Assembly: GCA_965203525.1 (NCBI GenBank)
Contig: OZ241898.1
Span: 4,695,164 to 4,759,163 of the forward strand
Source: Vicinamibacterales bacterium
Lineage (GTDB): Bacteria; Acidobacteriota; Vicinamibacteria; Vicinamibacterales; UBA8438
Length of the DNA stretch: 64,000 bases
Reading direction: 5' to 3'
The notes beneath the pieces are model-generated. The model had not been told where the DNA came from. It made no database searches and worked only from the letters and a program-made list of their open reading frames with translations. Every line of letters starts with the position of its first letter. Position 1 is the first letter of the stretch. Positions 1 to 64,000 of the stretch are shown here, piece after piece. Both the position numbers and the translations under genes were made by a program.

Positions 1-72
1 ATTCCGGCGAAGCAGGTCGTCAAGGCGCGCATCGCGAAGCAGCTCAAGGACGCCGTGCTCCCCGAGGGATGA
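1..72 (+). CDS. 3' end of an ORF entering from the left edge (partial); product not assignable
   Basis: Frame 1 is open from base 1 to TGA at 70-72 (...IPAKQVVKARIAKQLKDAVLPEG*). Its position just upstream of an E2 gene makes an E1 subunit plausible but unproven. Confidence 0.3.
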   Translation: MPAKQVVKARIAKQLKDAVLPEG

Positions 73-101
73 CGTTCCCCGCGGATCGACCGCGCGATTC
101 G

Positions 102-128
102 TCGATCCGGCCGGCGAGGCCGGATCGA
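102..128 (+). terminator. GC-rich hairpin after the upstream ORF (terminator-like, no U tract)
   Basis: tcgatccggcc-ggcga-ggccggatcga forms a perfect 11-bp stem with a 5-nt loop, 30 nt after the stop at 72. Confidence 0.35.
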
Positions 129-227
129 CTTCGATCCAGCCTTCTGCTCCGTACGTGACTTCGGAGGGCCGGCGCCGGCCCGCGCGAGGTCACGGCACGC
201 CTTTCGCCGCACGGCCGGAACCAGCCG

Positions 228-1448
228 ATGGCCACCCACGTGCTCATGCCGCAACTCGGCGAATCCATCGCCGAGGGCACGATCGTGCGCTGGAACAAGC
301 GCGTGGGCGAGCGGGTCGACCGGGACGAGCCGCTGTTCGAGGTGTCGACCGACAAGGTCGACGCCGAGGTGCCGGCGCCGGCCGGGGGCATCCTGACCGC
401 GGTGCGCGCGCAGGCGGGCGAGACCGTGCCGGTGGACAGCATCGTCGCCACCATCGGCGCCCCGGGGGAAACGCCCGCCGCGGACGGCGGGACGCCGGGC
501 GCGGACCCGGACGCGGCGGAGTCGGAGACGCCGGCGCACCCGGCCCCGGTTCGTCCCCCGGCGGAAAGGGACGGGGCGGGGCGCGTCTCGCCGGTCGTCC
601 GGAAGCTGGCCCGCGAGCACGGCGTCGATCCGACCGACGTGGCGGGGACCGGCGCGGGCGGGCGGGTCACGAAGGCCGACGTCCTGCGGTACGTCGCAAC
701 GAGGCCGCCGGCGAAGGGCGCGGATGCGACGCCGCGGACGGACGGACGGCGCGTCGAACCGCTGTCGGCCATGCGGCGCGGGATCGCGGAGCACATGCTC
801 CGCAGCCGGCGCACGTCGGCGCACGTCCACACCGTGTTCGACGTCGACTTCTCGCGCGTCGCGGCGCTGCGGGAAGCGCACCGGGACGCGTACGCGCGGC
901 GCGGCATCCGGTTGACGTTCCTGTCGTTCGTCGCGAAGGCGGCCGTCGACGCGCTGGCCGACGTGCCGCTGCTCAATGCATCGCTCACGAGCGACGGGAC
1001 CGGCGTGATCCGTGCGCCGGGCGTCCACCTGGGCATCGCCGTGGCTCTCGACGACGACGAAGGCCTGGTCGTCCCGGTGATCAGGGACGCCGGCGGCAAG
1101 AGCGTCCCCGAGTTGAGCGCGGCGATCGCCGACCTCGCCGCCCGCGCCCGTTCGAAACGCCTCGCGCCGGAAGAAGCGCAGGGCGGCACGTTCACCATCA
1201 CCAATCCGGGGGCGTTCGGATCCCTCTTCGGGATGCCGATCATCAACCAGCCGCAGGTGGCCATCCTCTGTCTGGGCGCGGTCGAGCGGCGGCCGGCGGT
1301 GGTGGACGACGCCGGGACCATCGCGGCGCAGCCGCGCGCCTGCCTGACGCTCGGTTTCGACCACCGGTTGATCGACGGCGCGGTCGCGGACCGGTTCATG
1401 AGCAGGGTCAAGTCCGGCCTGGAACGGTTCGACGGCAGCGCGCTGTAG
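228..1448 (+). CDS. 2-oxoacid dehydrogenase complex E2 (dihydrolipoamide acyltransferase)
   Basis: N-terminal lipoyl domain (EVSTDKVDAEVPAPAGG), E3-binding domain (SPVVRKLAREHGVDPTDVAGTGAGGRVTKADV) and catalytic DHRLIDGA motif. The substrate class (BCKD, OGDH or PDH) is not resolvable from sequence alone. Confidence 0.95.
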   Translation: MATHVLMPQLGESIAEGTIVRWNKRVGERVDRDEPLFEVSTDKVDAEVPAPAGGILTAVRAQAGETVPVDSIVATIGAPGETPAADGGTPGADPDAAESETPAHPAPVRPPAERDGAGRVSPVVRKLAREHGVDPTDVAGTGAGGRVTKADVLRYVATRPPAKGADATPRTDGRRVEPLSAMRRGIAEHMLRSRRTSAHVHTVFDVDFSRVAALREAHRDAYARRGIRLTFLSFVAKAAVDALADVPLLNASLTSDGTGVIRAPGVHLGIAVALDDDEGLVVPVIRDAGGKSVPELSAAIADLAARARSKRLAPEEAQGGTFTITNPGAFGSLFGMPIINQPQVAILCLGAVERRPAVVDDAGTIAAQPRACLTLGFDHRLIDGAVADRFMSRVKSGLERFDGSAL

Positions 1449-1538
1449 CCCCCGGCGGGCTTCGTCATGCGTCCACGGCCCGACGCTGTTTCCCGATCCG
1501 GACGCCCCGGGCGCGCCGTAGCCCCGGCGGGCTTCGCC

Positions 1539-2267
1539 ATGCGTCCGCCGCTGGAGGTGCGGCGGCTCGGCCGCGTCCCCTACCGCGCCGCGGCCGCGCT
1601 GCAGCAGAAGCTCGTGGCCGAGCGCCAGCGCGGCCGGATCGCCGACCAGTTGCTGCTGCTGGAGCATCCGCCGGTCATCACCCGCGGCGTACGGGCCGCC
1701 GCGGACAACGTGCTGGCGTCACCGGCCGTGCTGCGCCGGCGCGGCGTGGAGCTGCACGAGGCGCGGCGGGGCGGCGACGTGACCTACCACGGTCCGGGGC
1801 AGCTCGTCGGGTATCCGATCGTGCTGCTGAAGCCCGATCGCTGCGACGCGCACCGGTACGTCCGCGACCTCGAAGAGGTCCTCATCCGGGCGGTGGCCGA
1901 ATTCGGCGTCCGCGCCACGCGGATCCCGGGACTGACCGGGGTCTGGGTCGGCAACGACAAGCTGGCCGCGATCGGCGTGCGGCTGTCGCGCTGGGTCACG
2001 AGTCACGGGTTCGCGCTGAACGTGGCGACCGACCTCGACGACTTCGCGCTGATCCGGCCGTGCGGTCTCGCGGACCGCGGCGTGACCTCCCTCGCCCGGC
2101 TCACCGGCGCGAAGATCCCGGACACCGCGGTGGCCGGCAGCGTCGCGGGACGGTTCGCGGAGGTGTTCGAGCGCGAGATCACGTCCGTCGGCGGAGCGCG
2201 CGGCGCGGCGAGCGCGCCGGCCGGGCCGCGGGGAGCCGAGGAGGAGCAGGGGGCCGAGGAGGAATAG
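1539..2267 (+). CDS. lipB: Octanoyltransferase LipB
   Basis: GGDVTYHGPGQLVGYP and KLAAIGVRLSRWVTSHGFALNV motifs. The ORF is open from 1467, but the ATG at 1539 (MRPPLEVRRLG) gives a typical length. The 1467 ATG lies in a duplicated copy of the same junction sequence. Confidence 0.9.
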   Translation: MRPPLEVRRLGRVPYRAAAALQQKLVAERQRGRIADQLLLLEHPPVITRGVRAAADNVLASPAVLRRRGVELHEARRGGDVTYHGPGQLVGYPIVLLKPDRCDAHRYVRDLEEVLIRAVAEFGVRATRIPGLTGVWVGNDKLAAIGVRLSRWVTSHGFALNVATDLDDFALIRPCGLADRGVTSLARLTGAKIPDTAVAGSVAGRFAEVFEREITSVGGARGAASAPAGPRGAEEEQGAEEE

Positions 2268-2438
2268 GGGCGCGCGGACACAACGCGGCCCGGTGCCGCG
2301 AGGCAGCCCGCGCGCGGCTTCGAGCCGCGAGATCGGCGTCAACGAGTCGGCGCCGACAAAGTGCCGCGAGCCAACCGGCGCGCGGCTTCGAGCTGCAAGA
2401 TCGGCGTCGACGAGGCGGCGTCCGCAAAGCGCCGCGAG

Positions 2439-3287
2439 TCAGCCGGCGCGCGCGGCTTCGAGCCGGCCGCGCTCGCGGGGGGTCAGCGCCGGCTCGACGA
2501 TGCGCGCCACGCCGCCGGCGCCGAGCCGGACCGGAGCGGCCAGCGCCTGCCGCCGAACACCGAATTCCCCGTCGAGGGCGACGAAACAGGACGTCTGGCG
2601 GCGGCTGCCGGTAACCAGCGTCGCCGCGACCCGGCCGGCCGCGGCCGCGAGCGCGCAGGGACCCGGCGGCCACAGGGCGGCCGCCCGCTCGCGCAGCCGC
2701 CGGTGCCGCGGGGGCGGAAGGATCGCCTCCAGCGACAGCCCGCCGACCGTCGCCTGGCTCCAGGGCACGACGACGTGCCGGGGCGGGGCGCCGAGCACGG
2801 CGAGGGCGACTTCCGAGGCTTCGCAGCCGACCTCCAGCGCGACGACGGCCCGCAGGGCGCCCCGCAGCGCTTCCGGGGCGGAGCCGAGCAGCCGGCGCCG
2901 GTCGAATCCCGCCTCGAACACGCCCCGCTCGACGAGCCCGCGCTGGCCGGCGCCCGCGCAGACGACGACCGCGCCGCGACCGAACGCGGCCACCTGGCGC
3001 AACCGGTCCAGACCGTCGTCGGCGCCCCATTCGGAAGCGGGCCCCGCCGCCGGGCCGGTCAGGACCACCACGTCCGCTCCGGTCGCCGCCGAGGGGCCGG
3101 CGTCCCCCACGACCGTGGTTCCGAAGCCCTCGATCGGTCCCGCCTGCAGGACGTCGAGCGCCTTTCCGGCCGCCACGCCGCGGGCGTCGTCGATCAGCCG
3201 CACTTCGCGCCAGAGGTCGTGCGACGCGGCGCGGTGGGCGAGCGCGCCGCCGAGCGTTCCGGCGCCGAGGATGGCGAGGATCGACAT
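2439..3287 (-). CDS. Lactate/malate dehydrogenase-fold protein (divergent)
   Basis: N-terminal Rossmann signature MSILAILGAGTLGGALA...EVRLIDD...GKALD typical of MDH/LDH. The canonical substrate-Arg loop and the GHGD-type His motif are not recognisable. Confidence 0.6.
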   Translation of the reverse strand: MSILAILGAGTLGGALAHRAASHDLWREVRLIDDARGVAAGKALDVLQAGPIEGFGTTVVGDAGPSAATGADVVVLTGPAAGPASEWGADDGLDRLRQVAAFGRGAVVVCAGAGQRGLVERGVFEAGFDRRRLLGSAPEALRGALRAVVALEVGCEASEVALAVLGAPPRHVVVPWSQATVGGLSLEAILPPPRHRRLRERAAALWPPGPCALAAAAGRVAATLVTGSRRQTSCFVALDGEFGVRRQALAAPVRLGAGGVARIVEPALTPRERGRLEAARAG

Positions 3288-3324
3288 GTCGCGCCGCCCG
3301 CGGCGTGCCGTGCGCGGCTCGCGG

Positions 3325-3330
3325 TATTCT
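3325..3330 (+). promoter_or_regulatory. -10-like hexamer TATTCT 7 nt upstream of the SDR ATG
   Basis: TAnnnT hexamer in a GC-rich divergent intergenic region, directly upstream of the ATG at 3338. Confidence 0.3.
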
Positions 3331-3337
3331 AGTGGCG

Positions 3338-4111
3338 ATGACGAACGACGAACGGACGCCGGCGCAAGGGGGAGACGCCCGTTTCCGCGGGTTGGCGGCG
3401 GTCGTGACCGGCGGGTCGCGCGGGATCGGACGCGCCGTGGCGGAGAGCCTGCTGCGGCGCGGCGCCGACGTCCTGATCGCGGGGCGCGCGGCGGGGCCGC
3501 TGGCCGCCGCGGCGGCCGAACTGGCGCGGGTCGCGGCGAGCGCCGGCGCCGGCCGCATCGAGACCCTGGCCGCCGACGTGCGTCGTCCCGCCGACGCCGA
3601 GCGGCTGGTCGCCGCCGCGGCGGACCGCTTCGGCGGCGTCGACGTCCTGGTCAACAACGCCGGGGTCGGACGCTTCGAGGCGGTCGCCGAGCAGTCCATC
3701 GACGACTGGGCGCAGGTGATCGAGACCAACCTGAGCGGGGTCTTCTACTGCTGCCGGGCCGCGATCCCGGTCCTGCGGCGGCGGGGCGGCGGGTGGATCG
3801 TCAACGTCAGCAGCCTCGCCGGCAGCTACCCGTTCGCGAACGGCGCCGCCTACTGCGCGTCGAAGGCGGGCCTCGACGCGTTCACCGCCGCCCTGATGCA
3901 GGAAGTGCGTTTCGACGGCATCCGGGTGAGCGCGGTCGCGCCCGGCTCGGTGGGGACCGCGTTCGCCGGCAGCGACGACCGGCACGCCGCGGCGCCCTGG
4001 AAGCTGGCCGCCGACGACGTCGCGCAGGTGGTCGTCGACCTGCTGGGCCACGAGGCGCGGAGTCTGCCCAGCCGGGTCGAGATCCGTCCGTCGCAACCCC
4101 GCAAGGGCTGA
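3338..4111 (+). CDS. Short-chain dehydrogenase/reductase (SDR)
   Basis: TGGSRGIG cofactor motif, NNAG, and the YCASK catalytic Tyr-x3-Lys. The ORF is open from GTG 3305; the ATG at 3338 is preferred. Confidence 0.9.
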   Translation: MTNDERTPAQGGDARFRGLAAVVTGGSRGIGRAVAESLLRRGADVLIAGRAAGPLAAAAAELARVAASAGAGRIETLAADVRRPADAERLVAAAADRFGGVDVLVNNAGVGRFEAVAEQSIDDWAQVIETNLSGVFYCCRAAIPVLRRRGGGWIVNVSSLAGSYPFANGAAYCASKAGLDAFTAALMQEVRFDGIRVSAVAPGSVGTAFAGSDDRHAAAPWKLAADDVAQVVVDLLGHEARSLPSRVEIRPSQPRKG

Positions 4112-4129
4112 GCGCCCGGGTGAGGAGCC

Positions 4130-4468
4130 ATGTGGATTCTGCGCGCGACCATCGAGGAACGGACCCGGACCTTCCGGTTGCCGCCGGGCGCGGTGCGGAC
4201 GCTGGGAAGGGGCACGAACGCCGACTTCATCGTCGCCGACGCGCTCGTCTCGCGCGTCCACTGCCGGCTCACCGCGACCGAAGAGCATCTCGTGATCGAG
4301 GATCTGAAGAGCACCAACGGCATCTTCGTCAACGAATCCCGCGTCCAGCTCGCCACCCTCGAAGACGGCGACCGCGTCAAGATGGGCCACGCGGAGTTCC
4401 GCGTGAACCGGGCGGCCCCGGACGGGCCTTCCCGCATCCGGACGGACGAGCACGTCTCCGGCGCATGA
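4130..4468 (+). CDS. FHA domain protein (stand-alone, 112 aa)
   Basis: RTLGRGTNADFIVADALVSRVHCRL...EDLKSTNGIFVN matches the FHA core (G-R ... S-x-x-H ... N-G). Confidence 0.85.
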   Translation: MWILRATIEERTRTFRLPPGAVRTLGRGTNADFIVADALVSRVHCRLTATEEHLVIEDLKSTNGIFVNESRVQLATLEDGDRVKMGHAEFRVNRAAPDGPSRIRTDEHVSGA

Positions 4469-4528
4469 CACGCGGACCGCGGATCGCCGACGCCATCGGC
4501 GGCCGCGGCGGCCGCGGCGGCGCGCAGG

Positions 4529-6265
4529 CTATTCGGCAGGCAGGTTCCGTTCGATCCAGTCGATGAGGACCTCGGCGACCCGCGGCGTGATCTCGCGGTT
4601 CGCCGGCGGCGCATCGTCGCCCCCGGCGCCGGCCGCCGGCAGCAGCAGGTGATCGACGCCCTCGAGGGTGGCGAGCTCCACCGTCGACTCCCGGCGCCCC
4701 CGCAAGCGGGCCACCCGCTCGAGGCGTTGCGCGTGATACGGCGGCACTCGACGGTCCGCGGCGCCCTGGATCAGCAGCAGCGGCTGGCGCACCCGGCGCA
4801 CGGCGGCGGTCGGGTCGAAGGCGAGGAAGCTGCGGAACAGGGGCGTGTCGGCCTGCCTGCGCAGCGCGTCGGGGATGCCGTCCCACCCGCCTTCGCCGAG
4901 GACGGCGCGATGGATGCGGGTCTGCAGATCGATGCGCTCCCGTCGTTCCTCTCCCGTCGTGCCGGTGCGCCGCAGCTCGTCCCGCTGCTGCTCCAGCACG
5001 AACGCCGCGCCGTTGGCGCCCGGCGTCGCCAGCAGCGCCAGCCCCCCGATCCGGTTCTCGCGGCGCGCCGCCAGCAGGCCGATCCAGCCGCCTTCGCCGT
5101 ACCCCACCGCGACGATGCGGTCACGATCCACGTCGTCGCGCCGCCGGAGGTAGCGCACCATCTCGCGCACGTCGCCGGCGTAGTCGCCCAGCGCGGCCGA
5201 TTCGGCCCGGCCGCCGCTCTGTCCGAAACCGCGCTTGTCGTAGCGGGCGACCACGAACCCGCCGTCCGCGAGCGCCCAGGCGAGCTGGCGGAAGATCGGG
5301 ACGCCCGCCACCGTCTCGTCCCGGTCGACCGGGCCGGTGCCGGGCACCAGCAGCACCGCCGGCCAGCGGCCGCCGGGCGGCGGCGGCGCGTCCACCGGCG
5401 TGATCACCGTGGCCGCGAGACTGAACCCGGCCGCGCGCACGCGCACGCGCTCGCTGCCGGGGTGCGGCGGATCGGTGGTCAGCCGCGCCGAGACCGACGC
5501 GACGTCGCGCCGCGCGACCTCCACCGCGGCGTGCGGCAGGCTGACGCGCAGCAGCCGGCCGCTCTCGTCGATCCACACCTCGGCGTCGAGCGGCTGCCCG
5601 GGATCGACGAACGTGATGCGGTAGGTCCGCGCCTCGATGATCCGTTCGGCGGTCTCGACGTGCTGAATGCCGGCCGCGTCGACCCGCGCCGACAGGAAGC
5701 CGCGGGGCGGGACGTAGATCGGCAGCTCGTCGCCCGGCTGCGACACGCCCAGCCGCGCGGCCAGCGCTTCGTAGCCGGCGAAGATCGAGTTGGGCAGCAG
5801 GACCGCCGCCGGATCGATCCGGTCGCCGGTCGTGCTCCGCCGGTCCCCCTCCTGCAGGGTGTTGGCCGCGGCGCCGTCCGCGAAGGTGCTCTCGAGGCGG
5901 AAGGGAACGCCCGCCCGCGAACCTTCGAGGACGAGCCGCCGGGGGCGCCACCGCGGGTCGTACTCCGCTTCGAAGACCCGCGTGTCGACCGGGACCGGCG
6001 CCGTCAACTGGCCGCTCGCCTGCACCAGCCACCCGCCGTCGTCCGTCCGGACCACGCGCACGCGCTCGAAACCGGCGGGCGTCGAGCCTGCGAAGACGTT
6101 GAAGAGAGCCTCGCCGGCGGCCGGATCGGCCGCCGGCTGCGCCCGGCCGGCGCCGGCGACCGCGACCGCGGCCGCCGCCAGCACGCAGAGCGCCAGGCGC
6201 ATGCCCGGACGAAGTCGTTGCCGCACGAAAGTCAGCATATCATCCGGCAGACCGCGGGGACACAT
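4529..6265 (-). CDS. Secreted alpha/beta-hydrolase-fold protein with N-terminal extra domain; nucleophile Ser apparently absent
   Basis: Signal-like N-terminus (LALCVLAAAAVAVAGAGRAQ) and an alpha/beta-hydrolase region (VLLVPGTGPVDRDE ... IQGAADRRVP ... GVDHLL). The nucleophile elbow reads GYGEGG instead of G-x-S-x-G. Confidence 0.7.
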   Translation of the reverse strand: MCPRGLPDDMLTFVRQRLRPGMRLALCVLAAAAVAVAGAGRAQPAADPAAGEALFNVFAGSTPAGFERVRVVRTDDGGWLVQASGQLTAPVPVDTRVFEAEYDPRWRPRRLVLEGSRAGVPFRLESTFADGAAANTLQEGDRRSTTGDRIDPAAVLLPNSIFAGYEALAARLGVSQPGDELPIYVPPRGFLSARVDAAGIQHVETAERIIEARTYRITFVDPGQPLDAEVWIDESGRLLRVSLPHAAVEVARRDVASVSARLTTDPPHPGSERVRVRAAGFSLAATVITPVDAPPPPGGRWPAVLLVPGTGPVDRDETVAGVPIFRQLAWALADGGFVVARYDKRGFGQSGGRAESAALGDYAGDVREMVRYLRRRDDVDRDRIVAVGYGEGGWIGLLAARRENRIGGLALLATPGANGAAFVLEQQRDELRRTGTTGEERRERIDLQTRIHRAVLGEGGWDGIPDALRRQADTPLFRSFLAFDPTAAVRRVRQPLLLIQGAADRRVPPYHAQRLERVARLRGRRESTVELATLEGVDHLLLPAAGAGGDDAPPANREITPRVAEVLIDWIERNLPAE

Positions 6266-7301
6266 GGACGTGAAAGCCGACGACTACCGGATTCTGCGCG
6301 CCGGCGCGGGTTTCGTCGAGCTCGCGGACCGCGGCTGGCTCGAGGTCGCCGGCCAGGACCGCGCCGCGTTCCTGCAGGGACTGCTGAGCAACGACGTCGC
6401 CGCCCTGCCGCCGGGGGGCGGGTGCTACGCCACCATGCTGACGCCGCGGGGGCGCATGATCGCCGACCTGCACGTCTTTGCCGACCGCGGCCGCCTGCTG
6501 CTGGACGTCGACGGCGGCGTGGCGGACCGGTTGCGGCAGCGGTTCGACGATCTCGTCTTCACCGAGGACGTGCGCATCGACGACCGCACGGCCGGCCTGG
6601 CCGCGTACGGGGTGCACGGGCCGGGCGCCCGCGCGGTGGCGGAGGCGCTGACCGGGGCGCCGGCCGGCCGGATGGCGGTCTGCGAGCATCGCGCGCTGGC
6701 GATCGGAACGGCCGCCGGTCTGGTGGCGCGGACCGACGACCTGGGCGTGGAGGGCTACCGCGTCGTGGTGGAGCGGCCGGCCGCCGAGGCGCTGCGACGC
6801 GCGCTCGCGGCGGCCGGCGCCGCCGCGGTGGAGCCGGCCGCCGCCGAAGTCGTCCGCGTCGAATCGGGCCGCCCGGCGTTCCCCGGCGACATGGATCAGG
6901 ACACGATCCCGCTCGAGGCGGGGATCGCCGACCGCGCCGTCAGCTTCGACAAGGGCTGCTACGTCGGCCAGGAGGTCATCGTCCGGATCCTCCACCGGGG
7001 CGGGGGGCGGGTCGCGCGCAGGCTCGCGGGGCTGACCTGCGAACGGTCCGCGGACCCGGATTCGCCGCTGCCCTCCCACGGCGCGGCGATCTTCAGCGGA
7101 GACGACGAAGTGGGGCGCGTGACCAGCGCGGTGCGCTCGCCCGCGGTCGGGGCGGTCATCGCGCTCGGTTACGTCCGCCGGGAGCTGGCGGACGCCGCCG
7201 ACGCCGGCGGGGCGCCCGCGCAGGTGGCGTTGGGGACCGAGCGCGTTCCCGCCGCCGTGACCGCCCTGCCGTTCGTGCGCTCCGGCGACCCCGGCGGGTG
7301 A
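6264..7301 (+). CDS. ygfZ: YgfZ/GcvT-family folate-binding protein
   Basis: Aminomethyltransferase-like N-terminus (GWLEVAGQDRAAFLQGLLSNDV) and the KGCYVGQE signature. The ATG at 6264 is in frame within a longer ORF starting at 5790. Confidence 0.85.
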   Translation: MDVKADDYRILRAGAGFVELADRGWLEVAGQDRAAFLQGLLSNDVAALPPGGGCYATMLTPRGRMIADLHVFADRGRLLLDVDGGVADRLRQRFDDLVFTEDVRIDDRTAGLAAYGVHGPGARAVAEALTGAPAGRMAVCEHRALAIGTAAGLVARTDDLGVEGYRVVVERPAAEALRRALAAAGAAAVEPAAAEVVRVESGRPAFPGDMDQDTIPLEAGIADRAVSFDKGCYVGQEVIVRILHRGGGRVARRLAGLTCERSADPDSPLPSHGAAIFSGDDEVGRVTSAVRSPAVGAVIALGYVRRELADAADAGGAPAQVALGTERVPAAVTALPFVRSGDPGG

Positions 7302-7544
7302 CGTCCCCCGGCCGTTCGACGACGTCGCTCGCAGCCCGGCCGCAAACACGCACCCCCGGCGCGGGATGGCCGGAGGAGACCGAAGAGTCCCCGTGCCCGC
7401 GCGAGGAACAGGCGCGGACGAGGATCGATCCGCCGCTCAGGCGATTCCACACGCGGTCACTCGGGGGATTCGTTCCCTGTGCGTCCGGGCTCGGCGGTAG
7501 CTCCTTCTCGACGCGGAGCCCGTGCATGTAGTTTCGACAGAACG

Positions 7545-8251
7545 TCATCTACTTCTCGTGGGTGTATGGATCTTCTCCGTCTTGGTTTCGTCTGCTGATG
7601 GTTCCTCTGTCTGCTCAACTATCTTTTTTATCCACCATGGCTCCGTTTCCAAGAAGTGACTGATTGCCTTCCGTATTACCATCGGCGGATTCATTCCGTC
7701 TTTTAGCATGGCGTTCCATGCCTGCGTCACTTCTTCGTCTCTCTCGGGTTTAACGGTCCCGCTGTGTGTCAGGGAGTTCCTGGCCCGATGGATCGCTTGC
7801 AGATCCGGCCACCATCTGGTTTGCGTTGGCCGGCTCTTTTTCGTCAGCTCCGGAAGGACATCCTTCAATAAGTCTATCACGCTACTTCGTCCTACCATTT
7901 TTGGTTCTTCCTTGCAATGCTCGTACATCGTCTCGTGTACGAATGTTTCTATCGCCGCGGTTGCGCTGTACACCGTCAGTGTTACTGCTTCCATCCAATC
8001 CAAGCCCAATTTTTCGATCTCTTCCTGTTCGTGTCCTGTCAGTTTCTTCAGTTTCTCAAGTGCTCTTGCAGCTCTCTTCCATTCCTTTGCTGTCGAGCTC
8101 AGGTGCAGCGCCTTCTTGTTTGCTGCTTGTAGCTGTGACCGCCTCAGTTGTGGAACTTGCTCATAGAGCGCATTGCATGCGTAGATGAACAGTCGTCGTC
8201 CGCCCATGTTCTCGTCGTCGTCCACTACTCTTACCGGCTCGTTGTCCTTAG
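7545..8251 (-). pseudogene. 3' part of a HEPN-like gene interrupted by an IS element (the longest self-contained ORF is 7545..8225)
   Basis: AT-rich coding region. R-N-S-L-T-H (Rx4H, nt 7764-7781) follows predicted helices. The frame stays open upstream of GTG 8225 right up to the IS junction at 8251. Confidence 0.6.
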
Positions 8252-10011
8252 CCTGGATTATTCATGAAGGTCGGGCATGAGGCCCCGACGGGCCATGCTC
8301 GGCCACGAAACGGGGTCTCGGACACGCGTCGGTGCGCGGGCCGCGACGCGTGGAACAGCCTTCACGGGTCTGGCGGTTGCGGACAGACGGATTCAGGACC
8401 GCCGAGGGCGAGCAACCGTCATCGAAGGCGTCGTTCGCGGGCCCGGCGGTTGCGGACAGGCGGGTTCAGGCAAGGCTCCGCCGTCGCGGGCGGTGCGGTT
8501 CGGGCTACGGGCTGCGCGGGTTTCGGACTACCCGGCGCGGGCGCCGAGGGCCAGCGCGATGCGCCGCCATGCGTTCAGATGCGGCGTCCCCCGGGGCAGA
8601 TGCAGGACGATGCGGCGCACGGAGCCGACGACGTGCACGCCGAGCTTCAGCAGCCGGTTGCGCAGCCACGTCACCTGGGTGCGGGCACAGCCGGTTCGCG
8701 CCGCCCGCAGCCGCAGTTCCTGCATGAGCACGTAGGCGGCAGCCGTCAGCAACACGCGCAACTGGTTCGCCAGGAACCGGCAGCAGCTCGTGCGGTCGAT
8801 CTGCAGACCGTCCAGCAACTCCTTGATCCGGTTCTCGACGTCGCCGCGGGCGCAGTAGACCTTCTCGTAGACGAAGCGCGGATTCTGCGGGAGATTCGTC
8901 ACGACGAAGCGCGGATTGTCCCGCGGCTCGCGGCCCGGATGCCGGACCACTTCGGCCTTGATCACGACCCGGCGTTCGCGCTTCCACGTGCGGGCCGCGT
9001 AGCGGGTGTCGGTATAGACGTGCTCGGTCCGGCCGCTGGCCCCGCTCTGCGCGCGGGCCGCCGCCATGGCGGATTCGGCCTGCCGCACCAACACCGCGTT
9101 CCTGCCCATCGCCACCACGTAGTCGAGTCCCGGTTCCGCCTCCAGGAAATCGAAGACCTCCGGGGTCGCAAAGCCCCCGTCGAGCCGGACGAGAAACGAC
9201 GTCCGCGGAAACGCCGCCCGCAGCATCGGCAGCAGCCGTCTCAGCAGGCCCAGGCTCCCGTCGGCCGCCACCGCATTGCCCGGCCGCAGCACCGCCGCGC
9301 ACAGATACTGCTCCGTCTCGTCGTTGAAGGTCAGGAACGCGAGCAGCGGCAGATAACACCAGCCGCCGTAGTGTCCGTTGAAGAACGAAAGCTGTTGTGC
9401 GCCATGCGTCAGGTCGTCGGTCGGGTCCAGATCGATGGTGATGCGCCGCACCCGCCGCCCCAGCCGGCGCCGGTGTCGCTCGATGACGCTCGCGGCCAAC
9501 TCCCGCGCCATGCGATAGAGCGCGCCGCGGCCCGGGCTGTTCTCGAACCGCGAGATCGTCGGTTGCGACGCCAGCGGCGCGCCGGCCACCGGGTCCCGTC
9601 CGAGCAGCAGCTTGTGAACGGGGTCGTCGGCCAGGTCGTCGGCATCGTTGCCGTCGGGGTGACCGCACGCGATGCCGAAGATCCGCTGCCCGACCAGTTC
9701 CGCGAGCGTGTGCCGAATCTTCTCCGGGTCGCGCCGGTCGGCGAGACAGCGGGCAAACGTCTTGACGAGGCCGTACACGCGCTCGGCCGCCTTGAGGAGA
9801 ACGGCGCCGCCGTCGGAGCTGGCGTGCTCGCGGTCGAAGGTGGCGACGAGGGGCTTGTCGAACAGTTCCGGGAACAGGACAGTCTGTGGTATCGTGTCGG
9901 TCGTCACGCAGGGGCCTCCGTGGTGGTGAAAATGGCTGTTGCCACTGCGATTTTACCGCGCGGAGGCCCTTGTGTCTCTCCCGGATCGGCACCCCCGGTG
10001 AATAATCCAGG
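8252..10011 (-). mobile_element. IS1380-family insertion sequence (complete: IRs, transposase, 4-bp TSD)
   Basis: Perfect 13-bp terminal inverted repeats CCTGGATTATTCA (8252-8264) and TGAATAATCCAGG (9999-10011). A TTAG direct repeat flanks the element (8248-8251 and 10012-10015). One 459-aa transposase ORF lies inside. Confidence 0.9.
8528..9907 (-). CDS. IS1380-family DDE transposase
   Basis: The N-terminus FDREHASSDGGAVLL...RRDPEKIRHTLAELVGQRIFGIACGHPDGNDADDL...LASQPTISRFENS is characteristic of IS1380 transposases. Confidence 0.9.
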   Translation of the reverse strand: MTTDTIPQTVLFPELFDKPLVATFDREHASSDGGAVLLKAAERVYGLVKTFARCLADRRDPEKIRHTLAELVGQRIFGIACGHPDGNDADDLADDPVHKLLLGRDPVAGAPLASQPTISRFENSPGRGALYRMARELAASVIERHRRRLGRRVRRITIDLDPTDDLTHGAQQLSFFNGHYGGWCYLPLLAFLTFNDETEQYLCAAVLRPGNAVAADGSLGLLRRLLPMLRAAFPRTSFLVRLDGGFATPEVFDFLEAEPGLDYVVAMGRNAVLVRQAESAMAAARAQSGASGRTEHVYTDTRYAARTWKRERRVVIKAEVVRHPGREPRDNPRFVVTNLPQNPRFVYEKVYCARGDVENRIKELLDGLQIDRTSCCRFLANQLRVLLTAAAYVLMQELRLRAARTGCARTQVTWLRNRLLKLGVHVVGSVRRIVLHLPRGTPHLNAWRRIALALGARAG

Positions 10012-10241
10012 TTAGCTGACAACTCTGCGACGCGCGATCGTGGATCGCACGTTTGCTTTTCCCGTTCGTCCTTTGTCATTGGCCCAGGCCTGGTAACCAG
10101 CACTGGCTTGTTCGGCCTTGGCTTGATCTTCTTCAACATCAAGGTTTTCTTGTCCCTCCAACCGTCTGGCACGGTCCAGCTTCTTGTTGCTCCCGTGCGG
10201 ACTTTCGGTCCTCTCGACCGTTTGATTTTACGTACTTCCAC
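10012..10241 (-). pseudogene. 5' fragment of the IS-interrupted HEPN-like gene
   Basis: AT-rich. The minus-strand frame from GTG 10241 (MEVRKIKRSRGPKV...MTKDEREKQTCDPRSRVAELS) runs without a stop into the IS. It is in phase with the 7545..8251 part once 8252-10015 is removed. Confidence 0.5.
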
Positions 10242-10246
10242 CCGGG

Positions 10247-10666
10247 TTAATCGACGAGATCGGCTTCGAGGATCACTGCGGCTTCCTTGCCGCCGAACGT
10301 CGATGTGAACACCGTCATGCCGACGTACCGGTAAGCCGGCGGCGCCTCGTTCATCTCGCGGTGCATGGTGCCGGTGCGGCTGGTGGCCAGCAGGATGTAC
10401 CGATACTTCCTGCCATCGGGGTCGAGCTGCATGATCACAACCGCTTCGCGCCCGCCGAAGGCGGTCTCACCGCCCTGCGCTCCGGCAAATCGGTAGCCTC
10501 GAGCGCCGGCCTCGTTGAGTTCCCGTTCCATCGTCCCGGTACGGTTGGTCGCAAGAAGGAGATACTTCTCCATGCCGGTCCCGGCATCGTCGTCCTGCGC
10601 CATCGCGGGTGCCCATGAAAGCAGAACCGCCATCAGCACCCCGATCCCAGCTCCGGATGTCCGCAT
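10247..10666 (-). CDS. Secreted small protein with an internal two-fold repeat (function unknown)
   Basis: Signal peptide (GIGVLMAVLLSWAPAMA-QD). Two repeats are visible: YLLLATNRTGTMERELNEAGARGYRFAG...GGREAVVIM and YILLATSRTGTMHREMNEAPPAYRYVGM...GGKEAAVIL. Confidence 0.7.
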   Translation of the reverse strand: MRTSGAGIGVLMAVLLSWAPAMAQDDDAGTGMEKYLLLATNRTGTMERELNEAGARGYRFAGAQGGETAFGGREAVVIMQLDPDGRKYRYILLATSRTGTMHREMNEAPPAYRYVGMTVFTSTFGGKEAAVILEADLVD

Positions 10667-10961
10667 CGTCAGCCCTCCCAGATGATGGAAACTCGATCCG
10701 ATCAGATACTAACACGTGGAAACTGGCACCGCCACCAAATGCACAAGACCTTCTATTCGCGGGACGCTGGCCGAGGCACGCGAGGCGGTTCGCAAGGACG
10801 CCGCGGTGCTCGAAGAAGCATGGCGCGTCTGCCGGCGCATCCCCCGAACCACACCGTGACGTACTGCCCCGGCGGATGCCGGCCGGCGCGAACCCGAACG
10901 CGCTTGCGCCGGCGATCGCCCCTGGTCGGGTTCCGCCACGCCGCGACCTCTGGCGAGGGCG

Positions 10962-10967
10962 TATGAT
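10962..10967 (+). promoter_or_regulatory. -10-like hexamer TATGAT 8 nt upstream of the adenosyltransferase ATG
   Basis: TAnnnT hexamer directly upstream of the ATG at 10976. Confidence 0.35.
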
Positions 10968-10975
10968 CCCAGCCG

Positions 10976-11515
10976 ATGCCTCTCTATACCGGCGCGGGAG
11001 ATCGCGGCGCCACGGCGCTGTTCGACGGGACCACGGTACCGAAGGACGACGCGCGCGTCGCCGTCTACGGCGACGTCGACGAGCTGAACGCGGTGGTCGG
11101 TCTGGCCCGCGCGGCCGGGCTGCCGGACGACCTCGACGAGATGGTCGCCGCGCTGCAGCGCGACCTGTTCGCGCTCGGCGCGCGCTTGGCCGATCCGCGC
11201 GCGCGCATCTCGGCCCGCGTGACCAAGGCGCGGATCGGCGATGCCGACGTCGAGCGGCTGGAGGCGTGGATCGACCGGGTCGACGGCGCCCTGCCGCCGT
11301 TGCGGGCCTTCGTTCTGCCGGGGGGCGCCCCGGCCGGGGCGGCCCTGCACCAGGCCCGCGCCGTCTGCCGCCGCGCCGAGCGGCGGATCGTCGGGCTCGG
11401 CGTCGAGTCGGTGGAGCCGGCGCTCCTGCGGTACGTCAACCGGCTGTCCGACCTGCTGTTCGCGCTGGCGCGCGCCGTGAACCACCGGGCCGGCGTCGCC
11501 GAAATCGAATGGTGA
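10976..11515 (+). CDS. ATP:cob(I)alamin adenosyltransferase, PduO type
   Basis: MPLYTGAGDRGATALFDGTTVPKDDARVAVYGDVDELNAVVG is the typical PduO/MMAB N-terminus; the length of 179 aa also fits. Confidence 0.9.
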   Translation: MPLYTGAGDRGATALFDGTTVPKDDARVAVYGDVDELNAVVGLARAAGLPDDLDEMVAALQRDLFALGARLADPRARISARVTKARIGDADVERLEAWIDRVDGALPPLRAFVLPGGAPAGAALHQARAVCRRAERRIVGLGVESVEPALLRYVNRLSDLLFALARAVNHRAGVAEIEW

Positions 11516-11648
11516 GCGCTCTCCGTCCATGCGCCCCGCCCCCCGCCGGGCACGCGGCGCGTGGCGAGGGCGGGAAGCCGGGTCGCCGCCCGGCGGGCGC
11601 GCGATCAACGCCGGGATTAGATGGCGCGCCTCTGCAACGGCGAAAAGG

Positions 11649-12354
11649 TCAGTCGACCTCAAGGATGCAGCCCAGAGATTGATCGGCGACGACAGCTCCG
11701 TGCTGGATCGAGACGACGTGAGACGCACCGCGCTCGAAGGCCGGGCCAAAGATCGATGGGGGAGACGAGACCGCCCGAAAGTAGAGAGCGGAGTACGGAG
11801 CATGGTGATCGAAGGAAGTGGGATCCACGATCTCGCAGTTCGTTCCCTGCATTCCGTCTGGCGGCCCGACAGGCGGGGAACCAGCGAACAGCCCGCAGAC
11901 ACCGGGTCGCAGGCAGAAAGAAGATGCCCCGGAAACGAACCCGTGCGCCAATCCCGTGCGCCACGTCCGCGAGGGAGCTCTTCTTTGGAGCCCGCAACCC
12001 GATGAAGACGAGTGGAGGCGTGTGGCCACCGCCCCATCCCCTGTGAAGTCGGACGAGAACATCGTCGTGCGGCCCGACCACCCGCACGCGTTGCGTCAAA
12101 CCGGTACGCAGAACCTCCGCGACGGTATCCTCGGCCGCCCTCGCCACTTGGGACAGGTTGTACCGGGCTTGGTCCACAGGATCGACATCCGAAGAGTGCT
12201 CGTCGAACCCGATCGGAATACTGTGAACCTCGATGCTGCTGGCCACCGCATCCTGCTTCCGAACCGGAACGCAGGCGTTCAAAAGCGGCGACCTCGCCCA
12301 GACGGTTGTGAGAGCCTGCTTCGCAACAGCAAGCCAGTCGACAGAAGAACTCAT
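11649..12354 (-). pseudogene. ~230-codon gene of unknown function broken by a 13-bp tandem duplication (possible toxin partner of the upstream RHH-like ORF)
   Basis: Protein-like text switches from the frame starting at 12354 (MSSSVDWLAVAKQ...SSLADVAHG) to the frame ending at 11649 (...GTNCEIVDPTSFDHHAPYSALYF...ILEVD*). The switch falls exactly at the tandem 13-mers aacccgtgcgcca/atcccgtgcgcca (11938-11963). Confidence 0.5.
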
Positions 12355-12360
12355 TCTCAG

Positions 12361-12546
12361 TTACCTCACGCGGCCAGAGTATTGGAAAGCCTTTCGACCA
12401 CGGCCTCGGCGACCCACCGTGCCGAGCGTCACGCCGTGCGCCGCCGCCAACTGATCCAGCCGCTCCCGCACATCCACCGGAACGAGAGCCGAGCCCCGCA
12501 CCGGCGACGGGCCGAATGACCGCCGCCTCTTCGTCTCCGTCGCCAC
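12361..12546 (-). pseudogene. Small RHH-like (antitoxin-like) ORF, probably frameshifted near its 3' end
   Basis: ALVPVDVRERLDQLAAAHGVTLG resembles a ribbon-helix-helix N-terminus. The +1 frame continues as ARWVAEAVVERLSNTLAA* (stop at 12366-12368), which looks more protein-like than the annotated tail GRRGRGRKAFQYSGRVR*. Confidence 0.4.
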
Positions 12547-12919
12547 AGCAGGATGATACCACAGCCCGGCCAGGATTGCGGCACAGAGAGCAGGCTTGAC
12601 AGAGGAAATCCGCGGGTGAGAAACAAAGGAGGATGGAAGCCGATGACTACCTCGATACGAGACTTGATGCGAGAAGAGCGTGGTTCAAGGATAGAACGGA
12701 GTACCTGAACTGCTTGGGGAATGACATGGCGAGGATCCGAAGGTCGCAGAATGCGCAGAAGGCTTGGGAAGATCAGCCGGAAGCGGAAGGTGACTGCGCA
12801 GACGCTTCGACCTCAAGCGGAGACGCAGGCCACAGCGCGAGCGGATTGAGGAGCAGGCGGTCGGCGGCCTCGTCGATCGCCTGCCGCGAAGACTTCAAAG
12901 ACGGACGGCGGGCGGGCGA

Positions 12920-13408
12920 TCAACGCCTCGCTTCGATGGCGCCCTTCACCGCCTCGAAGACGTCGCGGGCGAGCTCCTGCGAGATCCGCTCGCGGATCGC
13001 GCCGCACGGAACGAGAACGGTGCCCTCTTCGGTGTCGATGGCGACGTCCCACCGGTCGCGGGCGAGTCCCTCCGGCCGCTGCTGGATCAGCTCGCTCGAC
13101 GTCGTGGCCGCGGCCTGGTGATCGGGCCGGGCGGCGGCGGCGATGGGGGCGCCGTTGATCAGGACCCGCGCGGCGGTGATCGCCGCCTTCGGGATCGGGC
13201 GGTCACCGAGATGGAACGCCTCGGCGTCCTCGGTGAAGAAGCGCAGGCCCGCGTCCGACGGGATCTCGGCCAGGATCGTCCGCCCGCCGGCCGCCAGCGC
13301 CTCGCGTTCGCCGTGGCGCCGGCGGCGGTCGCGGGTCAGCGCCGTCGCGAGCCGCAGGGCGAAGAAGACGAGCAGCATCGCGACCAGCGCCGCCACGACG
13401 TCGCGCAT
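12920..13408 (-). CDS. Membrane-anchored hypothetical protein
   Basis: The ATG at 13408 gives MRDVVAALVAMLLVFFALRLATAL (one TM helix) followed by a soluble domain. The ORF is open to 13576, but that extension is Arg/Pro-rich. Confidence 0.6.
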   Translation of the reverse strand: MRDVVAALVAMLLVFFALRLATALTRDRRRRHGEREALAAGGRTILAEIPSDAGLRFFTEDAEAFHLGDRPIPKAAITAARVLINGAPIAAAARPDHQAAATTSSELIQQRPEGLARDRWDVAIDTEEGTVLVPCGAIRERISQELARDVFEAVKGAIEARR

Positions 13409-13581
13409 GCGCCCATGGTAACGCCTGCGCGCATCGCGAGCCGGCGGGCTGGACCGCGGCCGGGCCGCCGGACGTTCGGGGCCGTCGCGGCGGCGGGGCC
13501 GCCCGGCCGCGCTCCGGCGGTTGGACCGCGGGCCGGGGCGCCGGGTACGATCCCGGCGCGCGCGCCGCCGGGTCACGTCCG

Positions 13582-14805
13582 ATGGAATCGGTCATCGTCC
13601 ACTACCACGAGATCGCGCTCAAGGGGCGGAACCGTCCCTGGTTCATCGACCGCCTCGCGGGCAGCCTGCGCGCCGCGACGGCGGACCTGGACGTCACGCA
13701 CGTGCGCCCGCTCATGGGGCGGATCGAGGTGGGCCTGGGCCCGGCGGCCGAATGGTCCGCGGTGCGCGAGCGCCTCGGCCGGGTCTTCGGCGTGGCGAAC
13801 TTCGCGCGCGCCCGGAGCACGGGACGCGGGATCGAGGAGATCGCCGGCGCGATCGTGCGGCATCTCGACGAACCCGACGCCGGCGCGGCCCGCGTCGCGA
13901 GCTTCCGGGTCCGGGTCAGCCGGGCGGACAAGACGTATCCGCTGACGTCGCCACGGGTGGAGCGCGAGGTGGGCGGCCGGATCAAGGCGGCGCGGGGCTG
14001 GCGGGTGGACCTCGGCGCCCCGGATCTCGCCGTCGGCGTCGAGATACTCCCGGACCGCGTGTTCTACACGCTGGGCAAGGAGCCGGGCCAGGGCGGGTTG
14101 CCGACCGGCGCCAGCGGCGCCGTGCTCTGCCTGCTGTCCGGCGGAATCGACTCGCCGGTCGCCGCCTGCCGCCTCATGAAGCGGGGCTGCCGCGTGCGGT
14201 TCGTCCACTTCCACGCGTACCCGATCCTGTCGCGGGCGTCGCTCGACAAGACGCGGGAGATCGCCGGCCTGCTGACGCGCCACCAGTTGCGCTCGCGGCT
14301 CTACTCCGTCCGCTTCGGGGAGATTCAGCAGACCATCGTGCTCTCCGCGCCGCCGCCGCTGCGGGTCGTGCTCTACCGGCGGATGATGATGCGGATCGCC
14401 GAGCGGCTGGCCGGCGTCTGCGGGGCGCAGGCGCTGGTCACCGGCGAGTCGGTGGGGCAGGTGGCGTCGCAGACCGTCGAGAACCTGGCGGTGATCGACG
14501 ACGCCGCCGCGCTGCCCGTGCTGCGGCCGCTGATCGGCTTCGACAAGGAGGAGATCACGCGGGAGGCGCGCCGTCTCGGCACCTATCCGATCTCCATCGT
14601 TCCGGACCAGGATTGCTGCACGCTGTTCGTGCCGCGCCGGCCGGCGACCCGGGCGCGCCGGGAGCAGGTCGAGCGCGCCGAGCGGAATCTGCCGGTCGCG
14701 GAGCTGGTCGACAAGGCGGTGGCGGCGGTCGAGCGGCAGGACTTCCGGTTCCCGCCGCCGGCGCGGGCCGCTGCTATCATCGATCCACCCCCGGATCCCG
14801 CATGA
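13582..14805 (+). CDS. thiI: tRNA 4-thiouridine synthase ThiI (no rhodanese domain)
   Basis: N-terminus HYHEIALKGRNRPWF, a THUMP-like middle region, and the PP-loop LLSGGIDSPVAA. Confidence 0.9.
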   Translation: MESVIVHYHEIALKGRNRPWFIDRLAGSLRAATADLDVTHVRPLMGRIEVGLGPAAEWSAVRERLGRVFGVANFARARSTGRGIEEIAGAIVRHLDEPDAGAARVASFRVRVSRADKTYPLTSPRVEREVGGRIKAARGWRVDLGAPDLAVGVEILPDRVFYTLGKEPGQGGLPTGASGAVLCLLSGGIDSPVAACRLMKRGCRVRFVHFHAYPILSRASLDKTREIAGLLTRHQLRSRLYSVRFGEIQQTIVLSAPPPLRVVLYRRMMMRIAERLAGVCGAQALVTGESVGQVASQTVENLAVIDDAAALPVLRPLIGFDKEEITREARRLGTYPISIVPDQDCCTLFVPRRPATRARREQVERAERNLPVAELVDKAVAAVERQDFRFPPPARAAAIIDPPPDPA

Positions 14806-15032
14806 GCCGAAAAAAGCAGGTCGCGACGGACCGTGAGTGGCTGGTGGCTGTGATAACCGCTGCCGTGCTTCTCCCCGCCGGGTTCTTCTTTCTCCTGCAC
14901 GCCTTCGATGACTGGCCCAAGGCGCTGATGTGCACCTGTATCACCGCCGCCGGATTGCAGGCCGAGTGGGAGCGCCGGTTCACGGCTCCAGATCGAAACG
15001 TTCGCCCTCGCGGCCACCGCTGCCGGCGCTGA
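14802..15032 (+). CDS. Possible small membrane protein (76 aa)
   Basis: The ATG at 14802 overlaps the thiI stop (ATGA). MSRKKQVATDREWLVAVITAAVLLPAGFFFLLHAF contains one or two hydrophobic helices. No other support. Confidence 0.3.
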   Translation: MSRKKQVATDREWLVAVITAAVLLPAGFFFLLHAFDDWPKALMCTCITAAGLQAEWERRFTAPDRNVRPRGHRCRR

Positions 15033-15055
15033 GTTGGCGCGCGAGGGGAGCGGGG

Positions 15056-15658
15056 TCAGAGCAGATCCGGGTGCAACAGGCCCCGCCGGTGGTCGCGCAG
15101 CGCGTCGCGGGTGCTCCGGAAGGCGAGGTCCGGCCACGGGACGTCGTCCGGGGCGAACCACGCCGCCTCCAGCGACTCGTCGGCCGCGGCCAGCGTCCCG
15201 CCCACCACCGACGCCTTGTAGACGATGACGATCGGCGCCGCCCCCGCATACGCGTAGACGTTGACGAGCCCGTCGAGCCGGACGTCCAGGCAGGCTTCCT
15301 CGCGCGCCTCGCGGACCGCGGCGACGGTCGGCAGTTCCCCGCGGTCCACGTAGCCGCCGGGAAAGACCCACTTGCCGTAGCCCGGCTCGATCGCCCGGCG
15401 GACCAGCGCGAGCCGGCCGCGCCCGTCCGTGATCACGGTTCCCGCCGCCACCTTCGGGTCCAGGTAGACGACGTGTCCGCAACGGGCGCAGACCGGCCGC
15501 TCCGGTTCGCCCTCCTTGATCCGCCGCGGCGCGAGCGGGCCGCCGCAGGACGAGCAGAACCGCGGGACGGAGGCGTGATCGTGCGGGTCGTTCACGTGTC
15601 GGGCGCCGGCCGCGAGGATGTCCGGGCGCCGGCCGGCGCAACGGAGCGCGGGGCGCAA
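15056..15658 (-). CDS. Nudix hydrolase with N-terminal zinc ribbon
   Basis: CSSCGG...CARCGH zinc ribbon and a Nudix box GGYVDRGELPTVAAVREAREEACLDV. The start is uncertain (TTG 15658 or GTG 15595). Confidence 0.85.
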   Translation of the reverse strand: MRPALRCAGRRPDILAAGARHVNDPHDHASVPRFCSSCGGPLAPRRIKEGEPERPVCARCGHVVYLDPKVAAGTVITDGRGRLALVRRAIEPGYGKWVFPGGYVDRGELPTVAAVREAREEACLDVRLDGLVNVYAYAGAAPIVIVYKASVVGGTLAAADESLEAAWFAPDDVPWPDLAFRSTRDALRDHRRGLLHPDLL

Positions 15659-15676
15659 CGCGACCGGCGCCGGAAG

Positions 15677-15682
15677 TATAAT
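15677..15682 (+). promoter_or_regulatory. Consensus -10 hexamer TATAAT 8 nt upstream of the def ATG
   Basis: A perfect TATAAT in a ~70% GC context; the ATG is at 15691. Confidence 0.45.
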
Positions 15683-15690
15683 CCGGCCCG

Positions 15691-16224
15691 ATGTCCATCC
15701 TGAAGGTGGCGCGGATGGGACACCCGGTGCTCCGCCGCCGCACGCCGCCTCTCGACCCGGCCGACGTCGGCTCCCCGGCCGTCCAGCAGCTCATCGACGA
15801 CATGTTCGCGACGATGAACGAATACGCCGGCATCGGGCTGGCCGCGCCGCAGGTGCACGAGAGCCTGCGGCTGTTCGTCGCGGGCGTGGACGACCCGGAC
15901 GGCGGCCTGCCCCCGGTCGTGATGATCAACCCGGAGATCGAGCTTCTCGACCGGACCGAGGAAGAGGACTGGGAGGGGTGCCTGAGCATCCCGGACGTCC
16001 GGGGCCGCGTGCCGCGCGCGGCGAACGTCCGGGTCCGGTCGCTCGACCGCCACGGCGCGCCGCAGCGCATGACCGCCAGGGGCTTCGCCGCCCGCGTGAT
16101 TCAGCACGAGACCGACCACCTCGACGGCGTGCTGTTCCTCGACCGCATGCGCTCGTTCGACAGCCTGACCTTCCTCGCCGAGTACGCCCGCTACTGGGAG
16201 AAGGACGGCGGCCCGGAGGATTGA
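15691..16224 (+). CDS. def: Peptide deformylase
   Basis: GIGLAAPQV, EGCLSIP and HETDHL motifs. Confidence 0.95.
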   Translation: MSILKVARMGHPVLRRRTPPLDPADVGSPAVQQLIDDMFATMNEYAGIGLAAPQVHESLRLFVAGVDDPDGGLPPVVMINPEIELLDRTEEEDWEGCLSIPDVRGRVPRAANVRVRSLDRHGAPQRMTARGFAARVIQHETDHLDGVLFLDRMRSFDSLTFLAEYARYWEKDGGPED

Positions 16225-16328
16225 CGCGGACGGTCCGGCGAATTCCCGCCTTGCCGAGTACGCCCGCTACCGGGAGAAGGACGGCGGCCCGGAGGATTGA
16301 CGCGGACGGTCCGGCGAATTCCCGCCTT
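16177..16328. repeat. 76-bp tandem duplication x2 (one mismatch) covering the def 3' end and the thyX-like 3' end
   Basis: 16177-16252 equals 16253-16328 except for T/C at ...cgctacTggg / ...cgctacCggg. Confidence 0.9.
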
Positions 16329-17937
16329 CGGCGCGCTTCCTGTCGAGCGCCCGCTCGGACGCGAGCCGCCCGAGCGCGACCGGCGAATGGTCCGCGAACG
16401 TCATCGCCGCCGCGATCGCGGCGTGACCAGCCCGCTCCGCGATCAGCCGGTGCATCCGCTGGCAGATCCGCCGGTACGCCGGGTGTCCCTGCGGGGTCGT
16501 TCTGAGCTCGACGACGTGCATCGCTTCCCGCGCGTTCATCCGCATGTAGAAGCGGATGCGGTAGGCCATCGAGACGGCGTACTGCGCCGCGGCCGGCGAG
16601 CACCGGCGCGCAAGACGCTCGTGCAGCGCGGCGGAGTCGTCCATCACGCGGCGCCAGTCGGCTTCCGCGCCGGCTTCCGAGCCGGCGTCGGACAGGGGCG
16701 CGTATCCGTGCCGCGTCGTCAGATCCTGCCAGTCGACGGTCAGCATCCGGTGGCGCTGCAGGTCCCGGAACGCGCCGTAGTCGGACACGACGTCGAACGT
16801 GTAGGTCGCATGCTCGAAGGCCCGGCCGGGGCGGTGCCGGCGGTTCTCCCGGTTCCCGGCGCAGGTCCGGAGCACCCGGACCCGCTCTTCGGTCGTCATG
16901 CCGCGCGCCACGGCCAGCAGACGGTCGAGCGGGAGCGCGGAGGCGGGGTAGAGGGCCGCGGCCACCACCTTGACCTCGCCCTCGGGGTCGAAGTCGGCCA
17001 GCGTGACCTCGGCGCCCGGCCCGGAGTCCGCAAGATCGGCCGTCGCCTCGGCGAGCGCCCGCGTCTCCCGTTCGCACGCCGCGAGATAGCCGCTCCAGCG
17101 GACGCCGCGGTCCGGGCGGTCGACCCGCTGCAGGAACGCCGGAATCACCCGCCTGAGCTCCTCGAGCAGCAGGCCGGCCACCTCGCGCGTTTCGGCCAGC
17201 GGATGGGCCCGCATGCGCAGCAGCAGCATCTCGCAGGCCTGGCCGGAGCCGTAGATTCCCACGTTGGACCGGGTTGCGGCCGGCAGGAGGCCGCGCAGCG
17301 TGTCGAGCGCCTTGGCGCGGATCACCGCGCGGTAGACCGCGTCCGAATCCGCGGCGGACCGCGGGTGCCGCGCCCGGAAGTGCTCCTGCAGCGGCCCGAT
17401 CCAGCGCGCGTAGGTCTCGAACGCCCGATCGAGCGCCGCCTCGAACGCCCGGCGGTCCGAGTCGTCCTCCAGTTCGGCCGGGACGACGTACTTCCAGCGT
17501 CCGCCGGGCCGGTCGGTGTACGGCACGTAGCGGGTCGACTGCTCCAGGTACGACATCAGCCGGCCGCGCTCGAGCACCTTCGTGAGGACGTTCGACACGC
17601 CCTCGCAGGCGACGTGCGCGCCGCCGAGCTGCGCCACCGAGTCGTCGCCGTACTGTTCGAACACCCGGCGGTACAGCCGCTCGGCGCGTTCGCGGCCCGG
17701 CTCGCCGCGGGCGCCGCCCGCGTCCCCGCCGGCGCCGGCGAGGAATTCGTCGAGGAAGAGGCGCCGCAGCGATTTCGCGGAGCGCGAATACCGCGCGAAG
17801 AGCGCCCCCTTGACCGTCTCGGGAAGGTTGGTCAGCGCGAAGATCGGCCGGTCCGTGTTGCCGAAGCGGGACGCCAGCGCGGCGGTTTCCTCCGGGGTGA
17901 AGGTCTCCGGGACGGCGAGCGTCGAACGCACGGTCAT
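16267..17937 (-). CDS. thyX: ThyX-like (Thy1 family) FAD-dependent thymidylate synthase-related protein, long two-domain form
   Basis: ETVKGALFARYSRS and DYGAFRDLQRHRMLT (RHR motif), 556 aa. The last ~20 codons are encoded antisense to the duplicated def 3' end. Confidence 0.7.
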   Translation of the reverse strand: MTVRSTLAVPETFTPEETAALASRFGNTDRPIFALTNLPETVKGALFARYSRSAKSLRRLFLDEFLAGAGGDAGGARGEPGRERAERLYRRVFEQYGDDSVAQLGGAHVACEGVSNVLTKVLERGRLMSYLEQSTRYVPYTDRPGGRWKYVVPAELEDDSDRRAFEAALDRAFETYARWIGPLQEHFRARHPRSAADSDAVYRAVIRAKALDTLRGLLPAATRSNVGIYGSGQACEMLLLRMRAHPLAETREVAGLLLEELRRVIPAFLQRVDRPDRGVRWSGYLAACERETRALAEATADLADSGPGAEVTLADFDPEGEVKVVAAALYPASALPLDRLLAVARGMTTEERVRVLRTCAGNRENRRHRPGRAFEHATYTFDVVSDYGAFRDLQRHRMLTVDWQDLTTRHGYAPLSDAGSEAGAEADWRRVMDDSAALHERLARRCSPAAAQYAVSMAYRIRFYMRMNAREAMHVVELRTTPQGHPAYRRICQRMHRLIAERAGHAAIAAAMTFADHSPVALGRLASERALDRKRAEGGNSPDRPRQSSGPPSFSR

Positions 17938-17963
17938 GATACGCGGCGCGCGCCGCGTCCGGT

Positions 17964-18875
17964 TCAGTTCAGGTTCGCGACCCGCCGCCGCAGCGCCTTG
18001 ACGTGCTCCCAGATCTGCTTGTGCTCGTCCCGGCCCTCGGCGTCGCCTTCCTCCGCGTCGCCCACGGGCCCGCGTGACGAGAACCGCAGGTACGCCTCCA
18101 GGTCCCGCAACGCGGCGGGGTAGTCGTTCAGATGGTAGGCCAGCAGTCCGCGGTCCCGCAGCTCGGTCGTGGCGGAGGGATCGAGGGCCAGCAGCAGCTC
18201 GGTGATCGCGTGCGCCTGCGGGAACGAGCGCATGCGGACGTAGATGCGCTTCAGGTTGACCAGCATGCGGACGATGATCTCCGGCTTGGTGGCCCGCGCC
18301 AGCAGCCGGCGGTCGAACGGCGCCTCGCCCCCGGCGTGCGAGCGCAACAGCTTGCGGCAGTCGAGCTCCGACAGGATCGTGCCGCCGTGGAAGGGGTCGA
18401 CGATCACGTGCTCGCCGCCGGCGGGCGGGTCGTCCGGGCCGTCCGGCTGCGCGCGCAGCAGGAAGTGGCCCGGGAAGTTCACGCCGTCGGTCCGCAGGCC
18501 GGCCCGGCGCGACACCTCGATGTAGACGAGGGCGAGCGTGATCGGGATGCCGGTGCGGCGATCGAGGACGTTGTTGAGGAAGCTGTTCCGCGGATCGTCG
18601 TAGTGTCCGCGGTTGCCCGCGAAGCCCTGTTCCCTGAACAGGTAGGCGCTGACGCCGCGAATCCGCTGCGCCAGGCCGGCGTCGGCGCCGAGCGCCGCGA
18701 GCCGATCCGCGGCCTCCGCGCCCATCCGGTCGAGCGCCCGCAGGTACCGCGGCGCGTCGAGCTGCGGATACTCGAGGCGGGCGATCGCCAGGGCGGCCGG
18801 CGCCAGATCGGGCGACGGGGCCCGGGCCACCTCGGCGAACCGCCGGATGAAGTCGGCCGAGACGACGTTCGTCAC
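17964..18875 (-). CDS. SirB1-like transglutaminase-fold/TPR protein
   Basis: GFAGNRGHYDDPRNSFLNNVLDRRTGIPITLALVYIEVSRRAGL...GVNFPGHFLLR is typical of the SirB1/UPF0162 family, followed by a TPR-like C-terminus. Confidence 0.7.
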   Translation of the reverse strand: MTNVVSADFIRRFAEVARAPSPDLAPAALAIARLEYPQLDAPRYLRALDRMGAEAADRLAALGADAGLAQRIRGVSAYLFREQGFAGNRGHYDDPRNSFLNNVLDRRTGIPITLALVYIEVSRRAGLRTDGVNFPGHFLLRAQPDGPDDPPAGGEHVIVDPFHGGTILSELDCRKLLRSHAGGEAPFDRRLLARATKPEIIVRMLVNLKRIYVRMRSFPQAHAITELLLALDPSATTELRDRGLLAYHLNDYPAALRDLEAYLRFSSRGPVGDAEEGDAEGRDEHKQIWEHVKALRRRVANLN

Positions 18876-19657
18876 GTCACTCCAGTCCGCGCCGGCCGCG
18901 GGCGCGCGTCGACCCGTTCCGGATCGCGCGGCCGGCGGACGGCGGCCAGGAAGGGAAGGTCGACGTCGGCGAGACGCGACACGAGGGCCGCCGCGCCGGA
19001 CAATTCGCCGGCATCGTAGGTCGTGGTGACGCCGACGCAGGGCAGCCCCGCGGCGGCGGCCGCTTCGACGCCCCAGCGGGAATCCTCGATCGCGACGAAG
19101 CCGGCGGGCGACGGGGCGCGCCCGAGGCGCGCGCTCAGCAACTCCACCGCGCGGGCGTAGCAGTCCGGGGCCGGCTTGGCGCGGGCTACGTCGTCGGCCG
19201 CGACGACGGCCGAGAAATGCCGGCGGAGTCCGGCGCCGCGCAGGACGTCCTCGATCTCCCGGTGGAGCGCGCCGGAGGCGATCCCCAGGACGAGGCCGGC
19301 GGCGAGCCGCTCGATGCAGGCGGGGGCGTCCGGGAACACGACGTTCCCCGCGCCGGCCAGCTCGTCGAACCGCCGCCCCTTGGCCGCGATCAGCCGGTCC
19401 AGCTCGCCGCCGCCGAGGGGAAGACCGCGGTCGGCGGCGAGGGCGGTGAACACCCCGGCGTCGTCGAAGCCCAGGTAGCGGGCCATGTATTCATCCTGCG
19501 ACAGGGTCGTCCCGCGGACGCGCAGGACATCCTGGTACGCCCGCAGGTGCAGGCGCTCGGTGTCGGCGATGACGCCGTCGAAGTCGAAGACGACGCCGAG
19601 CAGCGGCCCGGCGTCCGCGCTCCCCCGGCCGGGGCCCCGGACGCCGGACGCGGTCAT
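18872..19657 (-). CDS. HAD-superfamily hydrolase (beta-phosphoglucomutase-like subfamily IA)
   Basis: VVFDFDGVIADTE (DxDG motif I) and ...FVAIEDSRWGVEAAAAAG (motif IV). The ATG at 19657 overlaps the upstream stop (ATGA). Confidence 0.85.
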   Translation of the reverse strand: MTASGVRGPGRGSADAGPLLGVVFDFDGVIADTERLHLRAYQDVLRVRGTTLSQDEYMARYLGFDDAGVFTALAADRGLPLGGGELDRLIAAKGRRFDELAGAGNVVFPDAPACIERLAAGLVLGIASGALHREIEDVLRGAGLRRHFSAVVAADDVARAKPAPDCYARAVELLSARLGRAPSPAGFVAIEDSRWGVEAAAAAGLPCVGVTTTYDAGELSGAAALVSRLADVDLPFLAAVRRPRDPERVDARPRPARTGVT

Positions 19658-20502
19658 GGGTCCGCCGCGCCGGCCGGCATGGTGACCGGCAGCCGGCGCT
19701 CTTCGACGGGCGGCAGCTTCTCGCCGGCGCGTATCGCCGTCCGGAGGCGGTTCTCCGGGGGCGGAAACGGGCAGTCGTACTGCTCGTCGAAGTAGCACGT
19801 GGGATGGTAGGCGCGGTTGAAGTCGAGGTCGTAGACGCCGGTCGGGCTGAACGGCAGATCGATGTAGCGTCCGGCCGGATAGGTTTCGTCGCGGCTCGTG
19901 TCGTCGCGGAACGGCACGAAGAGGCCCTCCTCGTCGGACAGCAGCGCGGTCAGCCGCCGCGGCTCGCCGTGGAGCACGAACTCCAGATGGCCGATGCGCT
20001 GCATGCGGCGGATCTGTCCGGTCGACGTGGGAACGTCGTAGACCGGCTGCTCGTCGGCGACGGCGAGCCGCGCCGGCACCCGGTAGGACGGGTCCGGCTC
20101 GTAGTAGCGGAGCGGCACCATCCACGAGCGCCGGTCAAGCGGCACGAAGGACTCGGGGTCGCTGGCGAGGAACTCGTCCTTGTAGGCGCGGGCTTCGACG
20201 AGCTGCTCCAGGTACCCGCCCTCGTCCGGCGCGGGCGGGCCGCAGGCGGCCAGCGGCAGGAAGACGAGCAGCAGGCCGGGCGCAGTCCGGCGGGCGGGCT
20301 TTTCCCGTGTCGGCGCGCCGGCCGCGGCGCCAGGGCGTCTTCGAGCGCCGGCGGCGCGCCGGACGATCGCTTCCGCCGCCCCGCGCACGCCGCGCGGCAG
20401 ACGGCCGGGCGCGGCCGTGCCGCCGCGCGATCGGCCGCTTCCCGTGGCGCCCGCCCGTGCCGGCCGTTCTCGTACGATCTCGGTCATCGACTTCCAAAGC
20501 AA
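19654..20502 (-). CDS. DUF1684 family protein (probable lipoprotein)
   Basis: LLLVFLPLAAC lipobox, then YRVPARL...GQIRRMQRIGHLEF...LFVPFRDDTS..ETYPAGRY...FNRAYHPTCYFDEQYDCPFPP, typical of DUF1684. The start codon is uncertain. Confidence 0.75.
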   Translation of the reverse strand: MLWKSMTEIVRERPARAGATGSGRSRGGTAAPGRLPRGVRGAAEAIVRRAAGARRRPGAAAGAPTREKPARRTAPGLLLVFLPLAACGPPAPDEGGYLEQLVEARAYKDEFLASDPESFVPLDRRSWMVPLRYYEPDPSYRVPARLAVADEQPVYDVPTSTGQIRRMQRIGHLEFVLHGEPRRLTALLSDEEGLFVPFRDDTSRDETYPAGRYIDLPFSPTGVYDLDFNRAYHPTCYFDEQYDCPFPPPENRLRTAIRAGEKLPPVEERRLPVTMPAGAADP

Positions 20503-20735
20503 GGCGCCGGCGAGACCGGCGGCGCCGGGAACGCCGGATCGCCGACCGTTCCCCCGCCACTATATCCCGACGTCGGGGACGTCGACCGCCCGGCAAGGCG
20601 GCGCGCCCGGGCGCAGGCGCCCGCCGCCGGTGCGGCGGCGGGCCGCGAAGAAACGAACCGCCGCCCGGCAAGGGCGCGTCCGGACGCCGCGGCGGGTCGG
20701 CGGCTGGCCGGCGCCGCGACGAACGGACCGCCGCC

Positions 20736-22508
20736 CTACAAGGGGTACGCGCCCCGCTCCACCGCCGCCTCCGAGAGCCGCCTCCGGATGCGCACGTCGT
20801 TGACCGGCGTCACCTTCAGCAGCCGGCGCAACGCGGCCAGATGCGTCCTCAGCTCGTCGCCTTCCGCCAGCGCGGCGAACGCGGAGCGGGCCGTCGTCTC
20901 GATGCGCATCGCCGCCCCGTCGACGTACGACACGGCCGCGTCGGCCTGCAGGCCGGCCCCGGCCGCCCCGGTCCGCGCCGCGGCCCGAGCGCGGGCGACG
21001 GCGCTGTCGGCCGCATAGGTGTCGATCGCGACGTCGGCCGCGAACGAAAGCACCTCCTGCTGCTCGCCGAGCTGCTCGCCGTACGTCTGCATGGCGAGGC
21101 CGACGACGGCCAGCCCGACCTTGCGGAACGCGCCGGCGGCGGCCGCCGCGGCCGCCAGCGGGCCGTCCGCCGGGGCCGCGGCGGCCCGCGGCGCCAGCAA
21201 TTCGTCCTGCAGCTTCTTCGCGGCGGGGATCAGGGGCAGCGCGCCCTTGACGGCCCGCTTGACGAGCATGCCCGGGATGAGCAGGCGGTTGATCTCGTTC
21301 GTCCCCTCGAAGATGCGGTTCACCCGCGAATCGCGGTAGTGGCGCTCGGCCGGGTAGTCCCGGACGAACCCGTTGCCGCCGTGGATCTGCACGTTCTCGT
21401 CGAGCACCTCGTGCAGCGTCTCGCTGCCCGCCACCTTGAGGATCGACGACTCGACGGCGTACTCCTCCAGCGCGCGGAGAACGGCGCCGTCGTCGCCGGG
21501 GTCGGCGCCCTCGAGCATCCCGTCGATGAGGCCCACGGTGCGGAAGACCATCGACTCGAGCGCGTAGGTGCGGGCGACCATGCCGCCGATCTTGTGCTTG
21601 ACGGCGCCGAAGCCGGCTATCGGCTGCCCGAACTGCCGCCGGCCGGCCGCGTAGCGCGCCGCTTCGCCGATGGCGCCCCGCGCGCCGCCGGCGGTCGACG
21701 CGCCCAGCTTGAAGCGGCCGTAGTTGAGCACGTTGAAGGCGACCTTGTGGCCCTTGCCGACTTCGCCGAGCAGGTTGCCGGCCGGAACCCGCACGTCCTG
21801 CAGGATCACCGGCGTCGTCGACGAACCGTGCAGGCCCATCTTGTGTTCTTCCTTGCCGGTGGAGACCCCGTCGAACCCGCGCTCGACGAGGAACGCCGTG
21901 AAGTGCTCGCCGTCCACCCTGGCGAAGACGACGTAGAGGTCGGCGAACCCGCCGTTGGTGATCCACATCTTCTCGCCGTTCAGGACGAAGCCGCCGTCCG
22001 CCTGGCGCGTCGCGCGGGCCCTGGCCCCGAGCGCGTCCGAGCCGGAGCCGGCCTCGCTCAGGCAGTAGGCGCCGACGGTCTCCCCGGTCACCAGGGACGG
22101 CAGGTAGCGCTGCTTCTGCTCGCCGGTGCCGAACATCCGGAGCGGCAGGACGGCGAGGTTGGCGTGCGCCCCGTAGGTGGCGCCGAACGATCCGCACCGG
22201 CCCAGGGCGCCGGAGATGATGGCCGCGCTGGCCTTGTCCAGCGCCAGGCCCCCGTAGGCCTCCGGCACGTCGGTGCCGAGCAGGCCCAGCTCGCCGGCGC
22301 GGCGCAGCAGCTCGCGGGCCAGATCCCAGTCCTTCGCCTCCAGCCGGTCGTTCTGCCCGGCGACCTCGTCGGCGAACTCCTGCGCCGTCCGCTGAATCAG
22401 CCGGTGCTCCTCGGTCATGCGCTCCGGCGTGAAGACGGCGTCGGGCTGCGCCGCCTCCAGGAGCCACTCTCCGCCGCGCGGCACGGTCTCGACTGCGGTG
22501 GTCGTCAT
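20736..22508 (-). CDS. Acyl-CoA dehydrogenase (long form, ~590 aa)
   Basis: ACAD N, middle and C domains are recognisable (GAYCLSEAGSGSDA...WITNGGFADLYVVFA...IHGGNGFVRDYPAERHYRDSRVNRIFEGTNEI), plus a C-terminal extension. Confidence 0.9.
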   Translation of the reverse strand: MTTTAVETVPRGGEWLLEAAQPDAVFTPERMTEEHRLIQRTAQEFADEVAGQNDRLEAKDWDLARELLRRAGELGLLGTDVPEAYGGLALDKASAAIISGALGRCGSFGATYGAHANLAVLPLRMFGTGEQKQRYLPSLVTGETVGAYCLSEAGSGSDALGARARATRQADGGFVLNGEKMWITNGGFADLYVVFARVDGEHFTAFLVERGFDGVSTGKEEHKMGLHGSSTTPVILQDVRVPAGNLLGEVGKGHKVAFNVLNYGRFKLGASTAGGARGAIGEAARYAAGRRQFGQPIAGFGAVKHKIGGMVARTYALESMVFRTVGLIDGMLEGADPGDDGAVLRALEEYAVESSILKVAGSETLHEVLDENVQIHGGNGFVRDYPAERHYRDSRVNRIFEGTNEINRLLIPGMLVKRAVKGALPLIPAAKKLQDELLAPRAAAAPADGPLAAAAAAAGAFRKVGLAVVGLAMQTYGEQLGEQQEVLSFAADVAIDTYAADSAVARARAAARTGAAGAGLQADAAVSYVDGAAMRIETTARSAFAALAEGDELRTHLAALRRLLKVTPVNDVRIRRRLSEAAVERGAYPL

Positions 22509-22551
22509 GATGTCCCTCGTCTCGTGAACGTTCGCCGGTCCGCGGCGCGGG

Positions 22552-23736
22552 TCAGAGCCGTTCGAAGATGCCGGCCGCGCCCATGCCGCCCCCCACGCAC
22601 ATGGTGACCATGCCGTAGCGTCCGCCGCGCCGTTCGAGCTCGTGCAGCAGGGTGGCGGTCAGCTTCGCGCCGGTGCAGCCGAGGGGATGGCCGAGCGCGA
22701 TGGCGCCCCCGTTGACGTTGAGCTTGTCCGGATCGATCGGCAGCTCGCGCAGGCAGGCGAGAATCTGCGCCGCGAACGCCTCGTTCAGCTCCACCAGATC
22801 GATGTCGTCGAGCGTCAGGCCGGCCGTCGCGAGCGCCTTGCGCATGGCCGGCACGGGGCCGATGCCGAACAGTTCCGGCTCGACGCCGGCCGTCGCGCAG
22901 GTCACGAAGCGCGCCAGCGGCTTCAGTCCCGCCCGCGCGGCCCGCTCGGCGGTCGTGACGACCACCGCCGCCGCGCCGTCGCTCGTCTGGGAGGAATTGC
23001 CGGCGGTGACCGATCCGCCGGCGCGGAACACCGGGCGCAGCTTCCCGAGCGCCTCCAGCGAGGTGTCCGCGCGCGGCCCCTCGTCCTTCTCGAACGCGAC
23101 CTCCCGCACGGCCGGCGCCGCGCCGCCGCCGTTCCCCGGCTCGGCGACGCGGACCGTGACCGGGACGGTCTCGGCGTCGAAGCGGCCGGCGGCCAGCGCC
23201 GCGAGCGCGCGCTGGTGGCTGCGCAGGGCGTAGGCGTCCTGTTCCTCGCGGGTGATCGACGACTCGCGGGCGTGGTTCTCGGCGACGAGGCCGGTGCCGA
23301 GGTAGACGTCCGGGTAGTGGGCCACCAGCTCCGGGTTGGGGGCGACCTTGTGCCCCCCCAGCGGCACGAGGCTCATCGATTCGGTTCCGCCGGCCACGAT
23401 CGTGTCGGCCCCGCCGGCCAGGATCCGTTCCGCCGCGAAGGCGATCGACTGCAGCCCCGACGCGCAGAAGCGGTTGACGGTGACGGCCGCGGCGGCGACC
23501 GGGATCCCGGCCCGCAGGCTGGCGATGCGGGCCACGTTCATGCCCTGCTCGGCCTCCGGCATCGCGCAGCCGAGGATGACGTCGTCCACCGTTTCCGGTT
23601 CGATGCCCTCGGCGCGGCGGAGCGCTTCGCGGATCGCGACGGCGGCCAGCTCGTCGGGGCGGGTCGTGCGCAACGCGCCCTTCGGCGCCTTGCCGACCGG
23701 GGTGCGGACGGCGGATGCGATGACTGCGTCTCTCAT
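22552..23736 (-). CDS. fadA: Acetyl-CoA C-acyltransferase (thiolase)
   Basis: NRFCASGLQ (active Cys), GNSSQTSDGAAA, NEAFA, and GHPLGCTGA...CVGGGMG. Confidence 0.95.
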   Translation of the reverse strand: MRDAVIASAVRTPVGKAPKGALRTTRPDELAAVAIREALRRAEGIEPETVDDVILGCAMPEAEQGMNVARIASLRAGIPVAAAAVTVNRFCASGLQSIAFAAERILAGGADTIVAGGTESMSLVPLGGHKVAPNPELVAHYPDVYLGTGLVAENHARESSITREEQDAYALRSHQRALAALAAGRFDAETVPVTVRVAEPGNGGGAAPAVREVAFEKDEGPRADTSLEALGKLRPVFRAGGSVTAGNSSQTSDGAAAVVVTTAERAARAGLKPLARFVTCATAGVEPELFGIGPVPAMRKALATAGLTLDDIDLVELNEAFAAQILACLRELPIDPDKLNVNGGAIALGHPLGCTGAKLTATLLHELERRGGRYGMVTMCVGGGMGAAGIFERL

Positions 23737-23767
23737 GGTCTCGGCTCGCTTGCGTCAGGATGATCGA

Positions 23768-24580
23768 TCACGCGGGGATCCGCAACGGCGCGGCGGCGCG
23801 CGCCGCGTGGGAGTGGATGAACCGCGCCACGGCGCCGGCGAAGCGCTCGGGGCGCGTCACGAGGCCCAGGTGGCCCGTCCGCTCGAGGCAATCGTAGCGC
23901 GCGCCCGGGATCGCCCGCAGGTACTCGCGCGTGGCGGCGACCGCCACGACGCGGTCGAGGTCCGGCTCGCCGGTCACGATCTGGGTGGGAGCCGTGATCC
24001 GGGCGCAGTCGGCCGCGAAGTCGACGCGCCCCGCGCAACGCACGCGCTCGGCCATGCGGACCGGCGCCATGGGATAGCGGGTGACCCGCAGCAGATGGCC
24101 CGCGGCGAAGCGCATGCGCGCGCCGAGCGGCGGGAAGGCGGCGGCGAGCTCGGGGTGGAGCCGGAAACAGGATCCGAGCGCGTAGAGCGGCGACGTCAGC
24201 CGGGGGGCGGCGAGGTACCGGCTCACGTCGCATCCCGGCCGCCACGAGGGCGGCGGCGCGGACACCAGCGTCAGGGTCCGGACGCGCTCCGGGCGGGCGG
24301 CGGCGTAGTGCACCGCGATCCAGCCGCCGTAGGACACCCCGCACAGCGACACCGGGCCGCGGACGCCGGCCCGGTCGAGCAGGGCGTCGAGCCACTCGGT
24401 GTGGCGCTCGAAGCCGGCCGCCGGGTCGGCCCCGGCGATCGACCCGGGGTCGCCCGGCAGCGATCCGGTGATCACGCGGCAGCGCGCCGCGAGCGCGTCC
24501 ACCGCGGGACGCATCCACTCCCAGCGGCCCTGGATGCCGGGGACGAGCGCGAGCGGCAGGCCGGCTCCGCGGTCCGTCAT
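23768..24580 (-). CDS. Alpha/beta hydrolase
   Basis: Nucleophile elbow GVSYGG, ...GEPDLDRVV and ...TGHLG. It sits between fadN and fadA in the same operon. Confidence 0.8.
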   Translation of the reverse strand: MTDRGAGLPLALVPGIQGRWEWMRPAVDALAARCRVITGSLPGDPGSIAGADPAAGFERHTEWLDALLDRAGVRGPVSLCGVSYGGWIAVHYAAARPERVRTLTLVSAPPPSWRPGCDVSRYLAAPRLTSPLYALGSCFRLHPELAAAFPPLGARMRFAAGHLLRVTRYPMAPVRMAERVRCAGRVDFAADCARITAPTQIVTGEPDLDRVVAVAATREYLRAIPGARYDCLERTGHLGLVTRPERFAGAVARFIHSHAARAAAPLRIPA

Positions 24581-24653
24581 CAGTTCCTCCGGGGCAACCG
24601 GGAGGATGCCGCGGACATCCCGGAGTGCGGCAGGCCGGCTCCGCGGTCCGTCA

Positions 24654-26957
24654 TCAGTTCCTCAGCGGTTTTCCGGTCTTGAGCAGGTGGGCGATGCGCT
24701 CCTGCGTCCGCGGTTCGCCGCACAGGCTCAGAAACGCTTCGCGTTCGAGGTCGAGCAGCCGCTGCTCCGACACCGCCGCGGCGTGCGGGAGGTCGCCGCC
24801 GGCGAGGACGCGGGCGAGCGTGCGCCCGACGTGCGCGTCGTAGTCGCTGATGCGCCCCGCGCGCCACGCCAGATGCACCCCGAGGTCCAGCGCCGCGCGC
24901 ACCCCGGCGCCGCCCACGGGAACGTTGCCGCGCGGCGCCGGCGGCTGGTAGCCGGCGCGCGCCAGGCCCAGCGCCGCCGCTTTCGCGTCCGCCAGGAGCC
25001 GCTCCCGGTTCATCGTGACCGCGTCGGTGTCGCGCAGGAGGCCGAGGCGCCGGGCGTCGGCGGCGCTCGTCGAGACCTTGCCGAGGCCGACGAGCTCGAA
25101 CGCATGCCGGACGTACGGCAGCGGGTCGGCCGCGCCGGCCGGCGCGCGGGCCATGAACCGGACGAGCAGCTCCTTCGTCCCGCAACCGGCCGGGATCAGG
25201 CCGGCGCCCACCTCCACCTGGCCCAGGTACGTCTCGGCCGCGGCCTGCACGCGGTCGGCGTGCAGGACGATCTCGCAGCCGCCGCCCAGGGCCAGCCCGG
25301 CCGGGGCGGCGACCACCGGCACGGCGGCGTACCGCAGCCCGAGGACGGCCGCCTGGAACGTGCGCACCAGCAGGTCGATCTCGTCCCAGTCCTCCTCCCG
25401 GGCCGCGAGCAGCAGGAGCATCAGGTTGGCGCCCGCCGAGAACGCCGGCGCGTCGTTGCCGACGACCAGCGCCTCGAAGTTCCCGGCGGCTTCCTCCACG
25501 CCGGCCTGCATCATGGCGACGGTGTCGCCGCCGATGGCGTTCATCTTCGAGTGGAACTCCAGGCCGAGCACGCCGTCGCCGAGGTCGACGAGGCTCGCGC
25601 CGGCGTTCCGTCTCACCGGCGGCCGTTCCTCCTTCGCGCGCCGCAGGAGTTGCAGATCGGGCGCCCGCGGCGGAACCGCGCCCGGCCGGAAGCGGACCGC
25701 GGCGGCCGGGGCCGGGGCGGAACGCCGCAGATCGCGCACGAGCGCCGGCGGGTCCTGCCGGCCGGCCGCGCGCAGCACGGCGTCGACCCCGACGGCGTCC
25801 CAGAGCTCGAACGGACCGAGCTCCCACCCGAAGCCCCAGCGCATCGCGCGGTCGACGTCGTCGATGGAGTGCGCGATCGCCGGCGCGGCCTCCGCCGCGT
25901 ACACCAGCGTGGGGGCGAGCGTGGCGCGCAGGAACTCCCCGACGCGGCCGCGGTCCTCGAACAGGGTCCGGATCCGCTCGGCGGGGTCGCCGATCGCGGC
26001 GGCGGCGTCCAGCGCCGGCAGCCGCGGCGGCCGGCGGGGACGGTAGTCCATCGTGCGCGGATCCAGCGTCAGGATCTCGCTGCCGCCCCCGGCCTCGCGC
26101 TTGCGGTAGAAGCCGCCCCCCGCCTTCGCCCCCAGCCGGCCCCGTTCGACCATGCCGGCGACCAGCGGGGGCAGTGCGAAGGAGGCGCGCTCCTCCGCGT
26201 CCTCGAGGCGCTCGGCCAGGTTGGCGGCCACCTGGGCCAGGACGTCCAGGCCCGCGAGGTCGAGCGTGCGGAACGTCGCCGAGCGGGGCCGGCCGACGGC
26301 GGGGCCGGTCATGGCGTCGATCTCCTCGATCGTGTGCGCGTCCCCCGCGAGCTGCTCCAGCACCCGCAGGACGCCGAACATGCCGATGCGGTTGGCGATG
26401 AAGTTCGGCGTGTCCTTGGCGACGACCACGCCCTTTCCGAGCGCGCGCTCGCCGAAGCGCACCATGGCGTCGACCACCGCCGGATCCGTGTCGGCGGCCG
26501 GGACGATCTCGAGCAGCGGCAGGTACCGCGGCGGATTGAAGAAGTGGGTACCGAGCCAGCGGCGCCGGAACGCCGCGCCGCGCCCGGCCGCGAGGCTGCC
26601 GATCGGGATGCCCGACGTGTTGGAACTGACGACGGCGCGCTCCGCCCGGTGCGGCTCGACCCGCGCCAGCAACTCCTGCTTGACGTCGAGCCGCTCGACG
26701 ACCGCTTCGACGATCCAGTCGCACCCGCCGATGCGCGGCAGATCGGCGTCGAACCCGCCCGTGGCGATGCGCCGCGCCGTCTCCGGCGTGAAGAACGGGT
26801 CGGGCTTCAATCCGCGGGCGCGCCGCAGTCCCGCGCGCGCCGTCCCGGCGTCGAGGTCCAGCAGCAGGACGGAGAGGCCCGCGTTGGCGGCGTGGGCGGC
26901 GATCTGGGCGCCCATGGCGCCGGCGCCGAGCACGGCGACCGAGTGTATCCGCTGCAT
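24654..26957 (-). CDS. 3-hydroxyacyl-CoA dehydrogenase / enoyl-CoA hydratase fusion (FadN type, 767 aa)
   Basis: The ATG at 26957 gives MQRIHSVAVLGAGAMGAQIAAHAANAG (Rossmann fold). A HADH C-domain and a crotonase-like C-terminal half follow. The ORF is open to 27692, but that extension is antisense to the AAA+ gene. Confidence 0.9.
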   Translation of the reverse strand: MQRIHSVAVLGAGAMGAQIAAHAANAGLSVLLLDLDAGTARAGLRRARGLKPDPFFTPETARRIATGGFDADLPRIGGCDWIVEAVVERLDVKQELLARVEPHRAERAVVSSNTSGIPIGSLAAGRGAAFRRRWLGTHFFNPPRYLPLLEIVPAADTDPAVVDAMVRFGERALGKGVVVAKDTPNFIANRIGMFGVLRVLEQLAGDAHTIEEIDAMTGPAVGRPRSATFRTLDLAGLDVLAQVAANLAERLEDAEERASFALPPLVAGMVERGRLGAKAGGGFYRKREAGGGSEILTLDPRTMDYRPRRPPRLPALDAAAAIGDPAERIRTLFEDRGRVGEFLRATLAPTLVYAAEAAPAIAHSIDDVDRAMRWGFGWELGPFELWDAVGVDAVLRAAGRQDPPALVRDLRRSAPAPAAAVRFRPGAVPPRAPDLQLLRRAKEERPPVRRNAGASLVDLGDGVLGLEFHSKMNAIGGDTVAMMQAGVEEAAGNFEALVVGNDAPAFSAGANLMLLLLAAREEDWDEIDLLVRTFQAAVLGLRYAAVPVVAAPAGLALGGGCEIVLHADRVQAAAETYLGQVEVGAGLIPAGCGTKELLVRFMARAPAGAADPLPYVRHAFELVGLGKVSTSAADARRLGLLRDTDAVTMNRERLLADAKAAALGLARAGYQPPAPRGNVPVGGAGVRAALDLGVHLAWRAGRISDYDAHVGRTLARVLAGGDLPHAAAVSEQRLLDLEREAFLSLCGEPRTQERIAHLLKTGKPLRN

Positions 26958-26994
26958 GTCAGCCCCCCGGCTGCGGACCGCTTCCTGCAAGTAA

Positions 26995-27000
26995 TATAAT
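26995..27000 (+). promoter_or_regulatory. Consensus -10 hexamer TATAAT 9 nt upstream of the AAA+ ATPase ATG
   Basis: gtaaTATAATggctttccgATG lies in the divergent intergenic region shared with fadN. Confidence 0.45.
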
Positions 27001-27009
27001 GGCTTTCCG

Positions 27010-28149
27010 ATGACGGCGCCGCCGCAGCGCGTGTTCACTCCCGGCGACGGCGCCGTCCCCCCGGCGCTCACCGGCCGCGAACGGGAGGAGGAGGTGCTGC
27101 TGGGGTGCCTGGCGGATCTGGCCGTCGGCCGGGCGCCGCCGCACAACGTCGTCCTCACGGGCCCGCGCGGCAACGGCAAGACCGCGCTGCTCCACTGGTT
27201 CCAAAGCGCCTGCCGCGAACGCGGGAAGGGCGTGGAATTGGTGCACGTGACACCGGCCGACGTCCCGAGCCGGGAAGACCTCGTCGACGTCCTGGCGCCG
27301 CCGGCCGGCCTGGCGAGGCTGCTGCCCCGGAAGCTCGGTCTCGCGGCCGTCGGATCGGTCGAATGGGCGTCGCCGCAACGGACTGCGAGGACCCTGACGG
27401 CGCGGCTCGCCGCCCGTTGCCGCAGGCGGTCGCTCGCGGTGCTGCTCGACGAGGCGCACACGCTGGACCCCGCGGTCGGCCGCATGCTTCTCAACACCAG
27501 CCAGCAGGTGCGCGCCGAGGCGCCGTTCCTGCTGGTGCTGGCCGGCACGCCGGGCCTGCCGGCGCACCTCGGCGCCATGAACGCGACTTTCTGGAGCCGT
27601 CTGGCGGAAGGGCGCCTGGGGATCGGCCGCCTGAGCGACGAAGCCGCCCGGAACGCGCTGGTCGAACCGTTGAAGAAATACGGCGTGCGCATCGACCCGG
27701 AGCCGCTCGACGCGGTCGTCGAGAGCAGCCAGCGCTATCCGTACTTCATCCAGCTCTGGGGCGCTTCCCTGTGGAAGCAGCATGCGGCCACCGGCGCGGC
27801 GCGGCTGACCGCCGCCCACGTGGCCGCGGCGCGGCCCGCCGTGACGGCCCAGGTCGCGGACTACTACAAGGATCGCTGGCGGGAACTGGAGGCCGGCGAA
27901 CTGCTGCCGGCGGCGGTTGCCACGGCGCGGCTGTTCCGGGCCGGCGCCGACGCCGCGGCGTCCGACCACCAGATCGACGAAGCGCTCGCCGCGACCGGCG
28001 CGGACGCCGCGGGACGCCGGGCCGCCCGCGAGGCGCTGCACCGGCTCGGCTATTTCTGGGAGCCGCCGGACCAGTCGCCGCCGCTCACCTGGGTCGCCGG
28101 CATCCCGTCCCTGATGACCTACGTGGGCAGCCGGGCCGCGGAGGAATGA
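27010..28149 (+). CDS. Orphan AAA+ ATPase (ORC/Cdc6- or ATPase_2-like) with helical/wHTH-like C-terminus
   Basis: LTGREREEEVLL...VVLTGPRGNGKTALL (Walker A) and LAVLLDEAH (Walker B). No partner gene is present. Confidence 0.75.
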   Translation: MTAPPQRVFTPGDGAVPPALTGREREEEVLLGCLADLAVGRAPPHNVVLTGPRGNGKTALLHWFQSACRERGKGVELVHVTPADVPSREDLVDVLAPPAGLARLLPRKLGLAAVGSVEWASPQRTARTLTARLAARCRRRSLAVLLDEAHTLDPAVGRMLLNTSQQVRAEAPFLLVLAGTPGLPAHLGAMNATFWSRLAEGRLGIGRLSDEAARNALVEPLKKYGVRIDPEPLDAVVESSQRYPYFIQLWGASLWKQHAATGAARLTAAHVAAARPAVTAQVADYYKDRWRELEAGELLPAAVATARLFRAGADAAASDHQIDEALAATGADAAGRRAAREALHRLGYFWEPPDQSPPLTWVAGIPSLMTYVGSRAAEE

Positions 28150-28340
28150 ACGTTCATTCATCGGCCGGAGTGAACGAGCACAAGGGAGAAGTCAAAGGGA
28201 TATACCTGACTCTCCGATGACGGTGCCGCCGCGGCGCACATGCCCCCGGAGGAGCCCCTCCGCCTGGTCGCGGACTGCCGCCGGAGATGACGGAGGCGGA
28301 CGGCGGCCCCGTTTCCTTGATCGCGGGGATACCCGCAATC

Positions 28341-28346
28341 TACACT
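28341..28346 (+). promoter_or_regulatory. -10-like hexamer TACACT 7-10 nt upstream of the epimerase start
   Basis: TAnnnT hexamer just upstream of GTG 28354 / ATG 28357. Confidence 0.3.
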
Positions 28347-28353
28347 TCACTTC

Positions 28354-29454
28354 GTGATGGACGATCTCGTCGTCGTCACGGGCGGCGGCGGCTTCATCGG
28401 CGGCCACCTGATCGCGCGGCTGCGCGAACTCGGACATACCCGGCTGCGCTCGGTCGACGCGAAGCCGATCGACGAGTGGTACCAGCGCTTCGACGACGTC
28501 GAGAACCGCCGGCTCGATCTCCGGCGCCCCGAGGCCTGCAAGGAGGCGTGCCGCGGCGCGCAACAGGTTTTCCAGCTCGCGTCCGACATGGGGGGCATGG
28601 GCTTCATCGAGACGCACAAGGCCGAGTGCATGCTCTCGGTGCTGATCAACACGCACATGCTGGTCGCGGCCAGGGACGGCGGCGTCGAGCGTTTCTTCTT
28701 CTCGTCGTCCGCCTGCGTCTATCGTGCCGCCAGGCAGCGCGACGCCGACGTCACGCCGTTGCGCGAGTCCGACGCCCATCCGGCCGATCCGGAAGACGGC
28801 TACGGCTGGGAAAAGCTCTTTTCCGAGCGCATGTGCCGGCACTTCCGCGAGGACTACGGGCTGGCGACCCGGATCGCCCGGTACCACAACGTCTACGGGC
28901 CCGGCGGCGCCTGGGACGGCGGGCGGGAGAAGGCGCCGGCCGCGATCTGCCGCAAGGTGGTCCATGCGCTCGCGACCGGCGAGCGCACCATCGAAATCTG
29001 GGGCGACGGCGCCCAGACCCGCTCGTTCACGTACGTCGACGACTGCATCGAGGGAACCTTGCGCCTCATGGCGAGCGGCGTCGAAGACCCGCTCAACGTC
29101 GGCTCCGACGAACTGGTGACGATCGACGGCCTCGTCGACGTCGTCGAAGAGGTCGCGGGCGCGTCCCTCGAGCGCCGCTACCGGCTCGACGCGCCGCGCG
29201 GCGTCATGGGGCGCAACTCGGACAACACCCGGATCCGGCGCGACCTCGGTTGGGCGCCGGGCATCGGCCTGCGCGACGGGATGGCGCGCACCTACGCGTG
29301 GATCGAGAAGCAGTACCACGCCGGCGGCGCGCGACGCCTTCCCCGCTCCGACGCGGGCCGCAACGGAATCGAACGCATTCGTTCCGCCGCGCCGACCTGC
29401 AACGCCCCGGGCGCTCCGGACGACAAGTGCCATCCTCCGCAATCCTCATCCTGA
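28354..29454 (+). CDS. NAD-dependent sugar epimerase, GDP-mannose 3,5-epimerase-like
   Basis: VTGGGGFIGGHL, FFFSSSACVY, and YGWEKLFSERMCRHFREDYGLATRIARYHNVYGP, which closely recalls GME-type enzymes. Confidence 0.8.
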   Translation: MMDDLVVVTGGGGFIGGHLIARLRELGHTRLRSVDAKPIDEWYQRFDDVENRRLDLRRPEACKEACRGAQQVFQLASDMGGMGFIETHKAECMLSVLINTHMLVAARDGGVERFFFSSSACVYRAARQRDADVTPLRESDAHPADPEDGYGWEKLFSERMCRHFREDYGLATRIARYHNVYGPGGAWDGGREKAPAAICRKVVHALATGERTIEIWGDGAQTRSFTYVDDCIEGTLRLMASGVEDPLNVGSDELVTIDGLVDVVEEVAGASLERRYRLDAPRGVMGRNSDNTRIRRDLGWAPGIGLRDGMARTYAWIEKQYHAGGARRLPRSDAGRNGIERIRSAAPTCNAPGAPDDKCHPPQSSS

Positions 29455-30698
29455 GCCAGGTCTACGTGCCGGATCCGGCGAGCGTCGGCCAGCACCTGGC
29501 CGACGTGGCGGCCGAGCTGCGGCGGCGCGGCCGCCGGGTGGTGGTGCTCACTTCCGCGCGCGGTTACGGCGATCCGAGCCGGCGCTACCCCGCGCGCGAG
29601 CGGCGGGACGGCGTCGAGATTCGGCGCCTCCCCCTGGCTTCCTTCGGCAAGGGCTCGATGCTGCCGCGCCTCGCCGGCGCGGCGTCGTTCCTGCTCCAGG
29701 CCCTCGTGCGCGGGATCTTCACCCGCGGGCTGGCCGGGGTGCTGGTGAGCACGTCCCCGCCGATGGCGACGCTGGCCGCGCTCGGCATCTCGGCGCTGCG
29801 CCGGTCGCCGATCTGTTTCTGGGTGATGGACATCAACCCCGATCAGGCGGTCGCCCTCGGGCAGATGCAGCCGGCCGGCCTCGCGGTGCGCGCGTTCGAG
29901 ATGCTGAACCGCGCCGCGCTGCGCCGAGCGCGGAGCGTGGTGACGCTCGATCGCTTCATGGCCGAACGTCTCGAGCGCAAGGCGCACATCGGCGGCCGCC
30001 TCGCCGTCCTGCCGCCGTGGCCGCACAACGATCCGCGCCGCGCGCCGTCCCGAGGCGAAAACCCGTTCCGTCGCGAGCAGGGCCTGGACGGCAAGCTGGT
30101 CTTCCTGTACAGCGGCAACCACTCGCAGGCGCACCCCCTGACCACGCTGCTCGAGGCGGCCTGGCGAGTGCGGGACCTCGAGCGCGTCGTGTTCCTGTTC
30201 GTCGGCTCCGGTTCCGCCCGGCGCGAGGTGGACGCGGCGATCGCGGCGGGCGTCGGCAACGTGCGCGCGCTGCCCTATCAGCCGCTCGAGCGCCTCGACC
30301 GGTCGCTCGCCGCCGCCGACGCGCACCTGGTCACGTTCGGCGACCCGATGGTCGGCATCGTCCATCCGAGCAAGGTCTACGGCGCCATGGCGGCGGCGCG
30401 CCCGATACTCCTCGTCGGCCCGGAGCGATGCAGCGCCGCGGACCTCGTCCGCCGGCACAGGATCGGCTGGATTCACCGGCACGGCGACGTGGACGGGGTG
30501 GAACGCACGGTGCGCGCCGCCGCGGCGGCGGAGGCCGGCGAGCTGGAGGCGATGGGCGCGCGCGCGCGAAGAGCGGCCGCGCCTTTTGCGAAGGCGGAGC
30601 TCTGTCCCCGCCTCTGCGATCTCGTGGTCGACGCGCTGCCGGTCCGGGACGCCGGGACGTCGCCGGCCGGCGCCCGCGCGGAAGCCGGCCGAACGTGA
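29427..30698 (+). CDS. GT4-family glycosyltransferase (WcaI-like)
   Basis: ILILSQVYVPDPASVGQHLADVAAELRRRGRRVVVLT is a WcaI-type N-terminus. The C-terminal half is GT-B-like, but I did not locate the E-x7-E motif itself. The GTG at 29427 lies in a longer ORF open from 28287. Confidence 0.8.
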   Translation: MPSSAILILSQVYVPDPASVGQHLADVAAELRRRGRRVVVLTSARGYGDPSRRYPARERRDGVEIRRLPLASFGKGSMLPRLAGAASFLLQALVRGIFTRGLAGVLVSTSPPMATLAALGISALRRSPICFWVMDINPDQAVALGQMQPAGLAVRAFEMLNRAALRRARSVVTLDRFMAERLERKAHIGGRLAVLPPWPHNDPRRAPSRGENPFRREQGLDGKLVFLYSGNHSQAHPLTTLLEAAWRVRDLERVVFLFVGSGSARREVDAAIAAGVGNVRALPYQPLERLDRSLAAADAHLVTFGDPMVGIVHPSKVYGAMAAARPILLVGPERCSAADLVRRHRIGWIHRHGDVDGVERTVRAAAAAEAGELEAMGARARRAAAPFAKAELCPRLCDLVVDALPVRDAGTSPAGARAEAGRT

Positions 30699-30842
30699 TC
30701 GCCCGCCGTTCCCTGCCCGTCATGCCGGCGCCGGACAGGTCGACGCCCGCGCGGAAGCCGGCCGAACGTGATCGCCCGCCGTTCCCTGCTCGTCATGCCG
30801 GCGCCGGACAGGTCGACGCCCCGCGCGGAAGCCGGCCGAACG
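30671..30842. repeat. 73-74-bp tandem repeat, ~2.3 copies, starting in the GT4 3' end
   Basis: The unit cgcccgcgcggaagccggccgaacgtgatcgcccgccgttccctgc(c/t)cgtcatgccggcgccggacaggtcga starts at 30671, 30744 and 30817. Confidence 0.9.
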
Positions 30843-30919
30843 GGGTCGGTCGCGGTCGTCAGGCAGCCATGCCGCCGTCCTGACGGCGCCCGGCTTGACG
30901 CACGCCTGCGAGACGGCCG

Positions 30920-31909
30920 TCAGGCGCCCTGCGCGGGGTCGTCCAGCGACCTCACCCAGCGGGCGGTTTCCCGGACGCCCTGTTCCACGGCGCACGGCAG
31001 GTCGCCGCAGACTTCCCGGATCGGCGCGACGTCGATCCGCGGCTCGGCGAGAACGTTCCGGAGCCGAAAGGAATTGAACGGAAAATTCCGGAACCCGACG
31101 AAATTGATCAGATCGCCCGCTCCGGCGGCCAGTCTGGCGAGGGGCGTCGGGAGGGTCCGAATCGGCGGCGCGCCGAGTTCCCGCTGCAGGCCGTCGCACC
31201 AGCTCCGCAGCGAGAGCGGCCGGTAGTCGGCCAGGTAGAAGACCTTGCGGTGGATCGCCGCCGCCGGCGCATCGAGGAGCCGCTGGTACTGGTGCGCCAC
31301 GTTCCCCACGTAGCCGTACGCCTTCCACCGCGGCTCGCGCCCCACGTGAAAGTACCAACCCCGCCGGATCATGCGCAGGAAGCGGAGGTAGTGCCGTCCC
31401 ATGCCGGGACCCCACACCGTCGTGGGGCGTACGATGCACCATTCGGGAACCCCTCCGCGCCGCTCCCGGATCGAGCGCTCCATGATCGCCTTGCTCGCGC
31501 CGTACAGGTTGGGCGGCCGGAGGTCGTCCGGGCCGGCGGGAACGTATCCGGCCGGACAGACCAGTTGGGTGGAGGTGAAGATGCAGCGCCGCACGCCGGC
31601 GCCGGCCATGGCGTCCATCAGGTGGATGGTTCCGCGGGTGTTCACCCGGTATTGCGCGCCGCTCCCGGTGTCCGCCAGATCGGTGCGGGCGGCGAGGTGG
31701 ACCACCGCGTCCGGCGCGACCTCGCCCACGACCTCCGCCACCCGGTTCCGGTCCAGCAGATCGCAGAGCCGGAACCTCCGCCGGTGGCCTTCCGCTGATG
31801 GAGGGACCAGGTCGGCGCCCCACGCGTCGCAGCCGACCGCCAGCAGCCGCTGGAGAAGATGGCGCCCGATGAAACCCGAGCTGCCGGTGACGAGGACCCT
31901 TCCGGTCAT
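30920..31909 (-). CDS. NAD-dependent epimerase/dehydratase
   Basis: VLVTGSSGFIGRHL Rossmann motif and YGASK catalytic dyad. Confidence 0.85.
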   Translation of the reverse strand: MTGRVLVTGSSGFIGRHLLQRLLAVGCDAWGADLVPPSAEGHRRRFRLCDLLDRNRVAEVVGEVAPDAVVHLAARTDLADTGSGAQYRVNTRGTIHLMDAMAGAGVRRCIFTSTQLVCPAGYVPAGPDDLRPPNLYGASKAIMERSIRERRGGVPEWCIVRPTTVWGPGMGRHYLRFLRMIRRGWYFHVGREPRWKAYGYVGNVAHQYQRLLDAPAAAIHRKVFYLADYRPLSLRSWCDGLQRELGAPPIRTLPTPLARLAAGAGDLINFVGFRNFPFNSFRLRNVLAEPRIDVAPIREVCGDLPCAVEQGVRETARWVRSLDDPAQGA

Positions 31910-32137
31910 CGCTGTTGCCCGTCACGCGGCGGGCGCCGCCGCTCGACCGGCCGACGCGCGACCGCATCGCAGAGGCGATCGGCGACGGAGGCGCCGGGAC
32001 TTCCCCGCCCCCGCCCTTCGGCGCCGGCCGGAAACCTTCGGCGTGGCGCGCGCTCCCGGGAACGGGGTCGACCCTGCGCCGAACCGGAGAGGCGCGCAAC
32101 GCTTTGCGCTCGGGAGCGCAACGCCGGGGCGCAGGCC

Positions 32138-33310
32138 ATGACCGGCGCGACCTCCGGCCGGATGCCGGACGCGGGCGGCGTGGCCGGCCGGACGCGGCGG
32201 ATAGCCATGCTCATGCCTTCGCTGGCGGGGGGCGGCGCGGAGAAGATGTTTCTGATGGTCGCCGCCGGCCTCGCGCGCCGCGGCTTCGCGGTCGATCTGC
32301 TCATCGAACGCGCCGAGGGCCCGTACGTGGAACTGGTGCCCACGGGGGTCCGGCTGCTGCGTCTCGATGCGCGGCTGTCCGGCACCACCCTTCCCAAGCT
32401 GCTGCGGTACCTCCATCGGGAACGTCCCGACGTGCTGCTGTCGAACCTGGACTGGACCAACGCCTTCGCCCTGATCGCGAAGAAGTGCTTCGCGCGCGAG
32501 CCGCGGGTCGTGGTGCGGCAGGCGGCCGTTTTTTCGGCGGCGCTCGCCGAGAGCCGGTTCCGGATCCGCGGGGTCGTGATGCGGGCGCTGAAACACCTCC
32601 TGCCCTCCGCCGACGCGATCATAGCGGTCTCCCGCGGCGTGGCGGAGGATCTCGAGCGCCACCTGCCCGGGGCGGCGCGAGATCTGGTGCGCGTCGTTCC
32701 CAACCCGGTGGTCGACTCCGAGCTGGCCGCGCGGGCGGCGGCGCCGGTGGCCCACCCCTGGTTCGCCGACCGGCGGGTTCCGGTGGTGCTGTCGGCCGGA
32801 CGCCTGCATTCCCACAAGGACTTTCCGACGCTGCTCAGGGCGTTTTCCGAAGTGGCGCAGGCGCGCCCGGCGCGCCTGGTGATACTCGGCGAGGGCCCTC
32901 TTCTTGCGAGGCTGCGGGCGCTCGCCCGGGAGCTGCGGATCGAGCGGGCCGTCGACTTCCCCGGGTTCCGGACCAACCCGTTCGCGTACATGGCGAAGGC
33001 GCGGGTGTTCGCGCTCTCCTCCACGTCCGAAGGGCTGCCGTCCGTGCTGATCGAGAGCATGGCGTGCGGGACGCCCGTGGTCGCCACGGACTGTCCGTAC
33101 GGTCCGCGGGAGATACTGGAAGGCGGCAGGTGGGGGCGGCTCGTGCCGGTGGGAGATCATCAGTCGCTGGCCGGGGCGATCCGGGACACCCTGGACCGCC
33201 CCGGCGACCCCGGTCTCCTGGTTGCCAGAGCCGGCCGGTACGCGGTGGAGCCGGCCGTCGACCAGTACTTGCGCGTGCTGCTGCCGAAACGCCGGAGCCG
33301 CCTGCGATAG
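32138..33310 (+). CDS. GT4-family glycosyltransferase
   Basis: MLMPSLAGGGAEKM...SSTSEGLPSVLIESMACGTPVVATD. Paralogous to the gene at 42862..43977. The start may be slightly downstream. Confidence 0.85.
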   Translation: MTGATSGRMPDAGGVAGRTRRIAMLMPSLAGGGAEKMFLMVAAGLARRGFAVDLLIERAEGPYVELVPTGVRLLRLDARLSGTTLPKLLRYLHRERPDVLLSNLDWTNAFALIAKKCFAREPRVVVRQAAVFSAALAESRFRIRGVVMRALKHLLPSADAIIAVSRGVAEDLERHLPGAARDLVRVVPNPVVDSELAARAAAPVAHPWFADRRVPVVLSAGRLHSHKDFPTLLRAFSEVAQARPARLVILGEGPLLARLRALARELRIERAVDFPGFRTNPFAYMAKARVFALSSTSEGLPSVLIESMACGTPVVATDCPYGPREILEGGRWGRLVPVGDHQSLAGAIRDTLDRPGDPGLLVARAGRYAVEPAVDQYLRVLLPKRRSRLR

Positions 33311-33475
33311 CGCAGACGTTCCTTGCGTTGCTCGTTCCGGCAACTTGCGCGCGGCGCGGGCGCGCGCGTCCGCGGACTGCCGGTCACGACGCTCTTCCGT
33401 TGCTCGTTCACGTGCTCGTTCACGATTCCGGCCCGATGTCCGCGCTGCCGAGCGCAACCATGCGCGGCCGGGTGC

Positions 33476-33481
33476 CATAAT
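33476..33481 (+). promoter_or_regulatory. -10-like hexamer CATAAT 6 nt upstream of ATG 33488
   Basis: gtgcCATAATcgggccATG. Confidence 0.35.
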
Positions 33482-33487
33482 CGGGCC

Positions 33488-35095
33488 ATGCGCTTCTTCA
33501 ACACGGAAGGGCCGGTGCGCCCGGACGACCACTACGCCATTCCGCCGCTGAGCCGGGTGGACGTCGACGAACTGCTGGATCTGGTTCGGTCCAAGCGCTA
33601 CTTCGTGTTGCACGCGCCGCGGCAGACCGGCAAGACCTCCACTCTGATCGCTCTGCGCGACCTGCTCAACCGCGGCGAGGCGGGCGATTTCCGTTGCGTG
33701 GACGTGAACGTCGAGGTCGGTCAGGTGGCCCGCGACGACACCGCGCGGGGCATGCGGGCCATTCTGAGCAGTCTGGCCTCCGGCGCACGGCTTCTGGGCG
33801 ACGACTACCCGGACGGCGTCTGGCCCGACCTGCTCGCCAGAATCGGGCCGGAGGACGCCCTCCGGGAATTGCTCACCCGCTGGTGCATGGCCAACCCGAC
33901 GCCGCTGGTGCTGCTGGTGGACGAGATCGATTCGCTGGTGGGCGACACCCTGCTGTCGGTGCTGCGCCAGCTCCGCGCGGGCTATCCGCAGCGCCCCGCG
34001 GGCTTCCCGCAGAGCATCGTGCTGTGCGGCGTGCGCGACGTCCGCGACTACCGCATCCGGTCGAGTTCGGGCGAGGTCGTCGCGGGCGGCAGCCCGTTCA
34101 ACGTCGCCGCGAAGTCGCTGCGCCTGGGCGACTTCACCGAGGCCGAGACCCGATCGCTGATGGCGCAGCACACGGCGGAGACCGGCCAGCGCTTTTCGGC
34201 GGCGGCGCTCGACGCGGTGTGGACGCAGACGCGGGGCCAGCCGTGGCTGGTGAACGCGCTGTGCGCGGGGGCGTGCTTCGACGACCGGGCGGGGCGCGAC
34301 CGCTCGCGCGCCATCGGGGAGGACGACGTCCACGCGGCGCGGGAGGAACTGATCCTCTCGCGCCGCACGCACCTGGACCAGCTCGCCCACAAGCTGGAGG
34401 AGGAGCGGGTGCGGCGGGTCGTCGAGCCGATCCTGAGCGGCGGCGAGGCGCGGCACCACGTGCGCGACCTCGAATACGTCCGCGACCTGGGTCTGATCGA
34501 CGGCGGCGCGCCGCCGCGCATGGCGAACCCGATCTACGCGGAGGTGGTGCCGCGCGAGCTGGGTTACGTGTTGCAGAGCAGCCTGGACCAGGACGTGGCG
34601 TGGTACGTGGACGGCGCCGGCGGCCTGGACGTGCGCAAGCTGCTGGCGGCGTTCCGCACGTTCTACGGGGAGCACGCGGAGCACTGGCTGGGGCGCTTCG
34701 ACGACTACCCCGAGGCGGCGCCGCAGCTCATCCTGCAGGCGTACCTGCAGCGGGTGGTGAACGGAGGCGGCCGCATCGAGCGGGAGTACGGGTTGGGCCG
34801 GGGCCGTACGGACCTGCTGTTGCGGTGGCCGCGCGAGCCGGGCCAGCCGGCGGAACTGTGGCAGCGGTTCGTGATCGAGTGCAAGGTGCTGCGCGACGCG
34901 GACCGCAAGAGCCTCGCGGGGACGATCGAGCGCGGGGTGGAGCAGACGCTGGGCTACATGGCGCGGTGCGGCGCCGAGGAAGGGCATCTGGTGGTGATCG
35001 ACCGCCGCGCCGAGGAACGCCGGCGCGGTGACGGCGAGGCGGGGGCCGGCGAGCGCCGGCGGGAGGGCCGCCGGGTGGTCGTCTGGACGCTGTAG
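33488..35095 (+). CDS. AAA-ATPase-like domain protein with C-terminal PD-(D/E)XK nuclease-like domain
   Basis: MRFFNTEGPVRPDDHYAIPPLSR...YFVLHAPRQTGKTS is the typical N-terminus of the predicted-AAA-ATPase family. The C-terminus GRGRTDLLL...FVIECKV fits a D...ExK nuclease core. Confidence 0.8.
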   Translation: MRFFNTEGPVRPDDHYAIPPLSRVDVDELLDLVRSKRYFVLHAPRQTGKTSTLIALRDLLNRGEAGDFRCVDVNVEVGQVARDDTARGMRAILSSLASGARLLGDDYPDGVWPDLLARIGPEDALRELLTRWCMANPTPLVLLVDEIDSLVGDTLLSVLRQLRAGYPQRPAGFPQSIVLCGVRDVRDYRIRSSSGEVVAGGSPFNVAAKSLRLGDFTEAETRSLMAQHTAETGQRFSAAALDAVWTQTRGQPWLVNALCAGACFDDRAGRDRSRAIGEDDVHAAREELILSRRTHLDQLAHKLEEERVRRVVEPILSGGEARHHVRDLEYVRDLGLIDGGAPPRMANPIYAEVVPRELGYVLQSSLDQDVAWYVDGAGGLDVRKLLAAFRTFYGEHAEHWLGRFDDYPEAAPQLILQAYLQRVVNGGGRIEREYGLGRGRTDLLLRWPREPGQPAELWQRFVIECKVLRDADRKSLAGTIERGVEQTLGYMARCGAEEGHLVVIDRRAEERRRGDGEAGAGERRREGRRVVVWTL

Positions 35096-35182
35096 CGTGA
35101 CCGGGCGCGACAGGCGCCCTGAGCGATGCGCGGCGCCGAGACGCTCGCCGGCGCGCCCGGACGCGGCAACCGCGCGTGCCGC

Positions 35183-35314
35183 TCAGCCCGTTTCGGAAGC
35201 GATCCGCCGGGCCCCGAGGTAGCGGTTCCGCCAGTAGCGGACGCTCAGGCTCTCGACGCGGACCTTGCCGCGTTCGCTCGGCGCATGGACGAACCGGCCG
35301 TCGCCGAGCGCCAG
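35183..35314 (-). pseudogene. 43-codon remnant of an unidentified gene
   Basis: The minus frame LALGDGRFVHAPSERGKVRVESLSVRYWRNRYLGARRIASETG* is protein-like. It is preceded immediately by an in-frame TAG and has no start codon. Confidence 0.25.
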
Positions 35315-35351
35315 CTACCGAACCGCGGGAGCCGCCGTGCGGCTCCGCCGG

Positions 35352-35357
35352 TACAAT
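35352..35357 (+). promoter_or_regulatory. -10-like hexamer TACAAT 10 nt upstream of the asnB ATG
   Basis: ggTACAATgcgcgttcgcATGTGT; the Met-Cys start is fixed by the amidotransferase chemistry. Confidence 0.35.
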
Positions 35358-35367
35358 GCGCGTTCGC

Positions 35368-37368
35368 ATGTGTGGCGTGGCCGGCTTTCTCGACGGCGGT
35401 TCCTTCCTTTCGGAAGCGTCGCCGGCGATCGCCGGCGCGATGGCGGACGCGGTCGCGCACCGCGGCCCGGACGACGCCGGGGTCTGGCTCGACCGCGACG
35501 CCGGGGTCGCGCTGGCCCACCGCCGCCTGGCCGTCATCGACCTGTCGCCGGCCGGCCGCCAGCCGATGCCGTCCGCGTCGGGGCGCTACGTCATCGTCTT
35601 CAACGGCGAGATCTACAACCACGCGGACCTCAGGCGCCGGCTCGAAGCGCGGTTTCCGGACGCCGTGGCGTGGCGGGGGCGTTCCGACACGGAAACCCTG
35701 CTGGCCGCCGTCGAATGCCTGGGGCTGGAGGAGGCGTTGCGGTCGGCCGCCGGCATGTTCGCGTTCGCGCTCTGGGACCGCGAGGACCGGACGCTCTGGC
35801 TGGCCCGCGACCGGATGGGCGAAAAGCCCCTCTACTACGGCTGGCAGAACGGCGTGTTCCTGTTCGGGTCCGAGCTGAAGGCGCTCGCCGCACACCCCGC
35901 GTTCGCGGGAGACGTCGACCGGGGCGCGCTGGCCCTGCTGCTTCGGGACCTCTACGTTCCGGCGCCCTGGTCGATCTACGAGGGGATACGAAAACTGCCC
36001 GCGGGCACGTACGTCCGGGTCGCCGCCGGCCGGGCGCGCGCCGGCGAACTGCCGGAACCGCGGCCGTACTGGTCGTTGCGGAACGTCGTCGCGGCGGGCC
36101 GCGCGCAACCGTTCGAAGGCACGCCCGACGAGGCGGTGGACGCCCTGCGCGATCTGCTGCTCGACGCGGTCCGCCGGCAGATGGCCGCGGACGTCCCGCT
36201 CGGCGCCTTCCTGTCCGGCGGGATCGACTCGTCGACGGTCGTCGCGTTGATGCAGGCGCAATCGAACCGCCCGGTGCGAACCTTCACGATCGGGTTCGAG
36301 GAGCCCGGTTACGACGAGGCGCGGCACGCCCGGGCGGTGGCCGGCCATCTGGGAACCGAGCATACCGAGCTGTACGTGTCGGCGCGGGACGGGCTGGACG
36401 TCATCCCGCGCCTGCCCGCCCTGTTCGACGAGCCCTTCGCCGATTCCTCGCAGATTCCGACCTCCCTGGTGTCGGCGCTGGCCAGCCGGCACGTGACCGT
36501 CGCCCTCTCCGGGGACGGCGGCGACGAGCTGTTCGGCGGCTATACGCATTACTCGAGGACGCCCCGGGTCTGGCGCGCGCTGTCGAACACGCCGGCGCCG
36601 TTGCGCCGGCTCGGCGCCCGAGCCGTTGCGGCCGTCTTCGCGCCCGGGCCGTTCCGGCCGCCGGCCCGCCTGCTGCGCCGGACGCGCCTGGGCCGCGGAT
36701 GGCTCCGGATGGGCCCCAGGGCGCGCAAGCTGGCGCTGCTGATGGACTGCCGGACGCCGGAACGGCTTTTTTTCCTCCACCAGCGATCGCCCTGCCCGGA
36801 CCCGTCGGCCGCCGTGCGCGGGGCGTCCGCGCCGGTCACCGTGCTGACCGATCCCGCGAGCTGGCCGGATACGCCCGAACTCGAACAACGGCTGATGGCG
36901 GTCGACGCGCTGACGTATCTTCCCGACGACATCCTGGTCAAGGTGGATCGGGCCGCGATGGGGACGAGCCTCGAAACGCGCGCGCCGTTGCTGGATCACC
37001 GGGTGGTGGAATTCGCCTGGCGCCTGCCGCTGGCGGTCAAGATCCGGAACGGCCGGCAGAAATGGGGGCTGCAGCGGGTGCTCCACGAATACGTGCCCCC
37101 GCGGCTCGTCGAACGGCCGAAGGCGGGATTCGCGGTTCCGCTCGCCTCGTGGCTGCGGGGACCGCTCCGCGACTGGGCCGAGGCCCTGCTGGACGAACGC
37201 CGCCTGCGGTCCGAGGGATTCCTGGACCCGCGGCCGGTCCGGCGGCGCTGGAGCGAGCACTTGAGCTGGCGCGAAGGCTGGCACCAGCACCTCTGGAGCA
37301 TCCTGATGTTCCAGGCGTGGCTGGAGCACGGCCGGCGCGGCCGGCGGCCGGCGGCCCCCGCGTCGTGA
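35368..37368 (+). CDS. asnB: Asparagine synthase (glutamine-hydrolysing) family amidotransferase
   Basis: N-terminal MCGVAGF (catalytic Cys2) and the PP-loop AFLSGGIDSS. Confidence 0.9.
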   Translation: MCGVAGFLDGGSFLSEASPAIAGAMADAVAHRGPDDAGVWLDRDAGVALAHRRLAVIDLSPAGRQPMPSASGRYVIVFNGEIYNHADLRRRLEARFPDAVAWRGRSDTETLLAAVECLGLEEALRSAAGMFAFALWDREDRTLWLARDRMGEKPLYYGWQNGVFLFGSELKALAAHPAFAGDVDRGALALLLRDLYVPAPWSIYEGIRKLPAGTYVRVAAGRARAGELPEPRPYWSLRNVVAAGRAQPFEGTPDEAVDALRDLLLDAVRRQMAADVPLGAFLSGGIDSSTVVALMQAQSNRPVRTFTIGFEEPGYDEARHARAVAGHLGTEHTELYVSARDGLDVIPRLPALFDEPFADSSQIPTSLVSALASRHVTVALSGDGGDELFGGYTHYSRTPRVWRALSNTPAPLRRLGARAVAAVFAPGPFRPPARLLRRTRLGRGWLRMGPRARKLALLMDCRTPERLFFLHQRSPCPDPSAAVRGASAPVTVLTDPASWPDTPELEQRLMAVDALTYLPDDILVKVDRAAMGTSLETRAPLLDHRVVEFAWRLPLAVKIRNGRQKWGLQRVLHEYVPPRLVERPKAGFAVPLASWLRGPLRDWAEALLDERRLRSEGFLDPRPVRRRWSEHLSWREGWHQHLWSILMFQAWLEHGRRGRRPAAPAS

Positions 37369-37387
37369 AAATCGAAACCCGCGCTGC

Positions 37388-38605
37388 TCAGCGGCGCGGG
37401 AACGCGGACAACAGGTCCGAGCCGGCGACGGCGTCGAAGCACCGTTCGTGTCCCAACGCGTTCCAGTGGCCCTCCTGCGGCCACTCGAACCGCTGGCCGT
37501 GCCGCCGGTGGTGGGCGATGAACCGCGACTGCAAGTCGATGGCCGCGTACCCCGCGCGGTCCGCGTTCGCCAGGAAATAGCGGCGCATCACGTCCACGAA
37601 GCTCCCGCGCGCCGCGGCCAGCGACCGGCCGTACCGTATCCCGTCGACCACGAACACGATCCGTCCCGGATCGAGGCCCGCGTATGCGGGCAGCAGGTCG
37701 AGGAACGCATCGACCGCCCGTTTCGAAGCGGCGACCCGCGGCCGCTCCGCGACCCGCGGCCGCTCCGCGCTCGCCGGCGTGTGAACGGGAGACAGCCGGG
37801 GCCCCTGCCGGGAGTCCTCCGCGCCGGTGACCCGGGAACGGACCCGGCGCGCCGATTCCAGCACCTGGAGGTTGTGCCCCAGATACCTGACCAGCGCCGA
37901 CCGCCGCAGCAGCCGGTATGGAAGGGACGGAACGCGGTCGACGCGCTCGAGGGCGAGCCGGCCGCCGCGGTCGGCGAAGTAGTGATACCCCGCCGTCCCT
38001 CCGTACTCGATCAGGCTCTCGTCGTAGTCGTTGCCGATCACGACGACGACCAGCCCGTCCGGCCGGTACGCGTCGCGCGCGTGCCGGGCCCACGCCAGGT
38101 ACTGGCTCAGGGGGGCGCCGGCCATGCCGAAGGAGTAGACGCGGGCGGCCGGTTCCAGCAGGGTCGCGAGCCGGCCGGCGCACGTGGAGCGGAACGGCAC
38201 CATGAACGCTTCGACGTAGCTGTCGCCGACGACGGCGAGGAGCGGGCCGGGGGCGTCCGCCCGGTAGTCGACGTCGCTGACGAAACCGGCGTTGTTGACC
38301 GCCACGGTGTTGACGATCGAGAAGTTCCAGTCCCTGGACCACGTGAACTCCCGATCGGGTTCGAACCGCATGATCGGATGCTCGTCGTCGACCGGCTCGC
38401 GGCGGGTGCTTCCGTGGACCGGCAGGACCCGCAGCAGGAGCTCGACGCCGAGCAGCGGGACGATCCACGCCGCGAGCAACGCCGACGCCCGCACCGTCCA
38501 CGCCGCACGCCGCATCGCAACGGGCCGCGGGGGCCGCCGGCGGAACCATCCTCCGACGAGCCGCCGAGCAGCGGACTGGAAACGAGAGAGCCCCCGCAGC
38601 GCCAC
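37388..38605 (-). CDS. SGNH-fold AlgJ/AlgX-like (DHHW-type) protein, probable polysaccharide O-acyl modification; copy 1
   Basis: N-terminal TM helix, VVGDSYVEA (GDS block), C-terminal EGHWNALGH (D/E-x-H-W). Contains an internal 18-bp duplication encoding ERPRVAERPRVA. Confidence 0.6.
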   Translation of the reverse strand: MALRGLSRFQSAARRLVGGWFRRRPPRPVAMRRAAWTVRASALLAAWIVPLLGVELLLRVLPVHGSTRREPVDDEHPIMRFEPDREFTWSRDWNFSIVNTVAVNNAGFVSDVDYRADAPGPLLAVVGDSYVEAFMVPFRSTCAGRLATLLEPAARVYSFGMAGAPLSQYLAWARHARDAYRPDGLVVVVIGNDYDESLIEYGGTAGYHYFADRGGRLALERVDRVPSLPYRLLRRSALVRYLGHNLQVLESARRVRSRVTGAEDSRQGPRLSPVHTPASAERPRVAERPRVAASKRAVDAFLDLLPAYAGLDPGRIVFVVDGIRYGRSLAAARGSFVDVMRRYFLANADRAGYAAIDLQSRFIAHHRRHGQRFEWPQEGHWNALGHERCFDAVAGSDLLSAFPRR

Positions 38606-38778
38606 GACGGCACCATGCTACACCGGCGCAACGGGAAAGCCGGATCGCACCGGCGGCACGAGCGGCGGTCCGTCGAACTTGGCGCCGGCCGCCGCGAACG
38701 GCGGAAAGCGAAGGCGGGATTCGCGGTTCCGCCCGCCTCGTGGCTGCGGGGGCCGCTCCGCGACTGGGCCGAGGCTGC

Positions 38779-39978
38779 TCAGCGGCGCGGGAACGCGGAC
38801 AACAGGCCCGAGCCGGCCACCGCGTCGAAGCACCGTTCGTGTCCCAACGCGTTCCAGTGGTCGTCCCGCGGCCACTCGAACCGCTGGCGGTGCCGCCGGT
38901 AATGAGCGATGAACCGCGGCTGCAAGTCGATGGCCGCGTACCCCGCGCGGTCCGCGTTCGCCAGGAAATAGCGGCGCATCACGTCCACGAAGCTCCCGCG
39001 CGCCGCGGCCAGCGCCCGGCCGTCGTACAGACGGGGCCGTATCCCGTCGACCACGAACGCGATCCGCCCCGGATCGAGGCCCGCGTATGCAGGCAGCAGG
39101 TCGAGGAACGCATCGACCGCCCGTTTCGAAGCGGCGACCCGCGCCCGCTCCGCGCGCGCCGGCGTGTGGACGGAAAACAGCCGGGGGTCCTCCGTGCCGG
39201 CGATCCGGGAACGGACCCGGCGCGCCGACTCCAGCGCCTGGAGGTTGTACACCAGATACCTGACCAGCGCCGACCGCAGCAGCAGCCGGGATCGAAGGGA
39301 CGGAGCGTGGTCGATGCGCTCGAGGGCGACCCCCTCCCCCCGGTCGGCAAACTGGTGGAACCTCACCTTCGCTCCATACTCGATCAGGCTCTCGTCGTAG
39401 TCGTTGTCGATCACGACGACGACCAGCCCGTCCGGCCGGTACGTGTCGCGCGCGTGCCGGGCAAACGCCAGGTACTGACTCAGGGGAGCGCCGGACATGC
39501 CGAACGAGTAGACGCGGGCGGCCGGTTCCAGCAGGGTCGCGAGCCGGCCGGCGCACGTGGAGCGGTACGGCACCATGACCGCTTCGACGTAGCTGTCACC
39601 GACGACGGCGAGGAGCGGGCCGGGGGCGTCCGCCCGGTAGGCGACGTCGCTGACGAACCCGGCGTTGTTGACCGCCACGGTGTTGACGATCGAGAAGTTC
39701 CAGTCCTTGGACCACGTGAATTCCTGATCGGGTTCGAACCGGTGGATCGGCTGCTCGGCGTCGACCCGCGCGTAGCGGAGGTATCCGTGGACCGGCAGCA
39801 CCCGCAGCAGGAGCTCGACGCCGAGCAGCGGGACGATCCACGCCGCGAGCAACGCCGACGCCCGCACCGTCCACGCCGCACGCCGCATCGCAACGGGCCG
39901 CGGGGCCCGCCGGCGGAACCATCCTCCGACGAGCCGCCGAGCAGCGGACCGGAAACGAGAGAGCCCCCGCAGCGCCAC
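38779..39978 (-). CDS. SGNH-fold AlgJ/AlgX-like (DHHW-type) protein; copy 2 (tandem paralogue)
   Basis: Most residues are identical to copy 1 in a by-eye alignment. VVGDSYVEA and DDHWNALGH are present. Confidence 0.6.
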   Translation of the reverse strand: MALRGLSRFRSAARRLVGGWFRRRAPRPVAMRRAAWTVRASALLAAWIVPLLGVELLLRVLPVHGYLRYARVDAEQPIHRFEPDQEFTWSKDWNFSIVNTVAVNNAGFVSDVAYRADAPGPLLAVVGDSYVEAVMVPYRSTCAGRLATLLEPAARVYSFGMSGAPLSQYLAFARHARDTYRPDGLVVVVIDNDYDESLIEYGAKVRFHQFADRGEGVALERIDHAPSLRSRLLLRSALVRYLVYNLQALESARRVRSRIAGTEDPRLFSVHTPARAERARVAASKRAVDAFLDLLPAYAGLDPGRIAFVVDGIRPRLYDGRALAAARGSFVDVMRRYFLANADRAGYAAIDLQPRFIAHYRRHRQRFEWPRDDHWNALGHERCFDAVAGSGLLSAFPRR

Positions 39979-40172
39979 GACGGCACCATCCTACACTGGC
40001 GCCGGCCGCCTCTGGGGTAGTGTCTCCGTCTGATTTTCTCTAACAAGCCCGATATCCGATCCGCATCAGAGCGTCGCTCCCCGTCCGGCGCGCCCGGCGT
40101 TGCGGCCGGGCGGGTTGCGGGCCGTTTTCCGCCCCACCGCCCCGGCGCCATCTGCCTCGTCGCCTTGCGCAT

Positions 40173-40211
40173 CACTGGACAGCGGCGCCGGGATCCGGGA
40201 CACTGGACAGC
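40173..40211 (+). promoter_or_regulatory. 11-bp direct repeat CACTGGACAGC x2 abutting a start codon (operator-like)
   Basis: Copies at 40173-40183 and 40201-40211; the second ends immediately before the ATG at 40212. Confidence 0.3.
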
Positions 40212-40377
40212 ATGGGCAGCAAGCAGCCGGGGCGCCCCTGGACGCTCGAAGAGGACGACGCGATCCGCGCGGCGGCCGCGGCCGAAGCCGCACGGGGCCA
40301 CCCCGAATCTGCAGGCGCGGCTGGCGGAAGTGGCGACGCGGCTCGACACCGGCGACTTCACGCCCGCGGAGGTATGA
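40212..40377 (+). pseudogene. Small Myb/SANT-like HTH ORF, apparently frameshifted
   Basis: The frame from ATG 40212 reads MGSKQPGRPWTLEEDDAIRAAAAAEAARGH. The +1 frame continues PNLQARLAEVATRLDTGDFTPAEV* (stop at 40375-40377). The switch falls at a gggg/cccc run near 40295-40305. Confidence 0.35.
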
Positions 40378-40399
40378 CGAGCTACCAAGGGGGGCGACG

Positions 40400-41005
40400 A
40401 TGGACTTGGCAGTCGTGATCGGATTCGCAGCGCTGCTCGTGACGGTCGCGGGCTTCGGGCTGGGACTTGTGGCGCAGGGTCGGTCAACGAGGAAGAGCAA
40501 CGAGGCAGCGTACCAAGCCATCAAGGAAGACTTCAACAGAAGGTTCGACGGGGTGCAGGCGCAGATGAATCAGCTCGACGCGAAGAACGACGCCGCGTAC
40601 CAAGCCATCAAGGAAGACTTCAACAGAAGGTTCGACGGGGTGCAGGCGCAGATGAATCAGCTCGACGCGAAGAACGACGCCGCCGTGAAGGACCTGAAGG
40701 AAGACGCGCGGACGGCGCACGCCGAGATCGGCGCGAACATCCGCGAATCAGGGGCGCGACTCGACGCCGCCGTGAAGGACGTCAAGGAAGACGCGCGGAC
40801 GGCGCATGCCGAGCTCGGCGCGAACATTCTCCGGGTTGACGAGAACGTCAAGGCGGCGGAGAAGAGGGTCACCGACAACTTCAACGCGCGGTTCGACGAC
40901 CTCCGGGACTACGTCCCACGGGACCCGGCGGGACCCGTGATTGACGCCCCCCGGCTGGATCGGCGATCATGCTTTCGGCCGGTGCGCCCCGCGCGCGCGG
41001 GATGA
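40400..41005 (+). CDS. N-terminally membrane-anchored repeat protein (K-N-x-A-A-[HY] repeat family, unknown function), paralogue 1
   Basis: MDLAVVIGFAALLVTVAGFGLGLV is a TM helix. It is followed by two identical 29-aa repeats (AAYQAIKEDFNRRFDGVQAQMNQLDAKND) and two diverged 29-aa repeats (AAVKD[LV]KEDARTAHAE[IL]GANI). Confidence 0.7.
   Translation: MDLAVVIGFAALLVTVAGFGLGLVAQGRSTRKSNEAAYQAIKEDFNRRFDGVQAQMNQLDAKNDAAYQAIKEDFNRRFDGVQAQMNQLDAKNDAAVKDLKEDARTAHAEIGANIRESGARLDAAVKDVKEDARTAHAELGANILRVDENVKAAEKRVTDNFNARFDDLRDYVPRDPAGPVIDAPRLDRRSCFRPVRPARAG
40508..40681 (+). repeat. Two identical 87-bp in-frame tandem repeats
   Basis: 40508-40594 equals 40595-40681 in my reading. Confidence 0.85.
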
Positions 41006-41063
41006 ACCTCGACGGTCTCGACCTTCATGGCCCGATCTTACGTCCGCGCCACCTTCGCAGGGT

Positions 41064-41384
41064 TCAAGACCCTGCCGGGCGCCGCTCGTCTTCCGGGCGG
41101 CCGGCGCTCTCCATCTGTCGGCCCTTGACCTCGCCGACTTCGAGGAAGAGCTTGTGGAAGTTGCTGTTGACCTCCCGGAAGCCATCCTTGACGTCCCGGT
41201 TGGTCTCCCGGAAGCCGTCCTCGAGCCGGGTCACGATCCGGGCGTGGGCCGTTTCGTTCTTCGCGTGCGTATCCCGGATCTCGTCGCGCAGCTTGTCCTC
41301 GCTGCGGGTGACGATCTTCCAGACCGCCGCCGCGGACAGCCCCACAACCCCGACCACCAGCGCCGCGAGCGGAATCAGGTCCAT
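41064..41384 (-). CDS. N-terminally membrane-anchored helical protein, divergent member of the same family (paralogue 2)
   Basis: MDLIPLAALVVGVVGLSAAAVW is a TM helix. DTHAKNETAHARIVTRLEDGFRETNRDVKDGFREVNSNF shares the AKNE-AHA motif. Confidence 0.65.
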   Translation of the reverse strand: MDLIPLAALVVGVVGLSAAAVWKIVTRSEDKLRDEIRDTHAKNETAHARIVTRLEDGFRETNRDVKDGFREVNSNFHKLFLEVGEVKGRQMESAGRPEDERRPAGS

Positions 41385-41424
41385 CGCAGCATTCTACTCC
41401 GCGCCGGAGCGTAAAGCGTAAAGC

Positions 41425-41824
41425 GTGCTACCGTGGCGTGTGGGCCAAGAGCCGAAGATCAACGCCGGCGAAGGCGCGACCATCCGTGCGATGCTCGGCG
41501 CCGGCGAGAGCATGGGGACGGCCGCGCGCGCCATTGGCGTGACGAAGATGGCCGTCTCGGCGTGGTGCGCCCGCGAGCGCGCAGCCGGCCGTGCCGTGCC
41601 GATCGCCCCGCAGCGGAAGCGCGCGACGCCGCCGACGTCCGGACGGCACGCGGTTCTACGTCGGCGGCCTCGACCAGCGGCGGCGCCCGTTGCGGGCCGG
41701 CGACCTCGACGCGGCCATCGCCGAGGCGGCCGGGCTGGACGCGGCCGACGTGGGGCAGATCGTCGACGTCTGGCGCTACGGCAGCCCGGACCCGGTGGCG
41801 GTCTCGGTGGACGTGGGGGGTTGA
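41425..41824 (+). pseudogene. HTH protein gene, apparently frameshifted (+1) near 41630
   Basis: The frame from GTG 41425 reads GEGATIRAMLGAGESMGTAARAIGVTKMAVSAW (HTH). The frame ending at 41824 reads PDGTRFYVGGLDQRRRPLRAGDLDAAIAEAAGLDAADVGQIVDVWRYG...VDVGG*. Its stop lies 3 nt before the next gene's ATG. Confidence 0.45.
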
Positions 41825-41827
41825 ACG

Positions 41828-42616
41828 ATGGACGACTGGATGGCCCCGATCGGATTCGGCACGCTGCTCGTGACGGTGGCGGGGTTCGGGGTGGCGCTGG
41901 TGATGCTGGTTCAGTCGATGCGGAAGAGCAACGACGCCGCGCACGCGCGGACCGAACAGAACCTCCGCGACATCAAGGGTGAGGTGACGGCACAGGTGCA
42001 GGCGCTCGACGCGAAGAACGAGGCGGCGCACGCGAAGACCGAGCAGCACGTCCGGGACCTCAGGGGCGAGGTGCAGGCGCTCGACGCGAAGAACGAGGCG
42101 GCGCACGCGAAGACCGAGCAGCACGTCCGGGACCTCGACGCGAAGAACGAGGCGGCGCACGCGAAGACCGAGCAGCACGTCCGGGACCTCGACGCGAAGA
42201 ACGAGGCGGCGCACGCGAAGACCGAGCAGCACGTCCGGGACCTCGACGCGAAGAACGAGGCGGCGCACGCGAAGACCGAGCAGCACGTCCGGGACCTCGA
42301 CGCGAAGAACGAGGCGGCGCACGCGAAGACCGAGCAGCACGTCCGGGACCTCGACGCGAAGAACGAGGCGGCGCACGCGGGGACCGCGGAGCGCATCGAC
42401 ACGTCGCGCGCCGAGGTGTTGGGGCAGGTTCGTCATCTCGACGCGAAGAACGAGGCTGCGCACGCGGGGATCGTGGAGCGCATCGACTCTTCGCGTGGCG
42501 AGGCGCTGGCGCGTGCGGACGAACACGCGCGGAAGCTCGACGCGGTTGCGCACGACGTGGCGTTCCTGGCCGGCCGCCAGAAGGAACGCGACCACCGGGA
42601 CGGCAGCGGTGCTTGA
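41828..42616 (+). CDS. N-terminally membrane-anchored repeat protein (K-N-x-A-A-H repeats), paralogue 3
   Basis: MDDWMAPIGFGTLLVTVAGFGVALVMLV is a TM helix. RKSNDAAHARTEQNL follows, then six copies of LDAKNEAAHAKTEQHVRD and two diverged copies. Confidence 0.75.
   Translation: MDDWMAPIGFGTLLVTVAGFGVALVMLVQSMRKSNDAAHARTEQNLRDIKGEVTAQVQALDAKNEAAHAKTEQHVRDLRGEVQALDAKNEAAHAKTEQHVRDLDAKNEAAHAKTEQHVRDLDAKNEAAHAKTEQHVRDLDAKNEAAHAKTEQHVRDLDAKNEAAHAKTEQHVRDLDAKNEAAHAGTAERIDTSRAEVLGQVRHLDAKNEAAHAGIVERIDSSRGEALARADEHARKLDAVAHDVAFLAGRQKERDHRDGSGA
42005..42380 (+). repeat. 54-bp in-frame tandem repeat: 6 identical units (one separated by 21 bp) plus a partial seventh
   Basis: The unit ctcgacgcgaagaacgaggcggcgcacgcgaagaccgagcagcacgtccgggac occurs at 42005, 42080, 42134, 42188, 42242 and 42296. 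A partial unit starts at 42350. Confidence 0.9.
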
Positions 42617-42627
42617 GGAGGGACACC

Positions 42628-42861
42628 ATGCCGAAGACGAGACGAACCCCGGGCGTCGCCGCGGTTCGCGCCCGCGCCGAGCAGGGCGACGCAGCCGCGC
42701 AGAACAACCTGGGGTTCATGTATGAAACCGGCGCGGGCGTCCCGCGGGATGACCGCCAGCGAGTCAGTCCGCCTCACGGCCGACGACCACGCCCTCAGGC
42801 CCCGTCGATCCGGCCGCCGGTCGCCGTGAACGGCGACCGGCGGCCGCTTCTCGGCCGGCCC
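42628..42861 (+). pseudogene. Sel1-repeat protein fragment read through into the downstream GT4 frame
   Basis: A GAGGAGG Shine-Dalgarno sequence precedes the ATG at 42628. MPKTRRTPGVAAVRARAEQGDAAAQNNLGFMYETGAGVPRDD is one Sel1 repeat. The following sequence is Arg/Pro-rich junk in this frame. Confidence 0.4.
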
Positions 42862-43977
42862 GTGGCCCTGTTCATACCATCGCTCGACGCCGGCGGCGCG
42901 GAGCGGGTCATGGTGGAACTCGCGCGCCAGTTGGCGCGGCGCCGGTTCGCCGTCGATTTCCTGGTGACCCGCGGCGGCGGCGCGCTTTGGGGATCGGTTC
43001 CGGAGAACGTCCGGCTGCTGAACCTGAACTCCTGGAAGGCGGTGGCCTCCCTTCCCGGACTGGTTCGGTACGTCCGGCGCGAAAGGCCGGCTGCGCTCCT
43101 TTCCTCGCTGGAAGCGTGCAACGTGGCGGCCCTGCTCGCCAAGCGGTTCTTCGTGCGGGACCTGCGTCTGATCGTGCGCCAGCAAAGCAACCGCACGGCC
43201 CAGTTCCGGGCCGGGGGATTCCGCACGCGCATGGCGCTCGGCGCCATGAAGCGCCTGCTGCCCGCCGCCGACGCGGTCCTCGCCGTGTCGTCCGGCGTGG
43301 CCGAAGACCTGCGGCGGACCGTCCCGCGCGCCGGCCCGGTGTGGCCGGTCCCGAATCCGGTGGTGACGCCCGCACTGCTCGAGAAAGCCCGGGCGCCGGC
43401 GGATCATCCCTGGTTCGGCGACCCGCGCACGCCGGTGGTCCTCACCGCCGGCCGTCTCGCCGCGGAGAAGGACCAGCCGACCCTGCTCCGGGCGTTCGCC
43501 GCGGTGCGCAAAGCGCGTCCCGCCCGGCTGATGGTGCTGGGAGACGGACCGGACCGCGGCCGGCTGGAGACTCTCGCGCGCGAGCTGGGCATCCGGGACG
43601 ACGTCGACTTCCGCGGGTTCCAGCCCAACCCCTTCGCCTGCATGGCCCGCGCGCGGCTGTTCGTCCTCTCTTCGACCTTCGAAGGACTGCCCGCGGCGCT
43701 GATCGAAGCGATGGCGTGCGGGACGCCGGTGGTCAGCACGGACTGTCCGAGCGGCCCGCACGAGATCCTGGAAGGGGGCAGGTGGGGGAGGCTGGCGCCG
43801 GTGGGCGACTGGCGCGCGCTGGCGCGGGCGATGCGGGACACGCTCGACGATCCGATCGCGCCGGCGCGTCTGATCGCCAGGGCCGGCCACTACTCCGCGG
43901 CGGCGTCCATGGCGCGGCACCTGGAGCTGCTCCATTGGGTCGCGGCGCGCAAAACGAGACCCGCGGGGCCGTCATGA
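42862..43977 (+). CDS. GT4-family glycosyltransferase
   Basis: VALFIPSLDAGGAERVM...SSTFEGLPAALIEAMACGTPVVSTD. Paralogue of 32138..33310. The GTG at 42862 is my suggestion; the ORF is open from 42613. Confidence 0.8.
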   Translation: MALFIPSLDAGGAERVMVELARQLARRRFAVDFLVTRGGGALWGSVPENVRLLNLNSWKAVASLPGLVRYVRRERPAALLSSLEACNVAALLAKRFFVRDLRLIVRQQSNRTAQFRAGGFRTRMALGAMKRLLPAADAVLAVSSGVAEDLRRTVPRAGPVWPVPNPVVTPALLEKARAPADHPWFGDPRTPVVLTAGRLAAEKDQPTLLRAFAAVRKARPARLMVLGDGPDRGRLETLARELGIRDDVDFRGFQPNPFACMARARLFVLSSTFEGLPAALIEAMACGTPVVSTDCPSGPHEILEGGRWGRLAPVGDWRALARAMRDTLDDPIAPARLIARAGHYSAAASMARHLELLHWVAARKTRPAGPS

Positions 43978-45296
43978 CGCACCGCCGTCCTGCGGGGCCA
44001 CGGTTCGCCCTCCCGGAGCTGGCGGCGCGGTTCGTCGTCTTCGTGTCGCTGGCGGGCGTCGTGGAGCTCCTCGTCGGCACCTTCGGCCTGCGCTTCGTCG
44101 TGACGGGCCTGCTGGGGCCTCCCGCCGCGGTTCTGCTCGCGTGGCACTGGCCGTACGCCGCCGGCAACCGGTTCGTGCTGGCGGCGGCCGCGCCGCTGCT
44201 GGCGTACATCGCGTTCGCCTTGTTGCACGGCTCCTCGGAAAACACCGAGGGCCTCCTGCCCGTCTATCTGTTCAACTGCCTGCTCCTGGCCCTGGTGGCC
44301 GCCCACGTCGCCAGAAGCAGCGGCGTGGCGGTTCGCGGTCTGATCGGCGTTGCGCGAATCGCCTTGCTGATCTCCGTGGCCTCCATCCTTTTCGGGTCTT
44401 TCGATCCTCCGACGGGCTACGGCAGCGACGTGTTCCGATTCGACGGTTTCTTCTGGAATCCGAACGAAGCCGCGATGGCTTCCGTGCTGCTGCTGAACTT
44501 CGTTCTGTACAGACCCTGGAACCAGAGACTCCTCAACTGGTTCGCCGTCGCCGTGGCGCCGGCGGCGACCTTTCTCACGCTGTCCAAGACCGGCGCCGCG
44601 CTGCTGCTCGTGAGCCTCCTGCTGTTCCTGTGGATCAGGCGGCAGTGGGTGGTTCTTGCCGTCGTGCCGGTCGCGGCCCTGCTTGTCCTGTCGTCGGCGC
44701 GGCCGATTCTCGACGCCTACGAAGAACAAATTGTGGAGGTGTTCATAACGGACCGCTATCGTCAGGAGTGGCAGGAGGGGAGGCAGCAGTCGGAGCAGCC
44801 GTTGACGGGGAGCGCAAGGGACAGGATCGATGATGCCGTAGATTTTTTCTCGGGCGAATTTACGACCTCGGCGCTCGGTCCCAGGGGCATTCTCTGGTCC
44901 CTGGGGATTGCGCGCATCCGGGACACCTTTCCGCATGGCTCCGGATTCGGATCGTTTCATGCGCTGGAGGGAGGCGTATTCGCTGCGCAAATTTCGCACC
45001 CGGTTTTCGGGCGCGGCCAATGGCATGGAGTTCACAACATGTACCTCATGGTCGCCGGCGAGGCCGGTTTCGTCGTGTTCGCGCTGCTGGTCTTCTGCCA
45101 TGGCTGGTTGCTCGCAAGGGCCTGGCTCTCGTCGAGGGACGACGGATTGCCGTTCGCGATCATCGCCGTCACGTTGATCGGCTGGAGCGCCACCCACAAC
45201 TTCCTGGGCAACCGGTACTACGTCGTGGCGTTCGCCGTCGCCGTCGGCCTGCTCGCCCGGCGCGCTCCCGCGGCACATGGCGCGCGGACGGACTGA
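43974..45296 (+). CDS. O-antigen ligase/polymerase (Wzy-like) membrane protein
   Basis: About 10 hydrophobic segments, FFWNPNEAAMASVLLL...LSKTGAALLLVSLLLF (Wzy_C-like) and a large periplasmic loop. The ATG overlaps the upstream stop. Confidence 0.75.
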   Translation: MTHRRPAGPRFALPELAARFVVFVSLAGVVELLVGTFGLRFVVTGLLGPPAAVLLAWHWPYAAGNRFVLAAAAPLLAYIAFALLHGSSENTEGLLPVYLFNCLLLALVAAHVARSSGVAVRGLIGVARIALLISVASILFGSFDPPTGYGSDVFRFDGFFWNPNEAAMASVLLLNFVLYRPWNQRLLNWFAVAVAPAATFLTLSKTGAALLLVSLLLFLWIRRQWVVLAVVPVAALLVLSSARPILDAYEEQIVEVFITDRYRQEWQEGRQQSEQPLTGSARDRIDDAVDFFSGEFTTSALGPRGILWSLGIARIRDTFPHGSGFGSFHALEGGVFAAQISHPVFGRGQWHGVHNMYLMVAGEAGFVVFALLVFCHGWLLARAWLSSRDDGLPFAIIAVTLIGWSATHNFLGNRYYVVAFAVAVGLLARRAPAAHGARTD

Positions 45297-45389
45297 ATCG
45301 CCGCGGGGAGGAATCGCGCGGCGCATCGGCACGGTGCGGCCGGTCGGGCTGGTGGTCGATGCGGAGATCGAGCGGCGCAAGACCGATGC

Positions 45390-46994
45390 GTGAAGACCTG
45401 GAGCGATGAAACGATGAACGTCCGCGCCACGGAACGGACCCGCGCCGCGGCGGCCGCCGCGGCGTTCGCCCTGTGCGCGATTGCGCTGTCGTGGCCGGTG
45501 GCCGACCTCGGGACGCCGGGGGCTTTCGACCGCGACGAGTACCAACGCATCGCGTTCAACCTCGCCCGCCACGGAGTGTTCCACGATGCCCGTTCGGTGC
45601 GGGATGTGGGGTCGTATTCGCGCCGGGAGCCGGTCTACCCCCTGTACCTGGCCGCGGTTTTCGCGTCCTCGCCCGAGTTCGCGGCGGTGCCCTCCTGGGA
45701 GTGCATCGAAGACCCGGAATGCGAAGAGGCCGCCCCGGTGCGCGAGCGCGTCTGGCGCCTGACGTTCCTTCTGGCGGGCGCGGCGGTGGCCGTCGCGTTC
45801 CTCGCGACCTTCGTCCTGACGCGAAGCTGGACGGTGTCGGTGGGGATCGGCGGCGGATGGAGCCTGCTGCTGATGCCGCTCGTCCCGACCCGGGACGTTC
45901 CGAGCCTCCTCGCCGGCCTGTTCCTGCTGGTCCATGCGGCCCTGGCCGCGCGGACGTGGCGGAAACCCCGGATCGCGACCGGCGTCCTGAGCGGCCTCGC
46001 CCTGGGCCTGCTGGTCCTGACCAAGGCCGTGTTCCAGTACTGGCTCGCGGGAGTCGCGCTGGTGCTCGCGGCGGGCCTGTGGCGGGACGCGGACCGGCGC
46101 CGGACGCTGGCGCCGGCCTGCGCGGCCCTGGTGCTCGCCGCCTGGGCCCTGACCCTGCCCTGGATGGCCCGCAACGCCGTCGAGGTGGGACACTTCGGCA
46201 TCTCGGGCCGCGGCGGCGAGGTGCTGGCGGTCCGCGCCGAGTACAGCCGCATGACCTGGCCGGAGATCCGCGGGGCGTTCGCGTACTATCTGCCCCACTC
46301 CGCGAGCACCCCATCGAGCGTCCCCTTCCACGGGTTCCGCGCCCTCGCCATGCGGTGGCTCGAACCGGAGACCTTCGGATACGCCCGTTTCGACCGCGAC
46401 AATCCGCGGGGGTTCTACAGACCCGCCATGTCCATGGCGGGAGACGCCGCGGAACGCGCGAGCCGGATCGCCCCCGGGTGGAGAAGTGGCGGCCAGGCGA
46501 CGATTGACGCCGTCCTGAAACGGGCGGCGGCCGATCTGATCCGCGAGGACTGGCTCAAGCACATGGCCCTGACGCTGGTGTTCGCGGAACGCGGGTTGGC
46601 ATTCCCGACCCACGGTTGCAGCACGTTGACCGACCCTGCCGACCAGCGGTTCGGACGCCTGATCGGGTGGCCGGTGGGTCCGGCCTGCCGGCTCGCCCGC
46701 TACGGGACGATGCTGGTCTGGCCGTTCGCCGGCCTGCTGGCGGTCGCCGCCTGGCGGCGGCGCGACGCGAGCCTCGCCCTGCTGCTGCTGCCGGCCGCCT
46801 GGTCGTACGGCGTCCACGCGGCGGCGACCGATTACATCCCGCGCTACTCGCTCCCTCTCCTTCCGGTTCTCGTCGCCGCGACCGCGCTGGCCGTCCACGA
46901 GCTGGCGCCGCGGGCCGATCGGGGCGTCGCCCGGCTCGGGACCGGCGCGCTCGACGCCGTGCGCCGGCGCCTGCCCGCGGGAGGCGGTGGTTGA
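45390..46994 (+). CDS. ArnT/PMT-like (GT39/GT83-type) integral membrane glycosyltransferase
   Basis: Polytopic membrane protein with a first-loop DRDEYQRIAFNLARHG (DE motif). Confidence 0.6.
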   Translation: MKTWSDETMNVRATERTRAAAAAAAFALCAIALSWPVADLGTPGAFDRDEYQRIAFNLARHGVFHDARSVRDVGSYSRREPVYPLYLAAVFASSPEFAAVPSWECIEDPECEEAAPVRERVWRLTFLLAGAAVAVAFLATFVLTRSWTVSVGIGGGWSLLLMPLVPTRDVPSLLAGLFLLVHAALAARTWRKPRIATGVLSGLALGLLVLTKAVFQYWLAGVALVLAAGLWRDADRRRTLAPACAALVLAAWALTLPWMARNAVEVGHFGISGRGGEVLAVRAEYSRMTWPEIRGAFAYYLPHSASTPSSVPFHGFRALAMRWLEPETFGYARFDRDNPRGFYRPAMSMAGDAAERASRIAPGWRSGGQATIDAVLKRAAADLIREDWLKHMALTLVFAERGLAFPTHGCSTLTDPADQRFGRLIGWPVGPACRLARYGTMLVWPFAGLLAVAAWRRRDASLALLLLPAAWSYGVHAAATDYIPRYSLPLLPVLVAATALAVHELAPRADRGVARLGTGALDAVRRRLPAGGGG

Positions 46995-48394
46995 GCGGGC
47001 AACGCCTGGCGCGCCGGCCGGCGGCGCGCGGCGGGCGGCTCCGCCCGGCCGGGGCATCCGTCGAGGGCAGGATTTTCGGCGCGGCGGCGGGCGTCGGGGG
47101 GTTGTCCGCCGGCCTGTCCGTCCTGTCCATGGGCAAGGAAATGTTCGTGGCCGCGTCGTTCGGCACCGACGACGCCCTCGACGCCTTCGTCGTCGCGTTG
47201 CTGCCCGTGTCGTTCGCGGTCACCGTCGTCGCCGAGGCGTTCTCGTCCGCCTTGATCCCGACGTACGTGCAGGAGAGGGAGCGGCGCGGACGAGCGGCGG
47301 CGCAACGCCTGTTTTCGGAAGCCGTGGCCGTGGCCGCGGCGTGGCTGCTCGCCGTCGCCGCCTCGCTCGCGCTGCTGGCGCCGCACTTCCTGCCGCTGCT
47401 CGGTCTCGGCTTCGCCGCCGGCAAGCTGGCGCAGACGCAACGGCTCTTTCTGCTGCTGCTGCCGGTCGTCGTCCTCCGCGGCGTCACGACCATCTGGTCC
47501 GCGGCGCTCCATGCCGGCGAGCGCTTCGGCCTGGCGGGCGCGGCGCCCCTGCTGCTGCCGGCCGCCACGGTCGGCGCGCTGCTCGTCTGGCGCGCGGACC
47601 CGGCCGTCGACGCCCTCGTGGCCGGCGCAGTCGGCGGGCTGGCGCTGCAACTGGCGCTGCTGGGGTGGGGGCTGAAACGGCGCGGGACGGCGCTGGCGCC
47701 GCGCTGGCGCGGCGGGAGTCCCGCCCTGCGCCGGGTGATCGGCCAGTATCTGCCGCTGGTGGCCGGGGCGTCGGTCATGGGCGGCGCGGCGCTGGTGGAC
47801 GGCGCCATGGCGGCGACGCTCGCGCCGGGCAGCGCCGCGGCGCTGCACTACGGGAACAAGGTGGTCGCCGCGGCCCTGACCGTCGGCGCCGGGGCGCTGG
47901 GGACGGTGGTGCTGCCGGTGTTCTCGCGGTTGATCGGCGCGCGGGACTGGGGCGCGGTGCGGCGCGTCGTCAGAACGTACAGCCTGCTGATCCTGCTGGT
48001 GACCGTTCCGGCCGCGCTGGCCATCTGCGTCCTTTCGGAACCGCTGGTGCGCCTGATCTTCGAACGCGGGGAGTTCACGGCGGCCGACACCCGGCTCGTC
48101 GGCCGGGTCCAGGCGCTGTACGCGTTGCAGATCCCGTTCTACGTGCTGGGGATTCTGTTCGTGCGCCTCATCTCGGCGGCGGCGGCGAACCGCGTCCTCC
48201 TGTTCGGATCGTTGCTGAACCTGACCTTGAACGTCGTGCTGAACTACGTGTTCATGCGGCGCCTGGGGGTCGCGGGCATCGCCCTGTCGACCGCCTGCGT
48301 GTACGCCGCGTCCTGCGCCTTCCTGGTGACGGCCGCCTTCAGGATGCTTCCGGGCCTGCGGGGAGGCCGGCCGCGCGACGCGCGATGCGGTTGA
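46991..48394 (+). CDS. MurJ/MviN-family (MOP superfamily) flippase
   Basis: LSMGKEMFVAASFGTDDALDAFVVALLPVSF...SSALIPTY is a typical MurJ N-terminus, followed by about 12 or more TM helices. A TTG at 46991 overlapping the upstream stop is proposed as the start. Confidence 0.75.
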   Translation: MSGQRLARRPAARGGRLRPAGASVEGRIFGAAAGVGGLSAGLSVLSMGKEMFVAASFGTDDALDAFVVALLPVSFAVTVVAEAFSSALIPTYVQERERRGRAAAQRLFSEAVAVAAAWLLAVAASLALLAPHFLPLLGLGFAAGKLAQTQRLFLLLLPVVVLRGVTTIWSAALHAGERFGLAGAAPLLLPAATVGALLVWRADPAVDALVAGAVGGLALQLALLGWGLKRRGTALAPRWRGGSPALRRVIGQYLPLVAGASVMGGAALVDGAMAATLAPGSAAALHYGNKVVAAALTVGAGALGTVVLPVFSRLIGARDWGAVRRVVRTYSLLILLVTVPAALAICVLSEPLVRLIFERGEFTAADTRLVGRVQALYALQIPFYVLGILFVRLISAAAANRVLLFGSLLNLTLNVVLNYVFMRRLGVAGIALSTACVYAASCAFLVTAAFRMLPGLRGGRPRDARCG

Positions 48395-49488
48395 CGCTCG
48401 TCATCTGGTCGCTGTCCTGCGGCGGGGCGGAGCGGGTCCTGTCCCGGATGGCCAACCACTGGGCGGCGCGGGGGTGGGAGGTCACGTTGCTGACCTTCGA
48501 CGGATCCGAGCCGCCGTTCTTCGATCTGCACCCCGCGGTGCGGCATCGCCCGCTCGGCCTCGCGACGTCGCGCGCCTCGGTCCGGAGGCTGGCGAGACTG
48601 CTGCGGGTCCTGCGGCGCGCCATCCGGGAGAGCGCCCCGCGGGCGGTGATCTCCTTCATGGACCAGATCAACGTGCTGGTGCTGCTGGCGACGCGCGGAC
48701 TCGGCTTGCCGGTCGTCGTCTCCGAGCGGGTCTGGCCGGCGCACCACGCAATCGGCCGGCATTGGAACGTTCTGCGGCGGTGGACGTATCCCTGGGCCAC
48801 GCGTCTGGTCGTGCAGCACCGGGACGTCCTGCAGTATTTCGCCGAGCCGGTGCGGAGAAAGGGGCGCGTCGTTCCGAATCCGGTGGCGGCGCCCCCGGCC
48901 GCCCGCGCCGCGCCGCCCGGGCGGCGCCCGAACACCGTCGCCGCGATGGGGCGTCTGGATCCGCAGAAGGGGTTCGACGTGCTGCTGCGGGCGTTCGCGG
49001 ACGTTGCGCCCGAGTGTCCGGAATGGTCCCTGGTGATTTGGGGCGAAGGAGAGCTGCGCGGCGCGCTGGAGCGTCTGCGGGACGAGCTCGGGCTCGGCGG
49101 GCGCGCATTCCTCCCGGGGCGGACGCGGGAGCCCTTCGGGACGATGCGGCAGGCCGACCTGTTCGTGCTGTCGTCACGCTACGAGGGCTTTCCCAACGTG
49201 CTGTGCGAGGCGATGGCGTGCGGGCTGCCGGTGGTGAGCGTCGATTGTCCGGTCGGTCCCTCCCGGATCGTCCGGGACGGGGTCGACGGGCTGCTCGCGC
49301 CTCCCGGCGACCCGCGGGCGCTGGCGGACGCCATGCGGCGCCTGATGCGGGACGCGCCCGGCCGGCGGCGTCTGGCGGCCCGTGCGCCGGAGGTGGTGGA
49401 GCGCTTCGGCCTGGAGAAGGTGATGCGCGCGTGGGATGGGGTGCTGCGCGAGGCGCTGCGAGCGCAGGGGGCGTTCCCGCGCCCTTGA
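48385..49488 (+). CDS. GT4-family glycosyltransferase
   Basis: MRLTLVIWSLSCGGAERVL...SSRYEGFPNVLCEAMACGLPVVSVD. Confidence 0.85.
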   Translation: MRLTLVIWSLSCGGAERVLSRMANHWAARGWEVTLLTFDGSEPPFFDLHPAVRHRPLGLATSRASVRRLARLLRVLRRAIRESAPRAVISFMDQINVLVLLATRGLGLPVVVSERVWPAHHAIGRHWNVLRRWTYPWATRLVVQHRDVLQYFAEPVRRKGRVVPNPVAAPPAARAAPPGRRPNTVAAMGRLDPQKGFDVLLRAFADVAPECPEWSLVIWGEGELRGALERLRDELGLGGRAFLPGRTREPFGTMRQADLFVLSSRYEGFPNVLCEAMACGLPVVSVDCPVGPSRIVRDGVDGLLAPPGDPRALADAMRRLMRDAPGRRRLAARAPEVVERFGLEKVMRAWDGVLREALRAQGAFPRP

Positions 49489-49523
49489 TCGGCGCCGGCC
49501 GGACGCCGGCGGGGGCGCCGGCC
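49477..49523. repeat. 47-bp direct repeat, left copy (covers the GT4 stop codon)
   Basis: ccgcgcccttgatcggcgccggccggacgccggcgggggcgccggcc, identical to 50135-50181. Confidence 0.9.
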
Positions 49524-49560
49524 GCGCGTATTATGATGCGCACGGGAGGGAGAAGGTCCA

Positions 49561-50037
49561 ATGGGTACGCACGACGCGATCTGGCTGGCGCTTCTGAACA
49601 GCGCCAGATGGGAACGCTACTACAGGATCCTGACGGACCGGTTCACGTGGTGGGAGACGGTCATCCGGTCCGTGCTGCTCGCTTCGGCGATGGGCTCCAT
49701 CTCATCGTTCCTCTCCGACATGCCGGCGGCCGTCGGAGTCGTGTTCGGGGTCTTCGTCGCCGCCGCGGTGATCGTCGACTTCGTCGTCAGGCCGGGGCAG
49801 ACCGCCGCCACGCTCGCGCTGATCCGCGACGAGTGCGGGCGCATGCGGCTGACGCTGGACGATCTGCTGCGCCGGTATCCCGGAATGGCCGACGCCGATG
49901 CGAACTGGATGCTCAAGACCCTGAACTCCCACCTGGAGGAAGTCACGGCGAAGGATCCGACGACCTGCCGCGACAAGCTCAACGAAAAGACGACCAGGGA
50001 CACCTTTTCCGAGATGGAGCACTTGTATGCGTCGTAG
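49561..50037 (+). CDS. Two-TM protein of unknown function (158 aa)
   Basis: A GGGAGGGAGAAGG Shine-Dalgarno-like stretch lies upstream. There is an N-terminal helix (WLALLNSARWERYYRIL), two TM helices (VIRSVLLASAMGSISSFL and AAVGVVFGVFVAAAVIVDFVV), and a helical C-terminal domain. GC looks lower than in the flanks. Confidence 0.65.
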   Translation: MGTHDAIWLALLNSARWERYYRILTDRFTWWETVIRSVLLASAMGSISSFLSDMPAAVGVVFGVFVAAAVIVDFVVRPGQTAATLALIRDECGRMRLTLDDLLRRYPGMADADANWMLKTLNSHLEEVTAKDPTTCRDKLNEKTTRDTFSEMEHLYAS

Positions 50038-50134
50038 CGGCGAAGAGACGAGAACCGGCCCACCCATACCGGCCGGCGTTCCGATCCCGAAGCCGCCGGC
50101 GCCGAAGCCTGCGCCGCCGCCGCCGCCACGGCCG

Positions 50135-50181
50135 CCGCGCCCTTGATCGGCGCCGGCCGGACGCCGGCGGGGGCGCCGGCC
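50135..50181. repeat. 47-bp direct repeat, right copy
   Basis: Identical to 49477-49523. Confidence 0.9.
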
Positions 50182-50200
50182 GGACGCCGGATCGCTCCGG

Positions 50201-51514
50201 CTACTCGTCGAGGAGGCACCGCGTGAAGCGGTGCTTTCCCTGGGCGGTCTTCGGAATCCGATCCACGTACCGCCATTCCACCCGGCACCCTCTTCCCAGG
50301 GCGCCGCGTATCCCGGCCTCGACCTCCGCCACGTCGTCCTCGTCGATTCCGGCGCACCGCACGACCGAGATCCGGAGGTGGTCGTAGTCGACCTGATCGA
50401 CCTGGAACTGTTCGATCCAGCTTCGAAAATAGAACAGGTGCGTGAAGAACTCCCCGTGCACGACCGCGCCGTCCCGCGAGCGGAAATGGTCCGTGACGCG
50501 GCCCGTCAACTTCTCCAGAACCGGCAGGGGGGATCCGCAGCCGCAAGGGTGGAAGCGCATCGCTCCGGTGTCTCCGACGTCGTAACGGATCAGGGGCATG
50601 GAATAGTTGTGCAGATTGGTGACGATGATTCTTCCCTCTTCGCCGTCGCCCGCCGGCCGGCCCGCGTCGTCCACGATTTCGACGACGTTGTTCATGATGA
50701 ACACGTGCCGGCGGCCCGCCCGGCACTCGCCGGCGATCGCTCCGACCTCCCTGGAGCCGTAGTAGTCGTACGCCTTCGCGCCGAACCGCTCCTCGATCTC
50801 CTCCCGCATGAAGTCACGCAGCATTTCCGCCGCGGAATGGAGAAATCGCGGCCGTGGCAGGCGCACTCCGTGCTTCCGGGCCGCCCGCGCCATCTGGTGC
50901 AGCGAGCCGGCGTATCCGGCCACGTAATGCGGGCGCCACGATCGCAGCCGCTCGACGTGCTCCAGCCAGCGTCGGTCGTTCGTCATCTCGAACGTATCGA
51001 GCAACAGGCGGTTCTGCAGGTAGCACCCGATCCGCTTGCGCCACGGCTTCGCCGCCGCGAGGTCGCGGTCGGACCCCCAGAGCCAGGCGTTCCTCACGGC
51101 GTACCGCTCCACGCCCAGGAACTCGCGAAAATAGTACTCGTGCGTCGCCTCGGCCTGGAGCGCGTACTCGGCATCCTGGATCAGGACCACCGGCCGGCCC
51201 GTCGAGCCCCCGGACGTGTTTTCATATCTGGCCGCCGTCGGTCCGGCGCTCTGCAACGCGGCGAACTTCCGGCGGATGACGTCCTTCGTCAATATCGGCA
51301 GGCGCTCGAGTTCCCGGGACTTCGCCAGGAGCCCCGCGTAGTGTTCGTTGTGGCCGGCGGCGAACGAAAGCAGCTTTCCGAGACGTGCGCGGGACGCGGC
51401 GAAGGGATCCGCGCCGGTCATTTCGCGGACGGACTCGTCGATGTCCCGGTAACGCCGCCGCACCGCTTGAAGCAGACGAAACTTCAGCTTCGAGGCGCGC
51501 TCACGCCATCGCAT
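50201..51514 (-). CDS. Phenylacetate-CoA ligase-like adenylate-forming enzyme (CapK/F390 synthetase family)
   Basis: ENTSGGSTGRPV AMP-binding motif; size and layout match PaaK/CapK-like proteins found in EPS loci. Confidence 0.8.
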   Translation of the reverse strand: MRWRERASKLKFRLLQAVRRRYRDIDESVREMTGADPFAASRARLGKLLSFAAGHNEHYAGLLAKSRELERLPILTKDVIRRKFAALQSAGPTAARYENTSGGSTGRPVVLIQDAEYALQAEATHEYYFREFLGVERYAVRNAWLWGSDRDLAAAKPWRKRIGCYLQNRLLLDTFEMTNDRRWLEHVERLRSWRPHYVAGYAGSLHQMARAARKHGVRLPRPRFLHSAAEMLRDFMREEIEERFGAKAYDYYGSREVGAIAGECRAGRRHVFIMNNVVEIVDDAGRPAGDGEEGRIIVTNLHNYSMPLIRYDVGDTGAMRFHPCGCGSPLPVLEKLTGRVTDHFRSRDGAVVHGEFFTHLFYFRSWIEQFQVDQVDYDHLRISVVRCAGIDEDDVAEVEAGIRGALGRGCRVEWRYVDRIPKTAQGKHRFTRCLLDE

Positions 51515-52982
51515 CCTGCCATTCCTCCGGAATCTCGAATTCGAGGCCGGACAATCGGGTCAGCGGCGTCGGTTCGCCGTCGTCCAGGATCTCCACTTCC
51601 ATCGGCGACGACACGGGAACCGCCAGCCGGCTCTTCGCGTGCCGGAATCCGTAGCGCAGAAGGCGCACCTTCAACGGATCGAAACCGATGAGCCGCGCCC
51701 CGCCCGTATCGACCAGCAGGGGATTCCAGCCGCCCAGCACGACGCCGGCGGCCTTCGGAGCGGGCCGGAGCGGGCCGTACCCTTCGCCGGCGACGACGCC
51801 GTCGACGACGTGGAGCACGTTGCGGACCGGATCCGCCGCCAGGCCGCGCGCGCGCGGATCGTAGAAGTAGAGCGCGTGGTTCAAGTCGAGGGTGGTCCTG
51901 GGAATCGTGTCGTTTCCCGACCAGCCGCCGTCGAACAGACGGTCCCGGTCCAGCCTCCCGGAGGCATGGTGAAGGACTCGCATCAGCAGGGCCTCCAGCG
52001 TGTTGAGCGCCGTCGCCCGCCGGCCGAGGTTGGCCCAGTAGTCGTCGGACACGCGGTTGAGCAGTGGTTTCACGATGCTTGCGCGCCGATACTGGTCGCC
52101 CCCGGTGGCCGGACTGCCGTTGGTGTGGTGCGGCAGATACTCCTTGCGGCCGTTGATGCCGACGACGTTCTTCAACGCGCCCGTGATCCCCGCCTTGACA
52201 TGGCATTTCAGCTTGGGCAGATTGATGACGAAGTCCGCGGACAGGACGGAGTTGGCGACGAGATATTCGTGCTTGCGTCGATCATGGTGCGTGCGCATGA
52301 GCCGCGGGTCGTACATCGTGACGCGGAACCGCGCGGACCTGTTCTGCACTTCCGCAAGCAGGCTGTCCTGTCCGAGGTCGATCAGGGTGTAGCCGCGCGG
52401 ATCCCCCGTTCCCTCGGACTGGTTCTCGAGTCCGGTGATCCGGCCGTCGTGGCCGCGCAGGACGGTCCTTCTGAGGTCGAGGACGGAAAACGTGATTCCC
52501 GGAAAGCGTTTCCGGTAGCGGTCCATCAATTCCCCGACCGCATTCCGCCGGACGAGGGCTTCGAAGTCGCATCCTTGCAGCGGCGCGTCCGCGACGTCGA
52601 TCTCCCCCTCGCCGTCGAGCGCCAGGATCAGGTAGTCGATCGCCGCGCGAATCAGCGACGTGTGCGTGACCAGCGATTCGATGGATTCGTCCAGCGGGTT
52701 CGAGTGGAGCACCCAGTTCGGCTTGATCAACGCCCTCCGGCCGCGCGTGAGGAAACGCCGCAACGGGTTCCAGGCGGGTTTGCCGAAATTGTCCCGATCG
52801 AGGCCCAGGTCCGCGAGGATGCTCCGCACCGCGTCATATACGTGGTTCGTCGGATCGCATTGCGCTTCGAAGGCGGACAGTTCCGGATAGCGGCGCGGCG
52901 GGTGGTACGGAAAGCGAGGATAACGCGCGGGACCGACCCGCCGCAGCGCGACCCGCCGGTCGCGAACGGCGTCGGTGCTCAC
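51501..52982 (-). CDS. DUF362 domain protein
   Basis: RRALIKPNWV...VTHTSLIRAAIDYL is a typical DUF362 core. The ORF is open to 53051; the GTG at 52982 (VSTDAVRDRRVALRRV) is preferred because it lies in the duplicated junction sequence. Confidence 0.7.
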   Translation of the reverse strand: MSTDAVRDRRVALRRVGPARYPRFPYHPPRRYPELSAFEAQCDPTNHVYDAVRSILADLGLDRDNFGKPAWNPLRRFLTRGRRALIKPNWVLHSNPLDESIESLVTHTSLIRAAIDYLILALDGEGEIDVADAPLQGCDFEALVRRNAVGELMDRYRKRFPGITFSVLDLRRTVLRGHDGRITGLENQSEGTGDPRGYTLIDLGQDSLLAEVQNRSARFRVTMYDPRLMRTHHDRRKHEYLVANSVLSADFVINLPKLKCHVKAGITGALKNVVGINGRKEYLPHHTNGSPATGGDQYRRASIVKPLLNRVSDDYWANLGRRATALNTLEALLMRVLHHASGRLDRDRLFDGGWSGNDTIPRTTLDLNHALYFYDPRARGLAADPVRNVLHVVDGVVAGEGYGPLRPAPKAAGVVLGGWNPLLVDTGGARLIGFDPLKVRLLRYGFRHAKSRLAVPVSSPMEVEILDDGEPTPLTRLSGLEFEIPEEWQDAMA

Positions 52983-53044
52983 CGGCCGCCGCCTCCGCGG
53001 GGGTACCGCGGATCGAATCCGACGGTCCGCTCCAGGCCGCCCAT

Positions 53045-53494
53045 TCAACAACGGGACGCCGACGGACCTGATGCCGCGCGGGCCGCTTTCGCCATGCGAG
53101 CGTGCAGCTCACTCAAGGCCGTCTCGAGGAATCGGGGATCCGCCTTCAGTCGAACCAGGCGGTCCAGCGCCTGCGTCTGGATCTCCCCTCTCCTCCAGCG
53201 CTTGAGCGTGGCGATGCCGATGGACAGGTAGTCGGCGAAATCGGGCCACGTCATCGCCAGGTTCCGCCGCAGGCGGTCGATCTCGCCGATCGTGAGCAAG
53301 CCGACCTTGCGGCGGTACGCATCCGACACCGCCCGGTGGTAGGCGCGGGTGTGCCTGCCCAGGATGACCACGCGCCCACAGCGCATGCACTGCGGCGCAT
53401 GCAGGGTCACCGAGACGCGCTCGCCCTTCAGCTCGGCCTCGATGGTTCGGAGGGCTTCCTGCTCGACGACGTGCCCGCACTTGATGCACTTCAT
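53045..53494 (-). CDS. mqsA: MqsA-family antitoxin (zinc-ribbon + HTH)
   Basis: MKCIKCGH...CMRCG (YgiT-type zinc finger), then an Xre-like HTH IGEIDRLRRNLAMTWPDFADYLSIGIATLKRWRRGE. Confidence 0.85.
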   Translation of the reverse strand: MKCIKCGHVVEQEALRTIEAELKGERVSVTLHAPQCMRCGRVVILGRHTRAYHRAVSDAYRRKVGLLTIGEIDRLRRNLAMTWPDFADYLSIGIATLKRWRRGEIQTQALDRLVRLKADPRFLETALSELHARMAKAARAASGPSASRC

Positions 53495-53519
53495 TCTTCT
53501 GGATTCCGGGATACCCGGT

Positions 53520-53897
53520 TCATGGGTCTTGCGTCTCGGTGGACTCGTGAAAGCTCACGATGATCAGCCGCCCGTCGAACAGCGAGAACTTGACGTACAT
53601 CCGGCGCCGGAGACTTGCAGAGGACCACGCGGCCTCGTACAGACGGTGCCCGGCGCAGAGACCGCCGTAGCCGGGGTCGTCGCGCGCATGGAGATCCTCC
53701 ACGGTGATCTCCGCGAGACTCTTGCGCAGGGAAACGGTAATGGCAGGTTCGCCGCGAACGCCGATCGCGTCACAGTCTCGACGAAGCCGATCGTAGTTCT
53801 CCGGCTCCCAGCCGTCCCCGCGTCGAATGCACCGGCGAGCCGCCTCGAGTACCGGACCGAGGGCATCTTCAGGGCCGGGCTTGGGTTCGTCCGCCAT
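53520..53897 (-). CDS. mqsR: MqsR-family toxin (RNase fold)
   Basis: The C-terminus MYVKFSLFDGRLIIVSFHES parallels E. coli MqsR ...VYLKITVIHDVLIVSFKEK. The toxin-first gene order is typical of MqsRA. Confidence 0.7.
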   Translation of the reverse strand: MADEPKPGPEDALGPVLEAARRCIRRGDGWEPENYDRLRRDCDAIGVRGEPAITVSLRKSLAEITVEDLHARDDPGYGGLCAGHRLYEAAWSSASLRRRMYVKFSLFDGRLIIVSFHESTETQDP

Positions 53898-53962
53898 GGA
53901 CCGCGCGAAACCGTGGTCGACACCTGGATCATCGGGAGTACCCCGCGACCGACATGCCGTAC

Positions 53963-53978
53963 AGTATCAATTGATACT
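53963..53978. promoter_or_regulatory. Perfect 16-bp palindrome AGTATCAATTGATACT upstream of mqsR (candidate operator)
   Basis: It lies 66 nt upstream of the mqsR start and is AT-rich in a GC-rich region. Confidence 0.5.
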
Positions 53979-54135
53979 CCCGCCGTCAAGGGGGTGGCCG
54001 GGCCGGGCGACGCAAGCCGCGTCGGTACTCACCGGCCGCCGCCGTAGCCGAGGCCGGCCTCGACGCCGCCGTGGAGCGTCGGGACCCCGCGGCGCACGAG
54101 AGCCGGGACAACGCGCACGGGTCTGTCGAACGGCG

Positions 54136-56292
54136 TCAAGCGGGTTGATCCCGCCAGGCGAACGGCCGCTTGAAGTTCCGAGAGTAGTAGCGAGGATAAT
54201 CGCGCGGGTCGGCGTGGTTGAGGATGCCCCCCGCCATCCGCGCGTTCACCCGCTGCAACCGTTCCAGGGCGGCGACGGCCGAGGGCCGGGTCGTTTTCGT
54301 GGCGTCGACCACGAACACCACGTCGTTCACGGCGCCGGCCACCAGCATGGCGTCGCCGATCAGCATGAGCGGCGACGTATCGATCACGATCCAGTCGAAC
54401 CGGTTGCCGAGCGACGCCAGTTGCCGTCGGAACCGGGCCGGCTCGATCTGCGTGGCGGGCACGGGGGACGCCGATCCGGCCGGCAGAACCGACAGGTTGC
54501 CGCGGACCTTCCTGATCGCCGCCCCGGCCTCCGTGGCGCCGGCCAGCACGTCCGACAGGCCGGGCTCGCGCTCCACGCCGAAGGTGGTGTGCAGACGCGG
54601 GCGAAGGAAGTCCGCGTCGACGATCAGGACGCGGTCCGACTGCGCGAGCACGTCCGCGAGCAGACTGCTGACGAAGCTCTTGCCCTCCTGCGCGTCGGCG
54701 CTCGTGACGGCTACCGAACGGCAGCCGGGATCCGCCGGCGAGATGACGAGGTGCGCATGGACGTCCCGCATGGTTTCCTGGCACTGCGCACGCGCTTCGG
54801 ACTCGCGGCCGGCGCCCGCCGGCAGCATGCCCAGATTCGGCAGCGACAGAGCGTCCAGCCGGTCCGGCGTGTTGATCCGGTCGTCGAACCGATCCAGGAC
54901 GACCACGAAACCGACGGCGAACAGGATCCCGCCGAACAGGCCGGCCAGCACGGTCAGCCGCCACGACGAACCGCCGGGTCGGAGCGGCACTTCGGCTTCT
55001 TCAATGATTCGCGCGTTGTTCAGGGGCAGATCGATGATTACGTCCGCTTCCTCGATTTGCCCCAGGATCCTCTCGTAGAGCCTTCGGGCCCCCTCGGCCT
55101 CGCGTTGCAGCTCGCTGTACTCTATTCTCTCCCGGTTTATCTCGGTCGCCTCGACCTTCGCGGTTTCGAGTTTCGCCTGAAGCCTCTGTTCTTCGGCCTC
55201 CGCCAGCAGGTACTCGTTGCGTTGCGATTCGATCAGCTTGTCGATTTCGCCGTCGATCATCGCCGTGGCGATCCCGATGGCCCGCCGCACCTTGCGCAGC
55301 TCCGGATGACGGTCGCCCAACGTCTCGGTCAGTTGGGCCTCCTGGCTCCGCAACGCCGCGAGATTCGCTTTCTGGCCCTGTATGACGCCGTTCGCCAGGA
55401 TGTCGGGAAACGTGTCGATTCGCGCGGGGTCGCCGCGGAGCTCTTCCAACCGGGCGTAGTGTGTTTCCTCCCGGATCCGTCTTATCGCGGCCTGGGTCGC
55501 CGCCACGTTCAGATCCACGATCTCCCGGATGACGACGGACTGCCGATTCTCGATGGAAGTGCCGTCGTAACGTTCCAGGTACCGCTGAACCGCGAGTTCA
55601 GCCTCCGAAACCTGCCTGCGCTGCGCCGCGACGTGCTGGCGCAGCGCTTCATGGAAGTTCGACAGGAGATCGCCCCGCTCCTCCGCCAGTATCCGGATGT
55701 ACTCGCTGCCTATCGTGCTCGCCACCTCGGCCGCCAGGTTCCGGTCCCGGGAACGGAACGCGACGCGGACCAGCCGCGAGTTCCGTTCCGGCGCGACCGT
55801 CAGATTGCGAAGGAAGCGGGTGACGGTCCGCGACCTGGTTCGTTCGGCCCGGGTCGCGTCCCGGCCGCCGCCTGACGCCTCGTCCGGAAGCGGCGCTTCG
55901 TCGTTCCCGCCGGCCGTCGGCCTCGGTTTGAACTCGTGGTGATCCCACAGCTCGAGCCGGTCGAGTGTCCGCCGCGCGACCAACCGGCCCTTCAGCCTTA
56001 TGAAATGGGTCTGAATTCGCCTGGCTTCGCGCGGCGCTTCGTCGCGATCCGCGGGGAGTCTCAGTCTGTTCGACTCGACGTTCCCGAACATCAGCGTCGC
56101 CGTCGCCGTGTAGAACCGGGGAACGGACACGGCGTACCAGATGGAAGCAAGGAACACGGGCAGCCCCGCGGCCAGGAACAGCCAGCGCCGCCGGTACAGC
56201 ACGCGCAGGCAGCCGCGCAACGCGCTGACGACGCTCCCGTCGTCGACGTCCGCGAGGTGGGCCGGCTTCCGGTCGTGCGTCGTCATCGTCAT
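54136..56292 (-). CDS. Polysaccharide co-polymerase / tyrosine autokinase (Wzc/GumC/EpsG-like)
   Basis: N-terminal Wzz-like domain with two TM helices and a long coiled coil. The C-terminal ATPase carries a P-loop (SADAQEGKSFVSS) and VLIVDADFLRP. Confidence 0.9.
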   Translation of the reverse strand: MTMTTHDRKPAHLADVDDGSVVSALRGCLRVLYRRRWLFLAAGLPVFLASIWYAVSVPRFYTATATLMFGNVESNRLRLPADRDEAPREARRIQTHFIRLKGRLVARRTLDRLELWDHHEFKPRPTAGGNDEAPLPDEASGGGRDATRAERTRSRTVTRFLRNLTVAPERNSRLVRVAFRSRDRNLAAEVASTIGSEYIRILAEERGDLLSNFHEALRQHVAAQRRQVSEAELAVQRYLERYDGTSIENRQSVVIREIVDLNVAATQAAIRRIREETHYARLEELRGDPARIDTFPDILANGVIQGQKANLAALRSQEAQLTETLGDRHPELRKVRRAIGIATAMIDGEIDKLIESQRNEYLLAEAEEQRLQAKLETAKVEATEINRERIEYSELQREAEGARRLYERILGQIEEADVIIDLPLNNARIIEEAEVPLRPGGSSWRLTVLAGLFGGILFAVGFVVVLDRFDDRINTPDRLDALSLPNLGMLPAGAGRESEARAQCQETMRDVHAHLVISPADPGCRSVAVTSADAQEGKSFVSSLLADVLAQSDRVLIVDADFLRPRLHTTFGVEREPGLSDVLAGATEAGAAIRKVRGNLSVLPAGSASPVPATQIEPARFRRQLASLGNRFDWIVIDTSPLMLIGDAMLVAGAVNDVVFVVDATKTTRPSAVAALERLQRVNARMAGGILNHADPRDYPRYYSRNFKRPFAWRDQPA

Positions 56293-57151
56293 CAGAAGAA
56301 CCGCCGCGGAACGACGATGGTGTCGTCGGGGCGCACCACGTCCGACAACTCCAGGCGAACCTCGGCCGGCTCGCCGTCCACGACCCGCAAGGCGCGGATC
56401 CGGTCGAGCGCGCCCAGCCAGGTGCCGCCGCCCGCCAGCGCCAGCGCCTGCGACACCATCAGGTCGTTCCGGCGCAAGGGGTACTCTCCCGGATTCCGCA
56501 CCGCGCCCCGCACGAAGATCGTGGGGGCCCTGGGCACGATCACCGTGTCTCCGTTCCGGAGCGGGACGCCGCCGTGCCGCGCGATTCCGCGCTGCAGGTC
56601 TCGCAGGTCCACGCGGATCGTATCGGCGGCTTCGGGTTCCGCGAGGAGCCCCCCCCCCCCCCCCCCCCCCCCTCCCGATCCGTCCGCCGCGGCGCCGGCC
56701 GCACCAGGATCACTTCGTGGGAGGCGCGCTTCGTCGTCGGTCCGGCGGTGGCCAAGGCTTCTATCAGCGTCATCTCCCCGAGCAGGGGAAACACGCCGGG
56801 ATTCTCGACTTCGCCGATGACGGACACCCGCCGGCTGCGCAACGTCTCCATCGCCGCTCTGACCCGGGGGTCCCGCAGGTGCCCGTCCGCCAGACGCGTC
56901 GTGAGGAGTTCCTCGAGGGAACGCAGCGTCATGCCGCCCACGGCGATTCGTCCGAGCGGCGGAAAGGCGAAGGAACCATCCGCCTCGACCGTGTAGAGAC
57001 CGCTGAGCTGTTCCTGCTCGTACACGATGATCCGCACCACGTCGCCCGTGCCCAGCCCGCCGCCGGGGTCCGGCGGCGCACCAGCCTGGCTTCCCGCCGC
57101 GCCGGCCGCGGCCGCTCCCCACAGGCACACGACGGCGCCCAGGGTTCGCAT
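56292..57151 (-). pseudogene. Wza-like polysaccharide export protein (Poly_export + SLBB), frame broken at a poly-G tract
   Basis: The N-terminal frame from ATG 57151 has a signal peptide and GDVVRIIVYEQEQLSGLYTVEADGSFAFPPLGRIAVGGMTLRSLEE...VSVIGEVENPGVFPL. The C-terminal frame ending at 56292 reads IRVDLRDLQRG...LRNGDTVIVP...VRGAVRNPGEYPL...DDTIVVPRRFF*. The two frames meet at 56649-56672. Confidence 0.8.
56649..56672. repeat. Homopolymer: 24 consecutive C (G on the coding strand)
   Basis: Counted directly in lines 56641-56680: ...gaggagCCCC(x24)tcccg. Confidence 0.9.
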
Positions 57152-57253
57152 CGACCGGAACGACCCGCCGCCTGTCGTCATGACGTTACAAGGGGAAGTC
57201 AAACTCGATGGCAGCACGGACTTCCACCGTCACGCCGCACCGCGAGCCGGCGC

Positions 57254-58255
57254 TCAGGGGAGCGCGTTCAGCGTCGCCTGCGCCTGCGCGGCCTCGGCCT
57301 GCGACGTCGGATCGTCGACGTCGACCACCCGCTGGAAGTACTCCTTGGCGGTCGCCACGTCCCCCTTGTTGAGCGCCACGAGCGCGAGCTTGAAGAGCGG
57401 CTTGCCCCAGTTCGGGTCCACCATGGTCGCCCGCTCGTACCACTGGGCGGCGTCGTCGACGGCGCCGCGGGCGAAAGCCTGCTCGCCCTGGTTGTAGAGG
57501 TCCTCGCGCGAGGCCGAGAGGCTGGACGCCGCGGCTTCGAGCAACTGCCGGTCGGCGGCGTCGGCCGTGCCGTTCGCCAGCCGCGCCCGGGCGCGGGCGG
57601 CGAGCAGGTCCTGGTTCTGCGGATCGTTCGCCAGCGCGCGCTCGAAAGCCGCGATCGCCGCCTCGTAATCCTGCATCTGGGACCAGGCGTTGCCGATGTT
57701 GAAGTACAGGTTGCTGAGCGCCGGAAGCTGCGCCAGCACGGCTTCGTAGCCGGCGATCGACTCCTCGTAGTTCCCGGCGTTGAACGCGGCGTCCGCCGCC
57801 GCCGTCTGCGCGTCTATCGCATCGAGGTCGATCCCGGCGACCGCCTCGTCGCCGAGCATCTCCGCCAGCGGGTGGCGGATGCGAAGCAGGGCGAAGTCGA
57901 CCGGGGGGTTCCGCGTCTGGGTGATCCGCGCCGGTCCCTCGCTCGGCGCATAGCCGCGCGCCGCCCCGTTGCGCTCGGCGCAGGCGCCCGAACAGTCGGC
58001 CCGGAAGCTCCAGTTGCCGCTGACCAGTCCGAGGATGGCGAACCGCCCGTCTTCCTCGGTCTCGGTGGTGAACTGCGGGGGGTTGGCGGCCGGGTTGGTG
58101 GCCGTGATCCGGACGCCGGCCAACGGTCTCCCGTCCTCGTCGGTGACCTGCCCGGCCACGCGTCCCTGGCCCTGCGCCGCCGCCGGGGCGGCGATCGCCA
58201 GAAGGAGGAAGAAACCGGGCAGGGAACGGATGACGCAACGCGGGCGCAGGCTCAT
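57254..58255 (-). CDS. Secreted CarboxypepD_reg-like domain + TPR repeat protein
   Basis: Signal peptide; GRVAGQVTDEDGRPLAGVRITATN...EDGRFAILGL (CarboxypepD_reg-like beta-sandwich). TPR-like repeats follow in the C-terminal half. Confidence 0.75.
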   Translation of the reverse strand: MSLRPRCVIRSLPGFFLLLAIAAPAAAQGQGRVAGQVTDEDGRPLAGVRITATNPAANPPQFTTETEEDGRFAILGLVSGNWSFRADCSGACAERNGAARGYAPSEGPARITQTRNPPVDFALLRIRHPLAEMLGDEAVAGIDLDAIDAQTAAADAAFNAGNYEESIAGYEAVLAQLPALSNLYFNIGNAWSQMQDYEAAIAAFERALANDPQNQDLLAARARARLANGTADAADRQLLEAAASSLSASREDLYNQGEQAFARGAVDDAAQWYERATMVDPNWGKPLFKLALVALNKGDVATAKEYFQRVVDVDDPTSQAEAAQAQATLNALP

Positions 58256-58366
58256 GTCGTAACTCCTTGTATCTCCCCGGAACCGCCGGGAGAATTGCTC
58301 GCCGGGTACGTGCGCATGCGATCTGCGCTCCTCACGCGCTCCGGGACGCGCGCGGACCCGGTGCGC

Positions 58367-59017
58367 CTACCGGTCCACGCTCGCCAGCAGCGCCTCGATC
58401 GCTCCCTGCGCCTCCCTGCCGGCGGAACCGCCGGCGGGAACGGCGCGATACGCCGCGAGCGCCCGTTCGAGATCGTTCTTCTCGCGGTACGCATGTCCTA
58501 TCTGGACGTGCAGGCCGGTGAGCCGCGGGACGCTGGCCAGCACCGCGCCGTACGCGTCGATGGCCGCGTCGTAGTCGCCGTCGTCGTAGAGCGCGTCGGC
58601 GGCGTTCAGCGCTTCCTGCAGTTCGTCGCCGCGGAGGTTCGCCAGGACGCCCGTCGACGGCGCCGGCGGATGGAGCGGGTCGGTCTCCATGACGAAGCCG
58701 ACGCGCGCCGTTCCCGCCCCGCGCACGTTGGCGAATCCCTGCACCGGCTCGTAGCCCCGCCGTCGGATGAGGAAGAGCCAGCGGCCCCTCTGCAGGCCGA
58801 TGAAGGAGAAGCGGCCCGCGTCGTTCGTCGTCGTCTCGATCCGGCGCTGCCACTCCGTGTTCTCTCCCACGACCTCCGCGCCGACTATCGGCTCCCCTTC
58901 GACGTCCCGCACCGCCCCGGTGACCACGCCGGTCTGGGTGGCGGCCGCCGCTGCGAGCGGCGGCAGAAGCAGCGACGTGACGACCAGCGCCGGAACGGTG
59001 ACCGCGGAACGTGGCAT
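58367..59017 (-). CDS. Secreted CarboxypepD_reg-like domain + TPR protein (shorter paralogue)
   Basis: The ATG at 59017 gives MPRSAVTVPALVVTSLLLPPLAAAAA (signal peptide). GVVTGAVRDVEGEPIVGAEVV...DAGRFSFIGL follows, then TPR-like helices. Confidence 0.7.
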   Translation of the reverse strand: MPRSAVTVPALVVTSLLLPPLAAAAATQTGVVTGAVRDVEGEPIVGAEVVGENTEWQRRIETTTNDAGRFSFIGLQRGRWLFLIRRRGYEPVQGFANVRGAGTARVGFVMETDPLHPPAPSTGVLANLRGDELQEALNAADALYDDGDYDAAIDAYGAVLASVPRLTGLHVQIGHAYREKNDLERALAAYRAVPAGGSAGREAQGAIEALLASVDR

Positions 59018-59122
59018 GGCGTTTCCTCGTGGCCCCCGCCGGGCTTCCGTCCTCAGGCAGGGCCGATGCCGCGTGAGCCGGCTGGAGCGGTCAACAGTAT
59101 ACACTCGGATCCGGTCGGAACG

Positions 59123-60346
59123 ATGCACGCGATCCTGCGCCGTGCCCCCCTCGCCGGAGCCGTCCTGGCCCTGCTCGTCACCGCATCCGGGCAGGCGGCG
59201 CCGCGGGCGCAGGCCGCGCCGCGGGCCGGCGCGCCGCCGCCGGTCGACACGGCGCGCCTCGCGCGGATCGACGCCGTCGTCGGCGACGCCGTCGCCGCGG
59301 GCGAGCTGCCCGGCGCGGTGGTGCTGATCGCCCACCGGGACCGGATCGTCTATCGCAAGGCGTTCGGCCACCGCTCGCTCCGTCCGGCGCGCGAGCCGAT
59401 GACCGTCGACACGATCTTCGACCTCGCCTCGCTCACCAAGGTGATCGCCACCGCGCCGAGCGTGATGGCGCTCGTCGAGGACGGAGCCGTCCGGCTGCGC
59501 GATCGCGCGGCCCGTTTCCTCCCCGGATTCCAGCGGCACGGCAAGGAAGCCGTCACCGTCGAACATCTGCTGACGCACGTGTCGGGGCTGCGGCCCGACC
59601 TGCCGCTCGAGGAGGAGTTCGAGGGCGCGGACGAAGCCCTGCGGCGCGTATTCGAGGAACGCCCGGAGGCTCCACCGGGCGAGGCGTTCGTCTACAGCGA
59701 CCTCAACTTCCTGCTGCTCGGCGAGATCGTCCGGCGGGTGAGCCGGCAGGCGCTCGACGCCTTCGCCGCCGAACGTCTGTTCGCGCCGCTCGGCATGCGC
59801 GACACGTCGTTCCGCCCGGGTCCGGAGCGCGCCGCGCGCATCGCCCCCACCGAGGCGTGCGCGCGCCTCCGGTGGCCCTGCGGCGGGCCGGGGGCGGTGA
59901 TGCTGCGGGGAACGGTCCACGACCCGACCGCCCGGCGCATGGGGGGCGTGGCCGGACACGCCGGCCTGTTCGGCACCGCCGGCGATCTGGCCCGCTTCGG
60001 CGCGATGCTGCTGAACGGCGGGCGCGCGGCGTCCGGCAGGGCCGTGCTGTCGCCGCTGACCGTCGCGCGCATGACGAGGCCGTCGACGCCGGCCCACGTG
60101 CGGGACGTGCGCGGGCTCGGCTGGGACGTCGACTCGCGCTACGCGAGCAACCGCGGCGACCTCTTCCCGCCCGGTTCCTTCGGCCATACCGGGTTCACCG
60201 GCACCTCGATCTGGATCGATCCGGGGACGGAGACCGTCGTCGTCTTCCTCTCGAACCGGGTGCATCCGGACGGCGGCGGCAACGTGGTCCGGCTGCGCGG
60301 CCTCGTGGCGACCCTAGCCGCCGCCGCGATCGGCGCGGCTCCTTGA
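59123..60346 (+). CDS. Serine hydrolase, beta-lactamase (class C/DD-peptidase-related) family
   Basis: Signal peptide, S-x-x-K (ASLTK), Y-x-N (YSDLN), HTGFTG. Confidence 0.9.
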   Translation: MHAILRRAPLAGAVLALLVTASGQAAPRAQAAPRAGAPPPVDTARLARIDAVVGDAVAAGELPGAVVLIAHRDRIVYRKAFGHRSLRPAREPMTVDTIFDLASLTKVIATAPSVMALVEDGAVRLRDRAARFLPGFQRHGKEAVTVEHLLTHVSGLRPDLPLEEEFEGADEALRRVFEERPEAPPGEAFVYSDLNFLLLGEIVRRVSRQALDAFAAERLFAPLGMRDTSFRPGPERAARIAPTEACARLRWPCGGPGAVMLRGTVHDPTARRMGGVAGHAGLFGTAGDLARFGAMLLNGGRAASGRAVLSPLTVARMTRPSTPAHVRDVRGLGWDVDSRYASNRGDLFPPGSFGHTGFTGTSIWIDPGTETVVVFLSNRVHPDGGGNVVRLRGLVATLAAAAIGAAP

Positions 60347-60361
60347 CGGCGCGGCGGGTCC

Positions 60362-60535
60362 TCGCATCCGGTACAGCATCCAGCAGACCGCCACGTCCCG
60401 ACAGGAGCGGTTCGGACGAGGCGCGCCCGCTCGCCGCTCACATCCGGTACAGCATCGCCCCGACAGGAGCGGTTCGGACGGGGCGCGCCCGCTCGCCGCT
60501 CACATCCGGTACAGCATCCAGTAGACCGCCACGCC
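60362..60535. repeat. Local duplications of the DUF420 3' end and adjacent spacer (periods 76 and 62 bp)
   Basis: tc(g/a)catccggtacagcatc... occurs at 60362, 60438 and 60500. The spacer ccgacaggagcggttcggacg(a/g)ggcgcgcccgctcgccgc occurs at 60398 and 60460. Confidence 0.85.
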
Positions 60536-60916
60536 GGTCAGCGACACGTACAGCCAGATCGGCAGCGTCCAGCGCGCGAGCGCGGCGTGCGCCGCGAAGC
60601 GTCCCCGCAACGCCCTGACCAGGGTCGCCAGGGCCAGCGGCAGGATGAGCGCCGCGAGCACGACGTGGCTGATCAGCACCGTGAAATAGACGGCGCGGAT
60701 CGGTCCCTCGCCGGTGAACGCCACGGATCCGACGTGGACGTGGTAGACGACGTACGAAGCAAGAAAGAGGGTGGAGACGCCGCAGGCGGCGAGCATGCAG
60801 GCGCGGTGCGGGCCGACCCGGCCGGCGCGGATCAGGCCGTACCCGGCCGCCAGCAGCAGCGCCGAGACGGCGTTCAGCGCGGCGTTCACGCCCGGCAGAT
60901 CGGTGACCTCCGGCAC
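60500..60916 (-). CDS. DUF420 membrane protein (cytochrome oxidase-associated)
   Basis: Four TM helices; NAALNAVSALLL...H...YFTVLISHVVLA is typical of DUF420. It is adjacent to ctaB and ctaA. Confidence 0.8.
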   Translation of the reverse strand: MPEVTDLPGVNAALNAVSALLLAAGYGLIRAGRVGPHRACMLAACGVSTLFLASYVVYHVHVGSVAFTGEGPIRAVYFTVLISHVVLAALILPLALATLVRALRGRFAAHAALARWTLPIWLYVSLTGVAVYWMLYRM

Positions 60917-60926
60917 GCGGGCGGCC

Positions 60927-61817
60927 TCAGGGCGCCGGGGCCGCCAGCAGCGAGACCCAGAACAGCGGCAGATACGCCAGCGACCCGACGAACAGGGCCC
61001 TTGCCCGCGCCTCGGAACGCCGGGCGAGAAAACGGACGGCGAGGACCACGAACGACGCGCCCAGGAGGCCGGCGACCGCGACGTGGTGCGGGCCGGCCAT
61101 CCCGGTCAGCGCCGGCATGAGGCTCAGGGGAACGAGCACCACGGCGCAGAGGAGCGCATGCAGCGCCGTCCGCCGGCCGTCGGGATCGCGGGTGGCGGCC
61201 AGGGGCAGGCCGGCGCGTCCGAAGTCGTCCCGGTAGAGCCAGGACAGCGCATCGAAGTGCGGCAGTTGCCAGACGAAGACGACCCCGAACAGAAGCCAGG
61301 CGTCCACCGTCAGCGCGCCGCGCGCGGCGGTCCAGCCGATCACGGGCGGCAACGCACCCGGGACGGCGCCGGCCAGCGTCGCCCAGGAGGTCCGCCGCTT
61401 GAGCGGCGTGTAGACGCCGGCGTAGCTGACCAGCGTGGCCAGGGCCACCGCCGCGGAGAGCGCGTTGACCCGCAACGCGAGCTCGAGCAGGCCGGCCACG
61501 CTGAGCGTCACCGCGAACAGGCGGCCCTCGAGCGGGGTGACGCGGCCCGCGGCGACGGGCCGCAGGCGCGTGCGCCGCATGCGCTCGTCGATGTCCCGTT
61601 CGGCGACCTGGTTGAAGGCGGCGGCGCCGCCCGCCACCAGCGCCGAGCCCACCAGCACGTGCAGCGCGATGGTGAGGTCGGGCGCCGCGGCGGCGCCGAG
61701 GTAGTACCCGACGCCGGCCGTCGCCACCACCAGCGAGTTGAGCCGCGGCTTCGTGAGCGCCAGGAAGTCGGCGGCCCGGTGCGGAGCGGCGGCCAGCGTC
61801 GCGGCGGCGCCCCTCAC
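60927..61817 (-). CDS. ctaB: Protoheme IX farnesyltransferase (heme O synthase)
   Basis: UbiA-family motif NQVAERDIDERMRRTRLRP and LTKPRL at the N-terminus. The GTG at 61817 overlaps the ctaA stop (GTGA). The ORF is open to 62183. Confidence 0.85.
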   Translation of the reverse strand: MRGAAATLAAAPHRAADFLALTKPRLNSLVVATAGVGYYLGAAAAPDLTIALHVLVGSALVAGGAAAFNQVAERDIDERMRRTRLRPVAAGRVTPLEGRLFAVTLSVAGLLELALRVNALSAAVALATLVSYAGVYTPLKRRTSWATLAGAVPGALPPVIGWTAARGALTVDAWLLFGVVFVWQLPHFDALSWLYRDDFGRAGLPLAATRDPDGRRTALHALLCAVVLVPLSLMPALTGMAGPHHVAVAGLLGASFVVLAVRFLARRSEARARALFVGSLAYLPLFWVSLLAAPAP

Positions 61818-62797
61818 GCCCGCGCCTCCGAACCGCTGCCGATCGGCCGCGCGGTGGCGCTCGCGGCGGCCCGGACGCCGGCGGCGGCGTCCGGGAACCA
61901 GCCGCGGTGCGCGCGCAGCGCCAGCACCACCGACGTGGCCAGCGTGGCCGCGCCCACCGCGACGTGCGCGGTGTTCACCGCCACCTGCCGGCCGCTCAGC
62001 ACCGTCCAGGCCCCCAGGCCGACCTGCGCGAGCACGAGCGCCGCCAGCAGGAGCGCGGGGCGCGTCAGATCGGTTCGCGCCCGGTGCCGGACCAGCAGGT
62101 GTCCGGCGGCCGCGGCCACGACCGCCGCCACCGCCAGCGCGCCGATCCGGTGGGCGAAGTGGATGGCCGTTCCCGCGTTCCATACCGGGGGCACGAGGTG
62201 GCCGAACGCCAGCGGAAAGTCGGGTATCGCGAGCCCCGCGCCCGTATGCCGCATCGTGGCGCCGAGCAGGATCTGCCCGTAGACGACGGCCGGCGCGGCG
62301 ACGGCGAGCCGGGCCAGGATCCGGTCGCCGCGCGCGTCCGGCGCCCCGGCGCCCGCCCGCCAGCCCGGCGAAGTGAACAGGGCGAGGCTCGCCACCAGCG
62401 CGAAGAAGAGATGCGCCAGTCCCGCGTGGCCGATCGAGACCGGAGCGGGCAGGAAGTACAGGACCGTGATCCCGCCGAGCAGTCCCTGGGTGACGACCGC
62501 GGCCAGGGCCGTCCAGCCGAGGCGGCGCACCCAGCGGCGCGGCTCGACGCCGGCGGTCCAGACGGCCAGCCCGATCGTCAGCAGGCCGACGGCGCTCGCG
62601 AGCAACCGGTGGCCGTGCTCGTAGAAGATGCCGCCCACCATCTTCGAGAACGGAAACGCGAACAGGAAGACGCCGTAGGTGTTCGGCCAGTCGGGCACCG
62701 CCAGGCCGGAGCCGGTGCTGGTGACCAGGCCGCCGGCCACGATGAGCAGCAGCGACGCCGCGGTGACGAACCTCAGGTACAGATGCAGCCAGCGCAT
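61814..62797 (-). CDS. ctaA: Heme A synthase (COX15/CtaA)
   Basis: MRWLHLYLRFVTAASLLLIVAGGLVTSTGSGLAVPDWP...YEHGHRLLA, 8 TM helices and conserved His pairs. The ATG is at 62797. Confidence 0.85.
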   Translation of the reverse strand: MRWLHLYLRFVTAASLLLIVAGGLVTSTGSGLAVPDWPNTYGVFLFAFPFSKMVGGIFYEHGHRLLASAVGLLTIGLAVWTAGVEPRRWVRRLGWTALAAVVTQGLLGGITVLYFLPAPVSIGHAGLAHLFFALVASLALFTSPGWRAGAGAPDARGDRILARLAVAAPAVVYGQILLGATMRHTGAGLAIPDFPLAFGHLVPPVWNAGTAIHFAHRIGALAVAAVVAAAAGHLLVRHRARTDLTRPALLLAALVLAQVGLGAWTVLSGRQVAVNTAHVAVGAATLATSVVLALRAHRGWFPDAAAGVRAAASATARPIGSGSEARA

Positions 62798-62898
62798 GAG
62801 CGGCGGCCGCGCGGGGCCGCGGCCAGGGTGCGGCGGGCCGGGACGTCCGCCACCGGGGACGCCGCGGCCCGCGCGGATTCGTGGTTCCGGCCGGCCGG

Positions 62899-63693
62899 TC
62901 AGCCGACGGTGAACGTGAACGACACGTCGGCGGTCGCGCCGTCGCCGACGGTCACGTTCATGGTCTGCGCGCCGAGCATTTCGTGCCACGCTTCGATGAC
63001 GTAGTCGCCGGCCGGCAGGTTGCCGATGTCGAATGCGCCGTCGGAACCGGTCGTCGCGAAATACGGGTGGTCGAGCACGCCGACGAAGGCGTTCATCCAG
63101 CCGTGCACGTCGCACTTGAACGGCACCATCGGCGAACCGTCCGCGGCCACCTCGACCTGGTCGAAGGTCCGCTCCAGCGACATGCCCTGGATCGGCTGGC
63201 CGGTGTTGAACTCGTCGTTCACGACCGGCGTGGCGTGGATGTTGTGCAGCGTCGGATCGGAGTTGACGATCCGCACCGTCTGGCCGACCTGCACGCCGAA
63301 GACGTGCGGGGTGTAGCGGCAGCCCTGCTGATCCAGGGTGAGGGTCTCGCCGGACGGCGGATACGACCCGGACAGGCCTTCCTTGACGTAGACGAAGACG
63401 TTCCCGAGCCCGCCGCCTTCGCCGACCACGTAGTACTCGGTCTCGGTGTTCGTCGCCTCCTTGACGCAGACCGGATCCGAGTTCATCCGAATCGTCTCGG
63501 CCGCCGGCGGCGTGCCCTCGAGCGTGATCATGCCGCTGACCCGGCTGGTGCCGGTGGCGCCGGCGGCGTTCGCCGCCGCGCCGCCGCCTTCCGGGACGAT
63601 CGACACGGGCGGGACGTCGGAGCGGGAATTGCAGGCCCCCGCGGCCGCGATCGCGGCCAGCGAGACGAGGATCCGGAGCGTACGGTGTCGCAT
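62899..63693 (-). CDS. Cupredoxin-like lipoprotein with CarboxypepD_reg-like C-terminus
   Basis: Lipobox LAAIAAAGAC; H...C-x2-H-x2-M ligand pattern (TLHNIH ... KCDVHGWM). The C-terminal region GAFDIGNLPAGDYVIEAWHE is beta-sandwich-like. Confidence 0.65.
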   Translation of the reverse strand: MRHRTLRILVSLAAIAAAGACNSRSDVPPVSIVPEGGGAAANAAGATGTSRVSGMITLEGTPPAAETIRMNSDPVCVKEATNTETEYYVVGEGGGLGNVFVYVKEGLSGSYPPSGETLTLDQQGCRYTPHVFGVQVGQTVRIVNSDPTLHNIHATPVVNDEFNTGQPIQGMSLERTFDQVEVAADGSPMVPFKCDVHGWMNAFVGVLDHPYFATTGSDGAFDIGNLPAGDYVIEAWHEMLGAQTMNVTVGDGATADVSFTFTVG

Positions 63694-63864
63694 CGAGCTT
63701 TCTCCTGCGCGGACGTGGATACCGGAACGATCGGGCCACGCGCGCAAGGGCACGCCGCCCGGATACCTTGCAAACCCGTTGATTATAACGGCAATCCGGC
63801 GCGCCGGTCACCCCGGAGCCCGGCGCGCCGGGGCACGCGCCGCCAGATTGCGGATCGGCCGGCG

Positions 63865-64000
63865 TCAGGCGGCGTCGCGGTCGCGCCGGCCGGCGAGGAA
63901 TCCTTCGAGCTTCGCCATGCGCTCGCGCTGCTCCGGGAGAGGGGCCACCGCCCGCCCGTGGATGCCGCCGCAGGAGCTGCCCGCCCACTTCGCCGTCGTC
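63865..64000 (-). CDS. 3' end of an ORF entering from the right edge (partial), unassigned
   Basis: The minus frame ...LPEQRERMAKLEGFLAGRRDRDAA* has its stop at 63865-63867. Confidence 0.3.
   Translation of the reverse strand, partial: TTAKWAGSSCGGIHGRAVAPLPEQRERMAKLEGFLAGRRDRDAA

Follow-up and report, generated by a model that had tools for sequence, protein, structure and literature searches.

The locus studied here raises the question of why a 2.5-kb stretch of small genes sits within an EPS locus. It comes from a member of the Vicinamibacterales, abundant Acidobacteria of soil and sediment, on whose mobile elements and phage interactions little work seems to have been done. The window, by which we mean the whole 64,000-nucleotide stretch analysed, carries EPS-type genes on one flank of this region (GT4, Wzy, MurJ, epimerases and Asn synthase) and a tandem pair of paralogous genes on the other. 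A sequence-only reading had described an EPS locus with SGNH genes on the second flank; the EPS setting was borne out, but as to the SGNH identity, only one of the two paralogues matches AlgX (SGNH-like), and below the threshold. That reading had also seen no obvious polysaccharide function in the 2.5 kb, which we likewise regard as unrelated to polysaccharide synthesis. It had proposed a self-contained two-gene system, present twice, that pairs the expression of a small DNA-binding regulator with that of a sensor or effector spanning the membrane once. In such a system the membrane protein might, for instance, keep the regulator at the membrane pending a signal. We consider it quite improbable, and the region from 40.15 to 42.76 kb is instead probably what is left, after decay and rearrangement, of one or more integrase-linked mobile elements, with an undescribed family of anchored helical proteins as cargo.

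Three anchored helical proteins are encoded within the EPS locus

The three anchored ORFs had each been called correctly, and each lies in a frame with a third-position GC content of 0.88-0.93, in a window of 72% GC:

P1, 40400-41005, plus strand: anchored helical protein of 201 aa, P1 subtype (third-position GC frame, repeats and subtype alignment)
P2, 41064-41384, minus strand: anchored helical protein of 106 aa (third-position GC 0.88; family HMM 1.9e-9)
P3, 41828-42616, plus strand: anchored helical protein of 262 aa (third-position GC 0.93; family HMM E = 1.6e-44)

The N-terminus that P1 and P3 had been said to share is visible as 79% DNA identity over 97 nt (40417-40513 versus 41848-41944), and the proposed AKN[DE]-A-[HY]-A motif was confirmed and proved to be the family signature. 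The repeats noted in the proteins are true tandem repeats at the DNA level. P1 contains an 87-nt unit in 2.1 copies (40499-40683; the pair itself at 40499-40672) and a second pair of 66 nt (40675-40827), while the array in P3 consists of 5.7 copies of a 54-nt unit with 99% identity (42080-42386). The corresponding 18-aa unit of P3, LDAKNEAAHAKTEQHVRD, occurs in six exact copies, five of them inside the 54-nt array, and P3 also carries the canonical family tip, KLDAVAHDVAFLAGRQKERD.

The C-terminal tail of P1 is not native. Proteins of its subtype align over an 'AHAEIGxNI' motif and end in 'FNxRFDDLRDY-KLALK'; the window protein departs from this alignment after 'RDYV', having lost its native C-terminus past about 40911. 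A breakpoint lies at 40911-40914, where the alignments to L009, L010 and L013 break and where L009 has about 0.8 kb extra. The P2 protein is found unchanged on 14-16 contigs, one of them a 5.34-Mb NCBI contig, and one relative, P0040, joins the N-terminus of P2 to the canonical family tip. We also considered a shufflon or invertible cassette, given the inverted repeats between P2 and P3, and rejected it: the repeats are merely the common AKNE-AHA coding motif, with no discrete recombinase sites.

The apparent regulators are fragments or chimeras

Next to the anchored genes we found a series of small ORFs and pieces of ORFs:

Myb/SANT-like 5' remnant, 40151-40274, plus strand: upstream region and first 21 codons from ATG 40212 (MGSKQPGRPWTLEEDDAIRAA)
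ORF-C fragment, 40283-40372, plus strand: EAARGHP/PNLQARLAEVATRLDTGDFTPA, from DNA alignment to L019/L018 and tblastn with the ORF-C of L019 and L044
HTH-like fragment, 41425-41580, plus strand: frame A; Pfam HTH_28 E = 0.0045, under the cut-off; ends at a recombination junction
ORF X, 41591-41824, plus strand: 77 aa with a GTG start; conserved part 41651-41821
ORF-K start and Sel1-repeat fragment, 42629-42760, plus strand: first ~12 codons of ORF-K (MPKTRRTPGVAA); both in frame into the GT4 ORF

The proposed 'Myb-like small ORF' at 40212 is a chimeric pseudo-ORF, in which 21 Myb-like codons (to 40274) are followed by an out-of-frame piece of ORF-C. The Myb remnant is 99% identical to L010 13673-13550, and identity ends beyond it. 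A complete Myb domain of ~50 residues is absent from ORF 40212, where Pfam finds nothing; intact Myb-like versions of 60-106 aa occur in L010, L013, L018 and L043, and Pfam Myb_DNA-binding scores on intact relatives (E = 0.0015 and 0.014) fall under the family cut-off. The 90-nt ORF-C fragment is about 97% identical to L019, but a 2-nt deletion, shared by all strain copies (L008, L011 and L015 too), puts it in a different frame from the Myb remnant. ORF-C is intact in L001, L044 and L019.

Likewise, the 'HTH ORF' called at 41425-41824 is not one frame. It changes near 41580-41600 in 8/8 strain sequences, frame A keeps its third-position GC of 0.85-0.93 only as far as about 41560, and the interval 41537-41637 is precisely where deletions or replacements occur in L010, L012 and L014. 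The HTH-like fragment was seen solely in copies of this EPS locus. Sequencing error as the source of these frameshifts was ruled out, since independent assemblies share them (for the HTH region, both short-read and long-read assemblies).

The downstream half of that ORF is the separate gene X, which is 82% identical to the X of L043 and falls into only 10 clusters among 5.8 billion proteins. AF2 predicts a beta-beta-alpha-beta-beta arrangement (pLDDT 75), for which Foldseek found no fold match in the PDB. X is thus predicted to be a small alpha/beta protein and not an HTH protein, and the models do not bear out its proposed role as a DNA-binding regulator. An excisionase-like HTH was considered for X as well and is unsupported by Pfam, AF2 and Foldseek.

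Past P3, the ORF-K start can be compared with MPKTRTPGVADAGRRLRL (L044), MTKTRTSGVAAAGRRLRL (L007) and MPKTTTPPGVAAAGRRLRL (L001), and the Sel1 match (E = 2.4e-4) covers residues 27-49 of the 42613 ORF. In L009 a longer ORF-K piece replaces 42634-42771.

How do these findings bear on the two-gene system? The small ORFs do adjoin the anchored starts, as had been noted (ORF-C-frame stop 40377 to ATG 40400; stop 41824 to ATG 41828), and such very short gaps or overlaps, with 3 nt between X and P3 in the window and a few bases in L043/L044, argue for it. So does the fact that X and a P3-type unit were duplicated together in L009 and L010, that a Myb-like gene, an anchored gene and ORF-C recur at a second locus of the same species (the CitMHS locus), and that P0007 and P0013 are preceded by small Zn-ribbon ORFs. 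However, neither 'regulator' in the window is an intact gene, each being a fragment or a chimera, X has neither an HTH nor a DNA-binding fold match, and the upstream partner varies by locus (X, Myb-like, Zn-ribbon or none). The proposed pairing therefore survives in part: a small upstream ORF travels with the anchored gene in L009/L010 and in L043/L044, but the wider family has no constant neighbour. The twice-repeated regulator-plus-sensor module was a misreading, now corrected, of pseudogene stumps that resembled regulators, although the anchored proteins may still act as a sensor, an exclusion factor or an effector.

The anchored proteins belong to an undescribed family

Judged by sequence, the anchored proteins are an uncurated, undescribed family with clear diagnostic motifs. 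From the N-terminus, members carry a transmembrane helix and an 'NE-x-AHA' motif, then a helix of tandem repeats whose length varies and, in most cases, the invariant tip 'ARDVAFLAGRQxERD', with which P3-type members end. That these proteins could not be placed in any known family had been noted before, and they indeed fall outside every family described in the Pfam, NCBIfam, PHROGs and PADLOC models and in the PDB: scans of the window proteins and ten diverse relatives against the four model sets gave coiled-coil noise only, and a sequence profile search of the PDB gave no relative. A full-text literature search found nothing on this protein family or on the element described below.

A profile search of 5.8 billion proteins returned 15 close relatives. 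Among 1.84 billion representatives there were 406 hits, many of which match the repeat region alone and look like coiled-coil noise; the family comprises about 200 clusters at 90% identity, and the deeper search of representatives puts its upper limit near 400 hits. An earlier genome scan with a P3-led alignment confirmed nothing, whereas a broad alignment gave 18 loci in 12 MAGs across 185,579 species. Eleven of these MAGs are labelled Vicinamibacterales, Vicinamibacteraceae or Acidobacteria and one Gemmatimonadetes, and in named genomes the family was seen only there. A JGI metagenome scan added a single locus. No match was found by tblastn in 50,697 isolate phages and 72,556 plasmids, and among 2.9 million viral contigs there was one family hit and, for the P1 subtype, none. 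The viral member (L041) is flanked by the large terminase on one side and an HNH endonuclease on the other, and has its own ribosome-binding site.

A typical member is a stand-alone gene encoding 80-130 aa, and genomes contain several of them (five loci in OZ251506.1). Short members occupy one chromosomal position in four MAGs (L022, L027, L030 and L034), an interval between BCCT transporter and Mo-oxidoreductase genes, and a census of 134 neighbouring ORFs turned up mostly ordinary metabolic genes and no constant partner. Given this conserved position and these neighbours, part of the family behaves like stable host genes. Purifying selection is no more than moderate (pN/pS about 0.5-0.6).

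The stand-alone genes, their number per genome, the conserved position and the metabolic neighbours would suit a host-encoded, lineage-specific envelope or stress family whose paralogues pile up in variable regions, the link to mobile elements being incidental. ElaB/YqjD/YgaM (DUF883), YtxH, DUF948 and PspB are small bitopic proteins with a cytoplasmic helical domain, and the anchored proteins resemble them in being small and bitopic, in having a cytoplasmic helix (predicted here), in the several paralogues per genome and in often standing alone. Faint DUF948, DUF2730 and sll1863 matches point the same way. However, direct scans gave no Pfam match above the cut-off to DUF883, YtxH, DUF948 or DUF2730, the 'faint' ones being precomputed hits for heptad-rich members, and HMM similarity to these groups does not rise above noise. 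The anchor is N-terminal here, whereas DUF883 proteins are tail-anchored, and the anchored family differs further in its tandem-repeat length variation and its linkage to integrases and phage. One member sits within a phage packaging module, the integrase, X and anchored genes are tightly ordered in L043 and L044, an integrase or its stump lies upstream in L001 and L006, and housekeeping stress genes do not usually show chimeras, pseudogenes or turnover at strain level. We regard a purely host-encoded family as unlikely.

The anchored proteins are predicted to form a long cytoplasmic helix

We examined the charges around the transmembrane helix in 131 members. The K+R count was 0.21 in the N-terminal flank and 3.45 in the C-terminal flank, and the C-side excess was present in 99% of members. 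This distribution predicts an N-out/C-in topology, which would place the long helix in the cytoplasm; variants that combine a signal peptide and a transmembrane helix are likewise predicted to put it there. AF2 predicts one unbroken helix over residues 5-143 (pLDDT 86), which would measure about 20 nm in a 147-aa member and near 40 nm in P3. The anchored proteins are thus predicted to be bitopic inner-membrane proteins: a few residues protrude on the outside, a transmembrane helix follows, and one long helix then extends into the cytoplasm. The length of that helix is altered by slippage of the in-frame tandem repeats, and the number of repeat units in P3 is 6, 5 or 2 depending on the strain.

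An N-terminal transmembrane helix, a long coiled coil and a conserved C-terminal end also recall Rz-type i-spanins, and we asked if the proteins might be prophage lysis proteins, either Rz-like inner-membrane spanins or holin-type proteins, left by a degraded prophage. Weak matches to Rz-like spanin PHROGs do recur (best phrog_214, E = 6.6e-5; phrog_312, 9.5e-4), and one member is on a viral contig. However, these matches span generic transmembrane and coiled-coil features only, and the predicted topology is the reverse of that of an i-spanin. No lipobox ORF following a start codon, as a candidate o-spanin, was present in any frame of 40000-42900, nor is there an endolysin or holin nearby, the window neighbours being EPS genes. 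The L041 member lies in the packaging module and not in a lysis cassette. A lysis function appears very improbable.

The coiled-coil tail of ZorA, from the Zorya anti-phage system, is a further long helical stalk that extends from the inner membrane into the cytoplasm, and weak PADLOC matches to it were obtained (E = 4e-5 to 7e-5). The anchored family differs in having no MotA/ExbB-like multi-pass domain and no ZorB/C/D neighbours, and the matches are confined to the coiled coil. PADLOC also gave weak matches to JetC, LmuB and Leo on coiled-coil parts, and partner genes of these defence systems were absent.

Relatives of the window genes are linked to integrases

At the ends of integrative elements and prophages, int is followed by a small directionality-type gene and then by cargo or 'moron' genes. 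A similar order was found in L043 and L044, where X, an ORF of 62-70 aa, comes after a tyrosine recombinase and before the small anchored membrane protein, with gaps of a few bases; in L001 and L006 an integrase or an integrase stump (in L001 the integrase) lies directly upstream of the anchored gene. The element in intact relatives comprises ORF-K, a Myb-like gene, the tyrosine recombinase (phage integrase), X, an anchored protein and a Cys-rich ORF, all tightly packed, with ORF-C and further anchored paralogues near by. Each of the window's small pieces is matched by an intact counterpart in these integrase-linked elements. Unlike in the classical arrangement, X has no excisionase or HTH signature, the window has no integrase, and the remaining element genes are almost entirely ORFans; the window subfamily is tied to an integrase-linked element built almost wholly of ORFans, which may be a prophage, a satellite or a mobilisable island. 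In L043, a 172-aa ORF contains 'HDHPRPHVH', a relaxase-like motif without Pfam support, which we mention as a guess.

With the L043 integrase as query, tblastn found no integrase in the 64 kb. We term the window copy a remnant because the integrase is absent there but present in relatives L001, L043 and L044. Att-like direct repeats flanking 40.1-42.8 kb and other hallmarks of mobility were not found in the window. This counts against the remnant reading, as do the ORFan make-up of the element, the lack of matches in isolate phages and plasmids, the single viral hit, the modest purifying selection and the host-like behaviour of part of the family. Rfam and tRNA scans of the window gave no match, so there is no tRNA integration target within it. 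The remnant would stem from one or more copies of an element of the Vicinamibacterales lineage, lodged in a strain-variable spot of the EPS locus. It would retain P1, P2, P3 and X together with stumps of the Myb-like gene, ORF-C, the HTH gene and ORF-K, and have lost the integrase. The copies in strains of the same species differ by duplications, deletions, an IS21 insertion and chimeric genes, and IS elements lie near the locus. Together with the change in repeat number, this amounts to population-level turnover within an EPS locus.

Possible functions of the anchored proteins

If the locus is such a remnant, what would its cargo do? We think it possible, on balance somewhat doubtful, that the proteins act through a helical stalk and a binding tip in element exclusion, defence or maintenance control, and not in polysaccharide synthesis. 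The helices would pair or bundle into a membrane-tethered stalk, whose conserved tip would bind a partner, either the small protein encoded alongside or a factor from the host or a phage. Stalk and tip would help the element through superinfection exclusion, through defence or by controlling how the element is maintained. Among these, our best guess is that the element has a role in exclusion or defence. The more specific proposal, in which a new family of small integrase-linked elements carries the anchored proteins as the effector of an exclusion or anti-phage function not described before, is a long shot. Here, tandem-repeat slippage would tune the reach of the membrane-tethered cytoplasmic stalk, the invariant 'ARDVAFLAGRQxERD' tip would capture a factor of the incoming element or of the host, and recombination between paralogues would yield new alleles in the population. 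A role in exclusion or defence would make these proteins a new and very simple type of effector; otherwise the locus is an ordinary mobile-element scar.

The neighbourhoods of other members include an island of type I R-M, TIR and toxin-antitoxin genes, VapBC, and strain-variable DndB or PLD-helicase genes, which speaks for the link to mobile elements. No toxin or antitoxin family was matched, and the partner of the anchored proteins is not conserved, contrary to what is seen in a type II toxin-antitoxin module. HigA-like or VapBC genes lie next to members in L021 and L022, which we record as neighbourhood only.

Three anchored-protein genes in a polysaccharide locus

The sequence-only reading had described a module of an HTH regulator and an anchored repeat protein, present twice within an EPS locus. 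We confirmed the setting, since one flank carries GT4, Wzy_C, MurJ, epimerase and asparagine synthase genes. The flank described as SGNH genes does hold two tandem paralogous genes, but only one of them matched AlgX, which is SGNH-like, and this below threshold (Pfam E = 0.013). These paralogues are about 400 aa long (37388-38605 and 38779-39978, both on the minus strand), and strain copy L010 of the locus has further copies nearby. A 565-aa ORF without a Pfam match lies between the Wzy-like and MurJ-like genes (45297-46994) and gene calling in the strain copies gives it 526 aa.

With a window GC of 72%, we judged true reading frames by third-position GC. The three N-terminally anchored repeat-helix proteins are encoded as follows.

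Anchored-protein genes in the window
40400-41005, plus strand, P1, 201 aa
41064-41384, minus strand, P2, 106 aa
41828-42616, plus strand, P3, 262 aa

Third-position GC is 0.88-0.93 in P2 and P3 and 0.82-0.93 in windows over most of P1, and second-position GC is low in all three. The N-terminal DNA of P1 and P3 is 79% identical over 97 nt. Tandem-repeat detection found an 87-nt unit in 2.1 copies and a second pair of 66 nt in P1, and a 54-nt unit in 5.7 copies at 99% identity in P3. The three ORFs, the N-terminus common to P1 and P3, and the repeats thus stand as first described. Over P1 and P2 (40500-41500) GC falls to 0.65-0.66, with 0.71-0.74 in the flanks, which fits a foreign or differently constrained origin.

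An uncurated family of membrane-tethered helices

No model in Pfam, NCBIfam, PHROGs or PADLOC matched the anchored proteins above noise and the PDB held no sequence relative, in agreement with the earlier reading, which could place them in no known family. A word-indexed search with P3 returned only 15 proteins among 5.8 billion. In 1.84 billion representatives, a full HMMER profile search gave 406 matches at E <= 0.001, of which 41 reached E <= 1e-10, many of the mid-range matches covering the repeat region only and resembling coiled-coil noise; another profile search gave at least 201 clusters at 90% identity. Among homologues pN/pS is about 0.5-0.6. Our literature search on the family and its element turned up nothing specific, beyond general remarks on how phage integration and mobile elements shape the genomes of acidobacteria (PMC5900883). 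As far as the curated libraries and this search reach, both the family and the integrase-linked element described below are undescribed.

Alignments show a common layout, in which a short acidic N-terminus leads into a single transmembrane helix and a basic juxtamembrane stretch, followed by the motif NE-x-AHA-x-I, a variable region of tandem repeats (units of 7, 14, 18, 25 or 29 residues) and an almost invariant tip, L-[DE]-A-I-A-[RH]-D-V-[AS]-F-[LM]-A-G-R-Q-x-E-R-D. P3 belongs to the type that bears this tip, with its repeats expanded. P2 has the N-terminus of the canonical member P0040 and a divergent tip, and P1 belongs to a sister subtype marked by AHAEIGxNI and FNxRFDDLRDY-KLALK. Repeat expansion far exceeds that of P3 in a member from a relative locus (L039, 5332-6171), which has at least 10 tandem copies of a unit of about 14 aa (EGVQENRRAIQSLT). 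A second, apparently distinct family of N-terminally anchored coiled-coil proteins occurs near the first (L024, 1470-1991, minus strand; L028, 2487-2789, plus strand), with the C-terminal motif ...VE-x-xF-x-x-[IV]DQRL-x-T[IV]ER-x-x-LP.

AlphaFold2 modeled a 147-aa member as a single unbroken helix (residues 5-143, pLDDT 86). Across 131 members, K+R averaged 0.21 over the 15 residues that precede the transmembrane helix vs 3.45 over the 15 that follow, and was higher on the C side in 99%; this charge pattern predicts a cytoplasmic, membrane-tethered long helix (N-out/C-in). Variants in which a cleavable-looking signal peptide precedes the transmembrane helix give the same topology. We considered whether these proteins could be spanin or holin remnants. 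The spanin version fails on the predicted topology, no lipobox ORF was found in any frame of 40000-42900, and the genomic context is unfitting. Short canonical members have a hydrophobic period of 3.5 residues, typical of a heptad coiled coil. In P1, P2 and P3 the period is 3.6-3.64 and hydrophobicity is low (in P3, 14% of residues are strongly hydrophobic and 21% are Ala), so their repeat regions may form straight or weakly associating helices. We offer only as a tentative guess, and one that is rather doubtful, that the helices might assemble into a bundled stalk, with the conserved tip as binding site for a partner, and so act in exclusion, defence or maintenance of the element.

Both regulator-like ORFs are composites

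Neither of the two regulator-like ORFs is an intact gene. The DNA of the ORF at 40212, read earlier as a Myb-like regulator, matches intact Myb-like genes of related contigs only as far as 40274 (21 codons). From 40283 to 40372 it aligns at about 97% identity with the 5' portion of ORF-C, a small gene recurring around family members (protein GHPPNLQARLAEVATRLDTGDFTPA...), here with a 2-nt deletion common to all strain copies of the EPS locus; the ORF is thus a chimeric pseudo-ORF. The supposed HTH ORF at 41425-41824 has no single frame. Its frame switches near 41580-41600 in all eight strain sequences, from short-read and long-read assemblies alike, on a recombination junction, with deletions or replacements there in L010, L012 and L014. 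The left piece has a sub-threshold HTH_28 match (E = 0.0045) and is absent from all other loci that we retrieved. To its right is an ORF of its own, X (41591-41824, plus strand, 77 aa), with only ten homologous clusters, all close relatives. An HTH fold for X is not supported: AF2 predicts beta-beta-alpha-beta-beta (pLDDT 75; of its five models only two exceed 69), and Foldseek gave no match at E <= 0.001.

The native C-terminus of P1 (...RFDDLRDY-KLALK...) is swapped for unrelated sequence after about 40911. P3 is followed by some 12 initial codons of another recurring small gene, ORF-K (MPKTR..PGVA.AGRRLRL), and then by a Sel1-repeat fragment in frame with the GT4 ORF (42613-42760). Sel1-like sequence is also fused to truncated P3-type genes in L006 (10001-10477) and L012 (2361-3389), which suggests that a Sel1 gene is another frequent neighbor or recombination partner of such genes.

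Intact counterparts of every small piece in the window occur in integrase-linked units. Two loci (L043 and L044) retain the order phage-type integrase (339-350 aa), X (62-70 aa), P3-type anchored protein (123 or 91 aa) and Cys-rich ORF, with gaps of a few bases between integrase and X and between X and the anchored gene. Immediately upstream of the L043 unit are ORF-K and a 106-aa Myb-like gene that overlaps the integrase start; the L044 unit is surrounded by ORF-C, a P1-type gene, a P2-like gene, an ankyrin protein and IS66. The L043 unit also contains a 172-aa ORFan (4915-5433, minus strand) with the sequence LHDHPRPHVHALV, which has some resemblance to the histidine motif known from certain relaxases and Rep proteins, an idea to which Pfam gives no support. 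In L001 the paralogue P0007 lies directly behind an integrase and adjoins an RHH gene and ORF-C, and L006 has an integrase stump upstream of a family member. As a mosaic, the stretch combines intact anchored-protein genes with stumps of their small companion genes from such units.

A true regulator-plus-sensor pair would be an alternative. Our census of 134 neighboring ORFs at about 25 independent loci showed no constant partner.

Variation among strains and at the CitMHS locus

The stretch is unstable among strains: ten strain-level copies of the EPS locus, about 99% identical, differ precisely here. L009 has an extra unit of X and a P3-type gene inserted at 40911-40914; L010 has IS21 and an intact Myb-like gene, along with a short P1-type and a further P3-type gene; L012 is without 41402-41637 and has P3 fused to a Sel1-like tail; the P1-type gene of L013 is chimeric. 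The 18-aa unit of P3 is present in 6, 5 or 2 copies across strains. In L002 (1087-2193), the first 87 or so codons of an integrase are exchanged for the N-terminus of a P1-type gene. The fused part comprises the transmembrane helix and two AHAEIGANI repeats (junction ...LDAAV|AAIRARL...). Such a fusion might have arisen by a genuine deletion or as a chimera during metagenome assembly.

A third locus in the same species carries a Myb-like gene (98 aa), the anchored protein P0197 (110 aa) and ORF-C, flanked by an intact CitMHS transporter gene and a near-identical copy of its 3' part.

Coordinates at the CitMHS locus
L018, 5955-9022
L019, 5954-9220
L020, 5949-9025

Fused ORF-C::CitMHS ORFs span about 0.7-0.9 kb, and the arrangement suggests either an insertion by single crossover (Campbell-type) or a tandem duplication. 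Downstream genes vary by strain, with DndB and GIY-YIG in one and ISL3 with PLD, HATPase_c_3 and a DEAD helicase in another.

We infer that the stretch would be a decayed remnant of integrase-linked elements, with the anchored proteins as probable element cargo rather than EPS enzymes. It would then be of a familiar kind: the scar of a mobile element, with small membrane proteins as cargo, at a polysaccharide locus that varies. A search with the integrase of a relative found none in the window, and no att-like repeats flank the stretch.

Element-linked and apparently stable members of the family

Among named genomes (185,579 species representatives scanned), the family occurs at 18 loci in 12 MAGs, of which 11 are labeled Vicinamibacterales, Vicinamibacteraceae or Acidobacteria and one Gemmatimonadetes. 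Five of the loci are in a single 5.27-Mb MAG, and the exact P2 protein is found on a 5.34-Mb NCBI contig alongside the paralogues P0007 and P0197. In four MAGs a short member is found in one and the same place, with a BCCT transporter gene on one side and a Mo-oxidoreductase gene on the other, many neighbors in the census are ordinary metabolic genes, and isolate phage and plasmid collections contained no relative. On these grounds part of the family behaves like stable chromosomal genes, and a host stress or envelope protein family is an alternative to element cargo. The mobile-element link is firm for the subfamily in the window and less so for the family as a whole. More distant members occur within a type I R-M/TIR/toxin-antitoxin island in L021 and next to VapBC in L022.

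An IMG/VR viral contig (71.7% GC) encodes one member, with its own Shine-Dalgarno sequence; the large terminase lies on one side of it and an HNH endonuclease on the other, and the major head protein and protease are downstream. This contig (L041, 1-9490; IMGVR_UViG_3300012932_000048) probably represents a Vicinamibacterales phage or satellite. The order of its head module is unusual: large terminase, family member, HNH endonuclease, major head protein, two ORFs, protease, possible adaptor and portal, the last two assigned by eye and the putative portal ORF having no PHROG match.

Follow-up and report, generated by a model that had tools for sequence, protein, structure and literature searches.

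Does an array of nucleotide-identical repeats inside a reading frame mark a tract whose copy number differs between strains and, if so, what would the number of units change in the protein? Both questions are raised by a locus in the 64-kb window analysed here (the whole stretch of DNA under study, 64,000 nucleotides). A first-pass annotation had noted six identical in-frame units of 54 bp, placed as one unit, a 21-bp gap and five more, with diverged units at both ends, and an exact string search agrees with that description. We conclude that the tract is likely to be a variable-number tandem repeat (VNTR) in a real coding gene, the product of which would be a membrane-anchored long helix with a spacer or scaffold role. 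Our confidence is high that an in-frame, copy-variable and homogenised repeat lies in a real gene, and low as to the role of the protein.

The repeat gene and its locus

The window is chromosomal and carries genes for an E2 acyltransferase, LipB, ThiI and ThyX, together with beta-oxidation genes; the best matches of its ThiI (88-90% identity) are all to Vicinamibacterales MAGs, within the Acidobacteriota. A polysaccharide locus extends from about 28 to 56 kb and encodes epimerases, three GT4 glycosyltransferases, AsnB, a Wzy_C protein, a MurJ-like flippase and a GNVR protein. In the middle of this locus stand three clustered paralogs, and the repeat gene is one of them. Paralog 1, of 201 aa (40400-41005, plus strand), has 87-bp (29-aa) repeats of its own at 40499-40705, and paralog 3, the minimal member at 106 aa (41064-41384, minus strand), has, besides its membrane helix, a single AKNETAHA motif and a C-terminal motif that is degenerate. 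The exact sequence of this 106-aa neighbour protein was used to retrieve 16 contigs, which are given L-numbers below. The window locus is unstable: a 236-bp segment is present or absent by strain, and an extra truncated paralog is found in some strains. Synteny with L005 ends in a Sel1-repeat remnant, directly behind the stop codon.

The repeat gene itself (41828-42616, plus strand) encodes a 262-aa protein with an N-terminal membrane helix, a long helical stalk and a conserved C-terminal motif. Its frame has a GC3 of 0.93 against a GC2 of 0.40 in a window of 72% GC, which is a clear coding signature; open reading frames on the opposite strand (41459-42595, 41911-42402 and 42060-42719) lack the GC3 signature and were rejected as spurious products of the 72% GC content. 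The hydrophobic membrane helix, APIGFGTLLVTVAGFGVALVMLV, spans residues 6-28 (41843-41911, plus strand), with an acidic MDDW before it and a basic SMRKS after it. The family-defining C-terminal motif, KLDAVAHDVAFLAGRQKERD, was recognised by its conservation at residues 236-255 of 262 (42533-42592, plus strand), and the last 30 residues of the protein are DVAFLAGRQKERD. A small ORF of 77 aa lies upstream (41591-41824, plus strand). Its stop codon precedes the ATG of the repeat gene by 3 bases, which makes co-transcription of the two probable. This ORF is predicted as a gene in L006, L009 and L011, and matched no Pfam or NCBIfam family. By exact look-up, neither it nor a 258-aa start variant of the window protein is on record, and the gene products of L006, L007 and L008 are absent from the clustered collection.

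The 54-bp unit, CTCGACGCGAAGAACGAGGCGGCGCACGCGAAGACCGAGCAGCACGTCCGGGAC, is present in six identical copies, and exact string search of both strands of the 64-kb window found no seventh. Unit 1 (42005-42058, plus strand) translates to LDAKNEAAHAKTEQHVRD, as do all the exact units. It is followed by a 21-bp linker encoding LRGEVQA (42059-42079, plus strand), with CTC microhomology on both flanks, and then by units 2-6, which run contiguously on the plus strand from 42080 to 42349 (42080-42133, 42134-42187, 42188-42241, 42242-42295 and 42296-42349). Tandem Repeats Finder describes the interval 42080-42386 as 5.7 copies of period 54 with 99% matches and a score of 600, and in its period-75 row unit 1 and the linker form a 75-bp (25-aa) unit of a kind also found in relatives. 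On the membrane-proximal side lies a diverged unit, MRKSNDAAHARTEQNLRD (41918-41971, plus strand), with 17 mismatches to the repeat unit in 54 positions. On the distal side, also on the plus strand, diverged units are found at 42350-42403 (12 mismatches in 54) and 42437-42490 (14 mismatches). The former belongs to the first 29-aa unit of ancestral type, LDAKNEAAHAGTAERIDTSRAEVLGQVRH (42350-42436), in which the 12 mismatches are those of the first 54 bases, and the latter to a second, degenerate unit of the 29-aa type, LDAKNEAAHAGIVERIDSSRGEALARADEHAR (42437-42532). Exact and diverged units alike are in the frame of the ORF at 41828-42616; the exact units stand head to tail (five contiguous plus one) and their length is a multiple of three. 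Six identical 54-mers cannot have arisen by chance.

A family of membrane-anchored helical proteins

Relatives of the window protein were found by a word-indexed search (15 close relatives), by an exhaustive profile search (106 cluster representatives at E<=1e-3) and by a second profile search, which returned 159 proteins at E<=1e-5, none with a meaningful name or domain; Pfam domains in the homologues are either lacking or of coiled-coil types only. The best matches of the window protein in Pfam (15.2 bits against a cut-off of 27.7) and NCBIfam (14.7 against 300) are generic coiled-coil noise, PHROGs and PADLOC gave sub-threshold coiled-coil noise only, and a sequence search of the PDB gave nothing below E=0.18. 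Among GTDB species representatives 166 pattern matches yielded no confirmed family member, the 2.9 million viral contigs of IMG/VR contained none, and no member was confirmed in JGI metagenomes. All 29 loci from a degenerate-DNA search for DVAFLAGRQ proved, on translation, to be chance matches in unrelated or non-coding frames. A literature search on the sample accessions, and on Vicinamibacterales with repeats, found nothing relevant. The family seems to be limited to ENA, Logan and NCBI assemblies and, judged by these searches, is a rare, unnamed and uncharacterised group that numbers about 160 proteins and matches no family in Pfam or NCBIfam.

The members share a layout of an N-terminal membrane helix, the motif [AE][KE]NExAH, a variable middle and a C-terminal LDAxAxDVAFLAGRQxERD. 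In 24 diverse members, D243, G249, R250 and E253 of the C-terminal motif are invariant, and conservation is 90% or more at V244, F246, L247, A248, R254 and D255. The K, N, A and H columns of KNExAH, the most conserved motif of the family, are invariant or at least 90% conserved. As defined here, a member has an N-terminal hydrophobic helix, with acidic or neutral residues flanking it on the N-terminal side and basic ones on the C-terminal side, and both motifs, the C-terminal one within about 25 residues of the end. The window protein has all of these, with its helix at residues 6-28, KLDAVAHDVAFLAGRQKERD at 236-255 and nine [KS]N[ED]AAHA motifs, against a family median of one. Members range from 69 to 262 aa (median 114), and no other intact member is as long as the window protein.

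High-identity internal repeats are found in 37 of 129 members, so the possibility, raised at first pass, that homologues have no repeats at all does not apply. Their periods are 7 (16 members), 11 (nine), 18 (eight), 29 (three) and 9 residues (one), counts that are descriptive only, many members being related; all but the 9, that is 36 of the 37, are near whole helical turns. Sequence-unrelated 18-mers are found in P0137 and P0140-P0142. Expansion of stalk repeats has happened repeatedly and is thus a habit of the family, with the window as its most extreme case.

The genes of relatives (P-numbers) lie in varied settings. One (P0007) follows ybaB-recR and has a tyrosine integrase beside it; P0136, whose genome is also that of the window's neighbour gene, has CitMHS fragments on either side and DndB, ISL3 and PLD genes close by; P0036 adjoins VapBC; P0204 is found in a type I restriction-modification locus that also encodes a TIR protein; P0157 is in another polysaccharide locus; and P0173 and P0140 are found among methyltransferases. 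Their common theme is variable, island-like regions, and no conserved partner gene was found among the neighbourhoods of relatives inspected.

The first-pass annotation had also pointed out that gain or loss of a unit would keep the frame and alter the length of the stalk, and the predicted structure is in keeping with this. In an AlphaFold2 model of the monomer, built on a 12-sequence alignment, residues 6-258 form one uninterrupted helix (mean pLDDT 87.8, and 95-99 over the array), of which the stalk, residues 36-258, is predicted to be about 33 nm long. At 100 degrees per residue, 18 residues make exactly five turns and 2.7 nm per unit, so that each unit would lengthen the stalk by about 2.7 nm with the register kept and the distal part not rotated. 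Within the unit, A8, L1, T12, N5 and V16 form a narrow face at 340-60 degrees, flanked by H15 and H9. The hydrophobic seam is weak (L1 and V16 together with Ala, Thr and Asn; moment 0.38), and the strongest hydrophobicity period is 3.0, with 3.62 ranking third, so that there is no clean peak at 3.5-3.6; a parallel coiled-coil oligomer would call for an unbroken hydrophobic seam with a period of 3.5-3.67. The stalk may stand alone as a stable helix instead of joining a coiled-coil oligomer.

From this architecture, the protein would be a membrane-anchored spacer or a multivalent scaffold, which could hold the conserved tip, the KNExAH array or both at a strain-specific distance from the inner membrane. 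The proposal stems from the architecture; no conserved neighbour and no homology to a characterised protein was found. The tract may instead be a neutral by-product of slippage-prone DNA in a helix that tolerates whole-turn insertions, with no role for its length or motif number. The spread of member lengths (69-262 aa, median 114) is what this would predict, stalk length clearly not being tightly constrained, and the lack of conserved partner genes and the equal unit number in three of the four resolved haplotypes (see below) fit it as well. Set against these points, the repeated unit is not a featureless spacer, as it holds the most conserved motif of the family, and periods of nearly always whole helical turns (36 of 37 repeat-bearing members) show selection at least for helical register. 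We regard a neutral origin as possible but, on balance, doubtful.

On which side of the membrane a spacer or scaffold would project is indicated by the charges that flank the helix. Among the 116 family members with a clear N-terminal hydrophobic segment, 114 have a K/R count that is higher over the 15 residues following the helix than ahead of it, the remaining two are ties and none is reversed; the N-termini of the family are acidic (MDDW, MED, MDL). By the positive-inside rule, the one basis of this assignment, the stalk is inferred to be cytoplasmic, with the N-terminus outside and the C-terminus inside. Of the two placements left open at first pass, extracellular or cytoplasmic, it is thus the cytoplasmic one that the charge bias favours.

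The opposite orientation, with the N-terminus inside and a periplasmic stalk acting as an envelope-spanning ruler or tether in the manner of the phage Rz i-spanin or Lpp, was weighed against this. The width of the Gram-negative periplasm is roughly in the range of 33 nm, the predicted length of the stalk, and the locus lies inside a cluster for polysaccharide export and assembly. PHROGs gave weak matches to Rz-like spanins (E=0.02 for paralog 3; 1.2e-4 and 3.2e-4 for P0012), and one paralog adjoins an integrase. We consider a periplasmic stalk improbable, in view of the acidic N-terminus, which has no K/R, and the basic residues found after the helix in 114 of 116 members. The genes nearby include no lipoprotein partner, holin or endolysin, the family is absent from the 2.9 million viral contigs, and most members, at a median of 114 aa, are far too short to span the periplasm.

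The histidines of the unit had been proposed, as an H-x5-H pair, to scale any metal- or ligand-binding capacity with copy number. This proposal finds no support on the predicted helix, where the two residues (positions 9 and 15; i, i+6) are 240 degrees apart, so that both could not chelate one metal within a single helix. Only H9, the histidine of KNExAH, is conserved in the family, the second being specific to the unit type of the window, and the window protein matched no metal-binding family in Pfam or NCBIfam. A histidine-based binding array is not without points in its favour: the stalk is 8.5% His (19 residues), and the conserved Asn and the family-conserved histidine of KNExAH share a helical face (at 40 and 80 degrees), one turn apart. 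Given the spacing of the pair, the restriction of its second member to this unit type and the absence of any match to a metal-binding family or of a related solved structure, we judge such an array quite improbable. What the array multiplies is the KNExAH motif, of which each unit adds one copy, and if that motif is a binding site, the sites would be multiplied too.

Variation and probable homogenisation among strains

Copy number was compared among the contigs retrieved through paralog 3. Those with names of the form ctgN_coverage-x_l (L006-L008), one of them 5.19 Mb long, we take to be long-read assemblies from their naming style and size. L006, a 25-kb contig at 7.5x coverage, and L007, the 5.19-Mb metagenomic contig at 46x, both have 1+5 exact units. 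L008 (21 kb, 10.5x) has 1+4, one of them with a synonymous C-to-T change; it comes from the same sample as L006 and represents a different strain, which carries an IS21 insertion and an extra paralog. The short-read scaffolds fail within the array: L009 breaks off inside it at window position 42134 and L011 at 42123, L012 is interrupted there by a run of N, and L005 has two units and no linker. Because short-read scaffolds fail as expected where an array exceeds the read length, the count of two in L005 is not trusted, and the supported counts are 6, 6, 6 and 5. The tract thus differs in copy number, as the first-pass annotation had thought likely, between the window, L006 and L007 (six units) and L008 (five), with flanks 97-99% identical, in what is a small sample of four haplotypes. 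Three of the only four resolved haplotypes carry six units; the tract is variable, with no sign of hypermutability in them.

That the six-unit array is an artefact of assembly, expanded or collapsed, as the disagreement of the short-read assemblies (two units in L005, the N-gap in L012 and the ends of L009 and L011 within the array) might suggest, is very improbable indeed and already largely refuted: the identical 1+5 structure stands in three independent assemblies (the window, L006 and L007), one of them a 5.19-Mb contig at 46x, and an array of 324 bp is trivially spanned by long reads. The expansion in assembly that had been considered at first pass is therefore contradicted by the recurrence of the six units in L006 and L007. 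A concrete lesson for assembly is that short-read metagenome scaffolds mis-assemble this coding repeat and long-read-looking contigs resolve it.

Identity among the units had been ascribed to very recent expansion or to ongoing homogenisation, and the strains allow the two to be weighed. Relative to the window, L006 and L007 differ by 1.2% and 1.9% in the flanks, each by 4 of 444 positions in the non-repeat part of the gene, and by nothing in the array; for L008 the figures are 3.2%, 7 of 444 and a single array difference. At flank rates, 4-10 differences would be expected in the arrays, and 0-1 are observed. An array of at least five units is common to all four haplotypes and is hence older than their divergence. 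With an array that predates the split of the strains and is near-identical among them, the identity of its units is best explained, on these comparisons, by continuing homogenisation through slippage or unequal exchange. Homogenisation thus fits better than recent expansion; an array that had spread among the strains by recombination would be compatible as well. In paralog 1 of L005, two substitutions that set this contig apart from every other strain recur in both 87-bp units, a weak hint of homogenisation from a short-read scaffold.

A path by which the unit may have arisen is suggested by the arrangement in relatives, TM-RKSNDAAHAKTEQHVRD-LRGEVQA-[LDAKNEAAHAGIVERIDTSRAEVLGQVRH]n. Unit 1 together with the linker is a duplicate, 75 bp (25 aa) long, of the membrane-proximal segment, and its boundaries fall within the N[DE]AAHA motif common to both. 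The 54-bp unit would then have resulted when the 21-bp linker, which has CTC microhomology at its flanks, was lost, and amplification followed. P0025, which is more distant, has 2.2 copies of the same type of 18-aa unit. Copy number would change by replication slippage or by unequal recombination between identical 54-bp units, and the same processes could keep the units identical, a form of concerted evolution.

Significance and known systems

The two sharp motifs of this unannotated family could become a profile for annotation. Beyond that, we see an outside chance that the window protein represents an undescribed class of membrane-anchored rulers or multivalent scaffolds in the flexible islands of Acidobacteriota, and perhaps of further phyla (polysaccharide loci, restriction-modification and defence islands, and integrase-flanked elements), often placed after a small DNA-binding ORF, with their reach and KNExAH number tuned per strain by whole-turn repeats of 7, 11, 18 or 29 residues. 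If this were so, the module could be a new device for sensing, tethering or exclusion. As matters stand, the organism is a soil-type acidobacterium that is uncultured and the role is putative, and the locus opens no long-standing question.

Among known systems, the Rz-type i-spanins resemble the window protein in having an N-terminal membrane helix and a helical rod of 100-150 aa, and gave the weak PHROG matches. Unlike Rz, the predicted topology is the opposite, and no o-spanin or lysis cassette accompanies the window gene. Identity as an Rz-like i-spanin was rejected, given the lack of flanking phage genes and of members on viral contigs, a charge bias that indicates a cytoplasmic rod and PHROG E-values of only 0.02 to 1e-4. 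ZorA of the Zorya anti-phage system, in which tail length is thought to matter, likewise continues from a membrane helix into a very long helical tail, and it provided the best PADLOC matches (E=4.4e-5 and 7e-5). These cover only tail positions 334-517 of 699, and identity as ZorA was also rejected: the MotA/ExbB channel domain is absent and the window protein has a single membrane helix. Among the neighbours scanned there was no ZorB, ZorC or ZorD.

In topology the closer parallels are YhcB (DUF1043) and PspB of E. coli, bitopic proteins whose N-terminus is external and whose helical or coiled-coil domain is in the cytoplasm. The predicted short external N-terminus, single membrane helix, basic flank and cytoplasmic helix are common to these and the window protein, and the function of YhcB in envelope biogenesis recalls the setting of the window gene in a polysaccharide cluster. 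Unlike the window protein, neither has tandem repeats or a DVAFLAGRQ motif, and searches of Pfam and NCBIfam gave no DUF1043 or PspB match at E<=1.

In their repeats, the Bdr proteins of Borrelia come nearer: they are plasmid-borne proteins of spirochaetes with a C-terminal helix anchor and 11-residue repeats. Like the window protein, they are small, helical, anchored in the inner membrane and present as multiple paralogs, with central tandem repeats that vary in number between paralogs and strains. Unlike Bdr, the window protein is chromosomally encoded, has its anchor at the N-terminus and an 18-residue unit, and showed no Bdr match in the Pfam scan.

The streptococcal M proteins and the alpha C protein of group B streptococci are size-variable through identical in-frame repeats, the number of which differs between strains by intragenic recombination or slippage. 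They are secreted and wall-anchored (signal peptide, LPXTG) and are antigens under immune selection in Firmicutes. The window protein differs from them in its N-terminal membrane helix and probably cytoplasmic stalk, and has no sequence relationship to them. With them it has in common nucleotide-identical in-frame tandem units, copy numbers that vary between strains and the lengthening of an alpha-helical rod by the repeats. The repeat phenomenon, already well known from other bacterial rod-like proteins, is here a fairly ordinary variable-number coding repeat, and it shows cleanly how the length of a single-helix membrane protein can be tuned in nature, with 18 residues making five turns and the register preserved.

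Repeats and copy number within the family

Paralog 1 of the repeat gene (40400-41005, plus strand) carries a tandem repeat of its own, with a unit of 87 bp (29 aa) present in 2.4 copies at 97% identity. Together with a second pair at 40675/40762, also with 87 bp spacing, it occupies 40499-40827. Two substitutions are common to both copies in the short-read scaffold L005 and absent in every other strain; they could reflect either concerted evolution of the units or an assembly artefact.

A fourth family copy at this locus, 122 aa in length, was found in L007 (10703-11071) and L008 (~12600-13000), related-strain contigs resembling long-read assemblies. Its C-terminal motif is truncated and reads DVAFLAVTVI, and IS21/ISL3 elements adjoin it. 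With this additional copy present in other strains, the number of paralogs at the repeat-gene locus therefore varies as well.

Junctions upstream of the repeat gene and of paralog 1

A 236-bp segment (41402-41637) encodes a helix-turn-helix-like peptide from 41425 to ~41610, and the coding frame switches exactly where it joins the 77-aa ORF (41591-41824, plus strand) that immediately precedes the repeat gene. L005 lacks the whole segment, with TCCG microhomology at the junctions, and in L008 the stretch equivalent to 41539-41620 has been replaced.

Upstream of paralog 1, at 40212-40375, a SANT/Myb-like N-terminus (GRPWTLEEDDAIRAA) is fused to a segment of ~75 bp coding EAARGHP/PNLQARLAEVATRLDTGDF. 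Both elements also occur on L125 (5685-6450), the contig carrying the family member P0136, where an intact SANT-like ORF of 98 aa lies ahead of P0136 and the ~75-bp segment lies immediately downstream of it. A difference in frame falls at a C-run, which reads CCCC in the window, L006, L007, L009 and L013 and CCCCCC in L125. The arrangement suggests a scar left by recombination between cassettes, each made up of a small DNA-binding ORF and a membrane-helix gene.

The 3' side of the repeat gene

Directly after the repeat gene lies a Sel1-repeat remnant (AAAQNNLGFMYETGAGVPRDD; 42613-42760), which in the window is fused in frame to a glycosyltransferase ORF. Synteny with L005 ends at this remnant; beyond the breakpoint, L005 (1740-2230) contains a different Sel1-like remnant, followed by a peptidase M10 gene. 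Furthermore, in P0008 and P0014 the family N-terminus is fused to Sel1-like sequence. The breakpoint and fusions may mark a recombination hotspot, or may result from chimeric short-read assembly. The L005 homologue of the repeat protein, P0001, is lengthened to 342 aa by a one-base insertion at the equivalent of ~42580 (CAGAAGGGAACG versus CAGAAGGAACG). The extra base either reflects a genuine frameshift or stems from short-read error.

Other genes and a possible wider superfamily

Elsewhere in the window, both on the minus strand, are genes for a DDE_Tnp_1_4 transposase (8528-9907, E=1e-125) and an MqsA-like antitoxin (53045-53494, Pfam E=7e-8).

On L128, 0.8 kb upstream of the family member P0173, a small protein of a second type (4877-5176) combines an N-terminal membrane helix with 7-residue NGRFDDL repeats. 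It is similar, through RFDD motifs, to paralogs 1 and 3 (the latter at 41064-41384, minus strand), a likeness that hints at a broader superfamily of anchored repeat helices.

Follow-up and report, generated by a model that had tools for sequence, protein, structure and literature searches.

A putative SLATT-type membrane protein gene and an overlapping polyproline micro-gene, set between direct repeats in an acidobacterial exopolysaccharide locus

SLATT proteins, which have two transmembrane (TM) helices and are predicted pore-forming effectors of conflict systems, are among the commonest predicted effectors of bacterial immune systems. To our knowledge, every characterised SLATT system has a nucleotide-, DNA- or signal-producing partner. 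The described groups (SLATT_1 to SLATT_6 and DUF4231; NF033632 and NF033634; the '2TM' proteins of CBASS; and SLATT-RT, DRT10/UG17) share a length of about 160 aa and a layout of N-terminal helix, tight 2-TM hairpin and helical cytoplasmic tail. In SLATT-RT (DRT10) the SLATT gene is coupled to its partner by an overlapping stop and start, and how SLATT proteins are switched on is an open question (bioRxiv 10.64898/2026.04.29.721553).

Here we describe a gene pair in a 64,000-nucleotide stretch of a Vicinamibacterales genome (contig OZ241898.1; hereafter the window), in which an earlier note, made from the sequence, had marked a small repeat-flanked cassette. The first gene, ORF1, has the SLATT length and layout. 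As in SLATT-RT, its stop overlaps the start of a downstream partner, to which it is probably coupled, and it often lies near defence or mobile genes. It differs from the described systems in that the window protein falls below every curated threshold; in that its partner, ORF2, is a polyproline peptide of 27-65 aa instead of a signal-making enzyme (CD-NTase/SMODS, SLOG, TIR or RT); and in that no ncRNA was detected at ORF1-ORF2 and no defence phenotype is known. We found no description of the pair in the literature searched. ORF1 belongs to no Pfam family and ORF2 is skipped by gene callers, and the pair is therefore unannotated. The reading that we favour, with moderate confidence, is that the pair comprises a mobile effector of the SLATT type and a polyproline partner coupled to it in translation, with a function assigned by inference.

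ORF1 and its link to the SLATT superfamily

ORF1 (49561..50037, + strand) encodes 158 aa and is preceded by the Shine-Dalgarno-like purine stretch GGGAGGGAGAAGG (49544..49556, + strand), which can be read from the sequence and had been pointed out in the earlier note. The GGAGG...TCCAATG block is kept in three homologous loci (L002, L003 and L010). Further upstream, 24 nt from ORF1, lies an AT-rich box, TATTATGAT (49529..49537, + strand), a candidate -10 element that may belong to the module itself; similar TATACT/TATTAT boxes stand upstream of homologues in L011 and L024. A scan for consensus sigma-70 promoters gave no match, and none was found for a terminator.

The predicted protein has a long N-terminal helix, carrying the invariant motif ARWxRYY, that runs into TM1 (about residues 34-52, nt 49660-49716), a 4-residue loop, TM2 (about residues 56-76, nt 49726-49788) and a C-terminal domain of three helices. 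The AF2 model (pLDDT 78, pTM 0.65) places helices at residues 3-51, 56-76, 80-108, 111-129 and 138-157 and, together with hydropathy, reproduces the N-terminal helix, two TM segments and helical tail proposed before. The model thus has the N-terminal helix, 2-TM hairpin and C-terminal helices of the SLATT fold.

ORF1 itself has no match in Pfam, NCBIfam or PADLOC, even at E<=1-10, and its link to SLATT passes through its relatives. The wider HMMER family comprises 491 representatives. Among 89 sampled members, 20 match Pfam SLATT_1 (best 5.3e-8), with SLATT_4 and DUF4231 also matched, and with the NCBIfam models 64 match SLATT_4 (best 1e-9) and 54 match SLATT_1. One close relative matches SLATT_1 at 2.2e-4, the members inspected individually score 13-17 bits against cut-offs of 25-27, and weak matches to the PADLOC models of the CBASS '2TM effector' were also obtained. 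The structure search points the same way: when the ORF1 model was compared with BFVD by Foldseek, a check that the earlier note had proposed, 10 of the best 25 matches were annotated SLATT proteins, the best one included, and 8 of these 10 had a probability of 0.95-1.00; those at ranks 1, 4, 6, 7, 9, 15, 18 and 25 have probabilities of 0.92-1.00, query-normalised TM-scores of 0.43-0.56 and E-values of 0.016-0.5. Against the PDB, the model gave no fold match. These transitive family matches, together with fold matches at modest E-values (0.016-0.1), argue for placing ORF1 in the SLATT superfamily as a divergent member, as the earlier note had guessed in calling it SLATT/DUF4231-like; the support is indirect.

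No signal-generating or sensor partner (SMODS/CD-NTase, SLOG, TIR or RT) is consistently adjacent to ORF1 homologues in about 27 loci. The sole constant neighbour in these loci is the polyproline ORF.

The insertion, its repeats and its homologous loci

In the window, the pair stands in an exopolysaccharide locus between two convergent genes. To its left is a gene for a GT4 glycosyltransferase (48385..49488, + strand, 367 aa; identified from its translation and from Pfam Glyco_trans_1_4 at 6.9e-39 and Glycos_transf_1 at 3.4e-37), which is the final + strand gene of the locus and is also called in sibling contigs. To its right is a gene for a CapK-like acyl-CoA/adenylate-forming ligase (50201..51514, - strand, 437 aa), which has NCBIfam matches of the PaaK/F390-synthetase type and on whose orthologues PF27533 CapK_C is recorded; the 3' end of this gene forms the right border of the target site.

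Two identical copies of a 48-bp direct repeat (CCGCGCCCTTGATCGGCGCCGGCCGGACGCCGGCGGGGGCGCCGGCCG), neither assigned a strand, occupy 49477-49524 and 50135-50182 and are 658 bp apart from start to start. The earlier note was right about this spacing and about the repeat being perfect, and had counted its length as 47 bp. None of 100 dinucleotide shuffles produced any match. The left copy consists of the GT4 stop codon and a GC-rich intergenic hairpin region, including the final 12 nt of the GT4 gene; it is native sequence, since relatives have the same sequence downstream of GT4. The right copy gives ORF2 its last three codons and its stop. The repeat therefore duplicates the 3' end of GT4 together with the intergenic hairpin, which at the target carries GCGCCGGCCGGACGCCGG. 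We read the 658-bp unit as a self-contained two-gene module that entered the intergenic hairpin of 37 nt separating the convergent GT4 and CapK-like genes, and the direct repeat as target sequence (the GT4 stop codon and the hairpin) that was duplicated and remains as the scar of an insertion or recombination.

No fewer than 10 inspected contigs have the same order, GT4-ORF1-ORF2-CapK, with identical ORF1; they come from at least 6 samples and 3 pipelines. The length of the repeat varies among them: 17-33 bp in 9 of 10 and about 67 bp in the tenth (L037), against 48 bp in the window. A 23-bp stretch in the window (CGGGGGCGCCGGCCGGACGCCGG, 50168..50190, no strand assigned), absent from all 10 sibling contigs inspected in a comparison of junctions, lengthens the repeat from 33 to 48 bp and generates a partial third copy of 19 nt (50174-50192, 89%). 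The repeat as such thus recurs in independent assemblies, where the earlier note would have taken its absence as grounds for rejection, and the 48-bp length is specific to the window's assembly. As the length differs between strains, the repeat is a plastic scar of insertion or recombination rather than an att site or target-site duplication that is fixed, and slippage or conversion between the copies has subsequently altered its length.

The sibling contig L037 has a 63-bp exact (about 67-bp) duplication that extends from the GT4 stop codon into the 3' end of CapK, and its left side keeps the entire target sequence uninterrupted. This duplication is an image of the empty site, and indicates that a GT4-CapK junction once existed without the gene pair. 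The empty site would read GT4...CCCTTGATCGGCGCCGGCCGGACGCCGGATCGCTCCGGCTACTCG...CapK, and a circular, excised form would join the ORF2 tail to CGGGGGCGCCGGCCGCGCGTATTATG. A search for the empty site in relatives, as the earlier note had recommended, returned no contig: JGI metagenomes contained no match to the 21-mer from the CapK end, and exact-protein look-ups for the CapK and GT4 proteins of the window had none on record. The empty site is accordingly deduced from the L037 duplication.

Base composition gives no sign of a foreign origin. The GC content of the insert is 0.66, against 0.74 in GT4 and 0.72 in the whole window; it is lower than that of the left flank, as had been noted before, and equal to that of the downstream genes (0.66-0.67), and the GC3 of ORF1 (0.90) is as in host genes.

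In other genomes, homologous ORF1-ORF2 pairs occupy unrelated genomic contexts. These, with the duplicated target and its uninterrupted image in L037, bear out the earlier reading of the unit as an insert. In L024 the pair makes up an insert of 1128 bp at a tRNA-Arg(CCT) 3' end, between copies of a 58-bp repeat that has a 41-bp exact core and four mismatches, all at the edges. Elsewhere its surroundings include BREX and an NTase-HEPN gene (L009), three tyrosine recombinase genes and Cas3 (L010), PIN/RHH, HicAB and Uma2 (L014 and L027), a restriction-modification pair and IS1595 (L042), ApeA-HEPN (L044), a PLD nuclease and an NDT-like gene (L045), IS3 and DDE transposases (L041), or MqsA (L001). 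Neutral contexts also occur, namely ribBA-ffh (L007), a sulfatase and a glyoxalase (L047) and the polysaccharide locus of the window. In the inspected loci, then, the contexts of the pair are often defence, toxin-antitoxin or mobile regions. We found no homologue among IMG/VR viral contigs with the close and wider family alignments, among PLSDB plasmids with three queries (P0029, window ORF1 and P0027), or among INPHARED phages with P0027.

These loci bear on whether the repeats are attL and attR of a site-specific, integrase-mediated element of which a minimal, trans-mobilisable, CIME-type cassette is left, and which brought its own copy of the gene's 3' terminus and so kept the target intact. 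Like att-flanked islets at the 3' ends of tRNAs and other genes, the unit duplicates its target's 3' end and the repeat restores the GT4 stop codon. The L024 copy lies at a tRNA-Arg 3' end with mismatches at the edges of its repeat, the pattern that recombination between similar att sites should leave, and the L010 pair adjoins three tyrosine recombinase genes. However, there is no recombinase in the cassette or within 3-6 kb in annotated sibling contigs, and no integrase remnant in the L024 insert. The repeats of the window, L024 and L027 have no common core, repeat length ranges over 17-67 bp among strains with identical ORF1, and about 18 of the 21 loci examined lack a flanking repeat of at least 20 bp. 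We therefore regard this explanation as unlikely. Two other kinds of element were considered and rejected. An integron gene cassette does not fit, as the junction has no GTTRRRY-type attC site, an inverted-repeat scan gave only weak GC-rich pairs (73-89% complementary) and each boundary is a direct copy of target sequence. Nor does a transposon or IS insertion: the duplication is 17-67 bp and strain-variable, and the 658 bp contain neither terminal inverted repeats nor a transposase.

The pair might instead be a native accessory of exopolysaccharide production, such as a small regulator or anchor in the membrane together with a proline-rich spacer peptide, and the repeat a local duplication in a recombination-prone, GC-palindromic intergenic region. 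It occupies the same position in every contig of the species group, including a lineage of about 95% identity that has a radical-SAM gene there, and the junctions are low-complexity GC palindromes clearly prone to slippage. Yet the homologues found in 16 further Vicinamibacterales species and those of distant taxa lie outside polysaccharide loci, and L037 shows that the GT4-CapK junction was once without the pair; we consider this explanation improbable.

ORF2, an overlapping polyproline ORF

ORF2 (50027..50146, + strand, in the +1 frame relative to ORF1) encodes a polyproline micro-protein of 39 aa, MRRSGEETRTGPPIPAGVPIPKPPAPKPAPPPPPRPPRP. It overlaps the final 11 nt of ORF1, and its TGA (50144-50146) falls inside the right repeat copy; the earlier note had described both features of this 39-codon ORF correctly. 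The ATG lies 8 nt before the ORF1 stop and is built from a rare Tyr codon, TAT, and the G that follows. A conserved motif, GPPIPAG, occupies 50057-50077. ORF2 matches no family in Pfam, PADLOC or NCBIfam.

Downstream of ORF1 homologues, a polyproline ORF is present in 25 of 27 distinct loci, over a range of 43-73% GC and with ORF1 identity down to about 20%. The encoded peptides have 27-65 aa and proline runs of up to 13, even in 43%-GC DNA. The start is usually an ATG or GTG at -8 from the ORF1 stop, a position that it has in at least 21 loci, and in all 18 tabulated loci it is formed from an NNT codon (TAT in nine, CAT in five and CGT in four), despite a GC3 of about 0.9 in the high-GC loci. 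Within the motif GPPxPPG, the entropies by codon position are 0.38, 0.17 and 1.30, so that variation is mostly at third positions. Of the 127,762 39-codon windows in all six frames of the whole window, just two are stop-free with at least 17 prolines, and ORF2 is one of them, which shows that its richness in proline is not an effect of composition. At the ends of ORFs in the same loci (n=369), 22 have at least 12 prolines in the +1 frame, and 21 of these are ORF2. This pattern of conservation shows that ORF2 is a genuine conserved coding gene, which goes beyond what the earlier note had claimed for it. Given the start/stop overlap, ATGnnnnnTAG, its translation is probably coupled to that of ORF1.

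ORF2 is nevertheless absent in L018 and partly deleted in L026, in both of which ORF1 looks intact, and it is frameshifted beside an apparently intact ORF1 in L016, L027, L038/L039 and L046, some of which may be assembly errors. Its loss beside intact ORF1 argues against ORF2 as an indispensable antitoxin.

Several other accounts of the overlapping frame were rejected. A programmed frameshift fusing ORF1 to ORF2 has against it that no slippery motif is conserved at the stop and that every case has a start codon; of the 18 longer family members inspected, none is a natural fusion of ORF1 with polyproline. A RiPP precursor serving the B12 radical-SAM gene does not fit, as ORF2 occurs everywhere with ORF1 and the radical-SAM gene in one lineage only. 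An antisense poly-Gly ORF does not account for the sense frame, which retains I, L or V at the variable position of the motif as well as conserved start and stop positions.

The geometry is strikingly similar to that of the Rz/Rz1 two-component spanins (a comparison prompted by bioRxiv 10.64898/2025.12.20.695498), in which a small proline-rich protein is likewise encoded in the +1 frame, embedded in or overlapping the gene for a membrane protein with a helical domain. The resemblance ends there: ORF2 (MRRSGEETRTGPP...) has no signal peptide, lipobox, Cys or hydrophobic signal, ORF1 has two TM segments, with both ends on the same side of the membrane, against the single one of an i-spanin, and there are no phage matches and no holin or endolysin gene nearby, the neighbours being GT4 and CapK.

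The peptide also invites comparison with proline-rich antimicrobial peptides (PrAMPs). PrAMPs target the ribosome and have motifs of the YLPRP type. If ORF2 were such a peptide, the pair would be a secreted-peptide system in which ORF1 acts as a dedicated pore or immunity protein. The likeness is one of sequence: the peptide is cationic (7 K+R against 2 D+E), LPRPT in L041, GWPPRPS in L043 and GYPPRPS in L047 are PrAMP-like, and such G-x-P-P/A-R-P motifs with polyproline tracts recall insect and mammalian PrAMPs. For reference, the sequence of Onc112 is VDKPPYLPRPRPPRRIYNR (bioRxiv 10.64898/2025.12.20.695498). However, ORF2 lacks a signal peptide, a leader and a processing site, its loci have no consistently linked gene for a transporter or protease, and the runs of 7-13 consecutive prolines are unlike known PrAMPs, which makes this a very unlikely explanation.

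The last alternative, that ORF2 is no gene and rather a C-rich cis-acting RNA or DNA element (for Rho utilisation or termination) or a by-product of GC content, or that the whole feature is an assembly artefact, can appeal to high GC, a mildly negative GC skew over 49900-50300 and the readiness with which ORFs stay open at 72% GC, but is highly improbable and largely refuted by the three-base periodicity of the conserved motif in the ORF2 frame, the conserved position of the start codon, the persistence of proline runs at 43-45% GC, the empirical null against composition, a tract that is not G-poor, the lack of an Rfam match, folding of the repeat region no better than that of shuffles (z -0.8 to -1.3) and, as regards an artefact, the recurrence of the arrangement in at least 10 independent contigs.

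A possible mechanism and its implications

Under the favoured reading, a mobile SLATT-type effector with a polyproline partner, the pair may be compared with type II toxin-antitoxin systems that have a membrane toxin. Like these, it consists of two coupled genes with a putative promoter in less than 1 kb, and is scattered as single copies (intergenic, in islands or in toxin-antitoxin clusters) that are at times flanked by short duplications; the two genes also occur together, ORF2 following ORF1 in most loci and starting at the same position, as described above. In contrast to these systems, the small partner lies downstream and has no DNA-binding fold, and it has been lost or frameshifted in several loci with intact ORF1, allowing for possible assembly errors.

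We suggest that the pair could act as a stand-alone conflict or addiction module, in which the SLATT-like ORF1 would be a membrane-permeabilising effector and the ORF2 peptide its partner or regulator. The peptide is short, probably unstructured (a helix of the polyproline-II type) and would be exceptionally hard to translate. Consecutive prolines stall ribosomes and require EF-P (PMC6023141), and for this reason the supply of ORF2 peptide would follow the elongation capacity of the cell. A drop in this supply, as when a phage takes over, under stress or once the module's mRNA is lost, would then free or trigger the pore and lead to dormancy or abortive infection.

A broader claim, which we advance tentatively and hold to be rather doubtful, is that such pairs form a widespread and previously undescribed class of stand-alone modules. 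In this class a SLATT-type pore would answer to a translationally coupled polyproline micro-protein in place of a nucleotide signal, with the EF-P-dependent synthesis of this peptide making disturbance of translation, by the cell or by a phage, the trigger. The module would also be a small mobile cassette, entering terminator or tRNA 3' regions and leaving duplications of 30-70 bp.

The pair is spread over very different genomes (43-73% GC, with about 500 family representatives), and ORF2 illustrates cleanly how a conserved overlapping micro-gene can be recognised in sequence alone. The case also shows traffic of small cassettes in the polysaccharide loci of uncultured soil Acidobacteriota. 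For the SLATT superfamily, the partner of ORF1 is the simplest conceivable, a peptide of 27-65 residues dominated by proline runs. If this peptide gates the pore, the pair would offer a minimal system in which SLATT activation could be studied by experiment, and may provide a direct link between the status of translation elongation and abortive infection or addiction.

The repeat and the recombining GT4-CapK site

A perfect direct repeat had been described in the earlier note as flanking a two-TM ORF and an overlapping micro-ORF. We recovered this arrangement, with identical copies at 49477-49524 and 50135-50182 and a spacing of 658 bp; the repeat is, however, 48 bp long, and the 47 bp claimed was one base short. 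No further copies at up to three mismatches were found in the window, nor in 100 shuffles. The left copy starts 12 nt before the end of the glycosyltransferase gene GT4 (48385-49488; Pfam Glyco_trans_1_4 match, 6.9e-39) and extends into GC-rich intergenic DNA. Between the copies lie an AT-rich TATTATGAT box (49529-49537), the purine-rich Shine-Dalgarno-like stretch that had been proposed for the 158-aa ORF (49544-49556), ORF1 itself (158 aa, 49561-50037) and ORF2 (39 codons, +1 frame, 50027-50146). The ATG of ORF2 stands 8 nt ahead of the ORF1 TAG and its TGA falls within the right repeat copy, so that both the overlap and the repeat-supplied stop are as had been stated. The convergent gene for a CapK-like ligase occupies the minus strand (50201-51514), its end at 50201 being 18 bases past the right copy. 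Apart from ORF2, the sole 39-codon stretch in the 64 kb with at least 17 prolines and no stop is found on the minus strand, near 300-600. ORF1 had also been thought lower in GC than its flanks; for the insert this holds against GT4 (0.66 versus 0.74) but not against the downstream genes (0.66-0.67). Because the insert matches the downstream genes, and the third-position GC of ORF1 (0.90) is typical of the host, composition is no mark of foreign origin.

In the public assembly collection, 29 blocks record the exact ORF1 protein. Among the contigs carrying it, 22 were read and ten displayed (sibling contigs L031-L040), the latter drawn from six or more samples and from three pipelines, which gave ENA short-read scaffolds, ENA long-read-style contigs and Logan contigs. 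All ten have the order GT4-ORF1-ORF2-CapK, which rules out an assembly chimera. The right repeat copy is 23 bp shorter than that of the window in all ten, and the flanking repeats are therefore shorter: 33 bp exact in L031 and L032, 26 bp in L033, L035, L036 and L040, 21 bp in L034, and 17 bp in L038 and L039. The 23 bp specific to the window (50168-50190, CGGGGGCGCCGGCCGGACGCCGG) copy sequence that comes after the left repeat, and look like the result of slippage or conversion between the repeat copies. L037 departs the other way, towards a longer repeat: upstream of ORF1 we found GT4-stop-CCCTTGATCGGCGCCGGCCGGACGCCGGATCGCTCCGGCTACTCGTCGAGGAGGCACCGCGT, comprising the GT4 end, a 37-nt spacer and the last ~21 nt of CapK, followed by the cassette. 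Its duplication extends over 63 bp without mismatch, or over ~67 bp if one mismatch is allowed. This left junction shows what the GT4/CapK site would look like without interruption. A 56-bp deletion between two CGGCGCCGGCCGGACGCCGG copies would yield the other contigs from the L037 form, or the L037 form may have arisen in the opposite direction, by conversion. We take the repeat to be a piece of the target that was duplicated and marks the insertion, with recombinationally plastic ends, and neither a target-site duplication of fixed length nor a defined att core; it is the least remarkable part of the feature. Strains with identical ORF1 have one or two tandem GT4 genes (two in L033, L035, L036 and L040, at ~621-1724 and 1828-2928), and some strains carry a methyltransferase (L002:2197-3060), indicating strain-level shuffling of polysaccharide genes.

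In a sister lineage, an ORF1 97% identical to that of the window (P0001) is found on seven contigs, of which six were displayed (L001-L006, ~94-96% nucleotide identity to the window). Those reaching far enough (L001-L005) hold two extra pieces, an ORF1 leader and a radical-SAM gene. The leader, ~150 bp of extra sequence upstream of ORF1 (L002:5831-5984 versus window 49538-49542), is without counterpart in the window; part of it (GGGAGAC..TCCGTGACCAGCC..) is common to the sister lineage and the distant locus L010, and might serve the module as a conserved 5' regulatory element. The B12-binding radical-SAM gene encodes 502 aa and sits between ORF2 and CapK. It belongs to a 1.7-kb segment (L002:6526-8318, likewise in L001, L003, L004 and L005) that has direct repeats of the ORF2 tail, 34-51 bp long, on either side. 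The segment starts with a 21-23-bp exact copy of the GT4 3' end and then a degenerate one; behind the gene, an ORF2 tail joined to a GT4-end copy repeats the fusion seen at window 50088-50182. The segment looks like a second, nested cassette at this spot, and the difference reflects either loss of the radical-SAM gene in the window type or its gain in the sister type. The GT4-CapK spot is a recombination hot spot, with nested segments that are each bounded by 30-50-bp repeats. In L001 the radical-SAM gene is truncated (354 aa), and small ORFs including an MqsA-type antitoxin replace the CapK and DUF362 genes (L001:7886-9708), which further indicates hypervariability at this end of the polysaccharide locus.

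ORF1 and its polyproline partner

A word-indexed search with ORF1 returned only eight 90%-identity clusters, and a profile search of 1.84 billion representatives returned 491 sequences at E<=1e-3 and 179 at E<=1e-10. Family members are nearly all 155-180 aa long and matched over their full length. The window ORF1 matched no Pfam, PADLOC or NCBIfam model. Among 89 family members, Pfam SLATT_1 matched 20 (best 5.3e-8), SLATT_4 20 and DUF4231 ten, and the NCBIfam models for SLATT_4 and SLATT_1 matched 64 (best 1e-9) and 54; several of the 89 gave weak matches to PADLOC CBASS '2TM effector' models, and one close-family member matched SLATT_1 at 2.2e-4. Weak matches to TIGR04402 ('mobilome CxxCx(11)CxxC protein') came from 16 of the 89 (alignment A2; best 2.5e-4). 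The AlphaFold2 model of ORF1 (pLDDT 78) is all-helical: the N-terminal helix is long and continues into TM1, TM2 comes after a loop of four residues, and three more helices follow. The model thus reproduces the N-terminal helix, two TM helices and helical tail first read from the sequence. SLATT-annotated structural matches (Foldseek, BFVD; ranks 1, 4, 6, 7, 9, 15, 18 and 25) had probabilities of 0.92-1.00 and query-normalised TM-scores of 0.43-0.56, with E only 0.016-0.5; the PDB search returned nothing. SLATT is the closest family to ORF1, which shares its fold and has family-level sequence links to it, but falls below the curated threshold and is without the usual partner types. Because of the fold and the family-member matches, and despite the failed thresholds, ORF1 is predicted to be a divergent, unannotated branch of the SLATT superfamily; the earlier SLATT/DUF4231-like guess survives through these relatives (SLATT_4 in 64 of 89) and the fold, not through a direct model match. 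In L030 an ORF1 homologue appears split (L030:207-2552 and L030:4986-5249), its N-terminal match at least ~2.4 kb upstream of the C-terminal piece, as if interrupted by an insertion.

Downstream of every close ORF1 homologue examined lies a +1-frame ORF of like design (MCPDGADTRTGPPIPPGIPIPRPPSPPPSPPPPPPRPPRR in L009, MSPSTRVGPPLPPGRPMPPPPPPPPKK in L010 and MTIRQSPGPPLPPGVARPVPPPAPTPPPPPAPAPPPPEHRPGD in L011; 13 consecutive prolines in one run in L024). ORF2 is also found behind distant family members, with ~20-30% ORF1 identity and in genomes of 43-63% GC (MNTAHRTQQQPLREERGWPPRPSNVSPPPPPPPPPPPPPKTGSK in L043, ...PPPQIPPPPPPPPPSPPPSQNE in L042, ...GKPARPGKTPPPPPPPQQKPKPQEPPPKDGKK in L044, ...GGYPPRPSTPKPPPPPPPPPKKE in L047 and MRKDRGLPRPTSPSPPAAPPSPPAPTPPSPPPP... 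in L041). The polyproline tract is present in 25 of 27 distinct loci, being absent from L018 and partly deleted in L026. ORF2 is frameshifted in L016, L027, L046 and the sibling strain L038/L039. In the last, where ORF1 is identical to that of the window, a one-base deletion lies in the GPPIP C-run (L038:2594-3210, L039:2599-3215); the two contigs either stem from a strain in which ORF2 is naturally knocked out or are two assemblies of one sequencing run.

Within the GPPxPPG motif, variation in the ORF2 frame falls almost only on third codon positions (mean entropy 0.38/0.17/1.30; 15 distinct sequences). The start lies exactly 8 nt before the ORF1 stop in at least 21 loci, and in 18/18 tabulated loci is built from a T-ending ORF1 codon (TAT in nine, CAT in five, CGT in four), which is kept though GC3 is ~0.9 in high-GC loci. 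As a null we used 369 GC3-supported ORF ends from the same loci, whose +1 frame has a mean of 4.5 prolines per 35 codons; 22 have at least 12, and 21 of these are ORF2. Runs of 9-13 prolines occur in DNA of 43-45% GC. The codon-position entropy, the fixed start, the proline null and these runs show that ORF2 is coding and not an effect of composition. A frameshift fusion of ORF1 and ORF2 is unlikely, there being no conserved slippery site and always a start codon; no natural ORF1-polyproline fusions were found among 18 longer family members. With ORF2 coding and fusion unlikely, the pair is a conserved unit missed by gene callers.

Genomic contexts of the pair

All 16 matches among GTDB species representatives are Vicinamibacterales or Acidobacteria genomes, and contexts vary from locus to locus. 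In L009 the pair sits inside a BREX system, immediately behind an NTase-HEPN gene; in L010 it has three tyrosine recombinase genes on one side and Cas3 on the other; and in L014 and L027 it is surrounded by PIN/RHH, HicAB and Uma2 genes. It adjoins a PadR gene in L011, with a DDE transposase gene ~3 kb off, a restriction-modification pair and IS1595 in L042, ApeA-HEPN in L044, and a PLD nuclease and NDT-like protein in L045. In L041 it is placed between IS3 and DDE elements, and in L001 near MqsA. It also lies between ribBA and ffh (L007) and adjoins sulfatase and glyoxalase genes (L047). There is one copy per locus, and among the loci compared no constant neighbour other than the pair itself.

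In L024 the pair is a 1128-bp insert at the 3' end of tRNA-Arg(CCT), with a 58-bp flanking repeat (41-bp exact core) and no integrase remnant in the insert; in L027 a 75-bp Uma2-like gene fragment is duplicated at the far side of the pair. No flanking repeat was seen at most other pair loci, and no relatives were found in the phage, viral-contig or plasmid collections. An integron cassette and an IS target duplication each fail at least one defining feature, and an integrase att site probably does so too. Other repeats were seen near the module: ~270-bp direct repeats 6.4 kb apart (L026:21-290 and L026:6468-6735), which appear to be duplicated nucleotidyltransferase-like coding sequence, enclose a region with a degenerate copy of the module; three tandem 24-bp units (GCCCGTCCTTCCGCCTGCCCCGCC) lie inside or adjoin the Uma2-like gene (L027:3429-3502); and downstream of the module in L025, exact repeats of 174 bp and 91 bp, 1.1 kb apart (L025:8404-8577 and L025:9537-9710), are probably tandem paralogous genes.

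A proposed mechanism

In conflict systems, SLATT proteins are predicted to act as pore-forming effectors, and a signal-producing partner is normally coupled to them. The present unit is very probably a self-contained, mobile gene pair that encodes a 2-TM protein with the SLATT fold and, coupled to it in translation, a polyproline micro-protein. The two genes of SLATT-RT systems likewise overlap stop to start (bioRxiv 10.64898/2026.04.29.721553). Rz/Rz1 spanins have a similar gene geometry but are excluded: ORF2 has neither a signal nor a lipobox, two TM segments are present in ORF1, and the surroundings are not those of a lysis cassette. In full-text literature searches no paper was found that ties SLATT or 2-TM effectors to a polyproline partner; this class of effector is a known one, and the partner, hence the architecture of the system, appears undescribed.

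More tentative, and on balance doubtful, is the mechanism we propose, a peptide-restrained pore released on collapse of translation elongation. Its 'antitoxin' version is weakened because ORF2 is lost or frameshifted in several loci with intact ORF1, and because no enzyme partner is present. ORF1 would be a membrane effector and ORF2 its regulator; in the most economical model, the polyproline peptide would restrain or otherwise tune the pore. Consecutive prolines are described as stalling ribosomes and requiring EF-P (in PMC6023141). Being hard to make and probably short-lived, the peptide would report elongation capacity through its level, and if that capacity collapsed the effector would be set free, as in abortive infection or addiction.
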